DNA of 64,000 bases from an uncultured Dehalococcoidia bacterium (lineage in GTDB: Bacteria > Chloroflexota > Dehalococcoidia > Lucifugimonadales > UBA3495): positions 3,750,523-3,814,522 of the forward strand of contig OY282456.1 in assembly GCA_958296225.1 (NCBI GenBank), read 5' to 3'. Numbering within the stretch: position 1 is the first letter of the stretch; every line of letters begins with the position of its first letter. Under the pieces are notes generated by a model, which was not told the DNA's origin, did no database searches, and saw only the letters and a program-made list of their open reading frames with translations. This document shows positions 1 through 64,000 of this stretch, piece by piece. The position numbers and the translations under genes are program-made.

Positions 1-133
1 CGCTATTTTTGACCGCCTGCGGGGGCGACGCGCCGGCTCTCTCTCCACCGGACTCGTCCGCCCCCGCAGGTACGGCCCTGCCGACCAATTTTATTGATAC
101 CGGCAATCAAAACCAGGCCACCGGAGCTAACCG

Positions 134-361
134 ATGAACACCATTGCAGCCCATCGCGCCATCTTTGCCAACTTCCCCGCGCGGCGGCTGGCCGCGGTCA
201 ACGCCGCCCTGCTGCTGGCCACCGCGCTATTTTTGACCGCCTGCGGGGGCAACGTGCCGGCTCTCCCTCCGCCGGACTCGTCCGCCCCCGCAGGTACGGC
301 CCTGCCGACCAATTTTATTAATACCGGCAATCAAAACCAGGCCACCGGAGCTAACCGATGA
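134..361 (+). pseudogene. Truncated duplicate of the ZnuA-like gene 5' end (75-codon ORF: signal peptide plus short tail)
   Basis: The translation MNTIAAHRAIFANFPARRLAAVNAALLLATALFLTACGG... is almost identical to the N-terminus of the 772-aa gene. Its TGA overlaps the next ATG (ATGA). Confidence 0.55.
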
Positions 362-585
362 ACACCATTGCAGCCCATCGCCCCATCTTTGCCAACTTCC
401 CCGTGCGGCGGCTGGCCGCGGCTAACGCCGCCCTGCTGCTGGCCGCCGCGCTATTTTTGACCGCCTGCGGGGGCGACGCGCCGGCTCTCCCTCCGCCGGA
501 CTCGTCCGCCCCCGCAGGTACGGCCCTGCCGACCGATTTTATTAATACCGGCAATCAAAACCAGACCACAGGAGCTAACCGATGA
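358..585 (+). pseudogene. Second truncated duplicate of the ZnuA-like gene 5' end (75-codon ORF)
   Basis: It has the same signal peptide and LTAC lipobox as 134..361 and 582..2900. Its stop overlaps the ATG at 582. Confidence 0.55.
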
Positions 586-2900
586 ACACCATTGCAACCC
601 ATCGCGCCATCTTTGCCAACTTCCCCGTGCGGCGGCTGGCCGCGGTCAACGCCGCCCTGCTGCTGGCCGCCGCGCTATTTTTGACCGCCTGCGGGGGCGA
701 CGCGCCGGCTCTCCCTCCGCCGGACTCGTCCGCCCCCGCAGGTACGGCCCCGGCGGCCCCCGCAAGTACGGCCCCGGCGGCCCCGGCGGCCCCCGCAGGT
801 ACAGCCCCGGCGGCCCCCGCAGGTGCGGCCCCGGCGGCCCAACCGGATAGCGAACCCATCGCCGTCGTCGCCGGCAACCCCGTCCTGGCCGACTTGGCGC
901 AGCAGGTCGGCGGCAGCCGCGTCTCAATCCACAACCTGGTGCCAATCGGCAGCGACGCGCACACCTGGCAGAGCACACCCCAGGACAGCGTGCGCATCGC
1001 CCAGGCCGATGTCATTGTCAGCAACGGCGCCGGCCTGTCCGGGCAGGTTGAGGAGCTGATTGAAAACGCCTCCGCTGCCAACTTTGTTCACGTGGTGGCG
1101 TCCGACGGACTGGAACCGCAAGAACTGGTGGAACTGCCCTTCCCGGACGACGACCATGAGGATGACCATGACGACGCAGAACCGGCCGCAGCCCATGGCC
1201 GGCTGCTGGTCGGCGACGGCGAAAGCTCCGCCCTGTCAATAATTGACCTGGAATCCGGCGCGGTACGGCAGGACGCCTTTGACCTCGGCGCCCGCGCCGG
1301 CCGCATCTACCCCAGCCCCAGCGGACGCTACGCCATCGCCGTATCATCCGACGCCAATACCGCCCACGTCTTTGACGGCGGCATCTACCAGGAAGAACAC
1401 GGCGACCATTTCGATACGGTGGAGACCGACTTGCGCCGGTTGGATGTTGACCTGGGCGGCGACCGCCCGGTTCATCTGTACTTCGGCAATGAGTGGGGCA
1501 CCATCTTTTACGACGGCTCCGGCGATGTGCTGCTGCTCAACGAGCATGACCTGGAGCGCGACGGCAGCGCCTACGCGCCGGCCGGATTCAACGTCGGCCC
1601 GCATCACGGTGCGGCGGTTCCCCTGGAGAACAATCTTTTCGCCACCAGCATCAAACACCCCGATTTTCCCGATGACCCGGACGCGCGGCTGCCCATCGGC
1701 GCCGAGATTCGGAATCTGGCCGGCAGTGTACTGTACCGGGCCGAGGGCTGCGACCGCCTGCACGGCGACAGCGGCAACGGCCATATCGCCGTATTCGGCT
1801 GCGCCGGCGGCGCCCTCGCGGTGGAGGCCCATGACGGCGAGTTTGAGCATCGGTTCATCCCCGCTCCCGCCGGCGCAGCCGATGATTTCCGGCTGACATC
1901 CGTGTGGGGTTATCACGGGCTGGACCATTTCTTCGCCCTGGGTTCCGCCGTGGGCCTCTATCTGGTCGAGCCCGAGGCCGGGGAGATGGAACTGCTAATC
2001 CCCGCTACCGACGCCTTGCGCCCGATACAGGCCGCCTTCAGTTACAATGGCCAGCATCTGCTGGTGGTAATGAGCGACGGCGAACTGCGGATGTACGATG
2101 CCCACGACGCCGACCTCTTGGCGTCGGCAAAGGGTTTCCTCTCTACCGATATTGATACCGGATTCTGGGCACGGCCTCATATCGCTACTGCGCCCGGCCG
2201 TATCTACGTCACCGACTCCGTCGCCGGCTCGGTCATCGCCCTGGACGACCACGACCTGGAGGTGGTTCAGAGTTGGGCGGTAGCCGGCAAGCCGACTAAA
2301 ATCGCTTTCGTCGGCATCCTGAGCGCGGGCGACCGCCCGGCGGAAGGCCACGACGATGCTCACGACCACGACGACGATGACCATGGTCACACCGCCGGCG
2401 ACCCCCACTTCTGGCTCAATCCCCGCCTGGCAGTCCACTACGTGAACCGGATTGCCAACGGTTTCGTGGCCGCTGACCCGGATAACGCCGGCCTCTATCT
2501 GGATAACGCCGCCGCCTACATCGCCGAGCTTGAAGCGCTCGATGCCTACATTGCTGACGTATTGGCTGCCATCCCCGCCGAACGCCGCGTGCTGGTAACT
2601 TTCCACGACGCCTATGGCTACTTCGCCGCCCGCTACGACCTGGCGGTGCTGGCTTTCGTCCCCGGCCATGGCGGCGACGTCTCTCCCGGCGACATCGTGC
2701 GGGTCATGGAACTGGTCAGCGACAGGGGCCTGCCCGCCGTCTTCGCCGAACCCCAATTCTCCGCCGACGCCCTGGAACAGGTCGCCCGCGATACCGGCAT
2801 CCGGGTCGGCATCATCCACTCCCTGCCCGACGCCGCCCACCCTGACTACATCGCTATGATGCGCGCCAACGCCGACGCCCTGGCCGAACTCCTGCCTTAA
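582..2900 (+). CDS. ZnuA/TroA-family metal ABC transporter substrate-binding lipoprotein with a large internal beta-propeller-like insertion
   Basis: The ORF is 772 aa. It starts with a lipoprotein signal (LFLTAC lipobox) and a Pro/Ala-rich linker. The N-lobe (AVVAGNPVLADLAQQVGG...GSDAHTWQSTPQD...IVSNGAGL) and C-lobe (DPHFWLNP...VTFHDAYGYFAARY...FAEPQFS) are typical of ZnuA-like proteins. A ~390-aa insert separates the lobes and is bracketed by His/Asp tracts. Confidence 0.85.
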   Translation: MNTIATHRAIFANFPVRRLAAVNAALLLAAALFLTACGGDAPALPPPDSSAPAGTAPAAPASTAPAAPAAPAGTAPAAPAGAAPAAQPDSEPIAVVAGNPVLADLAQQVGGSRVSIHNLVPIGSDAHTWQSTPQDSVRIAQADVIVSNGAGLSGQVEELIENASAANFVHVVASDGLEPQELVELPFPDDDHEDDHDDAEPAAAHGRLLVGDGESSALSIIDLESGAVRQDAFDLGARAGRIYPSPSGRYAIAVSSDANTAHVFDGGIYQEEHGDHFDTVETDLRRLDVDLGGDRPVHLYFGNEWGTIFYDGSGDVLLLNEHDLERDGSAYAPAGFNVGPHHGAAVPLENNLFATSIKHPDFPDDPDARLPIGAEIRNLAGSVLYRAEGCDRLHGDSGNGHIAVFGCAGGALAVEAHDGEFEHRFIPAPAGAADDFRLTSVWGYHGLDHFFALGSAVGLYLVEPEAGEMELLIPATDALRPIQAAFSYNGQHLLVVMSDGELRMYDAHDADLLASAKGFLSTDIDTGFWARPHIATAPGRIYVTDSVAGSVIALDDHDLEVVQSWAVAGKPTKIAFVGILSAGDRPAEGHDDAHDHDDDDHGHTAGDPHFWLNPRLAVHYVNRIANGFVAADPDNAGLYLDNAAAYIAELEALDAYIADVLAAIPAERRVLVTFHDAYGYFAARYDLAVLAFVPGHGGDVSPGDIVRVMELVSDRGLPAVFAEPQFSADALEQVARDTGIRVGIIHSLPDAAHPDYIAMMRANADALAELLP

Positions 2901-2945
2901 GACGCCCCGGCCCGGCCAGCAGGCATACCCCCACCGGAGCAACCC

Positions 2946-3818
2946 TTGCTTGACCTGATTATCGAACCTATGCAGTTCGGCTTTATGCAGCGCGCCCTGC
3001 TGGTATCCGCGCTGGCGGCCATCGCCTGCGGCGTGGTGGGCACTTTCGTCGTCCTGCGCGGCATGGCCTTCCTCGGCGACGCCATCGCTCACTCGGCGTT
3101 GACCGGCATGGCGGCAGCCTTCCTGTTGGGGGTCAACGTGTTCCTCGGAGCGCTCATCTGGGCGGTGCCGGCGTCGCTCACCATATCCGCCATATCCCGC
3201 CGGGCCGGTGTTCGCATTGATGCCGTAATCGGGGTGATGTTCGCCGGCGGATTCGCGGTGGGCATCATCCTCATCAACACATCGGAAAACTACGCCGGGG
3301 ATTTGCTCGGCGTCCTCTTCGGCAACGTCCTGGGCGCGTCCTGGGGCGACGTGCTGGCCGTGGCGCTGCTGGCCGGCGGCGTCCTCCTGGTGGTGCGCCT
3401 CTTCTACAAAGAGCTGGTATTCACCACCTACGACGCCGACGTAGCCCAGGCGTCGGGGGTGCCGGCGCGTTTCCTCGCATACCTGCTGCCCCTACTAGTT
3501 GCCCTGACCACCGTAGCGGCCCTCAAAACCGTAGGCAACGTGATGGTAATGTCGCTGCTGGTAGTGCCCGCCGTAACGGGCGCGCTGCTGGCGCGCCGTT
3601 TGGCCAGCATCATGGCCGCCACGGTGGCGGTGGCCCTGGTTGCCATCGTGGCGGGGCTGTACTTGTCCTTCCACCTGAACCTGCCCACCGGCCCGGCCAT
3701 CGTAGTCGTATCCGTCGGCCTCCTTCTGATAGCGGTCGCCCTGTCCCCGCGCCGCTGGACGTTCCTGACCCGCCGCCGCCAACCACCGGCGACCACGAAA
3801 CCCGACGCAATCCGCTGA
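2946..3818 (+). CDS. Metal ABC transporter permease (ZnuB/MntB-like, ABC-3 family)
   Basis: The 290-aa product is multi-pass hydrophobic. EPMQFGFMQRALL...LRGMAFLGDAIAHSALTG is typical of ZnuB-type permeases. A TTG start follows a GGAG, and the gene lies directly downstream of the binding-protein gene. Confidence 0.85.
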   Translation: MLDLIIEPMQFGFMQRALLVSALAAIACGVVGTFVVLRGMAFLGDAIAHSALTGMAAAFLLGVNVFLGALIWAVPASLTISAISRRAGVRIDAVIGVMFAGGFAVGIILINTSENYAGDLLGVLFGNVLGASWGDVLAVALLAGGVLLVVRLFYKELVFTTYDADVAQASGVPARFLAYLLPLLVALTTVAALKTVGNVMVMSLLVVPAVTGALLARRLASIMAATVAVALVAIVAGLYLSFHLNLPTGPAIVVVSVGLLLIAVALSPRRWTFLTRRRQPPATTKPDAIR

Positions 3819-3819
3819 C

Positions 3820-4302
3820 CCGGAACGCCGTCACCCGCTGCAATTACAACCGGATGATGCAGTTGGCAAGCGCAATCCTGGTCCTCGACCACCTGGCGGC
3901 AGTGGCGAACCGCCCCCCGGCACCCTGGCGCTAACCTCCGACATCTGGCGGTTCAAGCCGGACGACGCCGGGCGCACCGAGGGCATCATATCGGCGCCGG
4001 CGGTTGCCGGGGACGGCTACTATGTTGGCGATTTGCAGGGCAACCTGTACGCCGGAGACGCGCTGAACGGCGAATTGCGCTGGACTTTCGCGGCGGAGGA
4101 CGGCATCGTGGCGTCGCCGGTGACGGTAGGGCGTTTGCCGATATTCGGCGACAAAGCCGGACGGCTATACGGGTTGAACCGGGCCGACGGGTCGGAACAG
4201 TGGCGTTTGCGGCTGCCGGCAGGCGTCCGCACGGAGCCGATTTACGCTGATGGGCGGCTGTTGGTACGAACCGAGGACGGGGAACTGCACGCTATTGAGT
4301 AG
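3820..4302 (+). pseudogene. Start-less C-terminal remnant of a PQQ-like (BamB-type) beta-propeller repeat protein
   Basis: The frame is open from 3769 but has no ATG or GTG before the TTG at 4033. The translation ...DIWRFKPDDAGRTEGIISAPAVAGDGYYVGDLQGNLYAGDALNGELRWTF...GRLYGLNRADGSEQWRL...DGELHAIE shows about three PQQ-type blades only. Confidence 0.6.
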
Positions 4303-4894
4303 GCGGGGGTTCAGGATTTTCCGGGAGGGGCATATTGTCCGGGTTGATACCGTGCTCTGCCAGGTACTCCCGCGCCGCCAACCTTCCCCTTTCTTGCGCT
4401 TCCGCGATTATTTGGGCTCTCCGTTCCGGCTCCATTTGAATGTCGAGGCCCAGCCGCTCCAACCGCTCACGGATTAGGTCTTTCATTTCCTCACGACCCA
4501 ATTCTCGAATTTCCTCACGCACTTCTTCTCGAACTTCCTTACGGATTTCCTCCCGAACTTCCTCACGACGGATTTCCTCCCGAACTTCCTCACGCATTCT
4601 CTCTAATCGGAGTTCCGTGCGAGCGCGGCGGGTTCTCAGGCGTTCAATGCCTTCCATAAGCAGTACCATAATCCAGGTTCCTCCCATAGTAGTCAGGTAA
4701 GCCAGGACTACGGCGAAAAGCGGCCCGCCGCCGATTTCACCCAGGCGCGTCAGCCGGTTAGCGGTGATCTGGGCCAGCTGCTGTACCGCTGAACCGGCGG
4801 GCGCCAGCGCCTCGACCAGCAGGATGGCAAGCCCAACGCCGGCCGATACGTAGATGGCGATGGTCGCCCAGCGTTCAATCTGACGCCACTGCAT
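4292..4894 (-). CDS. Hypothetical membrane protein with a charged REEVREEIR-repeat tail
   Basis: I set the start at MQWRQIERW (4894), because the longer ORF would overlap the SDR gene. Three hydrophobic segments are followed by REEVREEIRREEVREEIRKEVREEVREEIRE, a coiled-coil-like stretch encoded by tandem DNA repeats near 4494-4600. Confidence 0.55.
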   Translation of the reverse strand: MQWRQIERWATIAIYVSAGVGLAILLVEALAPAGSAVQQLAQITANRLTRLGEIGGGPLFAVVLAYLTTMGGTWIMVLLMEGIERLRTRRARTELRLERMREEVREEIRREEVREEIRKEVREEVREEIRELGREEMKDLIRERLERLGLDIQMEPERRAQIIAEAQERGRLAAREYLAEHGINPDNMPLPENPEPPPTQ

Positions 4895-4979
4895 AGGCAC
4901 ATTATAGCATCGGGCTGTCACCGGAACGGCGCGGCGGCTGGCGCGCTGCAATCCGGGTTTCAGGCCATAGCCGCCGCCT

Positions 4980-5762
4980 TCACTGCGCCGTATAACCCCC
5001 GTCAATCACCAACTCGCTGCCCGTCATAAACGACGCCTCATCCGAGGCCAGGAACAGCACGCCGTTGGCAATATCGTCCACCGTGCCGATGCGTCCGATA
5101 GGCGTGGCGTCAATACGCCGCTGCCGCTGCTCCGGGTCGGCCATCGTCCGCGCCGTCATCGCCGTGTCGATAAATCCGGGATGCACCGAGTTGCAGCGGA
5201 TGTTCTCCCCGGCGTACTGCACGGCGGTAGCTTTGGTGAGCAGACGCACCGCGCCCTTGGAACTGGCGTAAGCCGAGCCGGCCCCGGAGCCGGGGCCCAG
5301 GCCCACCAAGCCGGCGATGGACGATATGTTGACGATGGAGCCACCGCCGGCGGTACGCATAGCCGGAATGGCGGCGCGGCTGCCCAGGAACACGCCCTTG
5401 CCGTTCACGTCCATAATCTGGTCCCAAACCTCCGCCGGCGCCTCGTGGATGCGCGGCGCGTTCACGCCGCCGATGTTGGTGCTGCCGATGCCAGCGTTGT
5501 TCACTAATATATCCAGCTTCCCGTAGCGATTGACTGCCTCGGTAACCGCGTCCGCCCACTGGTCGGCGTCGGTCACGTCCAGGTGGACAAACGTGGCCTG
5601 CCCGCCCAGCTCGCGAATTTCCGCCTCCAGCTGCATCCCCTCATCATCCAGAATGTCGCCGATGACTACGGCGGCTCCCTCCTGCACAAACAGCCGGGCC
5701 TCGGCGGCCCCCTGCCCCCGCGCCCCGCCGCTGATGAGCGCTACTTTCCCTGCCAGTCGCAT
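4980..5762 (-). CDS. SDR-family NAD(P)-dependent oxidoreductase
   Basis: The 260-aa product has a GKVALISGGARGQG dinucleotide motif, NNAGI, and a catalytic S...YASSKGAV (YxxxK). Confidence 0.93.
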   Translation of the reverse strand: MRLAGKVALISGGARGQGAAEARLFVQEGAAVVIGDILDDEGMQLEAEIRELGGQATFVHLDVTDADQWADAVTEAVNRYGKLDILVNNAGIGSTNIGGVNAPRIHEAPAEVWDQIMDVNGKGVFLGSRAAIPAMRTAGGGSIVNISSIAGLVGLGPGSGAGSAYASSKGAVRLLTKATAVQYAGENIRCNSVHPGFIDTAMTARTMADPEQRQRRIDATPIGRIGTVDDIANGVLFLASDEASFMTGSELVIDGGYTAQ

Positions 5763-5832
5763 GATGAACCTCCCGATTCAGTACGGATACGCGGCCATAG
5801 TAGCGCATCAGCGGCGGGATTGCGATGCTGGG

Positions 5833-6474
5833 CTACCGCCGCCGCACATGGCCGGTGATTTCGCCGGCCAAGGCGGCAATGCTGCGGCGGCGCACGGTGA
5901 TAACCCGGCGGTCGCCCTTGCCGTCAAAATGCGCCGAAACCCGGTGGTCCAGGGGAGTGCTTTGCCAGATGACGATGATTTCAGCCCAATTGCGGTCGGG
6001 ACGATAGTAGCGGTCATCCCGCGCCACCTTGCCGTCAACAAAGCGCCACTCTACGCACGGCGGGGATTTTTCCCTGATTTCACGCTCTTTCCTTTCCGTG
6101 CCGCCAACGACAAGGATGCGACTGCGGCCAGCCGCCGCCAGCGCCGCGCTCATTTCGTCCAGAGAACGGGCGCTGGGCTTGCCACCGCAAATATCACACT
6201 CCGATTGCTTCACTACCAGCAGCGGCGGCAAGTCGCCATAGCCATCCGCATCCTTATTAGCCGCCTGCCGGCAGTCTCCATTGTTGCAGTGCCAGAGAAA
6301 GGCCGCGGTTAGAACCTCACGGGCGAGGCAGCTTTTGGAACCGGCGATGTTGGCGCGGTGGGGACTGCGTTGGATTACCCCCCATTCAAAGAGTGCGTTG
6401 CGGGCGTTTGGGTATTCATTATAGGCAATGCCAAAGTCCATTAGCATATTGTCAATTGGAATGTCGGTCATCAA
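5833..6474 (-). CDS. Hypothetical Cys-rich protein
   Basis: The 213-aa ORF lies upstream of the SDR gene on the same strand. Motifs include CNNGDC and CDICGG. The C-terminal RILVVGG...IIVIWQSTPLDHRV only loosely resembles DUF2325-type domains. I recognise no confident family. Confidence 0.5.
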   Translation of the reverse strand: MMTDIPIDNMLMDFGIAYNEYPNARNALFEWGVIQRSPHRANIAGSKSCLAREVLTAAFLWHCNNGDCRQAANKDADGYGDLPPLLVVKQSECDICGGKPSARSLDEMSAALAAAGRSRILVVGGTERKEREIREKSPPCVEWRFVDGKVARDDRYYRPDRNWAEIIVIWQSTPLDHRVSAHFDGKGDRRVITVRRRSIAALAGEITGHVRRR

Positions 6475-6632
6475 GCCTCCTCTCCGGCAGCCGGTGGCAG
6501 GGGCCGGCTTTACAGCCGGCCCTTATTACCATAACAGCATTCCGCGCCTCTACCGCAACTGCGCCCGTCCGCCGGCGGCGGGCCCGGGCTGCCCCGGCGC
6601 TTACGCCGGACTGCCGGCAACGCAACGCCGCC

Positions 6633-7685
6633 TTACCCGTCCAGCGTCGTCGTCAAAACCCACATGGGCCGCTCTCCGACGGCGTAGGTGTCCAGCGGCG
6701 TCAACTCCCCGGTATCCCCGTTGATACGGTACGACGCCAGCTGCCCGGTGGCGGAACCGGCGGCGAACACGAACCGGCCCGCCGGGTCCAGGCTGAACGC
6801 GCTGGGCACGGCTTCGGTGGCCGCGTGGCCTGCCGGAGTCAGCCGGCCTTCAGCGTCCACCGCGAAACCGGCGATGCTGTTGTGCCCCCGGTTCGGCACG
6901 AACAGAAAATCCCCGGACGGCGAGAGCTGAATCTGCGAGCAGGTGTTCCGCTCCGTAACCCCGTCCGGCAGCGTTGACGCAGTCTGCATCGCCGTCAGAC
7001 GGCCGCCTTCGTCTATCTGGTACGCGGACACGCTGCAACCCTGTTCGTTGGAGAAATACACCACGTCCAGCGTGGGATGAAAACAGAAGTGGCGCGGCCC
7101 CAGGTCGCCATCCTGCGCTACTTCCAGCGGCGAGTTGGGAGTCAGTGCGCCGGTGTCCGCGTCAAACCGGAACTGGTAAATGAAATTGGGGCCGGGATTA
7201 TTCCGGGGCGGTTCCAGCACGTTGTCATTCAGCCGGGCGATGTGGGGTACGTAGGCGAACCGGTTGGAGCGGTCGGTCTGCATGGCGTGGGCGCCTACCG
7301 CCGTATCCACCACCGCCGTCGGCGCGCCGCCCACGCTCCCGTCGTCGCCCAGCGGATGCACCGCGGCCTGGCCGCCGGCGTAGTACGACGACAGCAGGAA
7401 CCGGCCGGTGCGGTCAGCAGCCAGAAAAGCCGGCTGCCCCGGCGGCGTTACCGACCCGGTTTGCGTCAGCCCGCCGGTCTGCTGGTCAATGCGATGGCTG
7501 GTTATCTCCGGAACCTCGCGATGCCCGGCGTACAGCGTCTGCCGGTCGGGGCTGATTGCCAGCAGCGAAGGCCCGCCCGCAACGGGCTCTTCCCCCGCCG
7601 GCGTCAGCGCCCCGCTCGCTTCGTCCATTGTGAAAATTGATACCTTGTTGTCATCCTGCGCGGCAACGTACACATAGCTTGCCAT
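6633..7685 (-). CDS. Lactonase, 7-bladed beta-propeller family (6-phosphogluconolactonase-like)
   Basis: I set the start at MASYVYVAAQDD (7685), preceded by caGGAGGtgataaaa. The repeat pattern and the C-terminal YAVGERPMWVL resemble YbhE/Pgl-type lactonases. Confidence 0.85.
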   Translation of the reverse strand: MASYVYVAAQDDNKVSIFTMDEASGALTPAGEEPVAGGPSLLAISPDRQTLYAGHREVPEITSHRIDQQTGGLTQTGSVTPPGQPAFLAADRTGRFLLSSYYAGGQAAVHPLGDDGSVGGAPTAVVDTAVGAHAMQTDRSNRFAYVPHIARLNDNVLEPPRNNPGPNFIYQFRFDADTGALTPNSPLEVAQDGDLGPRHFCFHPTLDVVYFSNEQGCSVSAYQIDEGGRLTAMQTASTLPDGVTERNTCSQIQLSPSGDFLFVPNRGHNSIAGFAVDAEGRLTPAGHAATEAVPSAFSLDPAGRFVFAAGSATGQLASYRINGDTGELTPLDTYAVGERPMWVLTTTLDG

Positions 7686-7737
7686 TTTTATCACCTCCTG
7701 CCTGTCCAATACCCATTCGCTGGCCGGCTGCGCGGTA

Positions 7738-7760
7738 GGGGCGGGTTTGAAGCCCGTCCC
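7738..7760. repeat. REP-like GC hairpin GGGGCGGG-TTTGAAG-CCCGTCCC; likely terminator
   Basis: It has an 8-bp stem. It belongs to the same family as the hairpin at 11349-11373 and sits at the 3' end of the LLM gene. Confidence 0.6.
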
Positions 7761-7762
7761 TG

Positions 7763-8614
7763 CTACCTAACTAGCTCCGCGGCCATCTTTTCCAGTTGTT
7801 CGCCCATCTCCGCCTCGGTATCGCAATGCGTGGGCCACACCGACACCCTTACGGCTCCGGCGTTCAGAAAGTCGGCCACCTGCTGCCTGGTCGTTTCCGG
7901 CGGCTGCCCGAACACCGAAATGGTCAAGGATTCCGGGTCCCGGCCCCGTTCGTCCGCCAGCGCGTCCAGGATTTTGCGGCTTTCCTCAACCTGGCCCGGC
8001 GTCGTCCGTGTCGGCAGCCACCCGTCGCCCCAGCGAACCACCCGCTGCAGCACATTGCGCGCGTTGCCGCCCAGCAGTATCGGCGGGTGCGGCTCCTGCG
8101 CCGGCTTGGGGTACATATAAACCGGCGGGAAGTCATAATACCGTCCGTGGTACTCCGCCTCGTCCTTCGTCCACAGCTCTTTGAGGGCGGCCACCGCTTC
8201 CCGCGTCTGCGTCCACCTATGGTCGAAATCGCCGCCCATCATGGTGGTTTCTTCCCGGTTCCAGCCGGCGCCGATGCCAAAGACGAACCGCCCGTTGCTG
8301 TGCCGGTCCAGCACCGCAATCTGCTTGGCCAGAATCAGCGGATTCCGCTCCGGCACCAGGGTAATCCCGGTGCACAGCTTGATAGTGCTGGTAACGGCGG
8401 ACGCCATCGCCAGGGCCATATACGGCTCGGAAAAGTGCCGGTAAGTCCAGGGAATCTCCCCGCCCGTGGCCGGAAACGGGCTTGCGCTGTTCACCGGCAA
8501 TATCGGATGCTCGTGATACCAGATTGACTCGAACCCCAGCTCCTCGGCCTTTTTAGCGATGAACGCCGGGTCCAGCGTGTACGCCGGCAGAGGTACAACT
8601 ACACCAACAGACAT
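7763..8614 (-). CDS. LLM-class (luciferase-like) flavin/F420-dependent oxidoreductase
   Basis: I set the start at MSVGVVVPLPAY (8614), preceded by GGAGGAGAAAG. Supporting motifs are AKKAEELGFESIWYHEHP, GRFVFGIGAGWNREE and PPILLGG. Confidence 0.9.
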   Translation of the reverse strand: MSVGVVVPLPAYTLDPAFIAKKAEELGFESIWYHEHPILPVNSASPFPATGGEIPWTYRHFSEPYMALAMASAVTSTIKLCTGITLVPERNPLILAKQIAVLDRHSNGRFVFGIGAGWNREETTMMGGDFDHRWTQTREAVAALKELWTKDEAEYHGRYYDFPPVYMYPKPAQEPHPPILLGGNARNVLQRVVRWGDGWLPTRTTPGQVEESRKILDALADERGRDPESLTISVFGQPPETTRQQVADFLNAGAVRVSVWPTHCDTEAEMGEQLEKMAAELVR

Positions 8615-8681
8615 CTTTCTCCTCCATTTCCATATCCGCTGTCGTTCCGGCGACCGCCGGAATTCGGATTCGTTTCTCCGG

Positions 8682-10220
8682 CTAACCTTCAGCAATCCAG
8701 TCGGCCACCCGCTCGCCAATCATAATCGTCGTGCAGTTGGTGTTGGCCCGAATCACGTCCGGCATCACCGCGGCGTCGGCCACCCGCAGCGATTCAATCC
8801 CGTGCACCCGGCAATACTGGTCAACCACGGCCATAGGGTCGCTGTCCGGCCCCATCTTGCAGGTGCCGGAAAGATGCTGGCCGATGCACACCTCCCGCAG
8901 CATCCAGTCGTCCAGCGCCGCATCGGATGCCAGGTCATCCTCAGTAGGGGAAATCAGGCCGTCGTAGATGCCCTGGAAACGCTCGTTTGCCAACAGTCGC
9001 AGCGCGATGCGCACCGATTCCCGCATCCGCTCCCGGTCCCATGCCGCCTCCAGATAGCGGCAGTCGATATGCGGCTGCACGTCCGGGTCGGTGGATTGCA
9101 GCGTCAGCTCCCCGGCGCTCTCCGCCAGCTCCATCATGCACGTGATGCGGATGCCTTCGTTATCGAACGGGTCTCCCCCCAATGGGGTTGAGAACGACGA
9201 GGGGAAAATCTGCATATCGTTGCGGGCATCCGAGCCGCTGGCCGTGTACCGCAGCACCGTCTGGATGCGGGGCGCGTCCGGGTCCAGCGGAAAATCATCC
9301 TTCACCTTCACCCGCACCGGCACCAGCGGATGGTCGCGCAGGTTCTTGCCCACGCCGGGCAGGTCTTTGACCACCGGAATGCCCAGGCTCCGCAGCTCCG
9401 CGGCCGGCCCCACGCCCGACAGCATCAGCAGCTGCGGCGACGCGATGGCGCCGGCGCACAGGACAATCTGCGCGCTTTCAATCTGGAACGTCTCGCCGCC
9501 GCTCTCCACCTCAACCCCGGCGGCCCGCAGTCCTTCAAACAGGATGCGCCGCACCCGCACGTTGGCCCGGATGGTCAAATTGAGCCGGTGGCGGCTGGGA
9601 TTCACGTAGGTCAGCGCCGTGCTCATCCGCACGCCGTTAGGGTTGTTCATCGGAAAGGGGCCGATGCCGCTGGAATCGGGGTGGTTGTGGTCGTACACCT
9701 CGGCATAGCCAATGTCGGTACAGGCTTCATAGAACGCCTCTTGCAGCGGGAGCCAGTTCTCCCGGCGGTGTCGTCGCACCGGAATCGGCCCGTCAAAGCC
9801 GTGAAAGTCATCGCTAATGTCGGTATCGGTTTCCTGCTTGCGGAAGTAAGGCAGGACGTTGATGTAGCTCCACTCATCGTTGCCCCAGGAGGCCCAGCGG
9901 TCATAGTCCTCCGGTACGCCGCGCAGGAACACCTGCCCATTGATGGCGCTGGTGCCGCCCACCACCCGGCCCCGCGGCACGTTCACCGGCTCCGATTGCC
10001 GGGGCGTCCCCGTACCCACGAACGACCAGTTATGCGGTGCGCCCATTTCCGACGCTCGCGGCGCGTAACCGAACTTCAAATCGTCGGGCGTCTGCTCCAG
10101 GTCGGGGTAGTCCGGGCCGGCCTCCAGCAAAAGCACCGACCTCTGCGGGTCTTCGGAGAGCCGAGTGGCTACCGTCCCGCCGGCGGAGCCGGCCCCAATC
10201 ACGATAACGTCGTATTTCAT
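8682..10220 (-). CDS. GMC-family FAD oxidoreductase (paralogue 1); the ORF is also open in frame upstream to 10577
   Basis: MKYDVIVIGAGSAGG at 10220 is preceded by AAGGAG. The resulting 513 aa matches the other two GMC paralogues (515 and 511 aa). The C-terminal HLSGTCKMGP...AVMPDVIRANTN is typical of the family. Confidence 0.9.
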   Translation of the reverse strand: MKYDVIVIGAGSAGGTVATRLSEDPQRSVLLLEAGPDYPDLEQTPDDLKFGYAPRASEMGAPHNWSFVGTGTPRQSEPVNVPRGRVVGGTSAINGQVFLRGVPEDYDRWASWGNDEWSYINVLPYFRKQETDTDISDDFHGFDGPIPVRRHRRENWLPLQEAFYEACTDIGYAEVYDHNHPDSSGIGPFPMNNPNGVRMSTALTYVNPSRHRLNLTIRANVRVRRILFEGLRAAGVEVESGGETFQIESAQIVLCAGAIASPQLLMLSGVGPAAELRSLGIPVVKDLPGVGKNLRDHPLVPVRVKVKDDFPLDPDAPRIQTVLRYTASGSDARNDMQIFPSSFSTPLGGDPFDNEGIRITCMMELAESAGELTLQSTDPDVQPHIDCRYLEAAWDRERMRESVRIALRLLANERFQGIYDGLISPTEDDLASDAALDDWMLREVCIGQHLSGTCKMGPDSDPMAVVDQYCRVHGIESLRVADAAVMPDVIRANTNCTTIMIGERVADWIAEG

Positions 10221-10229
10221 GGAGATTCT

Positions 10230-10265
10230 CCTTGTCGCCTGCCTTGTCGCCTGCCTTGTCGCCTG
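10230..10265 (-). repeat. Three perfect tandem copies of a 12-mer (ccttgtcgcctg) encoding (QATR)x3
   Basis: This is read directly from the sequence. It lies exactly at the junction between the upstream helical segment and the GMC start. Confidence 0.95.
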
Positions 10266-10732
10266 ATTGATGGAGTCAAGCAAATCCTCCAGCTGCCGGC
10301 GCGCGAAGCCGGGCAAGTTCGGGGACGCCAGACAGCGTTGCGCGAGAGCGCCGGCCGCCGTATTCTGCGCAGCCTTGCGATACAGCGCAACCGCGCTGAC
10401 GGCGGTGATGCCGTAGGTGCGCGCCTGGGCCGGGTCCAGCTCTGATAAGGCTTGCTCCTCGGCCAGCGCTGCTTTGCCGTAAAGTTGCTGAGCCCAAGCG
10501 TCCTTGCCGCTGCGGCCGGCCGCCTCGGCGTCGGAGGCGTATTTTTCGCTGCTGCTATGGCGCTCCAGCCACGTCATAACTCCTCCAAATGCGCCGGACG
10601 TATCAGGCTGGCGCGAAAGCCGACGATACCGGCAATTGCCGGGAGGTTGCTGTTCCCTTTCGCGGCCTGCGTCAGCTTGATATTCAGCCGGCGCTCAACC
10701 TGGGAAGTCGGCTTTTGCCGGCACTGCACACG

Positions 10733-11257
10733 CTAGATGACCTGCAAAAACTCTGCGGTAGTCATCACCGTGCCCTGCCGGGGGTACACCTTTTCGGTGA
10801 GCACCCGATGCACTTCCTCATCTGCGTCGGAACAGGCGTCGGAAAGCACGATGAACGTATAGTTCACGTCCACCGCCCACCGCACCGACGACAGCACGCA
10901 GCCGCTGGTGGCCACGCCCATTATCACCAGATTGTCCCGGCCCATCTCCCGCAGCGTAACATCCAGCGCCGTGGTCGAGAACGGCCCCGGCCGAACCTTC
11001 GTAATCACCAACTCCCCGGCTCCCGGTGCAACCCCCTCGTGCAGCTCCACATCAGGAGCATCCTCGGCAAACGGCCCGCCCCGATGCACCACGTAAATGA
11101 TGGGGATGCCGGCCTGCCGCGCGCCGTCCAGCGCCCTGGCGGCATTCTCAACCACCGCCGCCGGCTCCGCAGCCACGTTGGCGATAATCCGCTGCTGAAA
11201 GTCCATAATCAAAACGGCAGTCCTGCTGGCATCAATTTTCGTCGCCTGCTGCGTCAT
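10733..11257 (-). CDS. Isochorismatase-family cysteine hydrolase
   Basis: I set the start at MTQQATKID (11257), preceded by GGGAGGATGAT. Supporting motifs are AVLIMDFQ, a K in VITKVRPGPF, and VIMGVATSGCV with the catalytic Cys. Confidence 0.88.
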   Translation of the reverse strand: MTQQATKIDASRTAVLIMDFQQRIIANVAAEPAAVVENAARALDGARQAGIPIIYVVHRGGPFAEDAPDVELHEGVAPGAGELVITKVRPGPFSTTALDVTLREMGRDNLVIMGVATSGCVLSSVRWAVDVNYTFIVLSDACSDADEEVHRVLTEKVYPRQGTVMTTAEFLQVI

Positions 11258-11348
11258 ATCATCCTCCCTCAGTAATTCCAATCGCAATGCGCCGGGCCGC
11301 GCGACCCTTTCGCTGGCCGGTATTATAACGCCGCCGGCGCTAACGTGT

Positions 11349-11373
11349 GGGGGCGGGTTTCAAGCCCGCCCCC
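11349..11373. repeat. REP-like GC hairpin GGGGGCGGG-TTTCAAG-CCCGCCCCC; likely terminator
   Basis: It has a 9-bp stem just downstream of the NHL gene stop. It belongs to the same family as 7738-7760. Confidence 0.6.
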
Positions 11374-11402
11374 CAAGTCGCAGCCAAACGGCTCGCACCG
11401 CA

Positions 11403-12404
11403 TCACAGGTTCAGCGGGTGTTCCTCGTAGTCCTTCACCTTGTCGTAAATCTGGATGCGGTGCCGGTTCGCTTCCAGCACGAATATCCGGTCGTTCTCAT
11501 CTACCCGCACTGCTACCGGCCGGCGGAACCGCCATTCCGGTTCCAGATTCACCCGACGCCGCGCCTTGATGATGTCCGGGTTGGCGTCGATATAGGTCTG
11601 CGTCCACGGCGAAGGCTGTTGGGCGTCACCCACCAGGGACGTGATAAACCTCCCGTCGGGGGCGTAAACCTGCAGCCGGTGATTCCCCCAGTCGGTAACG
11701 TAAACGTCGCCTTCCGAGTCCACCGCAACGCCCGTCGGCCCGCGCAGGTCGCCGACGCCGGAGGCGGGAGAGGCTTCAAACTTCAGCAGGAAGTTGCCAT
11801 CAGAATCAAACTTCTGCACCCGGTTGTTCTCCCAGTCGGCCACGTACACACTGCCGGCGTCGTCAACGCACAGACCCCAGGGCATCTTGAACTCGCCGTC
11901 GCCCTTGCCCTGCCGTCCGAAGCCGCCCAGGAACTTGCCCGCTCTGGTGAACTTCTGCACGCGATGGTTCTGGCTATCGACGACCAGCATATTCCCGTCG
12001 GAGTCGAAAGCCATCCCGCAAGGCCCGTTCAGCTCGCCCGCGCCGCTGCCCGATTCGCCCCAGCAGGACAGAAAACCGCCCTCCGGGTCAAACACCGACA
12101 CCCGATTCAGAAAGTCATCCGCGGCGTAAACGTTGCCGTCATCGTCCAGCGTTATGGAGCGGGGCCAGACAAACTGCCCGTCGCCCCGGCCAAAAGCGCC
12201 GAACTGCCCCAGAAACTGGTGGTCCAGCGTGACCCGGCTGATGCGCTGCCCCAACTCCTCCGCGCCCCGGCTGATTACGTAAACCGTATCATCCTCAGCC
12301 AGCGCAAAGTCCTGGGGCGTCCAGAACCCCTGCCCCGACATACCGTACATACCCAGGCAGTAGCTGTAATCAAACACCCTGCCGGCGGCTACCGTAGTTA
12401 GCAT
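11403..12404 (-). CDS. NHL-repeat beta-propeller protein
   Basis: The 333-aa product repeats units such as DDDGNVYAADDFLNRVSVFD, DSDGNMLVVDSQNHRVQKF, DDAGSVYVADWENNRVQKF and DSEGDVYVTDWGNHRLQVY. Confidence 0.9.
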   Translation of the reverse strand: MLTTVAAGRVFDYSYCLGMYGMSGQGFWTPQDFALAEDDTVYVISRGAEELGQRISRVTLDHQFLGQFGAFGRGDGQFVWPRSITLDDDGNVYAADDFLNRVSVFDPEGGFLSCWGESGSGAGELNGPCGMAFDSDGNMLVVDSQNHRVQKFTRAGKFLGGFGRQGKGDGEFKMPWGLCVDDAGSVYVADWENNRVQKFDSDGNFLLKFEASPASGVGDLRGPTGVAVDSEGDVYVTDWGNHRLQVYAPDGRFITSLVGDAQQPSPWTQTYIDANPDIIKARRRVNLEPEWRFRRPVAVRVDENDRIFVLEANRHRIQIYDKVKDYEEHPLNL

Positions 12405-12425
12405 TGTTGACCTCCCTCACCCTGA

Positions 12426-12446
12426 CCCTCTCCCAGGGGGAGAGGG
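12426..12446. repeat. REP-like hairpin CCCTCTCCC-AGG-GGGAGAGGG
   Basis: It has a perfect 9-bp stem between the DUF1501 stop and the NHL start. The same motif recurs at 58847-58930. Confidence 0.7.
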
Positions 12447-12473
12447 AATTGCAGCAGTGTCAGTTCAGCCGTC

Positions 12474-13610
12474 CTACACGAAGTCCAGCTGCTCGAAGTT
12501 CCCGCCCACGATGGGCGCCGGGTCCAGCCCCAGCCACTTCTCGATGACGGTTGAGTAGAACCCGCGAAAATCGTAGTTGGGCGCCAGGTCCCCCTGCAAC
12601 AGGTCTTCCGGCGCCAGCGACGGATACGTGCCGTACATACCGCCCTTGACCTGATTGCCGATGACGAAGGCCGCGCCGCCGGCCCCGTGGTCGGTGCCGG
12701 TGCCGTTGTCCTTGACGCGCCGCCCGAACTCGGTGAACAGCACCATGATGAGGTTGTCGCCGGCGTCGTGTTCGTTCAGGTCATCAAAGAAGTCCCCGAT
12801 GGCCCGCGACATATCAGTCCACAGTTTGGTGTGCATCGGCGGCTGGTTGAAGTGGGTGTCAAAGCTGCCGTGCTGCGTGTAGAACAGCTGCGTCCCCAGG
12901 TCGGCCAGATAGACCTGCGCGATGTCCCGCAGATACCTGGCGATGGGAGTGTCGGCGTACTCCACCGAGGATGAGTACTGCTCCGGCGCCGAGCGGATGA
13001 TGTCGGCGCCCTTCAAGGCGTCGCGCCCGGTCTGCCCCAGGTAGTCCATCACCGCGCCGGTTCCGATGGTCGGAGAGTACATACGGGCGAACCGGTCCAG
13101 AATCCGGTTCCGCTCTTCTTCCGCGGCCACCCCCGGCACGCTGGACAGCACACCGTAGGATTCCAGGCCGGACACGGACGTAATCGGAACGCCCCGCAGC
13201 GCCAGCGCCCGCGGCAAACCCTGTCCAAAGTTGATGCCCTTCAGCACGTTCTCGCCCCGGGGGTCCAAGTCGCGAATCACACGGCCGGCCCAGCCCTCGG
13301 TGCCCACAATGTCCGGTTCGCAGGTGTGCCAGATGTCCATGGAGCGGAAGTGCGAGCGCGGCGAGTTCTCGTAGCCGATGCCGTGGATAATGGCGACCTT
13401 GCCCGCATCGTACAGCTGCTTGATTGTTCCCATCTGGGGATTGAAACCCAGTTCGTCGTTGATGGGCAGCACCTGGTCTTCGGGAATGCCCACCCGGGGC
13501 CGGGCGTCCCGGTAGTGACCGTTGGTATAAGGAATGACCGTATTCAGGTAGTCGTTGGCTCCCGTCATTTGCAGAACCACCACCACCGGGTCTTTCTTCG
13601 TCGTTGCCAT
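12474..13610 (-). CDS. DUF1501 domain protein (sulfatase-like fold)
   Basis: I set the start at MATTKKDPVVVV (13610), preceded by GGGAGG. Supporting motifs are GANDYLNTVIP, GIGYENSPRSHFRSMDIWH, and FTEFGRRVKDNGTGTDHG...VKGGMYG. Confidence 0.88.
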   Translation of the reverse strand: MATTKKDPVVVVLQMTGANDYLNTVIPYTNGHYRDARPRVGIPEDQVLPINDELGFNPQMGTIKQLYDAGKVAIIHGIGYENSPRSHFRSMDIWHTCEPDIVGTEGWAGRVIRDLDPRGENVLKGINFGQGLPRALALRGVPITSVSGLESYGVLSSVPGVAAEEERNRILDRFARMYSPTIGTGAVMDYLGQTGRDALKGADIIRSAPEQYSSSVEYADTPIARYLRDIAQVYLADLGTQLFYTQHGSFDTHFNQPPMHTKLWTDMSRAIGDFFDDLNEHDAGDNLIMVLFTEFGRRVKDNGTGTDHGAGGAAFVIGNQVKGGMYGTYPSLAPEDLLQGDLAPNYDFRGFYSTVIEKWLGLDPAPIVGGNFEQLDFV

Positions 13611-13682
13611 GTTATGCCTCCCTGGCTTGGGCAACCGGCCCGTCATTCCCGCGAAATCGGCAATCCGGTTGCCCCAATCCCT

Positions 13683-15086
13683 TTACGCAAACTGGAAGTC
13701 TCGCGACGCGGCAATCAGCGCCAGCATCACGCCAATCCGTTTCTCCGATTCGGCGGCGTCAGCTGCGGAATCCCAACGCAGTTCGCCGTCGCTGCGGGCC
13801 TGGTCCAGCAGCTCGGCGCGCGTGCCATCGCTCACGTCCAGCGGCCCCACCATCTCGAGGCAGGCGTCCACCAGCTCTTCGGGACTCAGCGCACCGCGGC
13901 CCCGCAGGTTTTTCACGATGGATTGCACGCCGGGCAAAGAAACGTCGCCCAGCAGACCGGCGGCAAAGTTCACCCGACGCACCAGCGCCCCGCCGTCAAT
14001 CCACTCGCCGCCGGTGTGCCAGCTTTCCACGCTGGGCGGGTTCAGCAGCTCCTGCCCCTGGTAGCCGCACTCAAAAGCCAGCGAGTTGAAACCGGGCCGC
14101 GGCCCATTGAAGTTGCCGGCCAGCCGCGCCGTTCCAACCACCAGTTCCGCCGGACTCTTCACCCGGCCAAACCGGGCCTGCTTGAAGAAGTCGGAATTGA
14201 ACAGCGCCCGCAGCATCGCGCGGATGTCGCCGTCCGACTCGTCGTAGGCCGCCACCAGCTGGTCAATCGCATCCGGGTCATTGGGCGGCGTAATGTTCCA
14301 GCTGGGAACCTGCGGCTCGTCGGCCACAAAAAAGTTGTACAGATGCCGCGACAGGAACCGGGCCGTAGCCGGCTGGTTCACTACGATGTCAATGATGTCC
14401 TGGCCGTCGAAATTGCCCGTATTCCCCAGGAAAGTCTTTTCCCCGTCGTCGTGGTCTTCGGGACGATACTCGAAGCTCCAGTAGAACCGGCCCAGCGGGT
14501 TGCGCGGAATCTTGGGGCCGATAGTCCACCCGGTGAACGCTCGCGAAGCTTCCTTGATGTCATCCTCCGAATAGTTGCCGACGCCCATGGAAAACAGTTC
14601 CAAAAGCTCCCGGCCCCAGTTTTCGTTGATGGCCCCCCGGTGGTTGCCGTTGTTGTCCAGCCAGAAAATCATCGCCGGATTCTGCGCCAGCTCCACCAGA
14701 AGGTCCCGAAACTTCCCCAGCCCGCAGCGGCGGAACATCACAATCTGCTGCGTCAGCTCGGGCGGATTGTCAACCTTGGCGTTGCCGGTGGCAAACAGCT
14801 GGTGCCAGAACAGCGCCATCTTTTCTTCCAAAGGCCGCTCGGTGTTCACCATCCGATAGACCCAATCAGCCTGGTTCAACGGAGGCCCCAATGCCCCTTC
14901 GTATCCGGGCAGAAAGCGGTAAAGCAATTCGTCATCCACGGGCTCGAACTGCTCCGGGTTGAGCAACTCCTCTACCGTAGCCTCGTATCCCTTGCCGGCC
15001 CGTTCCTGCAACTCATCGTGCGTCGCGCCAAAGCCGGCCCGCCGCATCAGATGGCCCATCAATGCTATGTCTTCCCGATTAGCCAT
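13683..15086 (-). CDS. DUF1800 domain protein
   Basis: The 467-aa product has HLMRRAGFGAT, MALFWHQLFATG, GKFRDLLVELAQNPAMIFWLD, and NENWGRELLELFSMGVGNYSEDDIKEASRAFTGW. The DUF1800-DUF1501 pairing is classic. Confidence 0.9.
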   Translation of the reverse strand: MANREDIALMGHLMRRAGFGATHDELQERAGKGYEATVEELLNPEQFEPVDDELLYRFLPGYEGALGPPLNQADWVYRMVNTERPLEEKMALFWHQLFATGNAKVDNPPELTQQIVMFRRCGLGKFRDLLVELAQNPAMIFWLDNNGNHRGAINENWGRELLELFSMGVGNYSEDDIKEASRAFTGWTIGPKIPRNPLGRFYWSFEYRPEDHDDGEKTFLGNTGNFDGQDIIDIVVNQPATARFLSRHLYNFFVADEPQVPSWNITPPNDPDAIDQLVAAYDESDGDIRAMLRALFNSDFFKQARFGRVKSPAELVVGTARLAGNFNGPRPGFNSLAFECGYQGQELLNPPSVESWHTGGEWIDGGALVRRVNFAAGLLGDVSLPGVQSIVKNLRGRGALSPEELVDACLEMVGPLDVSDGTRAELLDQARSDGELRWDSAADAAESEKRIGVMLALIAASRDFQFA

Positions 15087-15159
15087 CGGTTTCCCTCCTT
15101 TAAGGGATTGTTCAGTTCACTGCCAATGCAGTGCCAAATTCAGACGATGAAACGCGCCT

Positions 15160-15188
15160 ATGCTACGAAATGGGCAATCCACTGTCAA
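15160..15188 (-). promoter_or_regulatory. Predicted promoter of the DUF1800/DUF1501/NHL operon
   Basis: On the minus strand, TTGACA (15188-15183) is followed by 17 nt and TAGCAT (15165-15160), ~70 nt upstream of the ATG at 15086. The block is partly shared with the region upstream of the SBP gene at 59055. Confidence 0.5.
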
Positions 15189-15323
15189 GAAACAATCAGC
15201 TCCGGGTAGCGTCCCATTTCAGGTGGTCGGGGTTTTGCAAAGCTATTAAAGCCCTCCTGCTCCGGCGTCCCCAAAACCCGCCGCCCGCACTTTGCAACGG
15301 CCCGGCCCACTGACAACCCCCCT

Positions 15324-15352
15324 TTGACAACCGCGAACATAAGACCTATACT
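15324..15352 (+). promoter_or_regulatory. Near-consensus sigma70-type promoter driving the candidate ncRNA (copy 1)
   Basis: TTGACA (15324-15329) is followed by 17 nt and TATACT (15347-15352). The same boxes and the same spacer length are conserved at copy 2 (58742-58770, minus strand). Confidence 0.65.
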
Positions 15353-15358
15353 GTACCC

Positions 15359-15733
15359 CGTCACGTGAATCTCAGTCCAGCCAGAGGTCAACCGGTCGTC
15401 AACGGCCAGTCAGCACTAAAATCGCATACCGGCGTCGTGGAGACCCCTCGTCCAATGCTTACGCGAGAACGGTCTAACCGGCCAACAGCGACTGCCACCG
15501 CGCTGCGTGGCCGCGCCCTTAAAGCGCGGTTCACGAACCATCGGAGCAAAACTTTGCGTAAAACCCCCGGCCGTGGGGCTGACAATGACCGGTAACCTCT
15601 GGCTCGCCCACCGCATCCCGCTAACCGCCCGAACCCCGACCACCTGAACCAGCAAGGAGCATCGCCAATGAACCCAGCCCACCACCTCAGAGAAATAACC
15701 AAACCACCTGAAACGAAACGCTGCCTCAGCTCC
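15359..15733 (+). ncRNA. Candidate structured non-coding RNA of unknown class, copy 1
   Basis: There is no credible CDS here. The element has its own promoter and a long-range closing helix (15380-15397 with 15587-15603) plus nested hairpins. A near-identical inverted copy lies at 58373-58735, and one helix carries a compensatory change between copies. Confidence 0.6.
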
Positions 15734-15784
15734 GGCGCCGGTTCGAAAAGCCCCGGCGCGAGTCACTGCCGCGCCGCCGGCGGA

Positions 15785-15994
15785 CTACTCGGCAACGGGC
15801 CGTTTCCAGTAGTAATACACGAAACAGTCCGTTGGATTCTGCGGCACGAACAGCGGCAGCGCCGAAACCAGTTCCCAGCCTTCCGCTCCCCGACTGGTCA
15901 AAAATTCGTCGCTCATTGAATCAACGTTCATCCCGCCGCCGAAAAAGCCGCCCGACCTAATCGGAACCTTGTCAACCATATACTCCCATTTCAT
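15785..15994 (-). CDS. DUF4177 domain protein
   Basis: MKWEYMVDKVPIRSGGFFGG...EGWELVSALP is typical of small DUF4177 proteins. An alternative start exists at 16024. The gene lies just downstream of GMC paralogue 2. Confidence 0.7.
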   Translation of the reverse strand: MKWEYMVDKVPIRSGGFFGGGMNVDSMSDEFLTSRGAEGWELVSALPLFVPQNPTDCFVYYYWKRPVAE

Positions 15995-16073
15995 GGCAGT
16001 CCATTCCTCAGCAGGGGCAGCCACCGGGGTTGCCCCGTTTTTGCGGCGTCGCCCGGCGTTGGGCTATTGCCGC

Positions 16074-17621
16074 TTACTGGCCGGCCCGCACCCAATCGGC
16101 GCAGCGTTCGCCAATCATAATGGTGGTGCAGTTGGTGTTGGCGCGAATCACGTTGGGCATCACCGATGCGTCGGCGACTTTGATGTTTTCCAGGCCGTGG
16201 ATGTTCAGATGCTGGTCCACCACCGCCATGGCGTCGCTGGCCGGGCCCATCTTGCACGTGCCCGAGGCGTGGGTAGTGTTGAACACCGTCCGCCGCATCC
16301 AGCCGTCCAGCGCCGCGTCGGACGCCAAATCCTCCGCCGTTGGCTGCAGCACCTCGGCCACGATGGGCTGGAACGCCCCATGCTGCAGTAGGTCAACGGT
16401 AATCCGCACCGACTCCCGCAGCCGTTCCCGGTCCCGCTCCGGCTCCAGGTATCGGTAGTTCAACGACGGCTGCACGTTGGGGTCGTTGGCCGACAGCCGC
16501 ACTTCACCCGCGCCGTCCGCCAGTTCCAGGATGCAGTTGAACCGCACGCCTTCCGAATTGAACGGGTCGGCCCCGCCGATGGGCGACGAAAAGGACGACG
16601 CCGTAATCTGCATATCGTTGCGGTCGGGCGACCCGGTAGCGGTGTAGCGCAAAGCCGTCTGCGTCCGCGGCGCCAGCGGGTCCTGGGGAAAATCGTCATG
16701 CACCCGGCAAATGACCGGCACGATGGGGTGGTCGCGCAAGTTCCGGCCCACGCCGGGCAGTTCGTGAACCACCGGAATCTCCATCTCCCGCAGGTGCTCC
16801 GCCGGCCCGACGCCCGACAGCATCAGCAGCTGCGGCGACGCCATCGCCCCGGCGGAGAGGACAATCTGCCCGGCCTCCACCTGATAAACCTCGCCGCCGC
16901 TTTCCACCAGGACGCCCACGGCCCGTTTTCCTTCAAAAAGGACGCGATGCACCACTACGTTAGGCCGCACCGTCAGGTTGAGCCGGTGCCGCACCGCCCG
17001 CAGGAACGTCAAAGCAGTGCTCATCCGCACGCCCTCCGGGTTGTTCATCGGAATCGGCCCCACACCGCCGGAGTCGGGGCTGTTCATATCCACGTCTTCG
17101 GGATAGCCGGCCTCCAGGCAGGACTGAACGAAGGCTTCCTGGAAGGGCAGCCATTCCGTTTTCGGAAACCGGCGCACCGGAATCGGCCCTTCAGAGCCGT
17201 GAAAGTCGTCGCTGATGTCCAGGTCGGTTTCCATTTTGCGGAAGTAGGGCAGCACATCCACGAACGACCATTCATCGTTGCCCGCGGCGGCCCAGCCGTC
17301 ATAGTCCTCCGGCACGCCGCGCAGCAGCACCTGGCCGTTGATGGCGCTGGTGCCGCCCACCACCTTGCCCCGTGGCGCCGGCAGCATCTCCGTCTGTTCC
17401 GACGAGCCCTGCGCCCACCACGTCCAGTTGTGCGGCGCGCCCTGGGCCGAGGCGTCGGGCTTGTAGCCGTACTTCAAATCGTCGGGATAATACTCATAAT
17501 CCGGGTAGTCCGGCCCTGCTTCCAGCAGCAGCACCGACCGCTCCGGGTCTTCGGCCAGCCGGGAAGCGACTACGCAACCGCCGGAACCGGCCCCAATCAC
17601 TATCACGTCGTATTTCATCAT
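16074..17621 (-). CDS. GMC-family FAD oxidoreductase (paralogue 2)
   Basis: The 515-aa product has MMKYDVIVIGAGSGG and HASGTCKMGP...SVMPNVIRANTN. It is collinear with 8682..10220 and 39428..40963. Confidence 0.93.
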   Translation of the reverse strand: MMKYDVIVIGAGSGGCVVASRLAEDPERSVLLLEAGPDYPDYEYYPDDLKYGYKPDASAQGAPHNWTWWAQGSSEQTEMLPAPRGKVVGGTSAINGQVLLRGVPEDYDGWAAAGNDEWSFVDVLPYFRKMETDLDISDDFHGSEGPIPVRRFPKTEWLPFQEAFVQSCLEAGYPEDVDMNSPDSGGVGPIPMNNPEGVRMSTALTFLRAVRHRLNLTVRPNVVVHRVLFEGKRAVGVLVESGGEVYQVEAGQIVLSAGAMASPQLLMLSGVGPAEHLREMEIPVVHELPGVGRNLRDHPIVPVICRVHDDFPQDPLAPRTQTALRYTATGSPDRNDMQITASSFSSPIGGADPFNSEGVRFNCILELADGAGEVRLSANDPNVQPSLNYRYLEPERDRERLRESVRITVDLLQHGAFQPIVAEVLQPTAEDLASDAALDGWMRRTVFNTTHASGTCKMGPASDAMAVVDQHLNIHGLENIKVADASVMPNVIRANTNCTTIMIGERCADWVRAGQ

Positions 17622-17747
17622 TCCACCTGCATCGGCATTGTCGAGTGCGACATTGAATCGCCCGGCAAGGATAAAACAAGGCCGGAGTATTGAAAAGGGC
17701 CACGAGGTTTGCCCCGTGGCCCAGTGAGGTCGGGTAGCGACCGGGGA

Positions 17748-19769
17748 TTAGCCGCGTCCGTTCCGCAGCAGCCGCCCCGGCATCGCGCCGGTCGGCTCGC
17801 CGTCCTCAAAGGTAATCTCGCCGTTCACCAGCGTCCAGCGGTAGCCCCTGGCCTTCTGGATACGCCGCCACTCCCTGCCGGGCAAGTCCTCCGCGACCTC
17901 GGAAGGCAGCACCTCCAGCTTCTCCATATCATAGATGACCACGTCGGCCGGAGCGCCCTCGCGCAGCGCGCCGCGATCCTGGAATCCGCCGAAGTGAGCC
18001 GGCAGGTACGACAGCTTGAAGTGGGCATCCTCCAGCGTGATGACCTTTTCGTCGCGCACCAGCCAGGTCAGCATATCCGTCGGATAGGTGCCGGCGGTGA
18101 GGAACTTCACGTGGGCGCCGCCGTCGGAAACGCCGGCCACGATGTGGTTGGAGTCCAGCACCTCCGCCGTGTACTGCGCCACGTCCCGCCCCTGGGTATC
18201 CGCATAGAACTCGGTAGCCAGGTCGTCCTCAACGCACATATCCAGCAGCGCGTCGATAACGTGCTTGCCTTGCTCGTCGGCAATATCCTGCACCGACCGG
18301 CCGGCCTGGGGGCTGGACGCCTCGGTTTCATCCGGCGCCAGCGCGATGAGCCGTCCGTCAACCACGTTCACCACAAAGGAGCGCATCCGAAGCTCCGGGT
18401 TGGTGATGCCGCGTCCGCCGTCGTACTCGTACTCATAGCTGTGGGTGTCGCAGATGAACCGGTCGCCCTCATCGCACACCGTGCCGCCCTGGTGCGGGCA
18501 GGTAACCGACAGCAGCTTGTACCCGTCGCGGGTATTGATGAGGAAGTAGGACGCGCCTCCCGCTTGCACCATCGCAGGCAGCTCCGGGTAATCCGCCTCG
18601 GCGCCGATGTCAATTTTCACCTTGCGGGTCATCACCTGCAAGCTGCCCACCGAGCCGGGAATGACGGTCGTCGGGCGGATGTCGGAGTCCCATTCTTCCT
18701 TCAGGCGGCGACGCATCTCCGGGTCCTGCATCTTGGCCTTGCGCTCGGCTTTGTTGCCCAGGGTAACGTCGCGCCAGGCCGCGGTGTCGTCGAACAGGTT
18801 CCAGTCCTCAAAAGTCAGCTCGAAACCGCCCCGGCGAGTCGCGCCCTGGCCATAGACCCGCAGGCCGCGTTCGGCGCAGCTCTCCAGCCAGCGGATGCGC
18901 TCCCGGTGCTGCTCCGGGTGGACGGCGTTGGGCGACACCGCCTGGTACAGCACGGGCCGGCCGGAAACTGCCGCAACCTGCTCAAAGAACACCCGGGTCT
19001 CTTCGCCCAGGGGACGCCCTTCCTCGCCCGTCTCCTGGTAGGCCAGCTCGATGAAGCCCTCATCCCGGTCAGCCAGCACCTGGGCGAAGGTCAGCACCTC
19101 GTGCTCGGAGAGCAGGTCGGTAATCATCGGCGTGCCGTCATAGTCCCGCTGCACCGAGTTCGCGCCCAGCACCTGAGCCGACCAGCCGCAAGCGCCGGCG
19201 TCCATGGCCTCGTGAATCAGCCGCACCATCTCCTGCAGTTCTACCTCAGTGGGGCGGCGGTTCTTGGCCTCGTCCCAGCCCATTACCCAGGCGTACAGCG
19301 GAGTCAGCGGCACGTAGGTCAGACAGTTCACGCCTTTGGGCGTGTTGGTCAGGCTGTCGATAAAATCGGGGAAAGTAACCCAGTTCCAGGGCATCCCTTC
19401 CTTCATGGCATCGTAGGGGATGGCCTCGTTGCGAGTCATGCTCAGCATCGCCCGGTCCTGGTCTTCCACCCGCGACGGTGCGAAACCGAACCCGCAGTTG
19501 CCCAGCGCCACCGAAGTAACGCCGTGCCATCCCGACAGCGTGCAATAAGGGTCCCAGAAAATCTGAGCGTCGTAGTGAGTGTGCAGGTCAACAAAGCCCG
19601 GCGCTACAATCAGCCCCTCGGCGTCAATGATACGGTCTGCGGCGCCACCGTTCAATCCGCCAATCTTGGCAATCTTGCCGTCCTTGATGGCGATGTCGCT
19701 TACGTAACGCGGCGTGCGAGTTCCATCGACGATAGTGCCTTTCCTGATAATAATGTCGTAATCCGCCAT
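17748..19769 (-). CDS. D-aminoacylase-like (N-acyl-D-amino-acid deacylase family) amidohydrolase with an inserted Rieske-like module
   Basis: I set the start at MADYDIIIRKG (19769), preceded by GGAGGGGGAG. Supporting motifs are PGFVDLHTHYD, the C-terminal GALREGAPADVVIYD, and an internal FLINTRDGYKLLSVTCPHQGG...ICDTH. Confidence 0.85.
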   Translation of the reverse strand: MADYDIIIRKGTIVDGTRTPRYVSDIAIKDGKIAKIGGLNGGAADRIIDAEGLIVAPGFVDLHTHYDAQIFWDPYCTLSGWHGVTSVALGNCGFGFAPSRVEDQDRAMLSMTRNEAIPYDAMKEGMPWNWVTFPDFIDSLTNTPKGVNCLTYVPLTPLYAWVMGWDEAKNRRPTEVELQEMVRLIHEAMDAGACGWSAQVLGANSVQRDYDGTPMITDLLSEHEVLTFAQVLADRDEGFIELAYQETGEEGRPLGEETRVFFEQVAAVSGRPVLYQAVSPNAVHPEQHRERIRWLESCAERGLRVYGQGATRRGGFELTFEDWNLFDDTAAWRDVTLGNKAERKAKMQDPEMRRRLKEEWDSDIRPTTVIPGSVGSLQVMTRKVKIDIGAEADYPELPAMVQAGGASYFLINTRDGYKLLSVTCPHQGGTVCDEGDRFICDTHSYEYEYDGGRGITNPELRMRSFVVNVVDGRLIALAPDETEASSPQAGRSVQDIADEQGKHVIDALLDMCVEDDLATEFYADTQGRDVAQYTAEVLDSNHIVAGVSDGGAHVKFLTAGTYPTDMLTWLVRDEKVITLEDAHFKLSYLPAHFGGFQDRGALREGAPADVVIYDMEKLEVLPSEVAEDLPGREWRRIQKARGYRWTLVNGEITFEDGEPTGAMPGRLLRNGRG

Positions 19770-19996
19770 CACTCCCCCTCCTCTTGGATGTGGATATGGA
19801 TTCCAGCAGGTCAAAATCCGTCAGGACTTCGGTGTTGGGCCAGTCTAAAATACCGGGAATGAATGCCGGCGTCAATAAAATTTATTCGTTTTCAAAATGC
19901 CGTGCTGCAATAGAACCACCGGATTCGGGATGACGCCGCATCCCCCAGGCACTATAATCGGTACACGCAGCCACGCGCTGCGCCAGGGAGGAACCC

Positions 19997-21025
19997 ATGA
20001 ACTTTGGTATGTTTACCGACTTCCATATCGGCGAAAACAAGACCCAGGCTGAGGCGTTTGATGAATCCTTTACCCAAATCAGCGACGCCGAGGGCATGGG
20101 CTTCGACACTGTTTGGCTGGCCGAGCATCACTTCAGCCCCGAGCGGGCCGTGCTGGCCTCTCCCATGGTCATCGCCAGCGCCATCGCCGCCCGCACCCAC
20201 CGCATCCGCACCGGGCTGGCGGTTCAAGTGCTCCCGCTGACCAACCCCTTGCGCGTTGCGGAAGAGGCCGCCACCGTTGACCATATCAGCAAGGGCCGCT
20301 TCGAGTTCGGCATCGGGCGCAGCGGCCTCACCAAGTATTACCAAGGCTACAACATTCCATACTCCGAAAGCCGCCCCCGCTTCCTGGAAGCCCTGGAAAT
20401 CATTATGAAAGCCTGGCAAAACGATGAGTTTTCCCACCAGGGCGAGTTCCATTCTTACCATGACGTAGCCGTGGTGCCCAAACCGTACCAGCAGCCCTAC
20501 CCGCCCGTTCGCGTCGCTGTGGCCGGCGAGGATACTTTTCCCATCATCGGCAAGCTGGGGCACCCCATCTTTGTCAGCGCCAACACCGGCCGCGCTCAAC
20601 TCCGGGAGCGCATTGGCTCGTACCTGGAAAGCCGGGCCGGCGCCGGCTTCGACGGCCCCGCCGACATCGCCGTGCGCGTCCCCGTCTATGCCGCCGAAAC
20701 CACCGGGCGAGCCCACTCCGAACCCGAAGCCAGCGCTATGTCCGCCATCCGGTACGCCGCCAGCGAGCTGGTCAAAACCGCCGCCAGCGAGGAAACCGCC
20801 GCCCGAATCCGCCAGACGGCCAACACTCCCTACGAGGATGTCCTCCGCCAGCGCGTCGTATTCGGCACCCCCGAGGAAATCGTGGCCCGGTTCAAGGGCT
20901 ACCAGGAAGACTTCGGCGCCACCGGCGTAGTGATGGAAGTGAACTACGGCGGCAGAATCCCCTACGACCGCGTCAAAAACTCCCTGCGCCTCATCAGCGA
21001 ACGGGTGATGCCCCACTTCAAATAG
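19997..21025 (+). CDS. LLM-class flavin-dependent oxidoreductase
   Basis: The 342-aa product has GFDTVWLAEHHFSPE, AEEAATVDHISKGRFEFGIGRSG and a C-terminal SLRLISERVMPHFK. It is a paralogue of 25821..26873. Confidence 0.92.
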   Translation: MNFGMFTDFHIGENKTQAEAFDESFTQISDAEGMGFDTVWLAEHHFSPERAVLASPMVIASAIAARTHRIRTGLAVQVLPLTNPLRVAEEAATVDHISKGRFEFGIGRSGLTKYYQGYNIPYSESRPRFLEALEIIMKAWQNDEFSHQGEFHSYHDVAVVPKPYQQPYPPVRVAVAGEDTFPIIGKLGHPIFVSANTGRAQLRERIGSYLESRAGAGFDGPADIAVRVPVYAAETTGRAHSEPEASAMSAIRYAASELVKTAASEETAARIRQTANTPYEDVLRQRVVFGTPEEIVARFKGYQEDFGATGVVMEVNYGGRIPYDRVKNSLRLISERVMPHFK

Positions 21026-21076
21026 CCGTTCATCTTTTCAAATAGCCGTACCTCTTTCGCTGCGGCCAATGCGAAA

Positions 21077-21100
21077 CGGGGGTGTCGTTGGACGCCCCCG
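21077..21100. terminator. Hairpin between convergent genes (possible bidirectional terminator)
   Basis: cgggggtgtc-gttg-gacgcccccg forms a 10-bp stem with one G-U pair. It lies between the LLM stop and the VOC stop. Confidence 0.5.
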
Positions 21101-21129
21101 CAACGGTTTGAACCCGGCCGGACGGCGGG

Positions 21130-21633
21130 TTACCTGGCCATCGCCGCCGCTTGCGCGGCCAGCTCCTCGTCCCACGGGCCGGACAGCCGCCCCTTTTCGG
21201 TGCCGCCAATCATATAACCGCTCTCATCGTGTCCCCACTGGTTGCGGGGCATCTCGTAAGAAAGCTCGATGCCGTTGCCGTCGGGGTCGCGGATGTAGAT
21301 ACCGATGGCGTGGCCGTGGTCGGAAACGCGGTCGATGGGGATGTTCTTTTCCTTGACCCGGTAGTAGAGCTCCTTCAGGTCATCCAGCGTGTCCATATAC
21401 CACGCTATGTGGTTCAGCCCCACCTGCCCCGCCTGCGGCCCCAGGGCGTTTTCTCCCACTTCGGTCAGCGCAATTTCGTGGGAGTTCTCCAAGTCCGCCG
21501 ACATAAACGCGGCGCCCCCCGGCCGGAACCCGTAGGTGTGCAGACCCAGCAGGTCCTCGTACCACTCCCGCGCTCGTTCCGCATTGCGCACAAAAATGTT
21601 GACGTGTCCCAAATTTCGCGGCGTGTAACCCAT
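21130..21633 (-). CDS. VOC-family protein (glyoxalase / extradiol dioxygenase fold)
   Basis: I set the start at MGYTPRNLGHVNIFV (21633), preceded by AAAGGAGG. Supporting motifs are HEIALTE, LNHIAWY and GIYIRDPDGNGIEL. Confidence 0.85.
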   Translation of the reverse strand: MGYTPRNLGHVNIFVRNAERAREWYEDLLGLHTYGFRPGGAAFMSADLENSHEIALTEVGENALGPQAGQVGLNHIAWYMDTLDDLKELYYRVKEKNIPIDRVSDHGHAIGIYIRDPDGNGIELSYEMPRNQWGHDESGYMIGGTEKGRLSGPWDEELAAQAAAMAR

Positions 21634-21767
21634 AATGCCCTCCTTTTTAGCAGCGTATTTTACATCGCCGGACAGGATTGACAAGATTTGATGATTGATA
21701 CCTGGCGGATTCCGGCCCTAACCGGCCAAAATCCGGCATCTCCTGTTCAGCGATGCGAAAACCCGCC

Positions 21768-23492
21768 TTACCCGGTTTCCCCGCTCAGGCTGTAAATCTG
21801 ACCGGGCCGCCCGCCTTCCGGCAATCCCAGGGGCAGGTGCACGTTCAGCAGGAACGGTCGCTTTTCGTCCTCCACAATCCGCAGGCCATACTCAATGGCG
21901 TCGCCGATGGCAGCCTCGTCGGTGGCGTCCATCGCCTCCACGCCAAACCCCTCGGCCAGCTTCACCGGGTCGATGTTGTCCAGGACGACGCCCCGGTACT
22001 CGCCGGTTTCCTTCATATTGGCGTTGGCGTTGGCAAAGGAACTGGCGACGATGCCGTAAGCGCCGTTGTTGGAGATGCAGTAGAGCACGGGGATGCCGTG
22101 GCTGGCCGCCGTCCACAGCGCCGAGTCCGAGTAGTACAGCGACCCGTCGCCCACCAGTCCCACCACCGGCTTGTCGGGAGCGCCCAGCTTGGCCCCAATC
22201 GCCATACCCACGCCGTACCCTTCGGAGCCGCCGGCCGGCCGGATGTACTCGTTGTTGCCGGCCCCGCCGGTATTGGCGAGAATATCCTGCGCCACGGCGA
22301 ACTGCTCAATAGTTACCAGGCCGCCGCCCCGGTGCTCCAGCGCGTTATCCAGAGCGTCGCCCAACACAGCCGCCCGCACCTTGCCCTGCTGCGGCGCAGC
22401 CCGCAGGGCGGTGTCGCGACGTTGGGCGCGCAGCGCCGCAACTTCCTCTCGGGCCCGACTGCGACGGTCAGCCAGTTCATCCGCAGCCGATTCCGTCGCT
22501 TCCAGGATACGCCGGGCCGCGCGGCGTTCGTCCGCCAGCACCGCCAGGTCAAGGCCGGGGATGTTCTCCAGATTCTCGGCGTCCGCGCCAATGGCGATAG
22601 TTCGTTCTGCGTCGTAGAAAGCCGTATAGTCGCTGGCATTGCCGGCGCCGTTGTGCGTAACGCCGATGCACAGGATGAGGTCGGGGTCAATGTCGGGCGC
22701 CTGTTCCAGCCGGCGGCCCCCGGCGTGCAGCGGGTGCTTGATGGAAACCGCGCGTGGGTCGCCCACCACCGGCACGCCAAACCGCTCGGCCAAGGCGGTT
22801 ACTTCGCTGATGGCGCCGCTCTTCCAGACGCCGTCCCCCACGTACAGCAGGGGCCGTTTGGCGTCGCGCAAAGCCCGGGCCACCGCCTCCACGTCGCCGT
22901 CCGACGGGTAGCCGGCGCGGAACTCCGGCAACTGCCCGTCAATTATGTTGGCGGTAAACTCCGCCGGCCCCAGCAAACGGTCATACACCGCCAGATGCAC
23001 CGGGCCCACCGGCGGCGTCATCGCTACCCGCAAAGCCCGCTCGACGGCGGCCGGCAATCCTTCCGGTTCAATCACCGTCCAGTTAGCCTTGGTCAACGGG
23101 GCCGCAATCGCGGTGGGGCCGGCGTTATGGCTCACGTCCAGGCTTATTTTGCCGGCGAAACTGCCCGTATCGCCGGCAAACGTAATTACCACCACCGGCA
23201 GGCTCCCTGTCCAGACGTTGATAAGCTGCCCCATCGCCTGCGCCAGACCGGCGCCCAGATGCACTACCATCACGCCGGGGGCCAGATTGGCCTGGGTGTA
23301 CCCGCCGGCCATCGCCGTAACCGCGCCCTCGTGCAGCCCCAGAATGCCGTGGATGTCGGAGCGCGAGTGCAGTTCGTTGAAGAACAGCGCCTCCCGAGAG
23401 CCGGAGTTGTTAAAAACATACTTCACGCCGGAAGCCACCATCTGCTCCACCATCAGGCGGGATGCGCTGGCGGTCATTTCCCTAGTCTGCAT
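21768..23492 (-). CDS. Thiamine-diphosphate-dependent enzyme (acetolactate synthase / benzoylformate decarboxylase-like)
   Basis: The 574-aa product has an N-terminal pyrimidine-binding domain (VKYVFNNSGSRE...HEGAVTAMAGGY) and a TPP motif GLVGDGSLYYSDSALWTAASHGIPVLYCISNNGAYG. Confidence 0.9.
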   Translation of the reverse strand: MQTREMTASASRLMVEQMVASGVKYVFNNSGSREALFFNELHSRSDIHGILGLHEGAVTAMAGGYTQANLAPGVMVVHLGAGLAQAMGQLINVWTGSLPVVVITFAGDTGSFAGKISLDVSHNAGPTAIAAPLTKANWTVIEPEGLPAAVERALRVAMTPPVGPVHLAVYDRLLGPAEFTANIIDGQLPEFRAGYPSDGDVEAVARALRDAKRPLLYVGDGVWKSGAISEVTALAERFGVPVVGDPRAVSIKHPLHAGGRRLEQAPDIDPDLILCIGVTHNGAGNASDYTAFYDAERTIAIGADAENLENIPGLDLAVLADERRAARRILEATESAADELADRRSRAREEVAALRAQRRDTALRAAPQQGKVRAAVLGDALDNALEHRGGGLVTIEQFAVAQDILANTGGAGNNEYIRPAGGSEGYGVGMAIGAKLGAPDKPVVGLVGDGSLYYSDSALWTAASHGIPVLYCISNNGAYGIVASSFANANANMKETGEYRGVVLDNIDPVKLAEGFGVEAMDATDEAAIGDAIEYGLRIVEDEKRPFLLNVHLPLGLPEGGRPGQIYSLSGETG

Positions 23493-23675
23493 TACGTTTC
23501 TCCTTGTGTAGCCGATTGTTATGGCGAATAGTACGGCGCGGGGTGCCGGATGTCCACCTCATCATCGAGTCCATTGCAAGCGTAGTGTGTCAAGCGCGCT
23601 GCTGCGACGGTCATCGTGAGGGGAGCGCGCTTGACACGTCGCTAGGTTCCTCGCAGTAACAACCGCAAGGCCCTA

Positions 23676-23704
23676 CTGACAACAACTAATCTGTTGTGTA
23701 CAAT
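23676..23704 (+). promoter_or_regulatory. hicAB promoter with an embedded palindromic operator
   Basis: CTGACA is followed by 17 nt and TACAAT, which ends 6 nt before the hicA ATG. This implies a near-leaderless mRNA. The spacer contains the inverted repeat ACAACA-N7-TGTTGT (23679-23697). Confidence 0.55.
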
Positions 23705-23710
23705 CAGTTC

Positions 23711-23899
23711 ATGAACTCCAACTAATTCCGGCGATGGCTCCAAGAACGGGGTTGCACATTTGAAAACCATAGCGGAGGCAGCGGTCATTTGACCGTGCGG
23801 CGTGGCGACCGGACTTCCCAATTGCCAATGCACGGAGGCCGCAGGGAATTGGGAAAGGGGCTTGTTGCCAAAATCAAAAAGGACTTGGGGTTGAACTGA
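23711..23899 (+). pseudogene. hicA: hicA toxin gene inactivated by an in-frame TAA at codon 5
   Basis: The translation is MNSN*FRRWLQERGCTFENHSGGSGHLTVRRGDRTSQLPMHGGRRELGKGLVAKIKKDLGLN. It matches the E. coli-type HicA pattern (xEFRRWL...GSxHL...PxH...LGL). The stop at 23723-23725 sits where Glu (GAA) is expected. The gene's terminal TGA overlaps the hicB ATG. Confidence 0.85.
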
Positions 23900-24387
23900 T
23901 GCTTGCTTACCCAATTGAACTGGAACACGACGAGGGTACTCTGCTGGCTACATCGCCCGATTTTCCCGAGCTCACCACTTTTGGCGATGACTACGACGAA
24001 GCCCTCGCGCGGGCGGCGGATGCTCTTGAAGAAGCTATTGCGGCACGCATTCATACTGGCCAGGATGTCCCCGCGCCGTCGTCAGGTCAAGACTACGTTC
24101 GGTTGCCGACTCTTACCACTGTCAAGCTATTGCTGTACCAAGGGATGCGAGAGCAGGGCATCAGTAAAGCCGCGTTGGCCCAGCGTCTGGGTTGGAATTT
24201 GCCTCAAATTGACCGGGTTCTGGATATTCAACATCATTCCCGATTGGACCAGATGGACGCCGCGCTGGGCGCCATTGGTCAGCAGTTGCTCGTGACCGCC
24301 TGTAAGGGGTGGGCATCCGGCGCTAATCGTCCAGTTCCAGAAACGCGCGCACCTTCGTCCGGAAAGGTTCCTTGTCATAAGTGTTGA
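23899..24387 (+). CDS. hicB: HicB-family antitoxin (N-terminal HicB fold plus C-terminal HTH) with a run-on C-terminal tail
   Basis: MLAYPIELEHDEGTLLATSPDFPELTTFGDDYDEALARAADALEEAI...ISKAALAQRLGWNLPQIDRVLD...ALGAIGQQLLVTA is collinear with E. coli HicB. About 30 extra residues then overlap the 3' end of the convergent HpaB gene. Confidence 0.85.
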   Translation: MLAYPIELEHDEGTLLATSPDFPELTTFGDDYDEALARAADALEEAIAARIHTGQDVPAPSSGQDYVRLPTLTTVKLLLYQGMREQGISKAALAQRLGWNLPQIDRVLDIQHHSRLDQMDAALGAIGQQLLVTACKGWASGANRPVPETRAPSSGKVPCHKC

Positions 24388-25777
24388 ACAATGCCAGCGC
24401 GTTGCGCACCGGATTGCCGCCAAACATCCGCTCGTACAGCACCTGCCGCCCGCTGAACGCGCTGCAGGACACGTCCCAAGCCAGGTGGAACAGCCTGGCC
24501 CGCTCCCATGCGTTAGTGGAATCCGTGGCCAGGTACCGGTTCACTTCCGGCGCAATGCCGGCATCGAAATCGGCTTCCGCCGGGAGGGCCATCAGGCTGC
24601 TGGTGCCCAGCAACTGGATTATCTCAACCATCCGGGGGTATATGGTGCGTCCGAAGAGCGCCCGGCCGGCCTGGATGGGCGCGCTGGCTGGGTTCATCAT
24701 CCCCCATTCGTTGGGAGTGGCGTCGGCCTCGGCGGCGCGCAGACAAGCCTGCAACATATCCCGCTGGGTGATTAGCTCGGCGACTTGCTCCTGCACGTGG
24801 GGGATGGAGCCGGAGCCCAGCGTTTCCACAATCAAGTCCGCCAATCCGAGGATGAACTCCGCCTTGACCACGCAGCGATTCAACACCTGGTGGCCGGTGT
24901 GGGCGTTGGACTGGGTGCCGGCGGCGTAGTTGTTGCACAACTCCACGTTGCCCAGCAGGAAGACCCGCTCCCAGGGCACCAGCACGTTGTCGAAGAATAC
25001 GGCGCAGTCCATCTCCTCGAAACGCGAACCTAATGGGTGATTGAAATGGGACCGCCCCACGTCGAAACTCTCCCGGCACAAAAACTTGAGACCGGGGGTA
25101 TCGCAAGGAATGGAGAAGGAGAAGGAGTGCCGCCCGTCCTCATCGGCGAGGCGGTGGCTCGCCACGGGATAGATGGCGATTTCGTCAGAGATTGGCCCCA
25201 GAGTGGCCAGCACCCGGCTGCCTTTGACGATGATGCCAGCGTCGGTTTCCTTCACCAGCGTCAGCGCTACGTCCTCGCTGAGGGTGTCAGAGGCGTTGGG
25301 CGTGCGACGGCGCTGCATATTCACCAGCGCGTGGGTCAAGGTAACGTCGTTCTCGCGGAGAAACTCGTGATAGTTGAGAACGTTCTGCTTGAACTCCGGC
25401 CGGTCCTGGGCGAAATAATCCGCCGACCCGGCCCAGGCGGTAAAGATGGTGTTCATAAAGTCCGGCGAACGCCCCATCATGCCGCAGCTGGCCCACGCCC
25501 AACGCGACATCATCTCCCGCTTCCGCATCAGGTCTTCTATCGTCCGGGGAACCTGAAAAGACAGGCCCACTGCATCGCCGGTCGTCGGGGAGGCGAAAGT
25601 CATCTCCTCACGCAACGCCGGGTGGCGCTGCATATCGTACAGGGCGGCCACCGACTTCACGCCGTTCCGCAGGCCCGGGTGGGTGGTAACGTCCTTGACC
25701 AGCTCCCCGTCAATCCAAACCTCCCGTGGGCGGTCTTTGAGGCCGGCGATATATTCCTGTCCTGTTCGCGCTGGCAT
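24323..25777 (-). CDS. 4-hydroxyphenylacetate 3-hydroxylase (HpaB) family flavin-dependent monooxygenase, oxygenase component
   Basis: I set the start at MPARTGQEYIAGLKD (25777), preceded by GGAGGTG. Family-typical features are the N-terminus, the length (484 aa) and the THALVNMQ segment. Confidence 0.85.
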   Translation of the reverse strand: MPARTGQEYIAGLKDRPREVWIDGELVKDVTTHPGLRNGVKSVAALYDMQRHPALREEMTFASPTTGDAVGLSFQVPRTIEDLMRKREMMSRWAWASCGMMGRSPDFMNTIFTAWAGSADYFAQDRPEFKQNVLNYHEFLRENDVTLTHALVNMQRRRTPNASDTLSEDVALTLVKETDAGIIVKGSRVLATLGPISDEIAIYPVASHRLADEDGRHSFSFSIPCDTPGLKFLCRESFDVGRSHFNHPLGSRFEEMDCAVFFDNVLVPWERVFLLGNVELCNNYAAGTQSNAHTGHQVLNRCVVKAEFILGLADLIVETLGSGSIPHVQEQVAELITQRDMLQACLRAAEADATPNEWGMMNPASAPIQAGRALFGRTIYPRMVEIIQLLGTSSLMALPAEADFDAGIAPEVNRYLATDSTNAWERARLFHLAWDVSCSAFSGRQVLYERMFGGNPVRNALALFNTYDKEPFRTKVRAFLELDD

Positions 25778-25820
25778 AGTCCTGCACCTCCTCGGCAAGT
25801 CTTCAATGGCGGCAAGGCTC

Positions 25821-26873
25821 TTATTTGAAAGCCGGCATGACCTCTTCGGTCAGCAGTTGCAGGCTCCGCTGCACCGCCTCCGGGGGCAGGAACCCGCCGG
25901 GGTTCAATTCGGCGGTGATGCCCGTAATGCCCAGCATCTCCTGAAACTGGCGCAGGCGGTCGATAACCCGCTCCGGGCTGCCGAAAACAACCCTGGTTTC
26001 CAGCAAATCCTCATAGGTCGAGTTGGCGAGTCTTTCGTAGCGGGCCTGCCGTACCGCGCTGGCTTCGGTTCCCAGGCGCCCCAGCGAATACTCAAACAGC
26101 TCCCGTTGGCGCCGGAAAAACGCTTCAATGCTGTCTTTGGGTTCCTCAATGGCCTCGGCGTCGCTGGGCGCAATGTACATAGGGAAGCGCACGTTGATGT
26201 CGCCGCCGTCGCCGGGATGGCCGGCCGCCTGCCATTCTTCCTTGTACTCCCGCAAGTTGGTCTTCAGTTCTTCTACATCCATCGTCCGCAGGCCCAGGAA
26301 GATGGGATGCCCCAGCCGGCCAATGCGTCCGAAACTGTCTTCGCTGCTGGCCGCGATGCGGATTTTGGGATGGGGTTTCTGATAGGGCAACGGCGAGAGG
26401 GTAGCGTTGGTGATGGTGTTGTACTTCCCCGCGTAGGAAAAAGTCTCGCCGGACCAGGCTTGCAGGATGATGTCCAGGGCCTCCTGGAAGCGTTCCTTGC
26501 TCTCGCCGTAGTCGATGCCCATAATGTCGTAGGCCCGCACGTTGCCGCTCCGGCCCACGCCGAACTCGAAACGGCCCTCACTGAGCTGGTCCACCGTGGC
26601 CGCCTCTTCGGCGATACGCAGGGGGTGAATCAGCGGCAGCACCTGAACCGCCATGCCGGTACGGAGCCGCTTGGTGCGAGTCGCAATGGAACTGGCGATG
26701 ATAATGGGCGCCGCCAGCACGGAACGGCCCGGGTTGAAGTGCATCTCCCCCAGCCAAATCGTGTCCAGCCCCCTCTCTTCGGCCAGGTCCACCTCTGCCA
26801 TAGCCGCCCGGAAAGCCGCCGCGTGGGACGGGTGATTGCCGATAGTAAAGTCCGCGTTGATGCCGAAGTCCAT
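25821..26873 (-). CDS. LLM-class flavin-dependent oxidoreductase
   Basis: The 350-aa product has GLDTIWLGEMHFNPG, AEEAATVDQLSEGRFEFGVGRSG and a C-terminal LQLLTEEVMPAFK. It is a paralogue of 19997..21025. Confidence 0.92.
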   Translation of the reverse strand: MDFGINADFTIGNHPSHAAAFRAAMAEVDLAEERGLDTIWLGEMHFNPGRSVLAAPIIIASSIATRTKRLRTGMAVQVLPLIHPLRIAEEAATVDQLSEGRFEFGVGRSGNVRAYDIMGIDYGESKERFQEALDIILQAWSGETFSYAGKYNTITNATLSPLPYQKPHPKIRIAASSEDSFGRIGRLGHPIFLGLRTMDVEELKTNLREYKEEWQAAGHPGDGGDINVRFPMYIAPSDAEAIEEPKDSIEAFFRRQRELFEYSLGRLGTEASAVRQARYERLANSTYEDLLETRVVFGSPERVIDRLRQFQEMLGITGITAELNPGGFLPPEAVQRSLQLLTEEVMPAFK

Positions 26874-27114
26874 GTATCCACCTCATTATCCGTAGTGGCG
26901 CAACCGGCGCGTCGGGCGGCACAGCACTGCTCCGATGAGTTGATACTTGCTCCGCCGGATGACTCACGTGTTAACGACAGTATAACAGGCCGGCGACGGG
27001 TCAAGGGGGCGCGCAATGGCAGAGTGGGTACGCCTGAGCCCGCCCCGTCGTTGACAACCATCGCGGGTACACCTACCATCGCGCTATCAAGACGCATCGC
27101 AGCAGAGAGTATCC

Positions 27115-28221
27115 ATGAAGGCTTCCTATTTCGGATGTATGGGCTACTCGGAGCGGCACAAGTTCCCCGAGGGCTGGCCCGTTCCTCCATCGTACCATGA
27201 CCCGGCGGTTTCCATGCGGTCGTACCAGGAAGGCATGGCCGAGTGCGAACTGGCCGAAGCTTTGGGCTTTGACTGGCTGAGCCTTTCGGAGCACCATTAC
27301 TCCGGGAACCGGACGACGCCCAACCCGGCGGTGATGGCCGCCGCCGTAGCCGAGCGGTGCAAGAGGGCCAAGATTGCCCTGCTGGGCCAGTTATTGCCTC
27401 TGAACAACCCCATTCGCGCCGCCGAAGAGATTGGGATGCTGGACAACCTGACCGGCGGCCGGCTGGTGGTGGCCTTTATGCGCGGTACCCCCAGCGAAGA
27501 CCAGGTGTATGACCTGAACCCCGCCGAGGGTCGGGGCAGACTGATGGAAGCCATGGACTTGGCGCTCAAAGCGCTGACCGAACCCCAACCCTTCGCCTGG
27601 GAAGGGCGCTATTACCAGTACCGCACCGTTTCCGTCTGGCCCTGGCCGGTGCAGCAGCCGACGCCCCCGATAATCGTGGCCACCCGCAGCGATGACGCGG
27701 TGCAATACGCCGCCGCCAACCGCCTGGGCCTGGGCGTATCTTATGACCGTCCCGATGATATGGCGGAGGTCACAGAGAAGTACAACCAATGGTGCCAGGC
27801 GGCCGGCTGGCGACCCACGCCGGAGCAAATCGTCTATCGCGGCGGCATCTGCCTGGGCGAGACTGACCGGGAAGCAGCCGGGCTGAAAAATCGGGTGCAG
27901 GCTGCCGGCGGGGGACGGGGGTTGAATATCGGGCGTTCGCTCGCCCAAGCGGTGCAGGCGGCGCGCTCCGGGGAAAAGTTCAATCCGCCGGCGGCATCCG
28001 CGTCAGGCGCGCAGCGCGGTTCGGTGGGCGGCCCCAGGTCGATGTTGAGTTTCGTCGGCAGCCCCGACACCGTAGCCAAGCAGCTAAGGGAGTTCCATGA
28101 CAAATGCGGCGTCGGCGTTGTGGATTTCGCTTTCCAGCAACCGGGGCTGACCCACACGGACGTTATGACCGAGATTGAGTTATTCGCGCGGGAAGTGCTG
28201 CCCCAAATCAGGGAATTTTAG
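27115..28221 (+). CDS. LLM-class flavin-dependent oxidoreductase (subfamily shared with 37042..38145)
   Basis: The 368-aa product has GFDWLSLSEHHYSG and AEEIGMLDNLTGGRLVVAFMRG. It is collinear with the 37042 gene over its full length. Confidence 0.92.
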   Translation: MKASYFGCMGYSERHKFPEGWPVPPSYHDPAVSMRSYQEGMAECELAEALGFDWLSLSEHHYSGNRTTPNPAVMAAAVAERCKRAKIALLGQLLPLNNPIRAAEEIGMLDNLTGGRLVVAFMRGTPSEDQVYDLNPAEGRGRLMEAMDLALKALTEPQPFAWEGRYYQYRTVSVWPWPVQQPTPPIIVATRSDDAVQYAAANRLGLGVSYDRPDDMAEVTEKYNQWCQAAGWRPTPEQIVYRGGICLGETDREAAGLKNRVQAAGGGRGLNIGRSLAQAVQAARSGEKFNPPAASASGAQRGSVGGPRSMLSFVGSPDTVAKQLREFHDKCGVGVVDFAFQQPGLTHTDVMTEIELFAREVLPQIREF

Positions 28222-28236
28222 CCGGCAGGAGGCACA

Positions 28237-29112
28237 ATGGACGATTTCAATACCGGCGTCGTGAGCGCCAACGGCATCAACTTTCACTACCTGGAAATGG
28301 GCGATGGGCCGTTGGCCCTCTGCCTGCACGGGTTCCCCGACCACGCCTATTCCTTTCGCCACCTGCTGCCTGACCTGGCCGCGGCCGGCTTCCGGGCGGT
28401 TGCTCCCTTCATGCGCGGCTATGCGCCCACCGAACCGCCGGCGGATGGCCGCTATCATTCGGCGCTGCTGGCGCGGGATGCGGTGGAGCTAATCGGCGCG
28501 CTGGGGGCGGAGCGGGCGTATCTCATCGGCAACGACTGGGGCGCCGGCGCCGTTACCGGAGCCGCCGTACTGGAACCGGACAAGGTCATCAAACTGGTGA
28601 TAATAGCGTCGGGGCAGGTTGACCGGGATCTGAGCCGGGACTTCCAATATCTGCAAGGCACCTGGCACTCCTACTATTTCCAGCTGCCCTTTGCCGAGGA
28701 GACGGTGGCGCACAACGACTTTGCCTTTATTGAGGAGTGGTGGCGCTGGGCGTCGCCGGAGTGGGACATACCGGCGGCGGCGCTGGAAAGCATCCGGGCG
28801 ACCTTTCGCCAGCCGGGCGTGGTGGCGGCCGCTTTGGGCTACTACCGGGCGCGGTATGATGCGGCGCAGGCCGATGCGGCGGCGCAGGCCGACCAGGCGC
28901 GGATTGCCGCCGGGCCGGTGACCGTCCCCACGCTGGCGCTGCACGGCACGCGGGACCGCCCCCGGCGGCTGGACGCCTTTGAAAGCGCGGCTATGGATGC
29001 GTATTTCACGGGCGGGTTGGAGAAGGTGATTATTCCGGGCACGGGTCACTTTATGCACCAGGAAAGGCCGGCCGTAGTGAATCCGAAAATCGTCGAGTTT
29101 CTGCTGCGGTAG
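28237..29112 (+). CDS. Alpha/beta hydrolase, epoxide-hydrolase/haloalkane-dehalogenase-like (Asp nucleophile)
   Basis: Supporting motifs are LCLHGFPDHAYSFR, GNDWGAG and a C-terminal PGTGHFMHQERP. An AGGAGG RBS precedes the start. Confidence 0.88.
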   Translation: MDDFNTGVVSANGINFHYLEMGDGPLALCLHGFPDHAYSFRHLLPDLAAAGFRAVAPFMRGYAPTEPPADGRYHSALLARDAVELIGALGAERAYLIGNDWGAGAVTGAAVLEPDKVIKLVIIASGQVDRDLSRDFQYLQGTWHSYYFQLPFAEETVAHNDFAFIEEWWRWASPEWDIPAAALESIRATFRQPGVVAAALGYYRARYDAAQADAAAQADQARIAAGPVTVPTLALHGTRDRPRRLDAFESAAMDAYFTGGLEKVIIPGTGHFMHQERPAVVNPKIVEFLLR

Positions 29113-29137
29113 GGGACGGCTGGCAACCGTCCCCTAC
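29109..29137. terminator. Perfect 11-bp hairpin between convergent genes
   Basis: gtaggggacgg-ctggcaa-ccgtcccctac. The TAG stop of the hydrolase gene lies inside the stem. Confidence 0.6.
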
Positions 29138-29167
29138 GCTGCCGGGCCGGGAAAGGTACGGCGGGGG

Positions 29168-30316
29168 TCAACTGCGGAAGGGCCGGAAGAACTCGCGGAT
29201 TTCGTTGGCCAGCAGTTCCGGTTCTTCCAGGGCGGCGAAGTGTCCGCCCCGGGGCATCTCTTCCCAACGGCGCACGTCCCAGGAGCGTTCGGCCCACTCC
29301 CGGGGCGGCTTGGCGATTTCCTGGGGGAACAAAGCCATGCCTGCCGGCGTGGGAACCCGCTCGCCTTCCGTCATCTCCCACAAGGCGCTCTGGTTTTCCT
29401 TGTACATCCGCACCGACGAGCCGATAGTCTGCGTTACCCAATAGATGGTTATGTTGGTCAAAAGCTCGTCTTTGGTGTAGCTGCTTTCCACGTCGCCGTT
29501 GCAGTCGCTCCAGGTGCGGTACTTCTCCACAATCCAGGCCGCCAACCCCGCCGGGGAGTCGTTCAGGCCGTAGGACAGGGTTTGCGGCTTGGTGCCCTGG
29601 ATGTGGCTGTACCCGCCCTCGCTCTGCTGCCAGCTTTCCCGCTGGGCCGAGTGGGCCTGCTCCGCCGCGGTCAGGGGACGGGAGCCGGGGCCGAGGTAGG
29701 GCGTAGGCCGGGTGATGGAGGTCAGGTGAACGCCAATCATCTTGTCCGCGTGGGCGTAGCCGAGGCGGGAGGTTACGCCGGCCCCGATGTCGCCGCCGTG
29801 GGCCGCGAACTCAGGGTAGCCCAGGTTCTCGGTCATCAGCCTGGCCCACAGGTCGGCCACTTTCTGCACCTGCATCCCCGGCTCCCGGGATGCCTGCGAA
29901 AAGCCGAAGCCGGGCAGGGACGGCGCGATAACGTCAAAGGAATCCGCCGGGTCGCCCCCGTAGCGGCCGGGGTCGGACAGCAGGGGGATGATTTTGGTCA
30001 TCTCAAAGAAGGTGCTGGGCCAGCCGTGGGTGATGACCAGAGGCATAGGATTCGGCCCCGCGCCCGGCTCCCGTATGAAGTGGATGCTCAGCCCGTCCAC
30101 TTCCGACTTGTAGTGATGAAAGGCGTTGAGTTTCTTTTCCTGCTCCCGCCAGTCGAAGCCAGTGCGCCAGTACTCCACCAGTTCCTGGATGTAGTCCAGG
30201 TTGGAACCGTATTCCCACCCCGTGCCGGGCATTTCGTCGGGCCATCGGGTCTGGCCCAGGCGGTGGCGCAGGTCGTCCAGCGCGGCGTCGCTGACGGCGA
30301 TTGTAAAGGGTTCCAT
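29168..30316 (-). CDS. Epoxide hydrolase with the N-terminal microsomal-EH-type domain
   Basis: I set the start at MEPFTIAVSDAALDDLRHRL (30316), preceded by GGAGGATG. Supporting motifs are RWPDE, SIHFIRE and VITHGWPSTFFEM. Confidence 0.88.
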   Translation of the reverse strand: MEPFTIAVSDAALDDLRHRLGQTRWPDEMPGTGWEYGSNLDYIQELVEYWRTGFDWREQEKKLNAFHHYKSEVDGLSIHFIREPGAGPNPMPLVITHGWPSTFFEMTKIIPLLSDPGRYGGDPADSFDVIAPSLPGFGFSQASREPGMQVQKVADLWARLMTENLGYPEFAAHGGDIGAGVTSRLGYAHADKMIGVHLTSITRPTPYLGPGSRPLTAAEQAHSAQRESWQQSEGGYSHIQGTKPQTLSYGLNDSPAGLAAWIVEKYRTWSDCNGDVESSYTKDELLTNITIYWVTQTIGSSVRMYKENQSALWEMTEGERVPTPAGMALFPQEIAKPPREWAERSWDVRRWEEMPRGGHFAALEEPELLANEIREFFRPFRS

Positions 30317-30452
30317 AGCATCCTCCGTAGATATTGCCCCGCGCGGTTGGTTGGCAAATGCCCGGCCGGCAAGGTCGGGCGCCGCCCATAATAGCACAGG
30401 CCGGGTTCCGTGGCCGCGTCCGGTTTGCGGTATAATCGCCCGGCGAACCGCT

Positions 30453-31858
30453 ATGCAACCGTCCGTAATCCGAACCGCCGCCGCCCCGACCGCCTTACCC
30501 TGCTGATAGCCGCCATCGCTGCGCTGGGCGTCGCCCTGACGCTGGCGCGGGAGGTTACTTACGGGGCGGGCTGCATGAAGATTCCATAAACTACGTCAGC
30601 GTCGCCCGGAACCTGCTGGCCGGAGCGGGCTTTTACGAATTCGCCGGGAATGCGTATGTGCTGTGGCCGCCCCTCTACCCGCTGCTGCTGGCTGCCGTCA
30701 GCCTGGGCGTGTTCGACCCCTTGGACGTTGCCGGCCCTCTCAACGCCGTCATATTCGGGCTGACCATATTCGTCGTGGGGCGATACCTGCGTCAGCGTCT
30801 GGAATCCCGCTTTCTGGCGGTGTGGGCCTGCCTGGCCATGGCTCTGCCCGTTCCGCTGGTTGAACTGGCGTCGTGGGCGCTGTCAGCTTCTCTGTTCATC
30901 CTGCTGGCCACCCTGGCCCTGATACAGACCGACAAGTTTCTAACCGGGGGCAAAATATCCTCTCTGATTTGGGCGGCGGTGTTTTGCGCGCTGGCCTGGC
31001 AGGCCCGGTACATCTTGGGTGGCCGGGCAGATTGCGCCCCACGCCTGCGCCGTAAGCCTGGCAAACTCCGCCGGGCTGCACCGGGGCTATGCCGGGCAGC
31101 CCTGGGCCAATTCCGCGACGCTGCGCTACATTCGGGAAAATCCCATGGACGGCGTAATCTACAGCAACATAATACATCTGGCGTACCTTCACAATGACGA
31201 AACCGGGGCTTATCGTTATCTGCCCGAGAGCCGCCCTATCGGGAACATCATCGACGACGGCCGCGCCGGGTCTGCCACCGGGCGGGAGCAACTGGCAGCG
31301 TGGCTGGCCGGCGCGCCGGATGGCGCATACCTGGTCTGGTTCAACAACTGGTGGGATAACGACGCTGCATATGACTACGGCGCGCCCGCCTTGCGCGCAT
31401 CGCCGGGTCTGGAGCCGGTGGCCGAGCTGGACGACGGGCTCATTCTCAAGGTCAACCGGGACTATGCGCCGGCCTCAAACCCGTACCGGTCAGCGTATGA
31501 GTCCATCGTATCCGGCAGTGCCGGCGCGCCGGCCGCCCGCTCAACCTACGACGTCTATCGCAATGAAACCACGCTGACCTACCTCAAGCAGCCGTGCGCC
31601 GACGCGGATACGATGGCAGCGTTTTTTCTGCACCTCATCCCATCGGATGCAGCCGACCTGCCCGGCCACCGCAAGCAGTATGGCTTTGACAACCGGGACT
31701 TCAATTTCGCGTCATACGGCGTGATTTCAGACGGGAAATGCCTGGCTACGGTTCCGCTTCCCAACTATGAAATTAGCTTGATTCGCACCGGCCAATATAC
31801 TCCCGACGGGCAGATTTGGGAGGCGACGCTGTCCTTGACGCAGCAGGGGCAACCGTGA
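30453..31858 (+). pseudogene. Frameshifted remnant of a GT39/ArnT-like membrane glycosyltransferase-type protein
   Basis: The sensible reading MQPSVIRTAAAP / DRLTLLIAAIAALGVALTLAREVTYGAG / HEDSINYVSVARNLLAGAGFYEF..WPPLYPLLLA...AWQARYI / ...ANSATLRYIRENPMDGVIYSN... needs at least three frame changes, near 30490, 30575 and 31015. Confidence 0.65.
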
Positions 31859-31892
31859 AAGCTGCCCCGTCCGCGCCGGATCTGGCGTCCGG

Positions 31893-32912
31893 TTACTCGT
31901 AGCTGATGCGGTACACCCGCGCGGCGGTGTCATGAAAAGCCGCGGCCCGCTCCGTGGCCGAGTAGCTTTGCGACACCCGCTTGAAGGCGTTGTACATCAC
32001 ATGGTAGGAGAATGACACCTTGTCCACCGGGAAGTTGCTCTCAAACATACAGCGGTCGGGGCCGAACTGGTCGAGGCAGTATTGCAGCCACGGCCCCACG
32101 GATTCGGCCAGCTCCCCGGAGCCGATGGGCGTGGCCCGCTCGTGCCAGTCGAACCCGATGCGGGGCATACCGATGCCGCCCAGCTTCATTATGACGTTGG
32201 GACAGGCCGCCACGGCGTCGATGCCGCTGCGCCACTGGGCCAGCACTTCGTCGTCGCGGTTGGCGTAGGGGCCGGTGCGCATCATGCCGCCGATGTGGTT
32301 GAGCACGATGGTCAGGTCGGGGATTTTGCGGGCGAAGTCGGCCAGGTCGGGCAGTTGGGGAAAGAACACGGTGGTTTCCAGAATCAGGCCCATATCCTGC
32401 AAAACCTGCGCCCCGGCCATATAGTCGTCGCGGGCCAGGCAGCCCTCCACTTCCCGGTTCTCCACTTCGGGATGCGGGTCCCAGCCGACGGAGTGGCGGA
32501 TGCCGCGGAAGCGGTTGGGGCTGGCGGCCTGCAAGGCTTCCAGCACCGGGCGCACCGCATCGCCCATTTTCAGGTCGGCGCGCCCGATGATGGCGGCGGC
32601 GGCGCGGCTGGCGCCGTAGCGGCCGGCGGCGCTTTCGTCCGCGATGCTCTGGACGAATTCCACCTCGCCCACGGAGCGCAACTCTTCCGGCCCCTCGGTG
32701 CGGTATTGGGAACGCGCCTCAACGAACACCGTGGAGCGCACATTGTGGCCGCTGTTGATGTCGGCGGCCAGGTCGGCGAGAAGATACTGTTGATAGTCGG
32801 CCGGCTCCGGGCGCTGCACCCAGAAATGGTGGTGGGGGTCGCAGATGGGGATTTCCGGTTCCAGGGTTGGTTCCGTCGTGAGGGCCAGCCATTCATTACC
32901 ACGTGGTGGCAT
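31893..32912 (-). CDS. Amidohydrolase-2 family metal-dependent hydrolase (TIM barrel; LigI/fuconolactonase-like)
   Basis: I set the start at MPPRGNEWLAL (32912), preceded by GGAGGTG. Supporting motifs are ICDPHHHFW, IVLNHIGG and MFESNFPVDK. Confidence 0.85.
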   Translation of the reverse strand: MPPRGNEWLALTTEPTLEPEIPICDPHHHFWVQRPEPADYQQYLLADLAADINSGHNVRSTVFVEARSQYRTEGPEELRSVGEVEFVQSIADESAAGRYGASRAAAAIIGRADLKMGDAVRPVLEALQAASPNRFRGIRHSVGWDPHPEVENREVEGCLARDDYMAGAQVLQDMGLILETTVFFPQLPDLADFARKIPDLTIVLNHIGGMMRTGPYANRDDEVLAQWRSGIDAVAACPNVIMKLGGIGMPRIGFDWHERATPIGSGELAESVGPWLQYCLDQFGPDRCMFESNFPVDKVSFSYHVMYNAFKRVSQSYSATERAAAFHDTAARVYRISYE

Positions 32913-33021
32913 AATCGCACCTCCGCCGCGAGCATTGAGCAAGGTTATGTCGGGCCAATAATAGCACAGGGCAGACTCCGTTATGCGCCGCGACGTACCG
33001 GAATCCGAAACAGGCAACCGG

Positions 33022-33987
33022 TCAGTGCGCGGACAAGTTTGCGATGGGGTATTCAAAATAAGCGCCGGTCACCAGTTGGTGCAGTTCCCGGCAGTTCCGG
33101 TTGATTTCCCGCAGCAGGTCGGTGCGATCTTCCCGGTAGGGCCATTCGTAGCGCGCCAGCGCACTGAGCCGGCCGGCCAATTGCCGGGCCGCGTCGCTGT
33201 CAATGCTATTGGGGCCGGCCCCGATAGCGCGCAGTTCCGCCGCGACCAGGGCCAGGGAGCGGCAGAGGGAATCGGGCAGGAGCGGGTCGGTGACGAGCAA
33301 ATCCAGCACCTGCTCCGGCGCGACTGCGCCGCTGTACCGGCGCTGGTACGCCTCAAAAGCGTGGTAGATGCGGAGCAGGTCGGCCCAGCCCGGGTCGGCG
33401 GCATCGGCAATGAATGTATCGGCCGCGATTTGAGTGAGCAGCAGTCCGGTGGACAGTTGGGCGTTTTCAATGAACCGCCCCAGCCGCATAAAGCTCCAGC
33501 CCTCGTCCCGATACATAGTGTATTCGGCGATGCCGGCGAAGGTGTCAATCTGGGCGGCGGTCTCCGCGTAGAAGTTTTCCGGCGCGGTTCTCCAGATGTC
33601 CAGGATGTTCAGTCGCTGTATTCGCAGGTAGGTCAAATTGAGATTGGTCCACATTTCCGCGCTGATGCGGTGGCGGAATTGGCGGGCGTTCTCCCGGCCC
33701 AGCACAAAGCAACTCCATACCGAATCGGGGTTAGACCGCTCAAAAGTGAGGTCGTCGGCCAGCGCGAATGAGTCGGCCTGAACCGCGGCGTCGCTGTCAA
33801 TAATCAGGCTGCCGCCGGCCGGCTCCCGGTTAATGCTGCCGTAAATACGGTTCCACCCGACCGCGATTTCCGGCGTTGGCCGTTCCACCAGCAGCTGCAT
33901 CTGCAAGCGCAGCAGGCGACACATACGCTCTGCCCGCTCCAGGTAGCGGCCCATCCAGTAGAGGCCCTGGGCGCTGCGCGCAAGCAA
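33022..33987 (-). CDS. Alpha-E domain protein (partner of the circularly permuted ATP-grasp protein)
   Basis: A TTG start at 33987 gives MLARSAQGLYWMGRYLERAE, the canonical family N-terminus. GGAGGA lies 9 nt upstream, and the gene starts 5 nt after the ATP-grasp stop. Confidence 0.85.
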   Translation of the reverse strand: MLARSAQGLYWMGRYLERAERMCRLLRLQMQLLVERPTPEIAVGWNRIYGSINREPAGGSLIIDSDAAVQADSFALADDLTFERSNPDSVWSCFVLGRENARQFRHRISAEMWTNLNLTYLRIQRLNILDIWRTAPENFYAETAAQIDTFAGIAEYTMYRDEGWSFMRLGRFIENAQLSTGLLLTQIAADTFIADAADPGWADLLRIYHAFEAYQRRYSGAVAPEQVLDLLVTDPLLPDSLCRSLALVAAELRAIGAGPNSIDSDAARQLAGRLSALARYEWPYREDRTDLLREINRNCRELHQLVTGAYFEYPIANLSAH

Positions 33988-33992
33988 TTGGT

Positions 33993-35453
33993 TTAGTCCT
34001 CCATTACCCAGAAATCTTTGCCGCCCCCGCCCTGGCTGGAATTGACCACCAGGCTGCCCCGGCGCAGCGCCACACGGCAAAATGCGCCGGGAACGATGCG
34101 GGTTTCGCGGCCGTGCAGGATGAACGGGCGCAGGTCAACGTGCCGGGGTTGAAACTGTCCATCAACCAGGCAGGGCGAGCGGGAAAGGGCCAGCACCGGC
34201 TGCGCGATGTAGCCGGCAGGGTTGGCGCGCAGTTCTGTGGCGTATTCATCCCGCTCTTCGGGAGTGGCGTGAGGGCCAATCAACATTCCATAACCGCCGG
34301 AGCCGCCCACCTGCTTGACCACCAGGCTCGCCAGGTTGTCGAGGGTGTATTCCAGGTCCCGGGGATAGCGGCACAGATAGGTTGGGACATTGGCCAGCAG
34401 CGGTTCTTCGTTCAGGTAGTAGCGAATCATGTCCGGGACACAGGCGTAAACGCTCTTGTCGTCGGCGACCCCGGTTCCGGGCGCGTTGACCAGGGTTACG
34501 TTGCCCCGCCGGTAAGCGTCCATCAGGCCGGGCACGCCCAGCAACGAGTCCGCGCGGAACACGGTCGGGTCGATGAAATCGTCATCCACCCGGCGGTAAA
34601 TTACATCGACGCGGCGCAGCCCCGCAGTGGTGCGCATATACACGAAGCCGTTGCTGACCAGCAGGTCGCGTCCTTCGACCAGTTCGCCGCCGATTTCGTG
34701 GGCCAGGAACATATGCTCGTAGAAGGCCGAGTTGTACATTCCCGGCGTCAGCAGCGCGATAGCAGGGTCGCCGCGCTCCCCGGGGGCCAGTTCGCTCAGG
34801 GTTTCCCGGAGGGCCGCCCCGTAATGTTCTACTTCCATCACGCGGGACTGGCGATAGATGCGGCGCAGGCGGGCCTTGCTGGCCTTGCGATTGGCGAGCA
34901 TATAGGATACGCCGGAAGGAACGCGCAGGTTGTCTTCCAGGATGTGGAATCCGTCGTTGGTGCGCACCAGGTCGGTGCCGCAGACGGCGACCCAGGTTCC
35001 GTAGGGCGCGGAGAAACCGCTCAGTTCTTTCCGATATTGGGGGCAGTCGTACACCAGGTCGGCGGAGATGACGCCGTCGTGGATGATTTGCGGTTCGCCA
35101 TAGCGTTCTTTCGCGGGTGTCTGCCCATAGACATCTTCCAGGAACAGGTTCAGGGCCTTGATGCGCTGGGCCAGCCCCTGCTCGATTTGTCGCCAGTCGG
35201 CAGCCGACATCACCCGGGGCAGACAGTCAATTGGAATAATCCGCTCGTCGGCTTCTGCATCGCCGTACACCGTGAAGGTGATGCCCTCGTTGGAAAAAGA
35301 ACGGGTGACGCGCTCCTGAATGCCGGCAAGTTCCGCAGCCGAGAATCGGAGCAGAGCATTGTAGAGTTGCCGGCAATGCTCCCGGGGGGCACCGTCCGGC
35401 AGCAACATCTCATCATAGATGGCCGGGTCAAGGTCGTAGCTATTGAATTCCAT
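33993..35453 (-). CDS. Circularly permuted type-2 ATP-grasp protein
   Basis: The 486-aa product has GITFTVYGD...ERIIPIDCLPRV and LEDNLRVPSGVSYMLANR. The family is typically paired with alpha-E. Confidence 0.88.
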   Translation of the reverse strand: MEFNSYDLDPAIYDEMLLPDGAPREHCRQLYNALLRFSAAELAGIQERVTRSFSNEGITFTVYGDAEADERIIPIDCLPRVMSAADWRQIEQGLAQRIKALNLFLEDVYGQTPAKERYGEPQIIHDGVISADLVYDCPQYRKELSGFSAPYGTWVAVCGTDLVRTNDGFHILEDNLRVPSGVSYMLANRKASKARLRRIYRQSRVMEVEHYGAALRETLSELAPGERGDPAIALLTPGMYNSAFYEHMFLAHEIGGELVEGRDLLVSNGFVYMRTTAGLRRVDVIYRRVDDDFIDPTVFRADSLLGVPGLMDAYRRGNVTLVNAPGTGVADDKSVYACVPDMIRYYLNEEPLLANVPTYLCRYPRDLEYTLDNLASLVVKQVGGSGGYGMLIGPHATPEERDEYATELRANPAGYIAQPVLALSRSPCLVDGQFQPRHVDLRPFILHGRETRIVPGAFCRVALRRGSLVVNSSQGGGGKDFWVMED

Positions 35454-36020
35454 CGTTGGCTTCCACGCGGCTAACCGGGGCAGCCACGCAAACCTTCATG
35501 GCTGCCATTGTCCGCTATTGTACCGCAAAACCGTTGATGCGTGCGTACCCGCCTGGTCATAATGACGGGGGCAACCGTGTAAGTCCTCTGGCAATGGCGG
35601 TTCCTCCTGGGGATTGGGGATTGGGGTTTTGAGGGTGTCAGGCGATTTACGGTTTCGGGCGGCGTCGGGGCACGGCCAACACCATTTTTATGCAGAGCAT
35701 TTTGTACACCATTTTTCCGTGTCCCAGGCTGGCCGGCTAATGAGACCGGCCGGGCCCGGCACGGGGCGCTGGCACTAACGCTGGCCCCGGACGGCCCGCC
35801 CCGTTGAAGCAATAAGCGGGTCATGCCGTCGCCAAAGGCGTTCTGCGAGATAACCGACAGGCCGTTACCGGCCCGAAACCGTATTCGCCATATTCGGATT
35901 TTGATTTGGCGATGCCGCTGCGCGGGCGGCGGGTCCGGCGGGGTTCGCGGGGCCGCGCCGGGCTGCCTGACACGGTTATGATAGAACAATAGTACGCTGG
36001 GCGCAAGGGTTTGGCGTCAT

Positions 36021-36885
36021 CTAGGGCGTGTGGTCAAATTATTTTGGCCCACAGCGCCAGGGCCCGTATCTGGCAGATTGCCAGGTATGACGCCGCGTTT
36101 TTGGCATACCGCGTCGCCACACCCCGCCATTCCTTGAACTTGCAAAACCCGTTCTCCACCAAATGACGCGCCTGGTACAAATCCGCGTCATACTCCTGAG
36201 GCTCCCGCCGATTCCGCTTTGGCGGTATCACTGGCGTCATCCCCGCCCCACGGGCCGCCGCCAGCACCTTATTTGTGTCATACCCTTTATCCGCCAGCAA
36301 ATGCTCCGCCGCAAGGCCCGCAATCAGCGCCCCCGCCTGGGTACAGTCCGCCGTGGTTCCCGACGTTACCACCATCCGCACCGGCATCCCGTGGGCGTCC
36401 ACCGCCAGATGCAGTTTCGTGTTCAGCCCCCTTTGGTGCGACCGACCGCCTGATTGCCGCCCCGGGCGCCCGTGCCATGCTGGTGCACTTTGATGTAGCT
36501 GGCGTCAATCATCAGCCATTCAAAATCGGGGTCGTCAACCAGGGCTTCCTGCAATTCAGCCCAGACATTTTTATTGCGCCAGCGAATAAAGCGGCGGTGG
36601 GTGTTGCCCCAGTCGCCGTAGTCCGGGGGCAAGTCGCGCCAGGGGGCGCCGGTGCGCAGTACCCAGAACACGGCGTTGATGAAACGGCGGTTGTTCTGTG
36701 CCGGGCGTCCCACTTTGCCGGGGCCGCCGGGGAGGCGGGGTTCCAGGATTTGCCAGGCGCGGTCGGAGATGTCGTGGCGGTGATAAGCAGCAGCGGCGGT
36801 GGACACGGAATCGCCCTCCTGGTGGCAGATTGCGGCTAACAGCGCCAGTTTACCACCATATCCCCAATTTGACCACACGCCCTAG
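36021..36885 (-). mobile_element. Intact IS5-family insertion sequence (IS427/IS1031-like group), 865 bp including flanking CTAG
   Basis: Perfect 20-nt terminal inverted repeats CTAGGGCGTGTGGTCAAATT lie at 36021-36040 and 36866-36885 (reverse complement). The element is flanked by CTAG on both sides and contains a two-frame transposase. Confidence 0.9.
36034..36806 (-). CDS. IS5-family DDE transposase OrfAB, needing a -1 frameshift near 36427-36435
   Basis: OrfA starts at GTG 36806 after GGAGGG: ...YHRHDISDRAWQILEPRLPG...NNRRFINAVFWVLRTGAPWRDLPPDYG...FEWLMIDASYIKVH..GRTKGG*. OrfB in the -1 frame reads LNTKLHLAVDAHGMPVRMVVTSGTTADC...LLADKGYD...HLVENGFCKFKEWRGVATRYAK. The candidate slippery run is A AAG GGG G. 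Confidence 0.85.
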
Positions 36886-37041
36886 CGGCGTTTCGTTTTC
36901 AGTGGTCTAATCATCGGGCAAAACTTGCATACGGATTGGGATTAGCTCGGGGACGTGCAAGGAATGCCGGCGGCGGCGAATTGCCGGCGCGCGCCGCGCC
37001 GCCCGGCGTGGTAAGATTAGCCCCAGCGACAGGAGAAAACT

Positions 37042-38145
37042 ATGAGAGCATCCTATCTGGGCGCCATGGGCTACGCATCGCGGCGCGACTTTCCTCCCAC
37101 CTGGCCGACGCCGCCGGCCTACAACGACCCTGAGCTTTCGGTGCAGAGCTATCAGGATGGCATTGAGGAGTGCGAGTTCGCCGAGGAGATGGGGTTCGAG
37201 TGGGTGAGCTTTTCCGAGCATCATTATTCGGGGCGCATCGCCACGGGAACGCCGGCGGTGGTGGCCGCCGCCGTGGCGGAACGGTGCCAATCCGTGAAAA
37301 TCGCCATGCTGGGCCACCTGATGCCTTTGAACAATCCGGTGCGCGTGGCCGAAGAGCTGACGCTGCTCGATAACCTCACCAACGGCCGCCTGGTGATGGG
37401 GTTTCTGCGGGGCACCCCCAACGAGGACCAGGTGTACGGCGTCAATCCGGCGGAAGGGCGCGGCCGGATGCTGGAAAGCATGGACTTAATCTTGAAGGCC
37501 ATGACCGAACCCCAGCCCTTTTCCTGGGAGGGCCGCTACTACCAGTTCCGCACCGTGTCCGTCTGGCCCCGCCCGGTGCAGCAGCCATTCCCGGCGGCCA
37601 TCGTGGCTACCCGCAGCGACGACGCCGTGCAGTACGCCGCCGCGCACCGCCTGGGCCTGGGCGTATCGTTTCTGCCGGTGGAGCAGGCGGCTGCAATCAC
37701 CAACAAATACTTTGACTGGTGCGCCGGCGCCGGCTGGACGCCGCCGCCCGACCAACTGGTTTTTCGAGGCAGCATCTACCTGGCCGAAACCGACCGGCAG
37801 GCCCAGGACTGGTTCGACCGGCAAACCGACGAGGCCCGCGCCCCCGGCATGGCTCTGCGCGCGTCGGTGTCCCAGGTGATACAGGCGTCGCGCGCCGGCC
37901 AAGCCATTGACTACCGCAACGTTTTCGCCGGCAGCGCCAGCGGCGACATCGTGGGCGGCGCGCCCGGCCTCACCTTTGTCGGCGGCCCGGACACGGTGTT
38001 CGAGCAAATCAAAGCCTACCACGACCAATGCGGCACGGGCGTCATCGACCTGTTCTTCCAGCAGCCCAGCCTGACCCACCGGGACATCATGGCGGAAATT
38101 GACCTGTTCGGGCGGGAAGTCCTGCCCCGCCTGAAGGAGCTTTAG
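37042..38145 (+). CDS. LLM-class flavin-dependent oxidoreductase (paralogue of 27115..28221)
   Basis: The 367-aa product has GFEWVSFSEHHYSG and AEELTLLDNLTNGRLVMGFLRG, and ends ...FGREVLPRLKEL. Confidence 0.92.
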   Translation: MRASYLGAMGYASRRDFPPTWPTPPAYNDPELSVQSYQDGIEECEFAEEMGFEWVSFSEHHYSGRIATGTPAVVAAAVAERCQSVKIAMLGHLMPLNNPVRVAEELTLLDNLTNGRLVMGFLRGTPNEDQVYGVNPAEGRGRMLESMDLILKAMTEPQPFSWEGRYYQFRTVSVWPRPVQQPFPAAIVATRSDDAVQYAAAHRLGLGVSFLPVEQAAAITNKYFDWCAGAGWTPPPDQLVFRGSIYLAETDRQAQDWFDRQTDEARAPGMALRASVSQVIQASRAGQAIDYRNVFAGSASGDIVGGAPGLTFVGGPDTVFEQIKAYHDQCGTGVIDLFFQQPSLTHRDIMAEIDLFGREVLPRLKEL

Positions 38146-38149
38146 CAAG

Positions 38150-38800
38150 ATGGCGTCGGCAGAGGCCCACGACCCGGTAGTCGTCAGCGACGGGCTGCCC
38201 TGGCGTTTTCCGGCGTTGCAGGAAGGATTGGCGCAACGCTACCGGGTGCTGGAACCGGAGGGCGACCTGGGCGCGGCTATCGCAGCCTGGGGGCTGGAAC
38301 GCTACGCGCTGGTGGGAGTTTCCTTGGGCGCGTCGGCTGCGGCATGGCACGCGGTGCAGTCGCCGGAGCGGGTGGCGGCGCTGGTCCTGGTTTCGCCGCT
38401 GGCTTTGCGGCCGGCGGCCGGCGCGGCGTCGGCGGCGCGCCTGTTCGCGCATCCGGAGGCCGTTGCGCTGCCAACCGCCGCGCTGCCGACCGCCGCGGTG
38501 GAGGAGGCTTGGTGGGAACGGCGGCGAGGCGCAACCCATGATGCCGAATTGGAGAGCCGGCTGGGTGAGATTCAATGTCCCACGCTGGCGGTGTTTGGCC
38601 AGGAAGACGCCCTGGTGTCCCCGCCGGCCGCCAGCATCTACCGGGAACGCATCGCCAATTGCAGCATCGCCTTCGTGTACGACGCCGGCCACGCCATTGC
38701 CGCCGAACGGCCCCAGGCATTGGTTAGCTTGGTGGCCGACTATCTGGAGCGGCGGGAGACGTTTATTGTGGAGAATCGCACGCGCATCATCAACCCCTGA
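38150..38800 (+). CDS. Short alpha/beta-hydrolase-fold protein (Ser nucleophile), lacking the usual N-terminal HG segment
   Basis: The 216-aa product has GVSLGAS (GxSxG), ...GQEDALV... and a C-terminal YDAGHAIAAERP. It starts 5 nt after the LLM stop. Confidence 0.7.
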   Translation: MASAEAHDPVVVSDGLPWRFPALQEGLAQRYRVLEPEGDLGAAIAAWGLERYALVGVSLGASAAAWHAVQSPERVAALVLVSPLALRPAAGAASAARLFAHPEAVALPTAALPTAAVEEAWWERRRGATHDAELESRLGEIQCPTLAVFGQEDALVSPPAASIYRERIANCSIAFVYDAGHAIAAERPQALVSLVADYLERRETFIVENRTRIINP

Positions 38801-38807
38801 CCGGGCG

Positions 38808-39338
38808 CTACCCGGCTAACCCGGAGGCTTGCTGCTGCGATTGCAGTTCGTCGATTTGCTCCCGCGTGCGGCCATAAATCTGCGGCACGTCCCAGCCCTG
38901 CAAGCCGGCGTAGGTGTCAATCTGGGAACGGTGGTGCACTTCGTGTTCCACCAGCATCATCAGGATGCGCCAGCCGCTGAGCATTCCATCCGTGTCAATC
39001 ATCTTGATGCGGCGCGTCAGCCACTCCGGCGGGGTGTCGTCCAGGCGGCGATGGAACTCGGCGGCGGCGGCTTCCAGCGCCGGTATCCAGTCCGTTTGCG
39101 ACTCGGTGCCGGGAACCGGCCAGTCATATACCCAACCCTCGTTGCGATAGGCGCGGGCGAAGTATATTCGGGACTCGGCGATGTGATGCACAATCTGGGC
39201 GATGCTCCAGGATTTTTCGCCCTCGCCCACCGGCGGCGCCCACGATTCGGCGGGAGCGGGCAGGGCCCGGATGTCGCGGAGGGTGCGGCGGTGGATGGAA
39301 TCGAAATAGCGCAGGTAGGCTTGGGTGTCGTTCAACAT
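38808..39338 (-). CDS. DinB-family protein
   Basis: I set the start at MLNDTQAYLRYFDSIHRRT (39338), preceded by AAGGAG. Supporting motifs are IAQIVHHIAESR and LVEHEVHHRSQI, the His-rich four-helix-bundle pattern. Confidence 0.8.
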   Translation of the reverse strand: MLNDTQAYLRYFDSIHRRTLRDIRALPAPAESWAPPVGEGEKSWSIAQIVHHIAESRIYFARAYRNEGWVYDWPVPGTESQTDWIPALEAAAAEFHRRLDDTPPEWLTRRIKMIDTDGMLSGWRILMMLVEHEVHHRSQIDTYAGLQGWDVPQIYGRTREQIDELQSQQQASGLAG

Positions 39339-39427
39339 AAGACTTAATCTCCTTGGCGCCGCGGACTGTCGCGCGGGCGGCGATAGTGTAGAATCAGCAA
39401 TCGCAAGCCGCAAGCAGGGGGGCAGCA

Positions 39428-40963
39428 ATGAAGTATGACGTAATCGTAGTTGGCGGCGGTTCCGCCGGGTCAGTGGTGGCCAGCCGCCTGTCCGAGAATC
39501 CCGACCGTTCGGTACTGCTGCTGGAAGCCGGCCAGGATTATCCCAATGCGGAGCACCTGCCTGAGGCCGTGCGTGACGGGTATTCCAACGCGGGAGAGCA
39601 GCCCGGTTCGCCGGTGTCGTGGTCGCTGCGCGGCATTATCAATGACCAGCAGGGCGAAATCAACATTGCCCAGGGCAAGGTCATCGGCGGCTCCGGTTCC
39701 ATCAACGGCCAGGTATATCTGCGGGGGCTGCCGGAGGATTTTGACCGCTGGGCCGCCTTTGGCAATGAAGAATGGACGTACCGGAAAGTCCTGCCCTTTT
39801 TCCGCAAAGCCGAAACCGACCTGGACATCCGGGATGACTTTCACGGTAGCGACGGCCCCATTCCCGTCGTGCGGCGGGAAAAAGAACCGTGGCCCGACGT
39901 GCAGCAGGCGTTTCACGCCGCGGCCGTGGCGCGGGGCTACGCGCGCAACCCCGACCTCAACGGCCCCGACTCCGCCGGCATCGGCGCCATACCGATGAAC
40001 AACCAGGCCGGCGTCCGCATGAGCACCGCCATCACGCACTTGAGCCCGGCGCGCCACCGCCTAAACCTGACGGTCAAGGGCAACGCTTTCGTCCGGCGCG
40101 TGCTCTTTAATGGTGGTGACGTTGCCGGAGTAGAGGCAGAAAGTGGCGGCGAGATTTTTAATGTTGCGGCGGACCAAGTTGTTTTGAGCGCCGGCGCGTT
40201 GAAGTCGCCTCATATCCTAATGCTGTCGGGCATTGGGCCGCGTGAGCAACTGGAGGAGTTTGGCATCCCCGTGGTTCAAGACTTGCCGGGCGTGGGTCAG
40301 AACCTGTTTAACCATCCCATGGGCAACGTTACCTTCCGGGTGAAAGACCACGTAGAGCTGCACGCCAACGCCGGCGCCCTTCGCTTCGGCCTGCGGGTAA
40401 CGTCGGAGCCGCCTTCGCACCCCCACGACGTGATGCTGCATACGCTGGGGGTGTTCAACGTGATGACGGGGGAGCAGCTGCCCGACCGGACGGCGCGTAT
40501 CGCCTGCGCCCTGGAACTGCCGGAAGGCGCCGGCTGGGTGCGGTTGGCCTCATCCGACCCGGCGGTGCAGCCCGCCGTCAACTACCGCTACCTGCACAAC
40601 GACAACGATATGCGACGGATGCGCGACGCGGTGCGGCTGGCGGCAAGCCTGTTGGAGTCTGAGGCGTATCGGGACGTGATGGACTACCGCACTGCGCCAA
40701 CGGACGCGACGCTTTCCAGCGATGATGCGCTGGACGCCTGGATTCGCCAAACGGTAGGCACCTCCCGCCACGTCTCCGGAACGTGCCGGATTGGGCCGGA
40801 CGGCGACTCCATGGCGGTTACGGACCAGCAGTGCCGGGTGCGGGGCGCGCCGGGCCTATGGGTAGCCGACTCGTCAATTATGCCGCAGGTTACGCGGGCG
40901 AACACCAACGCCACCGCCATTATGATTGGCGAACGGGTGGCCGACTGGATTGCGGGGGAGTGA
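39428..40963 (+). CDS. GMC-family FAD oxidoreductase (paralogue 3)
   Basis: The 511-aa product has MKYDVIVVGGGSAGS and HVSGTCRIGP...SIMPQVTRANTN. Confidence 0.93.
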   Translation: MKYDVIVVGGGSAGSVVASRLSENPDRSVLLLEAGQDYPNAEHLPEAVRDGYSNAGEQPGSPVSWSLRGIINDQQGEINIAQGKVIGGSGSINGQVYLRGLPEDFDRWAAFGNEEWTYRKVLPFFRKAETDLDIRDDFHGSDGPIPVVRREKEPWPDVQQAFHAAAVARGYARNPDLNGPDSAGIGAIPMNNQAGVRMSTAITHLSPARHRLNLTVKGNAFVRRVLFNGGDVAGVEAESGGEIFNVAADQVVLSAGALKSPHILMLSGIGPREQLEEFGIPVVQDLPGVGQNLFNHPMGNVTFRVKDHVELHANAGALRFGLRVTSEPPSHPHDVMLHTLGVFNVMTGEQLPDRTARIACALELPEGAGWVRLASSDPAVQPAVNYRYLHNDNDMRRMRDAVRLAASLLESEAYRDVMDYRTAPTDATLSSDDALDAWIRQTVGTSRHVSGTCRIGPDGDSMAVTDQQCRVRGAPGLWVADSSIMPQVTRANTNATAIMIGERVADWIAGE

Positions 40964-41044
40964 CCGCTCCCGCCCGCCAACGGCCATTAGAACCAGGTCC
41001 GTGGTAGGTAGTCGAGTTGTACCGCTCTCCGCGCGTTTTTCATC

Positions 41045-41075
41045 CCGGCGCCAGTGTATAATGCACTGGCGCCGG
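41045..41075 (+). promoter_or_regulatory. Perfect 12-bp inverted repeat with TATAAT in its 7-nt centre, 5 nt upstream of the pcm ATG
   Basis: ccggcgccagtg-TATAATg-cactggcgccgg, read directly from the sequence. Confidence 0.5.
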
Positions 41076-41080
41076 CTGCC

Positions 41081-41746
41081 ATGAACCACGAATTGGAAAT
41101 CGCACGCAGCCGCCTCTTCGCCGAGCTGGCGGAATCCCTGGGCGAAAGGGACGGGGCCACGTTGGACGCAATGCGGCGCGTACCCCGGGAACGGTTCGTA
41201 GCGCCTGAGTTTCGCACCCTCGCCTACTGCAATATCCCCCTTGCCATCGGACACGGGCAGACCATATCCCAGCCCTTTATGGTAGCCAAGGCCACGGCGG
41301 CCCTGGATTTGCAGGGCGATGAAGACGTGCTTGAAGTCGGCGCCGGCAGCGGGTATCAAGCCGCCGTCCTCGCCGAATTGCTGCCCTTTGGACGTGTGGT
41401 CGCCGTTGAGCGCATCCCCCAACTCGTGGCAATGGCCAGGCGCAACCTGAACAACTGCGGCATTGCCAACGCCGAAATACTGCAAAGCGCGGGTGAAACG
41501 CTGGGCGCTCCCGATGCCGGCCCATTTGACGCTATTCTGGTGTCGGCCGGCGCCCCCGGCGTCCCCCACGCGCTCATTGCGCAGCTCAAATCGGGCGGGC
41601 GGATGGCGCTGCCCGTAGGCGACCGGGAGCGTCAAATCCTCACCCGCGTTCGCCTGACACCCCGGGGCCTCATCACCGAGGACCTGGGCGCGTGCCGTTT
41701 CGTGCCTCTGCTCGGCGACGGCGCATGGCCCGACCGCCGGATGTAG
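41081..41746 (+). CDS. pcm: Protein-L-isoaspartate O-methyltransferase
   Basis: Supporting motifs are VPRERFVAPEF, GQTISQPFMVA, VLEVGAGSGYQAAVLAEL and GGRMALPVG. An alternative GTG start exists at 41054. Confidence 0.92.
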   Translation: MNHELEIARSRLFAELAESLGERDGATLDAMRRVPRERFVAPEFRTLAYCNIPLAIGHGQTISQPFMVAKATAALDLQGDEDVLEVGAGSGYQAAVLAELLPFGRVVAVERIPQLVAMARRNLNNCGIANAEILQSAGETLGAPDAGPFDAILVSAGAPGVPHALIAQLKSGGRMALPVGDRERQILTRVRLTPRGLITEDLGACRFVPLLGDGAWPDRRM

Positions 41747-41812
41747 CCACCCCTGCGGCGCCGCGCTGCCGGGTGTGGCATAATGTCCGCAGCATACCCA
41801 CGGAGGGACGAA

Positions 41813-42214
41813 ATGGCCGGCCAAATCCAAATCCGCCAGATTAACCACGTAACAACCATGGTGAAGGACACCGCCCGCGCGATGGAGTTCTACAACAATC
41901 TGCTCGGCATCAAGCAGATTCAGAGCCAGGTTGACAACCCCGCCATCACCTGGCTGCAACTGGAAAACGGCGTTATGGTTCACCTTATTGAGACCGACGA
42001 AGCCCCCGCCAAGCCCGGCAACATCCACCACGCCTTTCAGGTCGATGACCTGGAAGCCACCCGCGCCACGCTGGAAAGCAGCGGATTCGAGATTCTGCGC
42101 GGCGGCATCCGCTACGACGGCCAGGCTTACTTTTTCATCGCCGACCCCGACGGCAACAGCGTGGAGTTCTGCACGGCTTCCGGTTACGCGCCAGCCCCGC
42201 CGCGCCCGGCCTAA
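41813..42214 (+). CDS. VOC-family (glyoxalase-like) protein
   Basis: I set the start at MAGQIQIRQINHVTTMV, preceded by GGAGGGACGAA. Supporting motifs are HHAFQVDD and FIADPDGNSVEF. Confidence 0.85.
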   Translation: MAGQIQIRQINHVTTMVKDTARAMEFYNNLLGIKQIQSQVDNPAITWLQLENGVMVHLIETDEAPAKPGNIHHAFQVDDLEATRATLESSGFEILRGGIRYDGQAYFFIADPDGNSVEFCTASGYAPAPPRPA

Positions 42215-42226
42215 CCGGAGGGAACT

Positions 42227-42667
42227 ATGGAACTTGAGGAAAGCGTCCGCAAGTTGCTGGCTGCCAAAAGGGCCGCCGGGCTGAGCTTCGCCGATTTGGG
42301 CGAGGCTGTCGGCCGGGACGAGGTTTGGGTGGCGGCCCTGCTTTACCGCCAAGCCAGCGCGTCGCCGGACGAGGCGGCGATGCTGGCCGAGGCGCTGGGG
42401 CTTGGCCCCGACGTCGCAATGGAACTTACCGAACCGCCCGTGAAAGGTCTTGGCCCCGTCGTTCCCACCGACCCGCTCATTTACCGTTTTTACGAAATCG
42501 TGCAGGTCTATGGGATGCCGTTGAAGGAGATAATCCACGAAAAGTTCGGCGACGGCATTATGAGCGCCATCGACTTTACCCTGCACGTGGAGCGGGATGA
42601 GGCCGACGACGGCGACCGGGTAAGAGTCGTTATGTCCGGTAAATACCTGCCTTACAAACGATGGTAG
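42227..42667 (+). CDS. cynS: Cyanase (cyanate hydratase)
   Basis: The 146-aa product has an N-terminal HTH-like half ([31 protein letters not shown]) and the C-terminal cyanase signature [12 protein letters not shown]...[12 protein letters not shown]...GKYLPYKRW. Confidence 0.92.
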
Positions 42668-42689
42668 CGACGGTTCCAGCGCGGCTGCA

Positions 42690-43217
42690 ATGACTGGCGA
42701 CAACATCATCCTGGTGGGTTTTATGGCCACGGGCAAGAGCCACGTGGGGCGCATCATCGCCCGCGCCACCGGCCGGCAAATGGCCGACCTGGACGAGGAA
42801 ATTGTGCGGCGGGCGGGCAAGCCGATTCACCGCATCTTTAGTGAAGACGGCGAGGCCGTTTTCCGGGCTATGGAACGCCACGCCGCTTTTACCCTGTGCG
42901 AAGGCGGCGGCAAGGTGATTGCTGCCGGCGGCGGCGCGTTCGCGCAAGAGCTGACGCGGCAGGTGCTGCTGGACAGCGGAACGGTGTTTTGCCTTACCGC
43001 CAGGCCGGAGACCATCCACTACCGCATCACCCGGGGCAGCCCCAGCGCCGCCGTGCGCCCCATGCTGGGCGACGGCGACCCGCTGGAACGCATCCGCCAA
43101 CTGCTGGACGACCGGGCCAGAGCCTACGCCCACGCCCAACACGCCGTCGCCACCGACGACCGCACGCCGGAGGAAGTGGCCGACGAAATCCTGCGCATCT
43201 TTGCAGGAGAAAACTAA
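42690..43217 (+). CDS. aroK: Shikimate kinase
   Basis: Supporting motifs are IILVGFMATGKSHVGR (P-loop), DLDEEI, FRAMERH and AAGGGA. Confidence 0.9.
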   Translation: MTGDNIILVGFMATGKSHVGRIIARATGRQMADLDEEIVRRAGKPIHRIFSEDGEAVFRAMERHAAFTLCEGGGKVIAAGGGAFAQELTRQVLLDSGTVFCLTARPETIHYRITRGSPSAAVRPMLGDGDPLERIRQLLDDRARAYAHAQHAVATDDRTPEEVADEILRIFAGEN

Positions 43218-44743
43218 TGGCAACCTACTCTGCTTCGGGCAACGTACAAGCGATTGCCCACAAATGGAAGCCCATAAGCCCGCTGGCGGGAAACTGCGAC
43301 TATGACTTTTCTGAAATTGACTCGCTGCAACGGCAGTGGCTCGCTGCCAAGGGCGCGCGCGGCGCGGCGTATAAAGCATTCCTGGAACGGCTGACGCGCA
43401 GTTGGGCTATCGAAACCGGCATCATTGAGGGGCTGTACACCCTTGACCGGGGGATGACCGAAACGCTGGTGACACGGGGCATCTCCGCCGACCTCATTGA
43501 GCGGAGCGCCACCAATAAGGAGCCATTGGAACTGGTCAGCATATTGCGTGACCACCAAAACGCAGTGCATGGAGTGGATGCCGAAATCAGGGACCGGAAG
43601 CCGATTTCGCGCAGCGCAATCCGCCAGATTCACGCTACCCTGACCCAAAACCAGCCGACGTTTCAGGCGATGAATCAATTCGGACAGCGATTTGAAACAC
43701 GGTTAAATCGTGGCGGTTTCAAGACGATGCCGAACAACCCAACCAGAAATGACGGGGCACTTCACGAATACTGCCCGCCGGAACAGGTTGATAGCGAGTT
43801 GGACAACCTGCTCCAATGGTACGGCCAATACACACAGGATACCGGACGTTATCACCCATTGCTGACCGCGGCGTGGCTCCACCACCGCTTTACCCAAATC
43901 CATCCCTTTCAGGATGGGAACGGCCGGGTCGTCCGCACCTTGCTAACCTGGCATTTGGTACGGGAAGATTATCTGCCTGTGGTAGTAAAAAGGGATGATC
44001 GCGAGCAATACATTGCGTCCCTCGAAGACGCCGACCGGGGCAATCTGGCACCTTTCGTTGACCTGCTAGTGCGCTTGCAAAAGCGGACGATTCTGGAGGC
44101 TCTCGGCGAACCTGAATCCGTCGAACCGGCAGGGGCCTTTGAGCAAGTCCTGGACCATATCGTTCAGCAAGTTGGCCGTCAAGGTGACAGCAGAGAAGCC
44201 AGAATGCGCTCGGTCAATGGAATTGCGGAGGCGCTTCGCAACCATGCCGCCGATATGCTGGCGCAGCGGGCTGAGCAAGCAGGTTCCAGCCTGCAGCGAG
44301 CCGGGATAACCGTTTTGCCTGATGTCCTCAAAGGAGGCCCGCAGGAAAGGGAACACTGGTATCGCCATCAGGTAGTCCAAACAGCCAATAACTCCGGGCA
44401 CTGGGTAAATTTCAACGAATCCAGGTTTTTCGTCAGACTCACCCTGACACCGAGCGCGGCAGCCCGATTGCCGCGGCTCGTCTTTGTGGTGTCACTGCAC
44501 CACACTGGACGGCAACTGACCGGCGTTATGGCCGCCACCGCCTTCGCTCTCATTGAGCATTACTACGACGACGTTTCCGAGCCGGCAGAAGAACGGGAAC
44601 CGCTTCCTCTCATCGACTGCACTATGGAACCGTTCACCGTTACTTGGGAAAGCGACACGGACGCTATGCTGCCGCGCTTTTCGGAATGGGCAGAACAACG
44701 CCTGGCTATGGCATTGCGGCAGTGGGGAAAATACCTCTCCTGA
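43217..44743 (+). CDS. Fic-domain protein (predicted AMPylase or related phosphotransferase)
   Basis: The ATG overlaps the aroK stop (TAATG). The Fic motif HPFQDGNGRVVR is present. An upstream TGIIEG fits the [ST]xxxE[GN] inhibitory-helix pattern. The product is 508 aa. Confidence 0.88.
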   Translation: MATYSASGNVQAIAHKWKPISPLAGNCDYDFSEIDSLQRQWLAAKGARGAAYKAFLERLTRSWAIETGIIEGLYTLDRGMTETLVTRGISADLIERSATNKEPLELVSILRDHQNAVHGVDAEIRDRKPISRSAIRQIHATLTQNQPTFQAMNQFGQRFETRLNRGGFKTMPNNPTRNDGALHEYCPPEQVDSELDNLLQWYGQYTQDTGRYHPLLTAAWLHHRFTQIHPFQDGNGRVVRTLLTWHLVREDYLPVVVKRDDREQYIASLEDADRGNLAPFVDLLVRLQKRTILEALGEPESVEPAGAFEQVLDHIVQQVGRQGDSREARMRSVNGIAEALRNHAADMLAQRAEQAGSSLQRAGITVLPDVLKGGPQEREHWYRHQVVQTANNSGHWVNFNESRFFVRLTLTPSAAARLPRLVFVVSLHHTGRQLTGVMAATAFALIEHYYDDVSEPAEEREPLPLIDCTMEPFTVTWESDTDAMLPRFSEWAEQRLAMALRQWGKYLS

Positions 44744-44776
44744 CCGATGCCCGGCCCCAGACAAAGGAGCTTTGAG

Positions 44777-45877
44777 ATGACCACTCCCAACCTCGCCGCC
44801 ACCGTTCACCACTCCGGCGGCAGCTACCCCGTCATCGCCGGCTGGGGTGTCATTGAACGCCTGGGCGAGCATATCACCGAGCTGGGGCTGGGCAATACCG
44901 CCTACATCATTACCGACGACAACGTGATGCGGCCCTACGGACGCAACGCGCAGTGGGCCTTGCAGCGGGCCGGCATCGCGGCCCATTGCTTCGTCATACC
45001 GGCCGGCGAAACCAGCAAGTCTTTCGGGCAGGCGCAGGAAATCTACGAGTGGCTGGTTGGCCTGAAAGCGGAACGGGGGCAGCCCATCATCGCCATCGGC
45101 GGGGGCGTGGCCGGTGATTTGGGCGGCTTTGTCGCCAGCACCTTCCTGCGCGGCGTGCCTTTCGTGCAGGTGCCCACCAGCATGGCGGCGATGGTGGACG
45201 CATCCATTGGCGGCAAGGTGGCCGTCAACCTGCCCCAGGCCAAAAACATGGTGGGCGCCTTTTACCAGCCCCGGGCGGTGCTGGCCGACGTGCAGGCCCT
45301 GTCCAGCCTGGGCAAGCGCGAACTGTCGGAAGGCTGGGCCGAAGCCATCAAACACGGCTTCATCCTCGACCCTTCGCTGGTGGACATATTCGAGGAACAC
45401 GCCGAGGCGCTGATGGAAGTCGAGCCGGAAATCTCTACTGAAGTCATCCGTCGCAGCATGGCCATCAAGGCCGATGTGGTCAGCCAGGATGAGCGCGAAA
45501 CCCTGGGCATCCGCATCCTGCTCAACTACGGCCACACCATCGGCCACGCGCTGGAAGCGTCCACCGAGTACGGACGCTTTATGCACGGCGAGGGCGTGTC
45601 CGTCGGCATGATGGGCGCCGGCCGCATCGCCCGCGAAATGGGCATGATTGGCGACGACATCCTGGAGCGCCAGCGCAACCTGCTGGAGCGGTTCAACCTG
45701 CCCATCACCGCAGCCGGCGTTGACCTGGACGCAGTGCGAGGGGCCATGTCCCTGGACAAGAAAACCGTCGGCGGCGCCAACCGCTGGGTGCTGCTGGAGG
45801 ACGTAGGCCAGGCCACCGTCCGCCGCGACATTCCCACCGCGCTGGTAGATGAGACGCTGGCCTGGCTAACACGATAA
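44777..45877 (+). CDS. aroB: 3-dehydroquinate synthase
   Basis: I set the start at MTTPNLAATV, preceded by AAGGAG. Supporting motifs are GGGVAGDLGGFVA, VQVPTS..AMVDASIGGK and NYGHTIGHALE. Confidence 0.92.
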   Translation: MTTPNLAATVHHSGGSYPVIAGWGVIERLGEHITELGLGNTAYIITDDNVMRPYGRNAQWALQRAGIAAHCFVIPAGETSKSFGQAQEIYEWLVGLKAERGQPIIAIGGGVAGDLGGFVASTFLRGVPFVQVPTSMAAMVDASIGGKVAVNLPQAKNMVGAFYQPRAVLADVQALSSLGKRELSEGWAEAIKHGFILDPSLVDIFEEHAEALMEVEPEISTEVIRRSMAIKADVVSQDERETLGIRILLNYGHTIGHALEASTEYGRFMHGEGVSVGMMGAGRIAREMGMIGDDILERQRNLLERFNLPITAAGVDLDAVRGAMSLDKKTVGGANRWVLLEDVGQATVRRDIPTALVDETLAWLTR

Positions 45878-46223
45878 TTGCTGCCGGCAGCGGACATAGA
45901 GCGAGGAATCGCCACCAGGCAACGCACACGTGGCAAACCGCCGTTGCCAATGGAACGCGATTGCCACGCTGCGCTCGCAATGATATTTTGCGCGCGGGCC
46001 TGACCCTTGATATGAGACGATTGCGAAACTCACGCCGCGACCCAGACGCGCCGCGCTGGTCAGCCGATATACCGGTGGCTCCCGCGGCGACGGCGTACCG
46101 GTTCAATGTGCGGCGTTCCGGCAGCCTGATTTTGGTCCACTTGCGTTGGGTCATGCGCTATTGCTCTTGGCCTGGCTAGGGTCTGTTTACATTCAACCCC
46201 CTCACCCAGGATGGTACCCAAAG

Positions 46224-47126
46224 CTAGCTGGTTGGCTCGCTGCGAGCAGAAACCCGGAGTAATTCTTCTCCGTTTCCTTTGTAATCCGGGCTGAAAGCGA
46301 GGATGCCAGCGATGTTTGCATATCTAGATCTCTCCTCATCTGTTTCGTGAGATGGTTGTATCGTTTGGATTCTGCCGCTTTCCTTTTCAGTCAATGTAAC
46401 TGTCCTTAAAATCGGGGCTGGCCATATTGTATGTTGGTGTCCCACGGCTGGAGGAAATGCGATTGTAGGTAGTCTGCCTACGTTTTCGGTTCCTGGTTCT
46501 GGGATGTACCTGGCTTGTTGGTGTTCTTCTCCGATTTGTATGTCTATCCTGTTTTTCTCCCATACGAGGTCTTTTACCCAGCCGGTTCTCCTCAACTCTT
46601 TGTAGTTTTCGCCGTATGCTCTGAATAGGTCTGCTATGTGGAATAGGTGTCCCATTTCACCCACTGCTGCCCCTTTTGCGGTCCCTTTCTTTCCTACTAT
46701 CATTGTTCCGTAGCCGATTGCTCGTTTGTATAGTCTGGTGCTGAAGTACTTGGATTCTCTGTCTCGGCTTTTATCTGGCCTTATAGTGGATACAAGACAG
46801 GCGTATCCGTCGTCATCTATCAGTATTGCGTGGCAGGGGCATTGAAACTTGGGGAAACTTTTCCATATTTGTCCGAACCTCTTTACGTTGCAGTCTGATC
46901 ACATTACTTGTTGGTTATACAGGTTTCCGTACAGTTGAGCTTGTACTTCCTTAGGGCAGTGCTTGATAAAGGCTTTGGGGATCAGGTGGTCTTTCGTGAT
47001 CTCCTCTTTCTGTATTGGTTGATGGCATCCGCCGATGTGGGTGCCACAGAGTCCTTTGTCTCTTGAGAACAGTTGGTCTCTGTTGAGTTCCTCTCTCTTT
47101 TTGTTCATGCTTTCTTTCCTTGTCAT
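46224..47126 (-). pseudogene. HNH-nuclease-domain ORF (300 codons) interrupted by one in-frame TGA at 46899-46901; low-G+C island
   Basis: The 75-aa ORF (CGTHIGGC...TKDHLIPKA...NLYNQQVM*) and the downstream 224-codon frame (SDCNVKR...) are in the same frame. The TGA sits where the first Cys of the second CxxCNxxK zinc knuckle is expected. There is no start codon for 65 codons after the TGA. Confidence 0.7.
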
Positions 47127-47518
47127 TGTACTCCAGTCGGTGCTGATTGACCGCTAGTGTAACCGGTCGGGACCGGTTTCCGGCGTGGCCGTAGGACCAC
47201 GCCGGGGCCTGTCTGCGGTGACGCCAGGGGAATGGGTTGGCGGCGCCCGGGTAGCCCGGGGGTTAGTGTTTCACGCTCAGACGAATGCGCAACTGATTCG
47301 CGGTTCGAGGTTGCGTTCTGTGGTGAGTGAGTATTACGGGATACGCAACGCGGGTTCACCTTTGTGGGGGAGCGAATTCGTCTGACCTGCTGGCCGTGGG
47401 CGCAGTGCCGTGGCCTTTTCCCGTCTCACGGGCACGTAATCTACTCCTGGCCCAGCATTGTACTGCTGGGGCGTAGTTTCGCAATTTTCTGCTTGATATA
47501 AAGTCCTCTTGACACTGT
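47127..47518 (-). ncRNA. Candidate highly structured 5' leader or ncRNA upstream of the HNH ORF
   Basis: This GC-rich ~390 nt lies between a predicted promoter and the HNH ATG. Stems include 47161-47178, 47180-47205 (9 bp perfect), 47246-47260, the long-range pair 47277-47286 with 47376-47385, the nested pair 47310-47316 with 47343-47349, and further stem-loops near 47420-47435 and 47448-47470. Strand assignment rests on the promoter only. Confidence 0.4.
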
Positions 47519-47524
47519 TAGCCG

Positions 47525-47553
47525 ATTGTAGCAGAGTAGCCGGCAGTTCCCAA
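47525..47553 (-). promoter_or_regulatory. Predicted promoter reading toward the structured leader and HNH ORF
   Basis: On the minus strand, TTGGGA (47553-47548) is followed by 17 nt and TACAAT (47530-47525). Confidence 0.45.
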
Positions 47554-47615
47554 TTTACGCCCTTCCGTTGACCGTGCGGTTGCCGGCGTCACGCCAACCC
47601 CGGAGGATTGCCCCA

Positions 47616-48347
47616 ATGGATTTCATCCCTGAACGCGCCCTGGTGATTACGCCCCATCCCGACGACGCCGAGGTGTGGGCCGGCGGCACTATCGCCAGGT
47701 GGGTGCGCGGGGGCGCCGAAGTGCATTGCGTGCTGTGCACCGACGGTGGCAAAGGCTCCGATGACCCGGAGCTTGATTCCGCCGCGCTGGCCGCAGCCCG
47801 CAGCCGGGAGCAGTTGGCCGCCGCCGCCATCCTGGGGATAACCGACGTGGTAATGCTGGGCCGGCCCGACGGGGAGCTGGAAGACACCTCCGATTTTCGC
47901 AAGGCCCTGGTGCGCCAGATTCGCCTGGTCAAGCCCGACGTGGTGCTCACCACCGAACCCTACCGCCGCAATATGCAGTGGCACCGCGACCATCGCATCG
48001 CCGGGCAGGTGGCCCTGGACGCCGTGTTTCCCTACGCCCGCGACCATCTGCACTTTGGCGAGCTGTTCACCAACGAGGGCATTGAACCGCACAAGACCGC
48101 CGCCATTATGTTCTGGGGGTCGGAAAACCCCAATACCTTCGTGGACATCGCCCCCGATTTCGATACCAAGATGGACGCGGTGATGGCCCACGCCACACAA
48201 ACCCGCCAGCGCAGCCGGGCGGATGTGCAAGCCTTCATCCGGAGGCGGGCCGAGGAAGCCGCCGCGGCCGGCAATTCCTACCCGGAGGAAGCCGTCAGCG
48301 GCCTGACGCTGGCCGAAGCGTTCCGCCGCGTAACTTTTCGCACGTGA
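47616..48347 (+). CDS. PIG-L/LmbE-family N-acetylglucosaminyl deacetylase-like protein
   Basis: I set the start at MDFIPERALVITPHPDDAEV, preceded by GGAGGA. Supporting motifs are PHPDDAE, DHRIAG and HATQ. Confidence 0.85.
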   Translation: MDFIPERALVITPHPDDAEVWAGGTIARWVRGGAEVHCVLCTDGGKGSDDPELDSAALAAARSREQLAAAAILGITDVVMLGRPDGELEDTSDFRKALVRQIRLVKPDVVLTTEPYRRNMQWHRDHRIAGQVALDAVFPYARDHLHFGELFTNEGIEPHKTAAIMFWGSENPNTFVDIAPDFDTKMDAVMAHATQTRQRSRADVQAFIRRRAEEAAAAGNSYPEEAVSGLTLAEAFRRVTFRT

Positions 48348-48469
48348 CGGGCCGGCGGCTCTCTCGGCATCGCAAGGGCGGTTCGGCGGTATCAAGGCGT
48401 AAGACCGGGAGCGTTCCTTCTTGAGCACCGGCTTGAACACCGGGAGCCGTCTGCCGTAACACAGGCGCC

Positions 48470-49876
48470 ATGCTTCTCACCATCTCCACAACGCACCGGC
48501 CGGCGACCGACCTGGGGTTCCTGCTGTACAAAAACCCGGCGCGGTTCCAGTCGTTCCGGCTCCCGTTTGGACGGGCGGATGTTTTCTACCCCGAAGCGGG
48601 GAAGGACCGTTGTACGGCCGCGCTGCTCCTGGACATCGATCCGATAGGGCTGGTACGCCCGAAGCCCGGCGGGCCGAACGCCGGCGGCCGGGTTGAGCAA
48701 TATGTCAACGACCGCCCCTACGTCGCGTCATCACACCTGAGCGTGGCCATTGCCTCCGTTTTTGGCAGCGCGCTGGCGGGGCAGAGCCGGGAGCGGCCGG
48801 AGCTGGCGGAGCGGGCTATTCCCCTTGAGACTCGCATTGAAGTGGCGCCGGCCCGGGAAGGCGCCGGCCTCATCCGCAAACTGTTTGAGCCTCTGGGTTA
48901 TACCGTAGAGACGCAGGGCCATCCGCTGGATGGGCGTTTTCCGGAGTGGGGCGCCAGCCCATACTTCAGCGTAGGCTTAACGTCGGTATCCCGGCTCCGG
49001 GACCTGCTGGCGCACCTGTACGTGCTGCTGCCCGTGCTGGACGACGACAAGCATTACTGGGTGGGCGACGCTGAGGTGGACAAGCTGTTGCGCTTCGGCG
49101 AGGGCTGGCTGGGCAGCCATCCGCAGCGGGACCTCATTTCGCGCCGCTACCTGAAGCACCAGCGCGACCTTGTGAACCAGGCGCTGGCTCAACTTCTCGA
49201 TACCGGTCAGACCGACCCCGGCATCGCCTCAGTGCGACACCAGCAGGAAGAGGAGCAGCTGGAAGCGCCCCTGCGCCTGGGCGAGCAGCGGATACAAACT
49301 GTGCGGGACACGCTCCGCACGCTGGGCGCAGCGCGGGTTCTTGACCTGGGCTGTGGTGAAGGTAGGCTGATTAGCGAGCTGCTTAAGGAGCCGGCGATTC
49401 GTTCCGTAACCGGCCTTGACGTTTCCCACCGGGCGCTGCAAGCGGCCCGACAGCGTTTGCACATGGATACCCTGCCCAACCGGCAGCGGGAACGCATTAC
49501 CCTGCTGCATGGGTCTCTCACCTATCGAGACCGTCGGCTGTCCGGCTATGACGCCGCGGTAGCGATGGAGGTAATCGAGCACATCGACGCCCCACGACTT
49601 GACGCCTTTGAGGAGGTCGTGTTCGGCGCGGCGCAACCCGACGCGGCGCTCATCACCACGCCCAATGCGGAATACAACACGCTATTCAGCGGGCTGCCCA
49701 ATGGAGCGTTCCGGCACCGGGACCACCGATTTGAGTGGACGCGGGAGGAATTCCGGGCCTGGTCGCGCCGAGTCGCCGGCCGCCGCCAGTACGACGTGCG
49801 TTTCCAGGACATCGGGCCGGAGAACGCCGTTCACGGCGCGCCGACTCAGATGGGAGTCTTTACCCGATGCAGATAG
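48470..49876 (+). CDS. hen1: 3'-terminal RNA ribose 2'-O-methyltransferase Hen1 (bacterial RNA repair)
   Basis: MLLTISTTHRPATDLGFLLYKNP is the typical bacterial Hen1 N-terminus. The C-terminal SAM methyltransferase has VLDLGCGEGRL and MEVIEHID. The gene overlaps the pnkp start by 10 nt. Confidence 0.88.
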   Translation: MLLTISTTHRPATDLGFLLYKNPARFQSFRLPFGRADVFYPEAGKDRCTAALLLDIDPIGLVRPKPGGPNAGGRVEQYVNDRPYVASSHLSVAIASVFGSALAGQSRERPELAERAIPLETRIEVAPAREGAGLIRKLFEPLGYTVETQGHPLDGRFPEWGASPYFSVGLTSVSRLRDLLAHLYVLLPVLDDDKHYWVGDAEVDKLLRFGEGWLGSHPQRDLISRRYLKHQRDLVNQALAQLLDTGQTDPGIASVRHQQEEEQLEAPLRLGEQRIQTVRDTLRTLGAARVLDLGCGEGRLISELLKEPAIRSVTGLDVSHRALQAARQRLHMDTLPNRQRERITLLHGSLTYRDRRLSGYDAAVAMEVIEHIDAPRLDAFEEVVFGAAQPDAALITTPNAEYNTLFSGLPNGAFRHRDHRFEWTREEFRAWSRRVAGRRQYDVRFQDIGPENAVHGAPTQMGVFTRCR

Positions 49877-52440
49877 CCATACCGGAACTGTGCCTGGTGG
49901 CGCTCATCGGCCCCAGCGGGTCGGGGAAGTCAACCTTTGCATCCCGGCACTTCAAGCCTACGGAAGTGGTGTCCTCCGATGCGTGCCGGGCGATGGTGGC
50001 GGATGACGCCAATGACCAGGCCGCAACGCCCGACGCTTTTGAGCTGCTCAACTACATAGCGGCCACCCGCCTGCGGGCCGGACGCCTCACGGTGATTGAT
50101 GCCACAAGCGTACAGCCGGCGGCGCGCAAGTCTCTGGTGGCGCTCGCCAGGGAGCACGACTGCCTGCCGGTGGCCATCGTACTGGATATGCCGGAGGCGC
50201 TGTGCCTGGCCCGCAACCGGGAACGCCCCGACCGGGCGTTTGGCGCGTCGGTGGTGCGCCGGCAGGTAGAACAGCTCCGGCGCTCCCGGCGCGGCCTGCA
50301 ACGCGAGGGCTTCCGGCACGTGTTCGCGCTCAACTCCCCCGCCGAGATGGATGCCGCCACCGTTGCGCGCGTGCCGATGTGGACCAACCGGCAGCACGAG
50401 CCGGGGCCGTTTGACATCATCGGCGACGTGCATGGGTGCTTTGATGAACTGGCCATCCTTCTGGAACGTCTGGGGTACCAATTGGCGGTTCGGGCCGACT
50501 CCGACGGGGGAACCGGCTTTGCCGTCACCCATCCGCAAGGTCGCAAGGCGGTGTTTCTCGGCGACCTTGTAGATCGGGGGCCGGGTGTTGCCAGCGTATT
50601 GAAGCTCGTGATGTCCATGGTGTCGGACGGCGTGGCGCTGTGCGTCGCCGGCAACCATGAGTCCAAGCTCGTCCGCAAGCTCCGTGGCCGGAACGTTCAG
50701 GTATCTCACGGACTGGCCGAGTCGCTGGAACAGCTGGAGTTGGAATCCCCTGATTTCCGGCAGCAGGCCGTCGAGTTCCTGGACGGACTGATTAGCCACT
50801 ACGTGCTTGACGGCGGGAAACTGGTAGTGGCCCACGCCGGGATGAAGGCTGAATACCAGGGCCGCGCCTCCGCGCGAGTGCGAGACTTTTGTCTTTACGG
50901 GGAGACCACCGGAGAAACGGACGAGTGGGGCCTTCCGGTGCGCGCCGACTGGGCCGCCGCGTATCGCGGCCGGGCGATGGTGGTCTATGGCCATACCCCG
51001 GTGGCGGAGCCGGCCTGGCTAAACCGTACCATGAACATTGATACCGGCTGCGTCTTTGGCGGCCAGCTGACCGCCCTCCGGTACCCGGAACAGGAGCTGG
51101 TGTCGGTTCCGGCGGCGCGGGTCTATTATGCGCCGGCCAGGCCCCTGGCCGAAAGCGCCCCGCCGGCAGAATCCCCGACGCCAACCGAGGCGCGCGCGCC
51201 GAATCTGCTGGACATTGACGACGTGATTGGGAAGCGCATTGTTGCGACCCGGCTGCGCGGCAACGTTGGGGTTCGGGAAGAGAACGCGGCGGCAGCCCTC
51301 GAGGTGATGAGCCGTTTCGCGCTGGATCCCCGCTGGCTGGTGTACCTTCCGCCCACCATTTCCCCGTGTGATACTTCCAAACTGCCCGGAATGCTGGAAC
51401 ATCCGGCGGAGGTATTCAACTACTTTCGCAATAACGGCGTGTCAAGCGTGGTCTGCGAAGAAAAGCACATGGGTTCACGGGCCATCGTTGTGGTGGGGCA
51501 GGACGCCGCAGTAATCGAGCGGCGATTCGGCATCACCGGCGAAGGCATTGGGGCCTGTTACACGCGGACGGGGCGCCGGTTTTTTGATGACCGCGGCCTT
51601 GAGGCGCAATTCCTGGAGCGGGTTCGCGCCGCGCTGGCCGCCGCCGGTCTCTGGGCTGAGCTGGAAACCGATTGGGTAGTTCTGGACAGTGAACTCATGC
51701 CCTGGTCAGTCAAGGCTCAAGAGCTGCTCCGGGAGCAGTATGCGGCGGTGGGCGCGGCGGCGCGGGCCAGCCTGACATCCGCAAAGGCGCTCCTCCGGCA
51801 GACGGCGGCGCGTGGCATTGACACCGGCGAGACCCGGCTGCAGGTTGAAGAGCGCCTGCGCCAGGCGCAACTCTACAGCGATGCCTATGCCCGCTACTGC
51901 TGGCCGGTAACATCCCTTGACGACATCCGGCTGGCGCCATTCCACCTGTTGGCGAGCGAGGGCCGGGTGCACACCGATAAGGGCCACGTGTGGCATATGG
52001 ATGCGGCCTCACGCTTGCGCCAGGCCGACCCCGCGCTGTTCCAGGCCACCAGGCATAAAGTGGTGGCGCTGAACCCCTCGGGTGAAGTTGAGGCTACCGG
52101 CTGGTGGGAGGAACTGACCGGCGCCGGCGGGGAAGGGATGGTAGTAAAGCCCACCGATTTTGTCGCAACGGGCCAGCGCGGCCTGGTGCAGCCGGCCGTG
52201 AAATGCCGGGGCGTTGAGTATTTGCGCATCATCTACGGCCCGGAGTACACCCGGCCGGAAAACATCGAACGTCTGCGGAATCGCGGGCTCGCCGCGAAAA
52301 GGTCGCTGGCGCTTCGGGAGTTCGCTGTGGGCATTGAAGGTCTCCGGCGTTTCGTAGAGCGGGAACCTCTGTACCGAGTGCATGAGTGCTCCTTCGCGGT
52401 ACTCGCCCTGGAAAGCGAACCCGTTGACCCCAGGCTATGA
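49867..52440 (+). CDS. pnkp: Polynucleotide kinase-phosphatase-ligase Pnkp (bacterial RNA repair)
   Basis: I set the start at MQIAIPELCLVALIGPSGSGKST, which includes the kinase P-loop. The metallophosphoesterase domain has IIGDVHGC...GDLVDRGP...GNHE. The ligase-type adenylyltransferase has VCEEKHMGSR. The product is 857 aa. Confidence 0.9.
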   Translation: MQIAIPELCLVALIGPSGSGKSTFASRHFKPTEVVSSDACRAMVADDANDQAATPDAFELLNYIAATRLRAGRLTVIDATSVQPAARKSLVALAREHDCLPVAIVLDMPEALCLARNRERPDRAFGASVVRRQVEQLRRSRRGLQREGFRHVFALNSPAEMDAATVARVPMWTNRQHEPGPFDIIGDVHGCFDELAILLERLGYQLAVRADSDGGTGFAVTHPQGRKAVFLGDLVDRGPGVASVLKLVMSMVSDGVALCVAGNHESKLVRKLRGRNVQVSHGLAESLEQLELESPDFRQQAVEFLDGLISHYVLDGGKLVVAHAGMKAEYQGRASARVRDFCLYGETTGETDEWGLPVRADWAAAYRGRAMVVYGHTPVAEPAWLNRTMNIDTGCVFGGQLTALRYPEQELVSVPAARVYYAPARPLAESAPPAESPTPTEARAPNLLDIDDVIGKRIVATRLRGNVGVREENAAAALEVMSRFALDPRWLVYLPPTISPCDTSKLPGMLEHPAEVFNYFRNNGVSSVVCEEKHMGSRAIVVVGQDAAVIERRFGITGEGIGACYTRTGRRFFDDRGLEAQFLERVRAALAAAGLWAELETDWVVLDSELMPWSVKAQELLREQYAAVGAAARASLTSAKALLRQTAARGIDTGETRLQVEERLRQAQLYSDAYARYCWPVTSLDDIRLAPFHLLASEGRVHTDKGHVWHMDAASRLRQADPALFQATRHKVVALNPSGEVEATGWWEELTGAGGEGMVVKPTDFVATGQRGLVQPAVKCRGVEYLRIIYGPEYTRPENIERLRNRGLAAKRSLALREFAVGIEGLRRFVEREPLYRVHECSFAVLALESEPVDPRL

Positions 52441-52544
52441 GAGCCGCCGCGTAGCATAGCCTTTCGGTTTTCATTGCTATTGCCTCGACCATACCCGACC
52501 TGTACACTCGCGCCCAGGCTGGCCTCTGCCGGGAGGTGTAACGA

Positions 52545-52745
52545 ATGACGATATCCGATGATACTCTGAAGAGAATGATTGCCGAATACGGCGGGTTCGA
52601 GTTGTCCGACGCGGAACTGGAACTGGTCAGGCCGGAGCTGGAAAACTACCTGACCGAGCTACAGAATCTGCGCGACCTGGACTTGTCGTCGGTTACGTCC
52701 GCACGCTTGCTCAGAGCGGCGGAAGGGGGTGAAACCGATGCCTGA
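52545..52745 (+). CDS. Small GatC/AtzG-like amidase partner protein
   Basis: The 66-aa product contains LSDAELELVRPELENYLTELQNLRDLDLSSV, which resembles GatC-type helices. The RBS is GGGAGGTG. The gene overlaps the amidase start. Confidence 0.6.
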   Translation: MTISDDTLKRMIAEYGGFELSDAELELVRPELENYLTELQNLRDLDLSSVTSARLLRAAEGGETDA

Positions 52746-54162
52746 CTCTGAACTGCTCCGGCTGACCATTGCCGAGATTGCGCCCCTGATTCAGGCGCGG
52801 GAGGTGTCTCCCGTGGCGCTGACCGCGGCGGCGCTGGCCGAAGCCGAACTGCGGCAGCCGGCGCTGAACTCGTTCATCACCATCCTGCACGAGCAAGCCA
52901 TGGCCCAGGCCGAACAAGCGGAAGCCGCCCTGGCCCGCGGGGAATATCTGGGGCCACTGCACGGCATCCCCATCGGCATCAAGGACAACATCGCTACCGG
53001 CGGGATTACGACTACCGTTGGCAGCAAGGTCTTGCGGGACCACGTTCCCGCCGCAGACGCCGAGGTGGTGCGCCGCTGCAAGGAAGCCGGGGCAATCATC
53101 CTGGGCAAGGAGAACCTGGAAGAGTTCGCCGCCGGCGCCACATCCAATAACCCCCACTACGGCGCGGTGCATAACCCCTGGGCGCTGGAACACATCCCCG
53201 GCGGCTCCAGCGGGGGCGGCGGCGCCAACGTGGCCGCCGGCGTTACCTTCGCTTCCCTGGGCACTGACCTGGGCGGGTCGGTGCGGCTGCCCGGCGCTTT
53301 TTGCGGCGTGGTCGGCCTGAAACAGACCTTTGGCCGGGTGAGCCAACGCGGACTCCTGGTAACCAGTTACAACGGCGACCACATCGGCCCCATGACCCGG
53401 TCGGTACGCGACAGCGCATTGATGCTCCAGGTTATTGCCGGTTACGACCCCCTTGACCCCAGCACCGTCCCGGTTCCGGTGGCAGATTACTCCCTGGCCC
53501 TGGAGCAAGGGGGCCGTGGGTTGACTATGGGGATTCCCTCCAACTATTACTTCGACCTGCTGGACCCGGAGGTGGAAACCGCCGTCCGCCGGGCCATCGC
53601 AGCGCTGGAGGAGTTGGGTGTTGCCAGCCGTGAAGTCAGCGTCCCCAGCATGAAGTACGCCGGAGCCTTGCGCTTCTCCAGCATGGCCGACAGCGTGGTT
53701 ACCCATGAGCCATTGATTGCGTCCAACCGTGAGGATTACAGTCCCGACACCCTTTACCGGACTCTGGCCGGGCAGTTCGTGCTGGGCCGGGACTATGCCA
53801 AGGCGATGAAAGTCCAGCGCATCATCAAGGAAGAACACGCCAGGGCGCTCCAGGACGTAGATTTTCTGGTAACCCCGACCACTCCTTCGCCGGCCCCCCG
53901 CATTGACGCCGAGACCGTCATGGTCGGCGGCGAACGCCAGAAGGTTAGAGGCCCCGGTTCCGGGTTGGTATCCCGCAACACCAGCCCGATGAACGCCACC
54001 GGGTTCCCCGCTATCACCGTTCCCTGCGGCTTCAGTGCAGCGGGCCTCCCCATCGGACTCCAGTTTATTGGCCGCCCGTGGGACGAGGGCGCTTTGTTCC
54101 GAATCGGTCAGGCTTACGAGGCCGTTTCACCCAGCCGCGGCCATTGGCCGGCGCTGGACTGA
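52738..54162 (+). CDS. Amidase-signature (Ser-cisSer-Lys) family amidase
   Basis: Supporting motifs are GIPIGIKDNI and GGSSGGGGANVAAGVTFASLGTDLGGSVRLPGAFCGVVGLKQTFGRVS. An alternative GTG start exists at 52729. Confidence 0.9.
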   Translation: MPDSELLRLTIAEIAPLIQAREVSPVALTAAALAEAELRQPALNSFITILHEQAMAQAEQAEAALARGEYLGPLHGIPIGIKDNIATGGITTTVGSKVLRDHVPAADAEVVRRCKEAGAIILGKENLEEFAAGATSNNPHYGAVHNPWALEHIPGGSSGGGGANVAAGVTFASLGTDLGGSVRLPGAFCGVVGLKQTFGRVSQRGLLVTSYNGDHIGPMTRSVRDSALMLQVIAGYDPLDPSTVPVPVADYSLALEQGGRGLTMGIPSNYYFDLLDPEVETAVRRAIAALEELGVASREVSVPSMKYAGALRFSSMADSVVTHEPLIASNREDYSPDTLYRTLAGQFVLGRDYAKAMKVQRIIKEEHARALQDVDFLVTPTTPSPAPRIDAETVMVGGERQKVRGPGSGLVSRNTSPMNATGFPAITVPCGFSAAGLPIGLQFIGRPWDEGALFRIGQAYEAVSPSRGHWPALD

Positions 54163-54533
54163 GGCGCGCTCTTTCCGGCAGCGCCAGGCTGCTAATCCGG
54201 CTGCGTTCGGTATCAAAGCGTCGGCCACGAACGAGCAGGCGCTGATAACCGCACTTTGAACATACCGGGGCATCAGAATCTAACCGCGGCAGCGACGCCG
54301 GCCGGCGCAGCCAGGCAATGGTTCCGGTGTCGCCGGATAGTATTCCAGTCCCGGATGACGGCCAGGGCCGGGCGGCGGTTGAGAATGGCGGCGGTGAGCA
54401 GAGCTTGCCCCGTGTTCAGACATTGGGGCCGGAGAGGGGTTGGGATGCGGGGTATTGCTCCCCGCTCCGGCCGGCCGGCGTCATTCCCGCGCCGGAACTG
54501 CCGGCCCCGTACTTAATCGGTAGAGCGTAGTGG

Positions 54534-57500
54534 ATGTTTGATACGGCGCTAAAAAAGAAGCGTGTCATCGGCATTCTGCTGTTGGCCGTCATTCTGGCCC
54601 TGTTCCTGCTATTTAACCGTATCCCCAAGCTGGATACGGTTGAAGCGGATTTGGCCGGGGTGAACGCCCCCCAGGCCGAATGTTTTCAAGGCTTTTGCAT
54701 CAACAGAGAACCCGAAACCGGGTTCCTGGAACGGTGGTGGGACTTCTCGTTAAGCTACCTGAAGCTGGTAAGCGTGGGGATGACTTTCGCCTTCCTCGCG
54801 GCGGGGATTACGGAAACATTTCTGTTCCCCAGGAACGACGGCTCCCGTTTCACCGGGGGCGGGCTGAAAGGGGTACTCCAGGGGTTCGCCATCGGGTCCT
54901 CCATGAACCTCTGCTCCGCTTGCATTGTCCCCATCGCCTCGGCCTTTCGCCGGAAAGGGGCGCCGGTGGAGACGGCCATCGCCATGACCCAGGGGTCGGC
55001 CACTTTGAACGTGCCGGCGCTGGTAATGGCCGCCCTGGTGTTCACGCCGATGCTGGCCAGCACGCGGATTGCGGTCAGCATCGTGGGCGTGCTGCTGCTT
55101 GGCCCGCTGGTGGCCTTCCTCGTCAGGCGGCAAGTTCCGTTGCGGGAAATTTTCGGCTACGGCGCGGCTGTACCGGCGCCGGAACGGGCCACGTGGCGGG
55201 AAACGGCGGCCTCGGGTCTGAAGGATTGGCTGAAGTCCAGCCTGCAGTATCTGTGGCGCCTGGGGCCGGCTATGGTGTTGGCCGGGTTTGCCGGCGGGCT
55301 GGTAATCCAGTGGGTAACGCCGCAAACCGTTGCCGCCTACCTGGGCGACAGCGTCTCGGGGATTGCCGTCGCCGCTACCTTAGGCATCCTCATCAATGTG
55401 CCCCTGCTTTTCGAAATCCCCCTGGTAGCCGTGCTGCTACTGGTTGGCATGGGCACGGCGCCGGCGGCGGCGCTGCTGTTTGGCGCCGCGGCCGCCGGCC
55501 CTTTTACCTTTTGGGGACTGGCCCGGGTGATGCCCAAGAGAGCGGTGGCTGCCTTTGCCGCCGGTACGTGGTCGTTAAGTATGCTCGGCGGCGTGGGCCT
55601 GCTACTGCTAGGCCCCCTTTTCCTGGGTGATGCTGATTCCCGCATCCTTTTCCGCTCCGACCGGGACGGCGACTTTGAGATTTACTCGATGCGGCCCGAC
55701 GGTTCCGACTTGAGGCGGCTCACCAATAACTCCGGCTACGACGACTTTCCCGTCTGGTCGCCCGACGGCCGCAAGATTGCCTTCGTATCCGACCGGGAAG
55801 GCAAACCGGAGATAAACGTGATGAATGCGGACGGCTCCCGCTTGCGCCGCTTGACCACGGACAACGGCCCGGTTAACGCTTTTCCCGCCTGGTCGCCCGA
55901 CGGCGACAAAATCGCTTTCTCCTCTGACCGGGACGGCAACCGGGAAATCTACGTAATGGAGGCCGACGGCGCCAACCAGATTAACCTGACCAATGACCCC
56001 GGTTACGATGCGTCTCCTTCCTGGTCGCCCGACGGAGAGCGCATCCTGTTCAATTCGCGGCGCGACGGGAACCTGGAAATCTACGTAATGAACGCGGACG
56101 GCTCCGGCCAGGAGCGTCTGACCAAGAATGCCACCGCCGACGAGTTCCCGGCCTGGTCGCCCGACGGTTCCCGAATCGCTTTCGCGTCCAGCCGCAGCGG
56201 CCGCCGGGCCATTTACGTTATGGGAGTTGACGGTTCCAACCCGGTGCGGCTCACCACCAATGCCTACAAGGACTACTGGCCGTCCTGGTCGCCCGACGGC
56301 GCCAGGATTGCCTTTGCCAGCGACCGGTACGGCAACGAGGAAATCATGGTGATGTATGCCGACGGGTCGCATCAGACCAATCTGAGCGCCAGCCCCGCCG
56401 CCGACGCGGGGCCAGCGTGGGGGCCGGGGCAGCTTCCGCCGGCCGATGCCGATGGGCCGCGGATTTTGGCCCTGGCCCCGCCGCGCGCCGCGACGCCGGG
56501 GGGCAGCCTGGTGACCGTCACCGGCGTTGGCCTGCTGGAGGACAGCCGGGTGACCATCGGCGGGGCAGAGGCTCCGTTAGTGGAGTTCCTGGACTCGCAC
56601 ACCGTAACCGTCGCCGCCCCGCCGCGCCAAGCCGGCGCGGCCGACGTGGCAGTAACCAACCCCGACGGACGCTCCGGCATTTTGCCGGGGGGCTTCAGTT
56701 ACCACCGGCCTTACTTTACCGACGTGGCCGAAGCGGCCGGCGTAGCCTTCCAACACTTCAGAGACCCGGAGGACAGGATTCCCCTGGGAGCCGGCGTAGT
56801 CGTTTTTGACTACAACGGCGACGGGCGGCAGGACATCTACGTGGCATCCACGGCGGACATCGGCGATATGGCGCCGGAGACCGACGGGGCCAACGCGCTG
56901 TACCGGAACAACGGCGACGGCACTTTCACCGACGTGGCCCCGGCGGCCGGGGTTAGCGAACTGTGGGACAAGACCAACGGCGGGTGCGCCGCCGATTACG
57001 ATAACGACGGCGACCAGGACCTCTTTGTGGCGAACTGGGGCTCCAGCAAGCTCTTTCGCAACAACGGCGCAGGGGCCTTCGTTGACGTAACGGAGCGGGC
57101 CGGATTGGGCGACCCGGATGCCAGCTACCGCTCCATGGGCTGCGCCTGGGGCGACTATGACCGGGACGGGTTCCTGGATTTCGTGGTTGTCCGCCACATG
57201 GAGGAGTCCGACCTGGAAGCCTTCGACCTCAGGTTCTACAACTACGCGGTAAGGCCCCTGGCGCTGTTTCACAACAACGGGGACGGCGCCTTTACCGAGG
57301 TTACGAACCTGCTGGGAGACACCGGCGCGCCCCGGAAATCCCCGGGCGAATACGGCAACTTGTGGGGCGCCGGCTTTCAACCCGGCTGGATCGACTTCGA
57401 CAACGACGGTGACTCAGACCTCTACGTGGTGAACGACTTTGGCCGGGATATTCAGCCCAACGTGCTGTGGCGCAATGACGGGCCGGGGGCAGATGGCCTC

Positions 57501-58322
57501 TGGCGCTTTGCGGATATTTCCCGGCGCTCCGGGGCCGACGTCGCTATGTTCGGCATGGGCCTGGCCGTGGGCGATTACGACCGGGACGGGAACTTTGACC
57601 TCTACATCACCAATATTGAGGACAACGTCCTGCTGCGCAACAACGGGGACGGGGCCACCTTTACCGAAGCCGCCGCCGCGGTAGGGGCAGGGAAAGGAAA
57701 GTTCCAAAGGCGGCAAAGGGTCAGCTGGGGTACGGTGTTCTTTGACTATGACAACGACGGCTGGGAGGACCTTTACGCAGCCAGCGGCTTTCTGGATTCC
57801 GACCCCTTCCGCAATCACAAGAACCAGCCCAACCTCCTGCTGCATAACACCGGGGAGGCAGCCTTCGCCGACGTGTCATCAATCAGCGGCGCCGACGACC
57901 GGGGCGTGGGCCGGGGCGTGGCTTATGCCGACTTTGACAACGACGGCTGCCTGGACTTGTACCTGGCCAATCTGGGCCTGCCCGGCGGCCGGCCCCAATC
58001 CGCAAGGCTGTTCCGGAACGGCTGCGCCTGGGGCAACAACTGGCTCAGCATCAAGACGGTGGGGACGGTCAGCAACCGCGACGGCATCGGGGCCAGAATC
58101 ACCGTGGTCGCCGATGGCCGCACACAAATCAGGGAGATTGCGGCCGGCTCCAGCAACAAGAGCCAGAATATGCTGCCGGCGCACTTTGGCCTGGGCCGGG
58201 CCGCCCAAGCCGATTATGTGGAAATCCGGTGGCCCAGCGGAATTGTCCAAAACCTCGCGGACGTGGCTGCCAATCAACGGTTGACCATCCTGGAAACTCC
58301 GCAAGCCGCTGAAACCCCATAG
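54534..58322 (+). CDS. 1262-aa fusion: predicted permease (UPF0718/ArsP-like), TolB-like PD40 propeller, IPT/TIG domain, FG-GAP/VCBS repeats and ASPIC/UnbV domain
   Basis: The N-terminal ~370 aa is multi-pass membrane, with SSMNLCSACIVPIASAF. At least six repeats follow of the type DDFPVWSPDGRKIAFVSDREGKPEINVMNADGS. The IPT-like segment is GGSLVTVTGVGL...VAVTNPDGRSG. Repeated units FDYNGDGRQDIYVA, DYDNDGDQDLFVAN and DFDNDGDSDLYVVN come next. The C-terminal part is NNWLSIKTVGTVSNRDGIGARITV...VEIRWPSG. Confidence 0.85.
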   Translation: MFDTALKKKRVIGILLLAVILALFLLFNRIPKLDTVEADLAGVNAPQAECFQGFCINREPETGFLERWWDFSLSYLKLVSVGMTFAFLAAGITETFLFPRNDGSRFTGGGLKGVLQGFAIGSSMNLCSACIVPIASAFRRKGAPVETAIAMTQGSATLNVPALVMAALVFTPMLASTRIAVSIVGVLLLGPLVAFLVRRQVPLREIFGYGAAVPAPERATWRETAASGLKDWLKSSLQYLWRLGPAMVLAGFAGGLVIQWVTPQTVAAYLGDSVSGIAVAATLGILINVPLLFEIPLVAVLLLVGMGTAPAAALLFGAAAAGPFTFWGLARVMPKRAVAAFAAGTWSLSMLGGVGLLLLGPLFLGDADSRILFRSDRDGDFEIYSMRPDGSDLRRLTNNSGYDDFPVWSPDGRKIAFVSDREGKPEINVMNADGSRLRRLTTDNGPVNAFPAWSPDGDKIAFSSDRDGNREIYVMEADGANQINLTNDPGYDASPSWSPDGERILFNSRRDGNLEIYVMNADGSGQERLTKNATADEFPAWSPDGSRIAFASSRSGRRAIYVMGVDGSNPVRLTTNAYKDYWPSWSPDGARIAFASDRYGNEEIMVMYADGSHQTNLSASPAADAGPAWGPGQLPPADADGPRILALAPPRAATPGGSLVTVTGVGLLEDSRVTIGGAEAPLVEFLDSHTVTVAAPPRQAGAADVAVTNPDGRSGILPGGFSYHRPYFTDVAEAAGVAFQHFRDPEDRIPLGAGVVVFDYNGDGRQDIYVASTADIGDMAPETDGANALYRNNGDGTFTDVAPAAGVSELWDKTNGGCAADYDNDGDQDLFVANWGSSKLFRNNGAGAFVDVTERAGLGDPDASYRSMGCAWGDYDRDGFLDFVVVRHMEESDLEAFDLRFYNYAVRPLALFHNNGDGAFTEVTNLLGDTGAPRKSPGEYGNLWGAGFQPGWIDFDNDGDSDLYVVNDFGRDIQPNVLWRNDGPGADGLWRFADISRRSGADVAMFGMGLAVGDYDRDGNFDLYITNIEDNVLLRNNGDGATFTEAAAAVGAGKGKFQRRQRVSWGTVFFDYDNDGWEDLYAASGFLDSDPFRNHKNQPNLLLHNTGEAAFADVSSISGADDRGVGRGVAYADFDNDGCLDLYLANLGLPGGRPQSARLFRNGCAWGNNWLSIKTVGTVSNRDGIGARITVVADGRTQIREIAAGSSNKSQNMLPAHFGLGRAAQADYVEIRWPSGIVQNLADVAANQRLTILETPQAAETP

Positions 58323-58372
58323 GTGTTTGCGGAATACGTCATTGTTCCCATCGTGGCCGGCCCATTCCTTTT

Positions 58373-58735
58373 GGAGCTGTTGGGCAGCGTTCCGTTTCAG
58401 GTGGTTTGGTTATTTCTCTGAGATGGTGGGCTGGGTTCATTGGCAATGCTCCTTGCTGGTTCAGGCGGTTGGCGGGATGGGGTGGGCGGGCCAGAGGTTA
58501 CCGGTCATTGTCAGCCCCACGGCCGGGGGATTTACGCAAAGTTTTGCTCCGATGGTTCGTGAACTGCGCTTTTAAGGGCGCAGCCACGCAGCGCGGTGGC
58601 AGTCGCTGTTGGCCGGTTAGACCGTACTCGCGTAAGCATTGGACGAGGGGTCTCCACGACGCCGGTATGCGATTTTAGTGCTGACTGGCCGTTGACGACC
58701 GGTTGACCTCTGGCTGGACTGAGATTCACGTGATA
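58373..58735 (-). ncRNA. Candidate structured non-coding RNA of unknown class, copy 2 (inverted relative to copy 1)
   Basis: The reverse complement aligns with 15359-15733. The 242-nt core differs at only five positions, two of which convert a C-G pair to U-A in the same hairpin (58564-58583). Confidence 0.6.
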
Positions 58736-58741
58736 GATTGC

Positions 58742-58770
58742 AGTATAGTACCGATGTTCGCGGTTGTCAA
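58742..58770 (-). promoter_or_regulatory. Near-consensus promoter of ncRNA copy 2
   Basis: On the minus strand, TTGACA (58770-58765) is followed by 17 nt and TATACT (58747-58742). The hexamers are identical to copy 1. Confidence 0.65.
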
Positions 58771-58846
58771 AGGGGGGTTGTCAGTGGGCCGGCGCAAAGT
58801 GCGGGCGGCGGGTTTTGGGGACGCCAGAGTGCTACCCCTCTCCCAA

Positions 58847-58930
58847 CCCTCTCCCACAAGGGGAGAGGGCTACCTGCGCTGGGCGGAGCGCAACTGCCCT
58901 TTCCCAACCCTCTCGCTTTGCGGGAGAGGG
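58847..58930. repeat. Two REP-like CCCTCTC..GAGAGGG hairpins inserted in the intergenic block
   Basis: The first, CCCTCTCCC-ACAAG-GGGAGAGGG (58847-58869), is perfect. The second, CCCTCTCGC-TTT-GCGGGAGAGGG (58908-58930), is imperfect. Both are absent from the homologous block next to copy 1. Confidence 0.7.
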
Positions 58931-59054
58931 CTTTAATGACTTTGCAAGCTGCGCGGTGGGACGGCTCTTATCGCAACCTCTATCCCTGACGGCAAGAGCG
59001 GCATCCCTGACTTTGCAAAGCCCCGACCGCCGGCAACGGAACGCTACCGAGCTA

Positions 59055-59082
59055 TTGACACCGGTCGCGTTGCTAGTATAGA
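59055..59082 (+). promoter_or_regulatory. Possible promoter of the peptide-type ABC operon
   Basis: TTGACA (59055-59060) is followed by 16 nt and TATAGA. The surrounding ctttgcaaa..ccccgacc..acgctacc..gagct..ttgaca block is shared with the DUF1800 promoter region. The ATG lies ~200 nt downstream. Confidence 0.35.
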
Positions 59083-59282
59083 TTCTGTCAAGCTTTACGA
59101 ATGACGGTTCGTGACCGGTTTGGGCTGATGTGCGCGACATTCAGCATAAAATCGACCGCGTGGTTTCATAACGAACGGCATCTGCCGGGATCGTTATTGA
59201 CTAGAGCTTTCCCGGATTCATCGGCAGCTGGCAGCCTGGCCCGCGGTCGCCGATAGGAAAATTAGAGTCTGGAGGTCTGGTA

Positions 59283-61097
59283 ATGAATCGTTACGGAATC
59301 AGAGTTCCCCTGGCGTTGACACTGGCGCCTTTGCTATTGCTCCTGGCATTTGCCGTATCATGCGGAGGGGCCGAGGCGCCGGCCGGGACCGCGCCAACTG
59401 GTGAGCAGTCCGGCTCTGCCCCGGCCGCAACCGGAATACCGGGGGCAGCCCAGCCCACTGCGGCTCCTGAGTCCACAGATGAGCCCTCGCAGATGGCCGC
59501 CGGCGAGAAAGTGCTGCCGGTGCAAAAAATCATCCTGGGGCTAATCACCCCGATTGACGACACCGTAGTGCCCTGGCTGGGCGGTGTTGACTTTGTGTAC
59601 CAGCACAGCCCCTTTATGGAGTATCTGGTGCAGCTGGACTCGCATACCAGCGAATGGAAGCCCATGCTGGCAAAAAGCTGGGAGATGAACGCGACCGGGG
59701 ACATCTGGACCTTTGAGCTGGAGCAGGGCGTCCAGTTCCACCGTGGGTTTGGCGAGTTCACCGCAGCGGACGTTGAGCACAGCTTCAAGGTCAACTGCCA
59801 GCAGGGTACCCGCGCCAGTTACAAGGGCGGCATCTGTAACGTTGAGCGCGTGGAGATCATTGACCCCTACAACATCAGGGTTCACATGGTCAACCCCTCT
59901 GCGGAGTACCTGTTTTATGCCGCCGAGTCCGCGGGCAACATGATATCCAGCAAGGCCCAGTGCGACCAGGCCGGCGGGTTTGATGACGCTGCCAACCAGG
60001 CGAGCGAGGGTTGCACCAACGCGTACTACGAAAGCCTGGCCGGTACCGGCCCGTACCAGTATGACGGCCGGGTTCCCGAAGTCCAGGTTGATTACTCGCT
60101 GGCTTTCCCGGACGGCCACTGGCGCATCGACCCCGACTACCCGGAAATGCGGAACACCTGGGTGCTGGAAGAGTCCACCCGTCTGGCCCAGTTCCGCGCC
60201 GGCGAAACCCACATGACCGAGGTTAACCGGGACTTGGGCGACCGGCTGGTTGAGGAAGGTTTCAAAATCATCCAAAGCACCGGCCCGGCCCAGCAGACCG
60301 CCTTCCGCTTTGGCGGTATGTTCTACAACGACCCGGAAAACTATGACCCCAACTTCCCCGTAACGGCGCCGGGCGAAATCGGCATTAAGGTGCGCAAGGC
60401 GCTGAACAAAGCCGTGGACCGGGAAACCTTCAAAGCGGAACTCTACAAAGGCCGGGTGTGGGACTCCAAGGTGCACTCCTTCCACGATGAGCTGACACCG
60501 TGGAACCCCCAGTGGGACGCGGACTGGGAGGAAGAATACGGCTACGACCTGGAGGCGGCCAAGCAGCTTCTGGTTGAGGCGGGCTACCCCGAAGGATTCG
60601 AGATTACCGTTCCCATGTACCCCTTCCCCGGCGCGCCGGAACTGCCCCAGATAGCACAATTCATGCAACTGGCCTGGGCCGAGATTGGGGTGACCCTGAA
60701 TCTCAGGGACGAGGACCGGGCGGCTGTGGTGGCCCGGCGTCGGCAAAAGGCTAACCACGAAACGGCCCTGGCGACCACGCCTTCCTTCAAGGCCCAGGAA
60801 GCCCAGATGATGCTGTTCAACACCCATAAGGATGACGGCGGTGTGGTCTGGATGTACGAGACCAAGGAGCTGCGGGACCTGTACCACGTTCTGCAGACCA
60901 CCATGGACCCTGCTGAACGCGCCCGGGTCCTGATACAGATGGGGGACATCAAGTTCTACGAGCACGAGTGGATACCCCTGTTCTGGGTGCCTATTGAGAC
61001 GATTGTGGACCCCGACATCATCTGCGCCTGGCCTTTCCCAGGTTGGGAGGGCGGCGATCTGGGCAGCAACGAGGAAATCAAGGCGCCCCCCTGCTGA
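59283..61097 (+). CDS. ABC transporter substrate-binding lipoprotein, family 5 (DppA/OppA-like)
   Basis: The 604-aa product has a signal peptide with an AVSCGG lipobox and a Pro/Ala/Thr linker. Its size and its position upstream of DppB/DppC-like permeases fit family 5. Confidence 0.85.
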   Translation: MNRYGIRVPLALTLAPLLLLLAFAVSCGGAEAPAGTAPTGEQSGSAPAATGIPGAAQPTAAPESTDEPSQMAAGEKVLPVQKIILGLITPIDDTVVPWLGGVDFVYQHSPFMEYLVQLDSHTSEWKPMLAKSWEMNATGDIWTFELEQGVQFHRGFGEFTAADVEHSFKVNCQQGTRASYKGGICNVERVEIIDPYNIRVHMVNPSAEYLFYAAESAGNMISSKAQCDQAGGFDDAANQASEGCTNAYYESLAGTGPYQYDGRVPEVQVDYSLAFPDGHWRIDPDYPEMRNTWVLEESTRLAQFRAGETHMTEVNRDLGDRLVEEGFKIIQSTGPAQQTAFRFGGMFYNDPENYDPNFPVTAPGEIGIKVRKALNKAVDRETFKAELYKGRVWDSKVHSFHDELTPWNPQWDADWEEEYGYDLEAAKQLLVEAGYPEGFEITVPMYPFPGAPELPQIAQFMQLAWAEIGVTLNLRDEDRAAVVARRRQKANHETALATTPSFKAQEAQMMLFNTHKDDGGVVWMYETKELRDLYHVLQTTMDPAERARVLIQMGDIKFYEHEWIPLFWVPIETIVDPDIICAWPFPGWEGGDLGSNEEIKAPPC

Positions 61098-61211
61098 TTC
61101 CCGCTGCAACGTCGCTACCGCCTGGTTCCAACGCACCGCGATTGCTGGGCAACCCAGAATCGCGGTGCTTATGCTAATAGCCAACTGCCCAACTCGGGCT
61201 AGGAGTCAAGG

Positions 61212-62132
61212 ATGCAACGGTACATCCTACTACGTGTCCTCCAGTCGATTCTGGTCCTGGCGGTGGTGAGCGTGGTGGCCTTCGCTCTGGGCCATGCCGG
61301 CGGCAACCCCCTGGATGCGATACTGCCGGATGACGCCGATGCCGAGGTCAGGGCCGACCTGGAAGAATTCTGGGGCATCAACGAACCGTTGCACGTCCAG
61401 TATTTCACTTACGTGGGAAATGCCCTCCGGGGCGACTTTGGCCACTCGTTCAAATACCCCAGGTTCACGGTAGCCGAACTCATCCAGGACCGTTTCGTGG
61501 CCACGATTCAGCTGGCCGGAGCCGGCATCCTGGTGGCCGTGGTGTTGGGCTTGCCCATCGGGGTTTTGACGGCGACTTACCGGGACACCATCTTTGACTG
61601 GACGGGCAAAGTGGTGGCCCTACTGGGGCAATCCCTGCCCGTCTTTTGGCTGGGAATCATCCTGATGTGGATATTCGCCGTACAGTTGGACTGGTTCCCC
61701 ACCTCAGGAAAAGGCGGCATCAGAAACCTGATCCTGCCGGCCATTGCCATCGGATGGTTCCAGGCCGCCGCCATGCTCCGTTTGGTGCGGTCTTCCATGC
61801 TGGACGTGCTGGACAGCGAATACGTGAAGCTGGCCCGAATTAAGGGCCTGCCGGAATGGAAGATAATCTGGAAGCACTGTTTGCGGAACGCCGCCATCGC
61901 CCCGCTGACCTATTTCGCGATCACGCTGGGCTCGCTGATGGTGGGTTCCGTTTCCATCGAAACGGTCTTCCAGTGGCCTGGTCTGGGGTTCCTGTTGTTC
62001 AATGCGGCGCGCTCCAGCGATTACGCTTTGCTGCAAGGGATTATGCTGACCTTCACCAGCATCTACATCATCGCCAATCTGCTAGTGGACATCGCTTACG
62101 CCTACCTCGACCCACGCATACGGTACACCTGA
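61212..62132 (+). CDS. ABC transporter permease (DppB/OppB-like)
   Basis: Supporting features are MQRYILLRVLQSILVLAVVSVVAF, GDFGHSF and the EAA-loop region EYVKLARIKGLPEWKIIWKHCLRNA. Confidence 0.9.
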   Translation: MQRYILLRVLQSILVLAVVSVVAFALGHAGGNPLDAILPDDADAEVRADLEEFWGINEPLHVQYFTYVGNALRGDFGHSFKYPRFTVAELIQDRFVATIQLAGAGILVAVVLGLPIGVLTATYRDTIFDWTGKVVALLGQSLPVFWLGIILMWIFAVQLDWFPTSGKGGIRNLILPAIAIGWFQAAAMLRLVRSSMLDVLDSEYVKLARIKGLPEWKIIWKHCLRNAAIAPLTYFAITLGSLMVGSVSIETVFQWPGLGFLLFNAARSSDYALLQGIMLTFTSIYIIANLLVDIAYAYLDPRIRYT

Positions 62133-62162
62133 CGCCACGAGGCTTAAGCGAGGAGAATCACC

Positions 62163-63038
62163 ATGGCCGTAGCAATACCAAGAGTTCCCCCACGTCCCCT
62201 GTCGGGAATCGGCAGCGTCTTAAAGGAGGTATTCCGATACCCGGTAATCCCGGTGACTGTCCTGCTGGTCGTCCTGATCATTCCCTCCATTATTCCCGCC
62301 TGGATTGCCCCCCAGGACCCGTTGGCCGGCGATATTACCAACCGTCTCGCGGAACCGTCGCGGGAGCATCTGTTCGGCACTGACAAGATTGGGCGGGACG
62401 TACTCAGCCGCGTCATCTACGGCGCCAGGGTGTCAGTGCTGGTGGCCGGGGTGGCCATCGCAATATCGGGGTTGGTTGGCACCTCTTTTGGTATCATTTC
62501 CGCTTTCTACGGAGGCTGGTGGGACAGTCTGATGATGCGCCTGGTGGACATTTCGCTGTCTTTGCCCATCATCGTAGTCGCGATTGTGGTCGCCGCCATG
62601 GCGGGGCCCAGCATGAAGATACTGATTGCCGTGCTGGTGTTAAGCCAGTGGTCGCGCTATGCCCGGCTGGTGCGGGGCGAAACCCTGACCATTAGAGCCC
62701 AGGACTACATATCCCGGGCCCGAGTGGCGGGAGCTTCCAACCCGCGGATTATGATCCGCTATATCTTCCCGAACATCTTCAACACCATAGTGGTACTGGC
62801 TACCCTACAGGTGGGTTTCGTCATCGTACTGGAGGCAACCCTCAGTTTCCTGGGGGCCGGCATTTCCCGTCCCACCCCGGCATGGGGCTTGATGGTGGCT
62901 GACGGACGGGAGTTTGTGACGGACGCCTGGTGGGTATCTTTCTTCCCCGGCCTGGCTATCCTGCTTACGGTTTTGTCCATGAACCTGCTGGGAGACTGGC
63001 TGCGGGACAAGCTGGACCCGAAGCAAAGGAACCTGTAA
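62163..63038 (+). CDS. ABC transporter permease (DppC/OppC-like)
   Basis: Supporting features are HLFGTDKIGRDVLSRVIYGARVS and the EAA-loop region QDYISRARVAGASNPRIMIRYIFPN. Confidence 0.9.
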   Translation: MAVAIPRVPPRPLSGIGSVLKEVFRYPVIPVTVLLVVLIIPSIIPAWIAPQDPLAGDITNRLAEPSREHLFGTDKIGRDVLSRVIYGARVSVLVAGVAIAISGLVGTSFGIISAFYGGWWDSLMMRLVDISLSLPIIVVAIVVAAMAGPSMKILIAVLVLSQWSRYARLVRGETLTIRAQDYISRARVAGASNPRIMIRYIFPNIFNTIVVLATLQVGFVIVLEATLSFLGAGISRPTPAWGLMVADGREFVTDAWWVSFFPGLAILLTVLSMNLLGDWLRDKLDPKQRNL

Positions 63039-63081
63039 TCCTGAGGCGGCAGCGCGAGGCGAAAGGTCTTTGCCAAACTGG

Positions 63082-63128
63082 ACCGCCGGCTCCAAGTTCA
63101 CTTGACGCCGGCGGTTTCCCTTTTTGTT
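63082..63128 (+). terminator. Rho-independent-type terminator after the second permease gene
   Basis: accgccggc-(16-nt loop)-gccggcggt is followed by ttcccttttttgtt. Confidence 0.6.
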
Positions 63129-63165
63129 ATTGCCCCGGCCCGTCAAACCGGCTAGCCTGTGACCA

Positions 63166-64000
63166 ATGAGTGACGCCACCCAAACCGAAATCAGGTCGGA
63201 CAATACCGCGGTCTGCGGTTGGTGCGGGGCAGAAGGCCAAAGCCCGGGGCAGCCTTGCCAACAATGCGGCCGGGCCGCCGCCAACATCCCCGGGTGGGCC
63301 CTGCCGCCTCCCGGCGGGCGGAAATGGCTTACCCGACGCCGTTTAATTCGCATCGCGGTGATTGCGTTCGCGCTGGTAGTTCTGGCGTGGCTGTACTATC
63401 CCTTCTTCCCCAACCCGATTACACTGCTGCTCAAGGCTCCCAGTAGCGAGGTTAGCTCGGCCTCGCTGTCGGGCCAGTGGTCTATGGCCGGCAGAGACCT
63501 CCGGCTCACCCGGCACATACCCGTGGCGCCTGACCAGCCGGAAGGGCGGCTCGCCTGGTCGCGTAATCTAGGCACTCCCACCCGTGGCGCGCCCGTAGTG
63601 CATGACGGTGTGGTGTACGTAGGCGGCTTTTTCAAACTCATTGCCTTAGAATCGGCAACCGGAAATGAGCTTTGGGAGTTTGCGCTGCCCACGCCGCTGG
63701 ACCATTCGGTGGCGATTGCCGGCGACCTTCTCTACGTGGGCCTGCTGGACCACCGGATGCTGGCCGTGGACCGGAACACGCGGGCGGTACGGTGGGAGTT
63801 CAAGACCCAGGGCCCCATCACCTCGTCTCCGGTGGTGGCTGGCGGCATTGCTTACTTCGGTTCGGGCGATAGCTCTATTTACGCCCTGGATGCAGTCACC
63901 GGAGAGCTGCTGTGGCGGGAGGAAATCCAGGGCGAGCTCCGTTCCGCGCCGGCCGTGAGCGATGGTCTGGTGTTTGCCACGGATAACTTGGGCAATCTTT
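63166..64000 (+). CDS. PQQ-like (BamB-type) beta-propeller repeat protein with N-terminal zinc ribbon and TM helix; 3' end outside the window
   Basis: This ORF is absent from the ORF track because it runs off the end of the window. The translation is MSDATQTEIRSDNTAVCGWCGAEGQSPGQPCQQCG...IRIAVIAFALVVLAWLYY...VVHDGVVYVGG..ALESATGNELWEF...AVDRNTRAVRWEF...ALDAVTGELLWRE. Confidence 0.8.
   Translation, partial: MSDATQTEIRSDNTAVCGWCGAEGQSPGQPCQQCGRAAANIPGWALPPPGGRKWLTRRRLIRIAVIAFALVVLAWLYYPFFPNPITLLLKAPSSEVSSASLSGQWSMAGRDLRLTRHIPVAPDQPEGRLAWSRNLGTPTRGAPVVHDGVVYVGGFFKLIALESATGNELWEFALPTPLDHSVAIAGDLLYVGLLDHRMLAVDRNTRAVRWEFKTQGPITSSPVVAGGIAYFGSGDSSIYALDAVTGELLWREEIQGELRSAPAVSDGLVFATDNLGNL

Follow-up and report, generated by a model that had tools for sequence, protein, structure and literature searches.

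A conserved, predicted structured RNA in a Chloroflexota genome is carried by a MITE-like element and probably originated as the leader of a HEPN-like gene

The DNA analyzed here, which we call the window, is a stretch of 64,000 nucleotides from contig OY282456.1 of an uncultured Dehalococcoidia bacterium (phylum Chloroflexota). Facing the 3' end of a DUF4177 gene, the window contains a MITE-like element of 521 bp (copy 1; 15205-15725, plus strand) that has no transposase inside and no conserved open reading frame (ORF). Its left inverted repeat (IR-L, GGTAGCGTCCCATTTCAGGTGGTCGGGGTTTT, 15205-15236) is 75% complementary over 32 nt to the right one (IR-R, AATAACCAAACCACCTGAAACGAAACGCTGCC, 15694-15725), and homology between copies stops exactly at 15725. 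The element is flanked by a 9-bp target-site duplication, TCAGCTCCG, which is found at 15196-15204 and, as an exact direct repeat, at 15726-15734. A previous interpretation made from the letters alone (hereafter, the sequence-only reading) had described the region as a candidate structured RNA and had missed a repeat unit bounded by inverted repeats and 9-bp duplications.

The same reading had labelled this locus copy 1, and a second copy is indeed present on the minus strand, with 90.6% identity over 477 nt (58373-58829). The whole of copy 2 extends over 58383-59048, with 23-nt terminal arms that are 83% complementary (IR-L, 59048-59026; IR-R, 58405-58383), a promoter (-35 at 58770-58765, -10 at 58747-58742), an RNA core (58714-58490), a Shine-Dalgarno (SD) sequence at 58454 and an ATG at 58440. 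Between IR-L and the promoter, copy 2 has acquired insertions, namely, a 71-nt duplication and REP-like hairpins (58836-58932). The repeats in its left flank (CAATAGCTC, 59049-59057) and right flank (CAACAGCTC, 58374-58382) agree at eight of nine positions. The IR-L end recurs in copy 2, in the related loci L010 and L015, and in mini-elements of 113-123 bp, and the ends of the element read GG(C/T)AGCG, also written GG(C/T)AGCGTTCCGTTTCAGGTGG. The target duplication is always 9 bp long: 9/9 in copy 1, 8/9 in copy 2, and exact in the second L015 element (L015b, GAAAACCGA) and in a mini-element (CACTGACAA). The L010 element has a perfect 14-bp terminal repeat and a flank repeat matching at six of nine positions; 80 nt beyond it, in the same orientation, lies a gene for a TylF-type methyltransferase. 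No transposase flanked by the inverted repeats of the element was detected in the window or in the recovered loci.

Movement of the family can be read from L015, a relative that is 97-98% identical to the window. At window positions 52464-52472, there is an empty target site where L015 carries an 870-bp, leader-bearing element (L015 positions 9503-10372) flanked by the 9-bp duplication GAAAACCGA, given on the L015 strand. The orthologue of copy 2 is located at 2740-3546 of L015, and a 123-bp mini-element at 3021-3143 of L015 is missing from copy 2 in the window. By this comparison of sequences, the pair of empty and filled sites is proof of recent mobility of the element family; the presence/absence polymorphism covers the 870-bp element and the 123-bp mini-element.

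Inside copy 1, a sigma-70-type promoter is located on the plus strand at 15324-15352, with 11 of 12 positions matching. Both hexamers of the previously proposed TTGACA-17-TATACT arrangement were found as described, at 15324-15329 and 15347-15352; promoter-like sites number two in 1.3 kb, compared with 0.3 expected. The five window-type copies share both hexamers without a single change, while their spacer and discriminator vary, and a promoter occupies the equivalent position in five other lineages. We infer a transcription start at about 15359-15361, position 15361 being 9 nt past the -10 hexamer; conservation between copies rises at this very position, and the putative transcript would begin with a single-stranded segment (15361-15379). 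No intrinsic terminator was identified on the plus strand within 15324-15733. Compared with what is expected of a stand-alone small RNA gene, the element has its own, conserved promoter and, within its bounds, no terminator. RNA polymerase would start near 15360, and helix P1 would close a domain of several helices formed by the first ~245 nt of the transcript. Transcription would then cross a spacer rich in C and poor in G, followed by the right inverted repeat, and enter the flanking DNA. As the sequence-only reading had noted, the RNA points at a convergent gene and would reach it from its 3' end, which holds for both window copies; read-through would be antisense to the 3' ends of the DUF4177 gene (copy 1) and of a gene for a 1262-amino acid protein (copy 2).

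The proposed structured RNA of ~370 nt turned out to be structured over a shorter span: the folded part comprises 224 nt (15380-15603, plus strand), and the rest consists of the spacer and a gene remnant. The closing helix that had been proposed, between GCCAGAGGUCAACCGGUC (15380-15397) and GACCGGUAACCUCUGGC (15587-15603), was recovered and corresponds to P1 (9 bp; 15380-15388/15595-15603) together with P2 (6-8 bp; 15394-15399/15585-15590). The GUCAGC/GCUGAC pairing nested within it is P3 (15409-15413/15579-15583), and the hairpins CCGCGC-CCUUAAA-GCGCGG (15511-15529) and CCCC-GGCCGU-GGGG are, respectively, P7b, a part of P7 (15506-15535) along with P7a, and P8 (15565-15578). The third proposed hairpin, GCAA-AACU-UUGC, exists in the sequence; comparison of homologues instead favors pairing of its 3' half with CGCA(U) at 15423-15427, and the hairpin loses pairs exactly where this alternative, P4 (15423-15427/15554-15558), gains them. 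The remaining core helices are Pa (15429-15432/15478-15481), P5 (15442-15474) and P6 (15486-15505), and a candidate loop-junction pseudoknot would join 15402-15407 to 15569-15574. Across lineages, the domain contains ~13 helices, with 224-390 nt between the P1 strands, and its junctions are invariant.

In a structural alignment of six lineages that was made by hand and fitted to the structure, 98.3% of the 717 alignment cells pair, versus 28-40% when the 3' partners are slid. The sequence-only reading had called for homologues with structure-preserving substitutions, and this alignment provides them: 11 pairs are changed on both sides, a number reached in none of 500 shuffles, the slid controls yielding 0-3. 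(The five pairs of P7b were tabulated in Python, MAFFT having shifted this region.) RNAalifold, applied independently, recovered eight helices, including P1, P3, P5, P6, P7a and P8, and likewise 11 double-change pairs; it places a local hairpin where we draw P2 and leaves out P4. P1, P2, P3, P6 and the pseudoknot are invariant in the six lineages, so that covariation neither supports nor refutes them. Minimum free energy was no better than chance (z-score of -1.18 for the plus strand and -0.28 for the minus strand); support for the fold comes from the comparison of homologues rather than from thermodynamics. The G.U pairs in P2, P5 and P7 are compatible with the promoter-sense strand only. Six lineages share the predicted fold and show compensatory changes in it, and GGUCG has two alternative, mutually exclusive pairings, either with CGGCC or with CGACC.

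The absence of a known Rfam class, which had been asserted from motif inspection, was borne out by a search of the whole window against the 4227 families of Rfam 15, which gave zero matches at the gathering threshold; at E<=10, only unrelated noise was obtained for 15050-15850 and for the L017 and L012 leaders. A tRNA or tmRNA identity was ruled out with ARAGORN, which identified neither kind of gene in the window. An exact 19-20-mer scan, over a stretch that spans a 1-nt deletion in L010, gave no match in the genome collection and nine metagenome loci, all attributable to chance. A protein search with the six translated frames joined end to end gave no match either, and exact look-ups of proteins encoded in the window returned no record. 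The homologous loci were reached with a spurious antisense ORF (15388-15702), which led to L010 as a protein query and to L011 as a degenerate-pattern query; L011 in turn led to a real downstream gene and to its protein family. Searches of viral contigs and of a viral fold library, as well as literature searches, returned nothing specific. Judged from its homologues, the candidate is a real, conserved and elaborately folded RNA of an undescribed family.

The relatives also reveal the native setting of this RNA. The sequence-only reading had argued that the RNA does not look like a 5' UTR, a claim that fails outside the orphan copies: in all other lineages recovered, the promoter and the fold are located directly upstream of a conserved gene for a protein of ~188 amino acids. 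This leader-gene arrangement is found in L011, L012, L016, L017, L018-L021 and L015b; the two window copies, L010 and L015a are orphans. Upstream of the gene in L011, L012, L016, L017 and L018-L021, the promoter, P1-P8, a C/A-rich spacer, the SD sequence and the start codon are all present. The promoter and fold precede the gene by 50-140 nt in five other Chloroflexota lineages, and the spacer to the SD sequence varies between 49 and 136 nt. Given this arrangement in five other lineages, the RNA is a 5' leader by origin. In copy 1, the spacer is C-rich, G-poor and unstructured (15604-15653, with a 15-nt indel relative to copy 2); C accounts for 48% and G for 19% between P1 and the start codon, and for 43% and 16% over the tail (15604-15726), a bias shared by the spacers of all lineages (G, 8-20%). 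What follows (15654-15688) is a mere remnant of the gene, namely, the SD sequence AAGGAG (15654-15659), the ATG (15668-15670) and the first seven codons (MNPAHHL), which correspond to the N-terminus conserved in the protein family, MNP[AST]HHL (57 homologues). Homology to the gene ends after codon 7, and the frame beyond differs in every copy. Manual inspection detected no conserved pairing of the leader or spacer to the SD sequence. The leader-gene units of L012, L017 and L018 lack the inverted repeats, which indicates that the ends of the element are not native to the leader. Upstream of the family member P0009 (L013/L014), where an IS5-like insertion directly precedes the gene, nothing alignable to the leader was detected.

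The proteins encoded by the linked genes are basic (pI 9-11) and form a small family, with 114 representatives among 1.84 billion proteins, that includes truncated members (P0054-P0056, P0062 and P0063) along with many fragments. Searches with the protein against NCBIfam, Pfam and PDB sequences gave nothing specific, and there was no sequence-profile match to HEPN. A fold comparison of the AlphaFold2 model (pLDDT 89.6) with the PDB ranked HEPN proteins highest (2hsb, 1ufb, 2q00 and 1o3u), with target-normalized TM scores of 0.5-0.74 and weak E-values (0.02-0.2). The canonical HEPN motif, Rx4-6H, is absent, with no conserved R...H at a spacing of 4-6 in the last helix of the bundle; the family has instead an invariant pair, R35-x3-H39, in helix 2. 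PADLOC gave no match for the protein. Downstream of the gene and in the same direction, there is always an oxidoreductase gene, encoding a GMC oxidoreductase, a luciferase-like monooxygenase (three cases), a short-chain dehydrogenase or a 2-hydroxyacid dehydrogenase. In window-type genomes, the gene and the RNA are multicopy and often uncoupled.

We consider it probable that the window copies consist of the promoter and structured 5' leader of a Chloroflexota HEPN-like gene, captured between MITE ends and copied without the gene. According to this scenario, the ends would come from a MITE family whose insertions duplicate 9 bp of the target, and the leader, once captured between two of them, would have spread around the genome. 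In its native position, the domain would act in cis as a sensor. Its input would be either a metabolite or the basic HEPN-like protein, and it would control the level of transcript or of translation for the gene. The most plausible route is the unstructured C-rich spacer, by way of Rho loading or ribosome access, because no terminator or SD-sequestering helix was seen. Transposition has most likely carried the orphan copies along as passengers whose transcription persists, and they may serve as decoys, trans-acting RNAs or outward promoters.

The alternative that fares best, although we find it doubtful, is that the window copies are dead passengers, fragments of a leader-gene unit cut off by MITE activity that lack any RNA function and resemble each other through recent copying or gene conversion. 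The orphans have indeed lost the gene, each with a different frame after codon 7 and, in L010, a 22-nt deletion at this point; the family is rich in truncated members; and copy 2 carries nested insertions. Furthermore, copy 2 and its syntenic counterpart L015a are 97.7% identical, too close to test for constraint. Against this explanation, the promoter hexamers are intact in all five copies amid varying bases. Between paralogues, the core differs at 1.6-4% of positions versus 15-17% for the rest of the same element, with no change among the 12 hexamer positions (Fisher p of 4e-9 to 1e-5), and so is 4-10 times less diverged; recent copying predicts ends as similar to each other as the cores are, and they are less so. 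No change disrupts a helix: in the five window-type copies, every single change falls in an unpaired column, and changes in paired columns are confined to one P7b pair (C-G/U.G/U-A). The low divergence of the core in orphans could, instead of selection, reflect gene conversion with gene-linked copies.

It is unlikely, in our estimate, that the RNA is a metabolite riboswitch of a new class, with the orphans being incidental or acting as ligand sponges. The large conserved domain with its many helices, invariant junctions, candidate pseudoknot and mutually exclusive pairings would suit such a role, as would the fixed 5' UTR position before a single gene family and the co-directional oxidoreductase gene that always follows. 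Arguing against it are the lack of a terminator or SD-sequestering helix, the long and variable spacer, the lack of a metabolic annotation for the regulated protein and the very small size of the family. The leader resembles the raiA motif and other Weinberg-Breaker candidates in its conserved multi-helix architecture, covariation and fixed 5' UTR position; it differs from them in having no recognizable expression platform and no match in Rfam 15, in its tie to a HEPN-like protein and in its gene-less mobile copies.

A role mainly at the DNA level, in which the element would be a portable promoter that fires outward and alters the expression of sequences past its right end, appears rather improbable. 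The near-consensus promoter does face IR-R with no terminator before the end of the element, the L010 element has a co-directional methyltransferase gene in its path, and the window copies would produce RNA antisense to two genes at their 3' ends. This role would leave unexplained why a folded RNA of 224 nt is conserved far above the rest of the element, and why lineages that lack the inverted repeats have kept the same fold.

We give similarly little credence to the idea of a new kind of two-component system made up of the RNA and the HEPN-like protein, in which the RNA would be the antidote, inhibitor or cofactor of a protein directed at RNA and the genome would multiply independently promoted copies of it by way of MITEs, or to the idea that the aptamer of a new riboswitch class has turned into a mobile, stand-alone transcript. 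Slimmer still are the chances that the RNA acts in trans as a partner of the protein, either an antitoxin or inhibitor as in type III systems or a cofactor, with the orphans providing extra doses. As in ToxIN-like type III toxin-antitoxin systems and HEPN ribonuclease systems, a non-coding RNA immediately precedes the gene for a small basic protein and would share its transcript; the candidate fold class of the protein here, HEPN, often acts on RNA. Furthermore, gene and RNA are multicopy and often uncoupled, and the orphans retain their own strong promoter. Unlike in these systems, the leader has neither tandem repeats nor a terminator between the RNA and the gene, and the protein lacks Rx4-6H, with R35-x3-H39 in its place, and has no PADLOC match; the fold match itself is weak.

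Finally, that the region encodes a small protein, from the SD-led ORF at 15668 or from an ORF spanning the core, is suggested by a good SD sequence with an ATG and by frames open on both strands, and is for practical purposes refuted: in agreement with the previous judgment that there is no credible coding sequence, indels of 1, 15 and 22 nt between copies break all long ORFs (1-nt indels those in the core), the ORF at 15668 has 83 codons' worth of amino acids in copy 1, 33 in copy 2 and a frameshift from the 22-nt deletion in L010, Pfam gives no match, and databases contain just one "protein" that matches the antisense frame, an isolated and spurious annotation.

These observations define a new structured RNA family, absent from Rfam, that is tied to a narrowly distributed, uncharacterized HEPN-like protein family in Chloroflexota, for which very little is known of RNA biology, and offer an RNA-protein pair concrete enough for experiments. 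They also present an unusually clear case of a bacterial MITE that has probably captured and spread both a promoter and a complex regulatory RNA domain. If the orphans are functional, they would show a route from a cis-regulatory domain to a trans-acting RNA gene; conversely, what looks like a stand-alone RNA gene in a single window may be a displaced 5' leader.

Some bacterial MITEs, among them the Correia elements of Neisseria, ERIC and RUP, contain promoters or give rise to RNA; they are short, non-autonomous and intergenic, with terminal inverted repeats and target duplications. The window element is similarly multicopy, intergenic and near promoters, with a promoter and a predicted folded RNA; to our knowledge, and as compared by description, it has no sequence relation to these families. 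It differs from them in its 9-bp duplication and in its interior, a captured promoter and 224-nt leader that exist elsewhere without the element. In MICs, such as MIC231 of Bacillus cereus, the ends of an insertion sequence flank passenger DNA without a transposase. The ends of the window element likewise bracket a passenger that would be mobilized in trans, and both mini forms (113-123 bp) and loaded forms (521-870 bp) occur; the passenger, unlike that of MICs, is not an intact gene and comprises a promoter and a non-coding leader, to which a gene stump may or may not be attached.

The promoter proposed in the sequence-only reading is present on the + strand, with TTGACA at 15324-15329, a 17-nt spacer and TATACT at 15347-15352 (an 11/12 match). 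The claimed halves of the closing helix likewise lie at 15380-15397 and 15587-15603, with the GUCAGC/GCUGAC pairing nested within it. All of the local hairpins can be found in the sequence, but GCAA/UUGC is not supported by comparison, losing a pair exactly in those lineages where helix P4 gains one. The absence of a known RNA class was borne out: Rfam 15 gave zero matches at the gathering threshold across the 64-kb window and, in the candidate region, only an irrelevant weak match at E<=10, and ARAGORN found nothing in the window. The + and - strands gave folding-energy z-scores of -1.18 and -0.28, respectively; thermodynamic stability by itself is not convincing evidence for the fold. A second copy of the RNA is encoded on the minus strand of the window (copy 2, 58373-58829), with 90.6% identity to the first (copy 1) over 477 nt.

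Direct pattern scans recovered no relatives of the RNA. A spurious antisense ORF across the structured core, used as a protein query, led through one database protein to a third copy (L010), on a 2.1-Mb metagenomic contig. The same pseudo-protein, as the query of a degenerate-pattern scan of species-representative genomes, led to a chromosome listed as 'MAG: Dehalococcoidia bacterium' (L011), which holds a diverged homologue with the promoter position and closing helix kept and a 43-nt block that is 93% identical. There, the SD-led ORF that follows is not a stump but a 188-aa gene, which we refer to as HEPN-like. Loci were also obtained for members of four further subgroups of the encoded proteins (L012; L016 and L017; L018-L021), and in each of them the HEPN-like gene is preceded by 620-760 nt of non-coding DNA. 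The order of features in these leaders is TTGAC(A/G) separated by 17-18 nt from a -10 hexamer; a short unpaired segment at the 5' end; helix P1 (GCCAGAGGUGAU/AUCACCUCUGGC) around the domain; a spacer of 49-136 nt that is rich in C and A and poor in G (8-20%); and AAGGAG followed by the start codon. None of the leaders matches Rfam. The earlier view that the RNA does not look like a 5' UTR is not supported, the same promoter and fold being located elsewhere directly upstream of the HEPN-like gene. Judged from these sequences, the RNA originated as a 5' leader; the stand-alone form without a downstream gene is peculiar to the window and is due to mobilisation, not the native arrangement. At another locus (L013, 3987-9715), the region upstream of the family member P0009 is occupied by an IS cluster (IS5-like DDE_Tnp_1 with DUF4096, IS110-type and DDE_Tnp_1_4), and no recognisable leader adjoins the gene.

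Twelve leaders from six lineages were aligned by hand around helices P1, P2, P3, P4, Pa, P5a/b, P6, P7a/b and P8, with a candidate pseudoknot between ACGGCC in junction J2/3 and the P8 loop GGCCGU. Over 62 pairs (P7b, shifted by MAFFT, was left out), 98.3% of cells are paired in the proposed structure versus 28-40% when the 3' partners are slid by 1-3 columns, in an alignment that is hand-made, fitted to the structure and drawn from few lineages. Structure-preserving substitutions are present among the homologues: 11 pairs are changed on both sides, compared with 0-3 in the slid versions, a count reached in 0 of 500 shuffles. This covariation is mostly in P5b (6 of 7 pairs) and P7a, where one position carries G-C, G.U, A-U and C-G and another C-G/U-A; P4, Pa and P8 contribute one pair each. 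P7b differs from lineage to lineage and has a variable tip of 8-122 nt; one of its pairs appears as C-G, U.G and U-A among the window-type copies (copies 1 and 2, L010, and L015a and L015b from another genome). The strand is fixed by the G.U pairs, since these appear only when the RNA is read in the promoter sense. P1, P2, P3, P6 and the pseudoknot are invariant, so that the comparison is uninformative on them. RNAalifold, given the same alignment, recovers P1, P3, P5a, P5b, P6, P7a and P8 together with a variant form of Pa; its prediction has a local hairpin in place of P2 and lacks P4.

The 188-aa protein of L011 has 57 homologues of similar length with the conserved N-terminus MNP[AST]HHL[DNE]RS. 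A profile search of 1.84 billion representatives returned only 114 members, and the family is therefore small and narrow. No match was found in Pfam, NCBIfam, PADLOC or PDB sequences. The AlphaFold model (pLDDT 89.6) is all-helical, and its best fold matches are the HEPN-domain proteins 2hsb, 1ufb, 2q00 and 1o3u, with target-normalised TM-scores of 0.5-0.74 and E values of only 0.02-0.2. With a pI of 9-11, the proteins are basic; they lack the canonical Rx4-6H motif and share R35-x3-H39 as an invariant pair. After every full-length gene found comes an oxidoreductase in the same orientation, its type varying; in L012 (10696-12240), for example, it is a GMC oxidoreductase. A GMC oxidoreductase also adjoins copy 1 in the window (15785-17621), convergent and behind DUF4177. 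The window contains no copy of the HEPN-like gene, which in window-type genomes is multicopy and often truncated, with stumps of 84, 91, 114, 118 and 160 aa. Two large contigs (3,968,852 and 2,146,707 bp; P0025 and P0054-P0056 clusters) each carry two different full-length 189-aa copies.

In copy 1, a repeat finder detected imperfect inverted repeats on either side of the conserved unit (15205-15236 and 15694-15725), immediately outside which lies an exact 9-bp direct repeat, TCAGCTCCG (15196-15204 and 15726-15734). Copy 2 has the same ends, from 59048 down to 58383, with flanks CAATAGCTC and CAACAGCTC, and has acquired a 71-nt duplication and two REP-like hairpins between its left end and the promoter. 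Exact matches to the end motif GGYAGCGTYYCRTT in the window are confined to the four ends of these two copies. In L011 and L015, the two ends with little else form 113-123-bp mini-elements; L012, L017 and L018 lack the motif around their leader-gene units. The window elements correspond at their left (~70 nt) and right (~38 nt) margins to one half each of the mini-element, with the leader plus a start codon and 7 codons in between.

The L015 genome and the window are collinear over 20 kb, with 97-98% identity. L015 carries an 870-bp element (9503-10372) in which the left inverted repeat is followed by the promoter, the leader, ~83 codons from the start of the gene and a mini-element with the right inverted repeat at its end. 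The window lacks this element, and the 9 bp of its empty site (GAAAACCGA, 52464-52472) are duplicated on both sides of the L015 insertion. A 123-bp mini-element with a 9-10-bp duplication (L015 3021-3143), 15 nt upstream of the -35 box in the orthologue of copy 2, is likewise absent from the window. These two differences show that elements with such ends, with or without leader cargo, moved recently; the inverted repeats are part of a separate, active MITE family.

The orphan copies have diverged unevenly. Between copy 1 and any one of the other four window-type copies, the core (15361-15603) differs at 1.6-4% of positions, the rest of the element at 15-17% and the promoter hexamers at 0 of 12 positions (core versus rest, Fisher p 4e-9 to 1e-5). 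About 7 single changes, counted from variable columns of the five copies, all fall in unpaired columns. Paired columns make up half of the total, yet they differ at a single pair only, on both of its sides. To judge by these sequences, the pattern favours selection acting on an RNA that is transcribed and folded. The low core divergence, and with it the same pattern, could also come from gene conversion by gene-linked copies; the single orthologous orphan pair (copy 2 and its L015 counterpart) is too similar to tell the two apart.

Transcription of copy 1 would start near 15360. Because no intrinsic terminator is present before the end of the element, transcripts would run out through the right inverted repeat into flanking DNA, antisense to the 3' end of DUF4177 (copy 1) or of the 1262-aa ArsP/PD40 gene (copy 2), and, in L010, sense into a TylF-type methyltransferase gene. 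For its native setting, we favour a leader that acts as a cis-acting sensor domain and would govern what reaches the HEPN-like gene via the unstructured C-rich spacer, through Rho loading or ribosome access; a plausible guess is that the ligand is the basic HEPN-like protein itself. No expression platform or tandem repeats were found in the leader, and PADLOC gave no defence-system signature. With its inverted repeats, fixed 9-bp duplication, empty and filled sites and lack of a transposase, the element resembles a MITE or mobile insertion cassette, and the RNA, a member of no Rfam family, is similar to the large orphan leader motifs known from comparative genomics. Literature searches returned nothing on the RNA. 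We regard it as a new family of structured leaders, and the element as a MITE that has taken up a promoter and leader domain as cargo. The candidate RNA is real, and is more interesting in this context than as a lone hairpin-rich gap.

Short palindromic REP-like families (CCCTCTCCC...GGGAGAGGG, GTCATTCCCGCGAAAGCGGGAATC and CTCATCCTGAGCCTGTCGAAGGA) occur at 58836-58932 in the window, in the L016-L018 leaders and scattered in L011, L012, L016 and L017; they insert in the variable P7 tip and junction J2/1 of leaders as well as elsewhere. A segment of ~1.5 kb (46008-47500), missing from the otherwise collinear L015 (97-98% identity), holds two minus-strand ORFs of 159 and 75 aa, the latter with an HNH-like CxxH...DHLIPK pattern, and looks like a small inserted island. 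A solo stretch in a divergent intergenic region (36884-36906, AGCGGCGTTTCGTTTTCAGTGGT) resembles the MITE end, differing from its consensus at 6 positions; it may be the remnant of an end or a chance match. Elements lie close to -35 boxes: between the left end of copy 1 and the -35 of a promoter-like site that faces away towards the DUF1800 operon there are 16 nt (15160-15204), the left flank repeat of copy 2 overlaps a TTGACA-16-TATAGA site facing an SBP_bac_5 gene (59049-59085), and two mini-elements lie just 5' of the leader's own -35 (at L015 3005-3020 and L011 10434-10454); these positions may point to a preference for inserting into DNA upstream of promoters.

Follow-up and report, generated by a model that had tools for sequence, protein, structure and literature searches.

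Four kinds of described system come close to the locus presented here. The HEPN protein AbiF is neutralised, in cis as well as in trans, by RCd22, an ncRNA encoded upstream of it, and the hosts of the abiF motif are Bacillota and Pseudomonadota (PMC12373285). The antitoxins of the type III toxin-antitoxin systems (ToxIN, CptIN and TenpIN) are RNAs built of tandem direct repeats, which are processed by the toxin, and a terminator stands before the toxin gene. Toxins of the ToxN type are not known to adopt a HEPN fold. Bacterial MITEs, e.g. those of Coxiella (PMC5896051), MITEAba12 (PMC6382973) and the Correia elements of Neisseria, are short, non-autonomous and multicopy, with TIRs and TSDs and without a transposase, and they can supply promoters or RNA-coding sequence. 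Finally, large leader RNAs, the riboswitches among them, have multi-helix junctions that are closed by a P1 helix, together with pseudoknots and invariant junction nucleotides, and they lie 5' of a coding gene.

The locus analysed here lies in a stretch of 64,000 nucleotides from an uncultured Dehalococcoidia bacterium (the window). We show that a non-autonomous, MITE-like DNA transposon, with TIRs of 23 bp and TSDs of 9 bp, has inserted twice in the window, that the locus is one of these insertions, and that the element has captured a cargo consisting of a near-consensus sigma-70 promoter, a multi-helix RNA of ~225 nt, an A/C-rich spacer, an SD sequence and the first seven codons of a gene. 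The RNA family is conserved in Dehalococcoidia and apparently undescribed. A literature search found no description of it. Rfam 15, which includes abiF, HEARO, OLE, ROOL, GOLLD, raiA, riboswitches, 6S, RNase P and tmRNA, yielded no family at or above its gathering threshold, either for the whole window or for four homologous loci (L005, L006, L009 and L010), and at E<=10 the matches to both loci and to the homologues were at chance level only. ARAGORN found neither a tRNA nor a tmRNA.

Two insertions of one element

Alignment with MAFFT and a repeat finder confirm the inverted repeat reported in a preliminary description of this DNA and show it to span ~15201-15734 on the plus strand and 59057-58374 on the minus strand. 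The two RNA cores (copies 1 and 2, Table 1) are ~225 nt each and are separated by four substitutions (A/T, C/T, G/A and A/T) and a 1-nt indel in a hairpin loop. The earlier count of five differences in 242 nt (15362-15603 against 58735-58494) therefore holds as a total, with one of the five being the indel and not a substitution. For a 34-mer taken from the core the window has exactly two occurrences, against 0.00 expected by chance, and an nhmmer profile search of the window likewise returns exactly two copies of the core (E = 6e-42 for copy 2). The -35 and -10 hexamers, TTGACA and TATACT with a 17-nt spacer between them, are identical in the two copies, as had been stated. Within the spacer 4 of the 17 positions are changed, as are 5 of the 27 nt that follow the -10. 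The indel that had been placed 3' of the core is there too, although it measures 15 nt rather than 13; this segment, CGAACCCCGACCACC, is present in copy 1 and in the nearest relative (L018), and absent from copy 2.

The boundaries of the repeat are those of a transposon. The TIR consensus, 23 bp long, is GGCAGCGTTCCGTTTCAGGTGGT; the two arms of copy 1 agree at 19 of 23 positions, and arms of this type are common to both window copies and to the loci L018, L005, L001 and L011. Directly outside lie TSDs of 9 bp each, which match at 9/9 positions in copy 1 (TCAGCTCCG) and in L018 (GAAAACCGA), and at 8/9 in copy 2 (CAAYAGCTC). The units measure 521, 666 and 870 bp, the last being L018, with the window copies at 0.52-0.67 kb. 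There are two copies of the element in 64 kb, plus the relatives. The ORFs inside the units are without family matches and include no transposase gene, and none of the loci examined holds an autonomous IS with these TIRs. The same arms also enclose small MITEs of ~110-150 nt, which are complete in L001 and L005; in L011 a right arm stands by itself, 14 nt upstream of the -35.

The 870-bp unit of L018 consists of a left arm, a REP hairpin, the promoter, the RNA, an SD, 80 codons of the gene and an inner small MITE. This inner MITE itself runs from a left arm to a right arm (the latter at 6350-6372 of that locus), and a perfect 9-bp duplication surrounds the whole unit. The window copies are an L018-type unit minus a deletion that begins at codon 8 of the gene and ends 11 nt short of the right arm. 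Relative to L018, both copies have the same deletion junction, CTCA joined to GAGAAATAACC, and therefore both derive from one deleted progenitor. No empty site was recovered in relatives, whose intergenic flanks cannot be aligned with those of the window, and where relatives have the DUF1800 gene that neighbours the element here (L001-L004), the RNA is missing. The protein encoded by this DUF1800 gene puts the organism in the Dehalococcoidia.

As the copies are two insertions of one element, much of their identity is recent common descent, and their near-identity mainly reflects recent transposition. The picture of independent RNA genes whose similarity is held by selection alone is therefore abandoned.

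Table 1. Positions, in the window, of the features of the two element copies.
Feature	Position	Strand	Remarks
Copy 2 TSD, 5' side, CAATAGCTC	59049..59057	-	8/9 match to CAACAGCTC; directly outside the arms
Copy 2 left TIR, GGTAGCGTTCCGTTGCCGGCGGT, partly degenerate	59026..59048	-	homologous to the copy 1 left arm (15205-15227) and the L018 arms
Copy 2, two REP-like hairpins, GCCCTCTCCC...GGGAGAGGG	58836..58931	-	upstream of the promoter; none in copy 1; one in L018, at the same place
Copy 2 sigma-70-type promoter, TTGACA-17-TATACT	58742..58770	-	11/12 matches; same hexamers in copy 1 and L018
Copy 2 RNA core, 225 nt, from P1 5' strand GCCAGAGGU to P1 3' strand ACCUCUGGC	58490..58714	-	fold, nhmmer, covariation
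Copy 2 hairpin P7, CUGCGC-CCUUAAAA-GCGCAG	58564..58583	-	pair 2, U58582-A58565, is the compensatory pair
Copy 2 A/C-rich, G/T-poor spacer	58441..58489	-	A12 C24 G9 T4; SD AAGGAG at 58449-58454
Copy 2 remnant of HEPN-like gene, ATG + 6 codons (MNPAHHL)	58420..58440	-	tblastn; homology stops at the deletion junction
Copy 2 right TIR, ACCACCTGAAACGGAACGCTGCC	58383..58405	-	same arm in L018, L001, L005 and L011
Copy 2 TSD, 3' side, CAACAGCTC	58374..58382	-	pairs with 59049..59057
Copy 1 whole element	15196..15734	+	
Copy 1 TSD, TCAGCTCCG	15196-15204 and 15726-15734	+	9/9 identical
Copy 1 TIRs	15205-15227 and 15703-15725	+	
Copy 1 promoter	15324-15352	+	hexamers as in copy 2
Copy 1 RNA core	15380-15603	+	alignment, nhmmer
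Copy 1 hairpin P7, CCGCGC/GCGCGG	15511-15529	+	pair 2, C15512-G15528
Copy 1 SD	15654-15659	+	
Copy 1 gene remnant, 7 codons	15668-15688	+	

Homologues of the RNA and the gene beside them

A scan of genomes with the back-translated open frame of the core recovered a locus in a Dehalococcoidia MAG (L005, OZ241987.1). Here the order is TTGACA-17-CATAAT, a diverged copy of the RNA, an SD and an ORF of 188 aa that starts with MNPSHHL, the same N-terminus as that of the stub in the window (MNPAHHL). N-termini of the form MNP[ASTE]HHL are found throughout the protein set P0121-P0175. The RNA stands upstream of this gene in seven loci (L005, L006, L009, L010, L011, L018 and L019), and in L019 the linkage persists at a protein identity of 39%. 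All homologues have promoter-like hexamers at the same distance. The spacer between the RNA and the start codon, 49-137 nt long, is unstructured, A/C-rich and poor in G and T, and often holds an extra AAGGAG without a start codon. We found no terminator after the core or between the RNA and the gene, and inspection revealed neither an expression platform nor an SD-sequestering helix. The gene is often followed by one for a luciferase-like monooxygenase or a GMC oxidoreductase.

Copies without an intact gene are also found. A conserved 22-mer led to five near-identical, paralogous copies of the RNA in the metagenome MKWU01, one with the gene (L011) and four orphans in unrelated contexts with their promoters intact (L013-L016). 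One of these orphans sits upstream of an apparent ligA, as judged from the N-terminal sequence alone. In another locus (L007) the leader has been displaced by an IS, and in three more assemblies window-type cores lie beside truncated genes (P0173, P0174 and P0175). Both window copies are orphans pointing at the 3' ends of convergent genes. A tblastn search of the window found no intact HEPN-like gene, only the two 7-codon stubs. The small ORF 3' of the core (83 aa in copy 1, 33 aa in copy 2) was considered as a gene and rejected, as only its first seven codons are homologous between the copies and to the HEPN-like family.

Other routes to homologues were less productive. An exact 20-mer scan of the GTDB representative genomes gave no match. 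A chimeric six-frame translation of the core had no match in a set of 5.8 billion proteins; P0173, where the called gene runs through a core of the window type, was later reached via the HEPN-like gene. Back-translated patterns of the core's open frame returned nothing from viral contigs or from JGI metagenome contigs.

The family of the 188-aa ORF is small (57 clusters) and unannotated, and has no match in Pfam, NCBIfam or PADLOC, the HEPN and Abi_2 models included. An AlphaFold2 model (pLDDT 87.5) has an N-terminal helical bundle, and structural comparison of this model shows the N-terminal 125 residues of the ~188-aa protein as a predicted HEPN-like four-helix bundle of the up-and-down type. 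The best Foldseek matches in the PDB are HEPN proteins, namely 2hsb (TM 0.81 normalised by target, rmsd 2.1 A), 1o3u, 1ufb and 2q00; HEPN toxins from HEPN-MNT systems are also among the top matches. All E-values are weak (0.014-1). The invariant residues include R35, H39, R57, R106, R107, R110, H168 and C172. The canonical HEPN motif, Rx4-6H, is not evident in the family; a conserved RSASH in helix 2, which contains R35 and H39, has the form Rx3H.

RNA fold, covariation and constraint

Comparison of the lineages shows that the RNAs share a predicted fold, with covariation, that comprises the helices P1-P9, of which P5 is split in two, and a loop-bulge pseudoknot, ACGGCC/GGCCGU, that is invariant. 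Further copies in relatives thus bear on the structure: the Dehalococcoidia homologues retain it. The helices were derived by lineage comparison and then fixed in a hand-made alignment (A3) of 12 sequences, each checked as a real subsequence. In this alignment, which was structure-guided with the fold in mind and represents ~4-5 independent lineages (five sequences are near-identical, and several helices are invariant and hence uninformative), 97.0% of 708 cells pair under the ten-helix fold plus pseudoknot, against 30-42% once the partners have been shifted by 1-3 columns; there are seven pairs with changes on both sides, a number reached in only 7 of 500 shuffles; and the covariation score is 0.122, against 0.061 for the shuffles, of which none in 500 reaches it.

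P1 pairs GCCAGAGGU(G) with (C)ACCUCUGGC. P2 is GGUCGU/ACGACC, with AUGACC in the window type, P3 is GUCAG/CUGAC, and P4 is GCCUC/GGGGC, for which the window type has CCGG/CCGG instead. P5 combines GACC/GGUC with an inner helix, for which CCGG/CCGG, CUCG/CGAG and CCGA/UCGG all occur. P6 (CAGCG/CGCUG) is followed by P7 (CAGCGCA/UGCGCUG), the hairpin flagged in the preliminary description, by P8 (CCCC/GGGG) and by the short P9 (GCA/UGC). The pseudoknot forms between an invariant bulge, ACGGCC, and the loop of P8, GGCCGU. The invariant unpaired stretches are AAAUCGCA, CUGACAACGA and UGCGUAA. Large insertions occur only in the tip of P7 and in junction J2/1, and include REP elements in L009 and L010.

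The most distant locus with the gene, at 39% protein identity, is a good example of how the helices have changed. In L019 P1 is fully covaried, with a perfect 12-bp helix GGCAGGAUUUCG/CGAAAUCCUGCC in place of GCCAGAGGUG/CACCUCUGGC, and P2 is UUCG/CGAA; the sequences ACGGCC, GUCAG, AAAUCGCA, GGCCGU and CUGACAACGA are retained. L019 was judged on its own sequence and fold, outside the alignment. Its core is predicted to fold more stably than shuffled sequences (z = -3.74), as is that of copy 2 (z = -3.69, with none of 200 shuffles as stable). G.U pairs in P2, P4 and P5 occur on this strand only and would be A.C mismatches on the opposite one, which fixes the transcribed strand.

The change from C-G to U-A at pair 2 of P7, which the preliminary description read as compensatory, is real (Table 1). 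A lone compensatory event of this kind between two copies would not itself be significant. Across the family this pair (columns 162/177) is the most variable and the most covarying one, with AU in 6 sequences, GC in 2, UA in 2, CG in 1 and an unpaired or other state in 1. Among the closest sequences the series runs from U-A (copy 2 and L018) through U.G (P0173) to C-G (copy 1). The translation of P0173 across P7 reads ..RGCALKRGS..; given the codons of Cys (UGY) and of Gly (GGN), the sequence must be CUGCGC/GCGCGG, so that its pair 2 is U.G, the wobble intermediate expected between U-A and C-G. Copy 2 and L018 agree not only in U-A but also in the promoter spacer and the discriminator, which are identical, and therefore copy 1 is the derived copy.

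Three further ideas about the core were set aside. A second pseudoknot, of H type, would pair the P6 loop with J6/7. The case for it is good only for the window type (GCCAC/GUGGC) and for the MKWU01 type (CCUCC/GGAGG), and it is unconvincing in L005, L006, L009 and L010; it was left out of the tested structure. Mimicry of the SD/anti-SD duplex by P1 is absent in L019 and weak in the window type, and is probably coincidental. A coding role for the core was rejected, as the copies differ by a 1-nt indel and the homologues by non-triplet indels, and P0173 requires a frame change.

The claim that the flanks drift while the core does not has to be weighed against a simple possibility, namely that the RNA is a neutral passenger. 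The copies would then be alike only through recent transposition of the MITE, and the apparent constraint would be sampling noise or local mutational heterogeneity. The TSDs and the shared deletion junction do point to one progenitor, the cores are only four substitutions apart, and the cis gene has been destroyed. Between copies 1 and 2 the core has 4 substitutions in 222 positions and the flanks 17 in 224 (Fisher p = 0.006), which upholds the drift, but 9 of the 17 form a single cluster around the -10 of copy 1 and dominate the signal; once this cluster is set aside, the contrast weakens to ~1.8% against 4.8%. However, each of the three pairwise comparisons of copy 1, copy 2 and L018 finds less divergence in the core than in the flanks (p = 0.006, 7e-7 and 2e-5), and L018 comes from another assembly. 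In addition, two of the four core substitutions are the compensatory pair, at a position that covaries in the family, the U.G intermediate is found in a relative, and the promoter hexamers are intact in all three sequences. We therefore consider it unlikely that the RNA is merely carried along.

The evidence supports the conclusion that the core is a genuine structured RNA whose structure is constrained. Of the original suggestion that selection on RNA structure explains the pattern, this part stands, with covariation in the homologues; the other part has to give way, in that much of the identity between the copies is recent common descent.

Possible functions and comparison with known systems

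What might such an RNA do? We tentatively propose that it serves the HEPN-like protein as its cognate partner or regulator, working in cis where the locus is intact and in trans where the copy is an orphan, a reading that we regard as quite possible. At intact loci the RNA would act in cis as the leader of the HEPN-like gene, and the G-poor spacer could permit Rho-type attenuation, by which the RNA would be kept in excess over the protein. Orphan copies would still be transcribed from their own putative promoter, and their RNAs may act in trans as an extra protein-binding, antitoxin-like or decoy RNA. A trans role, as proposed, would be the reason why the core and the promoter hexamers are kept even as the cis gene decays and the remainder of the element drifts. 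This partner model best accounts for promoters and cores that are kept without a cis gene, for cores that lie beside decaying genes and for the multiple orphans. It takes its logic from the precedent of AbiF and RCd22 (PMC12373285).

A bolder version holds that the RNA represents a new class of protein-neutralising (antitoxin or decoy) RNAs for a hitherto unrecognised HEPN-like family of the Dehalococcoidia, captured by MITEs together with the promoter and spread as free-standing orphan antitoxin genes. This is doubtful at present. If true, it would provide a route by which a non-autonomous transposon can spread a functional structured RNA through a genome.

Another possibility is that the RNA is a ligand-sensing cis leader of the riboswitch type, responding to a metabolite or ion and controlling the HEPN-like gene and the downstream oxidoreductase, with the window copies as non-functional relics borne by the MITE. 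The complex multi-way junction, the pseudoknot and the invariant unpaired stretches are what such a leader might have; its conserved, covarying fold is always 5' of the gene, on the same strand and with no terminator between, and a luciferase-like monooxygenase or GMC oxidoreductase often comes after the gene. However, no expression platform overlaps P1, and the start codon lies 49-137 nt away, beyond an unstructured spacer. Near-identical orphans precede unrelated sequence or no gene at all, the window copies retain promoter hexamers and core with nothing to regulate, and window-type cores outlast the decaying cis gene. On this evidence a riboswitch is improbable.

A stand-alone, trans-acting sRNA that pairs through its C/A-rich 3' tail with G-rich ribosome-binding sites, next to an incidental HEPN-like neighbour, would fit the strong predicted promoter, the multiple copies and the C-rich unstructured tail, but is very unlikely given that conservation is lowest in the tail (a 15-nt indel, with 8-15% divergence), that the linkage of RNA and gene is kept down to 39% protein identity and that there is no terminator.

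These results are of use in several ways. They add an apparently uncatalogued, pseudoknotted RNA of 225-300 nt to the Chloroflexota (class Dehalococcoidia), where very few non-coding RNAs are known, and they link this RNA to an unannotated protein family with a predicted HEPN fold. They also provide a clear case of a MITE that captures a host promoter and a structured leader and copies them around the genome. Should the RNA bind or neutralise the protein, this would be a new RNA-protein system resembling toxin-antitoxin systems, together with transposons that spread trans-acting RNA genes; should it turn out to be a riboswitch, its class would be new and the set of representatives tractable.

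With respect to the known systems, the closest analogue is abiF RNA/RCd22-AbiF (PMC12373285), with which the present locus shares a structured ncRNA that has its own promoter and lies on the same strand, directly upstream of a gene for a (here predicted) HEPN fold. Unlike the abiF motif, the present RNA is without a sequence or structure match to abiF or any Rfam family, and is much larger (225-300 nt) and pseudoknotted; the protein, unlike AbiF, has no Abi_2 match in Pfam, and none in PADLOC, and the host belongs to the Chloroflexota. The type III systems (ToxIN, CptIN and TenpIN) likewise have an RNA gene upstream of a small protein gene, a layout that should give an excess of RNA. In contrast to their antitoxins, the present RNA forms one complex fold, free of tandem repeats and lacking an intrinsic terminator. 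Because the features that define abiF/AbiF and the type III families at the level of sequence (a match to the abiF motif or to Abi_2, tandem repeats, a terminator) were looked for and are absent, the RNA is not a member of either.

The RNA resembles large leader RNAs and riboswitches in its P1-closed multi-helix junction, its pseudoknot, its invariant junction nucleotides and its place 5' of a coding gene, and differs from them in having near-identical paralogues that include the promoter, orphans without a downstream gene, and no expression platform that we could find by inspection. The element as a whole is like the Coxiella, MITEAba12 and Correia MITEs (PMC5896051, PMC6382973) in being short, non-autonomous, multicopy and bounded by TIRs and TSDs, without a transposase. 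The basic MITE of this family measures only ~110-150 nt, and the RNA is not derived from the MITE's own repeats. Unlike those MITEs, the present element has captured a pre-existing host unit, consisting of a promoter, a leader of ~225 nt and the start of a gene.

Palindromes and pair changes in the RNA

The two copies of the MITE-like element in the window (c1 and c2) carry a palindrome just 3' of the -10, and one stands at the equivalent position in L005, L006 and L009-L016, among them homologous loci with a HEPN-like gene and orphan RNA copies (L013-L016). These palindromes are short (6-8 nt) and their sequence varies by RNA lineage: TCACGTGA is found in the window copies and L015/L016, ACTCGAGT in L005, L006, L011, L013 and L014, and GTGCAC (6 nt) in L009/L010. 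Judged by sequence, they look like a candidate operator or a candidate RNA self-pairing site.

REP-like elements are also found in and near the RNA. The one inserted upstream of the c2 promoter (see table) is absent from c1, and the RNA of L009 and L010 is interrupted by other REP types (GTCATTCCCGCGGAAGCGGGAATC; CGCTCATCCTGAGC..), inserted only at the P7 tip and in J2/1. In another assembly, the gene call for the HEPN-like protein P0173 (3.97-Mb contig) spans an RNA core of the window type and continues into the HEPN-like ORF, and its sequence implies a U.G wobble where c2 has U-A and c1 has C-G.

Features of the window
Feature	Position	Strand	Remarks
Tandem array	1-850		three units
GMC-oxidoreductase-like genes	8.7-10.2 kb, 16.1-17.6 kb, 39.4-40.9 kb		three paralogues
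Palindrome 3' of -10	15362-15369	+	c1
Palindrome 3' of -10	58725-58732	-	c2
REP-like palindromic element GCCCTCTCCC..GGGAGAGGG	58836-58931		upstream of c2 promoter
Promoter-like site TTGACA-18-TAGATT	59055-59084	+	predicted

Surroundings of the RNA

Oriented toward a solute-binding-protein gene at 59283, the predicted promoter-like site immediately adjoins the c2 element at its left end. Elsewhere in the window, a repeat finder identified tandem units of ~224 nt that are 96% identical, with embedded 24-nt sub-repeats, e.g. CCGGCGGCCCCCGCAGGTACGGCC. The GMC-oxidoreductase-like paralogues, two direct and one inverted, share 71-84% DNA identity and lie near DUF1800/DUF1501 genes; DUF1800-DUF1501-NHL blocks are duplicated in relatives too.

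Among relatives, nucleic-acid repair or recombination genes repeatedly adjoin the RNA. These are Pnkp/Hen1 in L018, RuvA/RuvC-YebC in L006 and L011, topA-dprA in L009, L010 and L014, and a ligA-like ORF in L016, where L011 and L014 are assigned from ORF sequences only and L016 from the N-terminus only. This adjacency may be coincidence.

Likeness of P1 to ribosome-binding sequences

A second AAGGAG that lacks a start codon follows helix P1 by 20-70 nt on its 3' side in most members. In L005, L006 and L009-L016 the 5' strand of P1 together with J1/2 (AGAGGUGAU) resembles an extended Shine-Dalgarno sequence, and the 3' strand of P1 (AUCACCUCU) is similar to the 16S rRNA 3' tail. The window type shows this likeness only weakly, and it is not conserved in the divergent locus L019.
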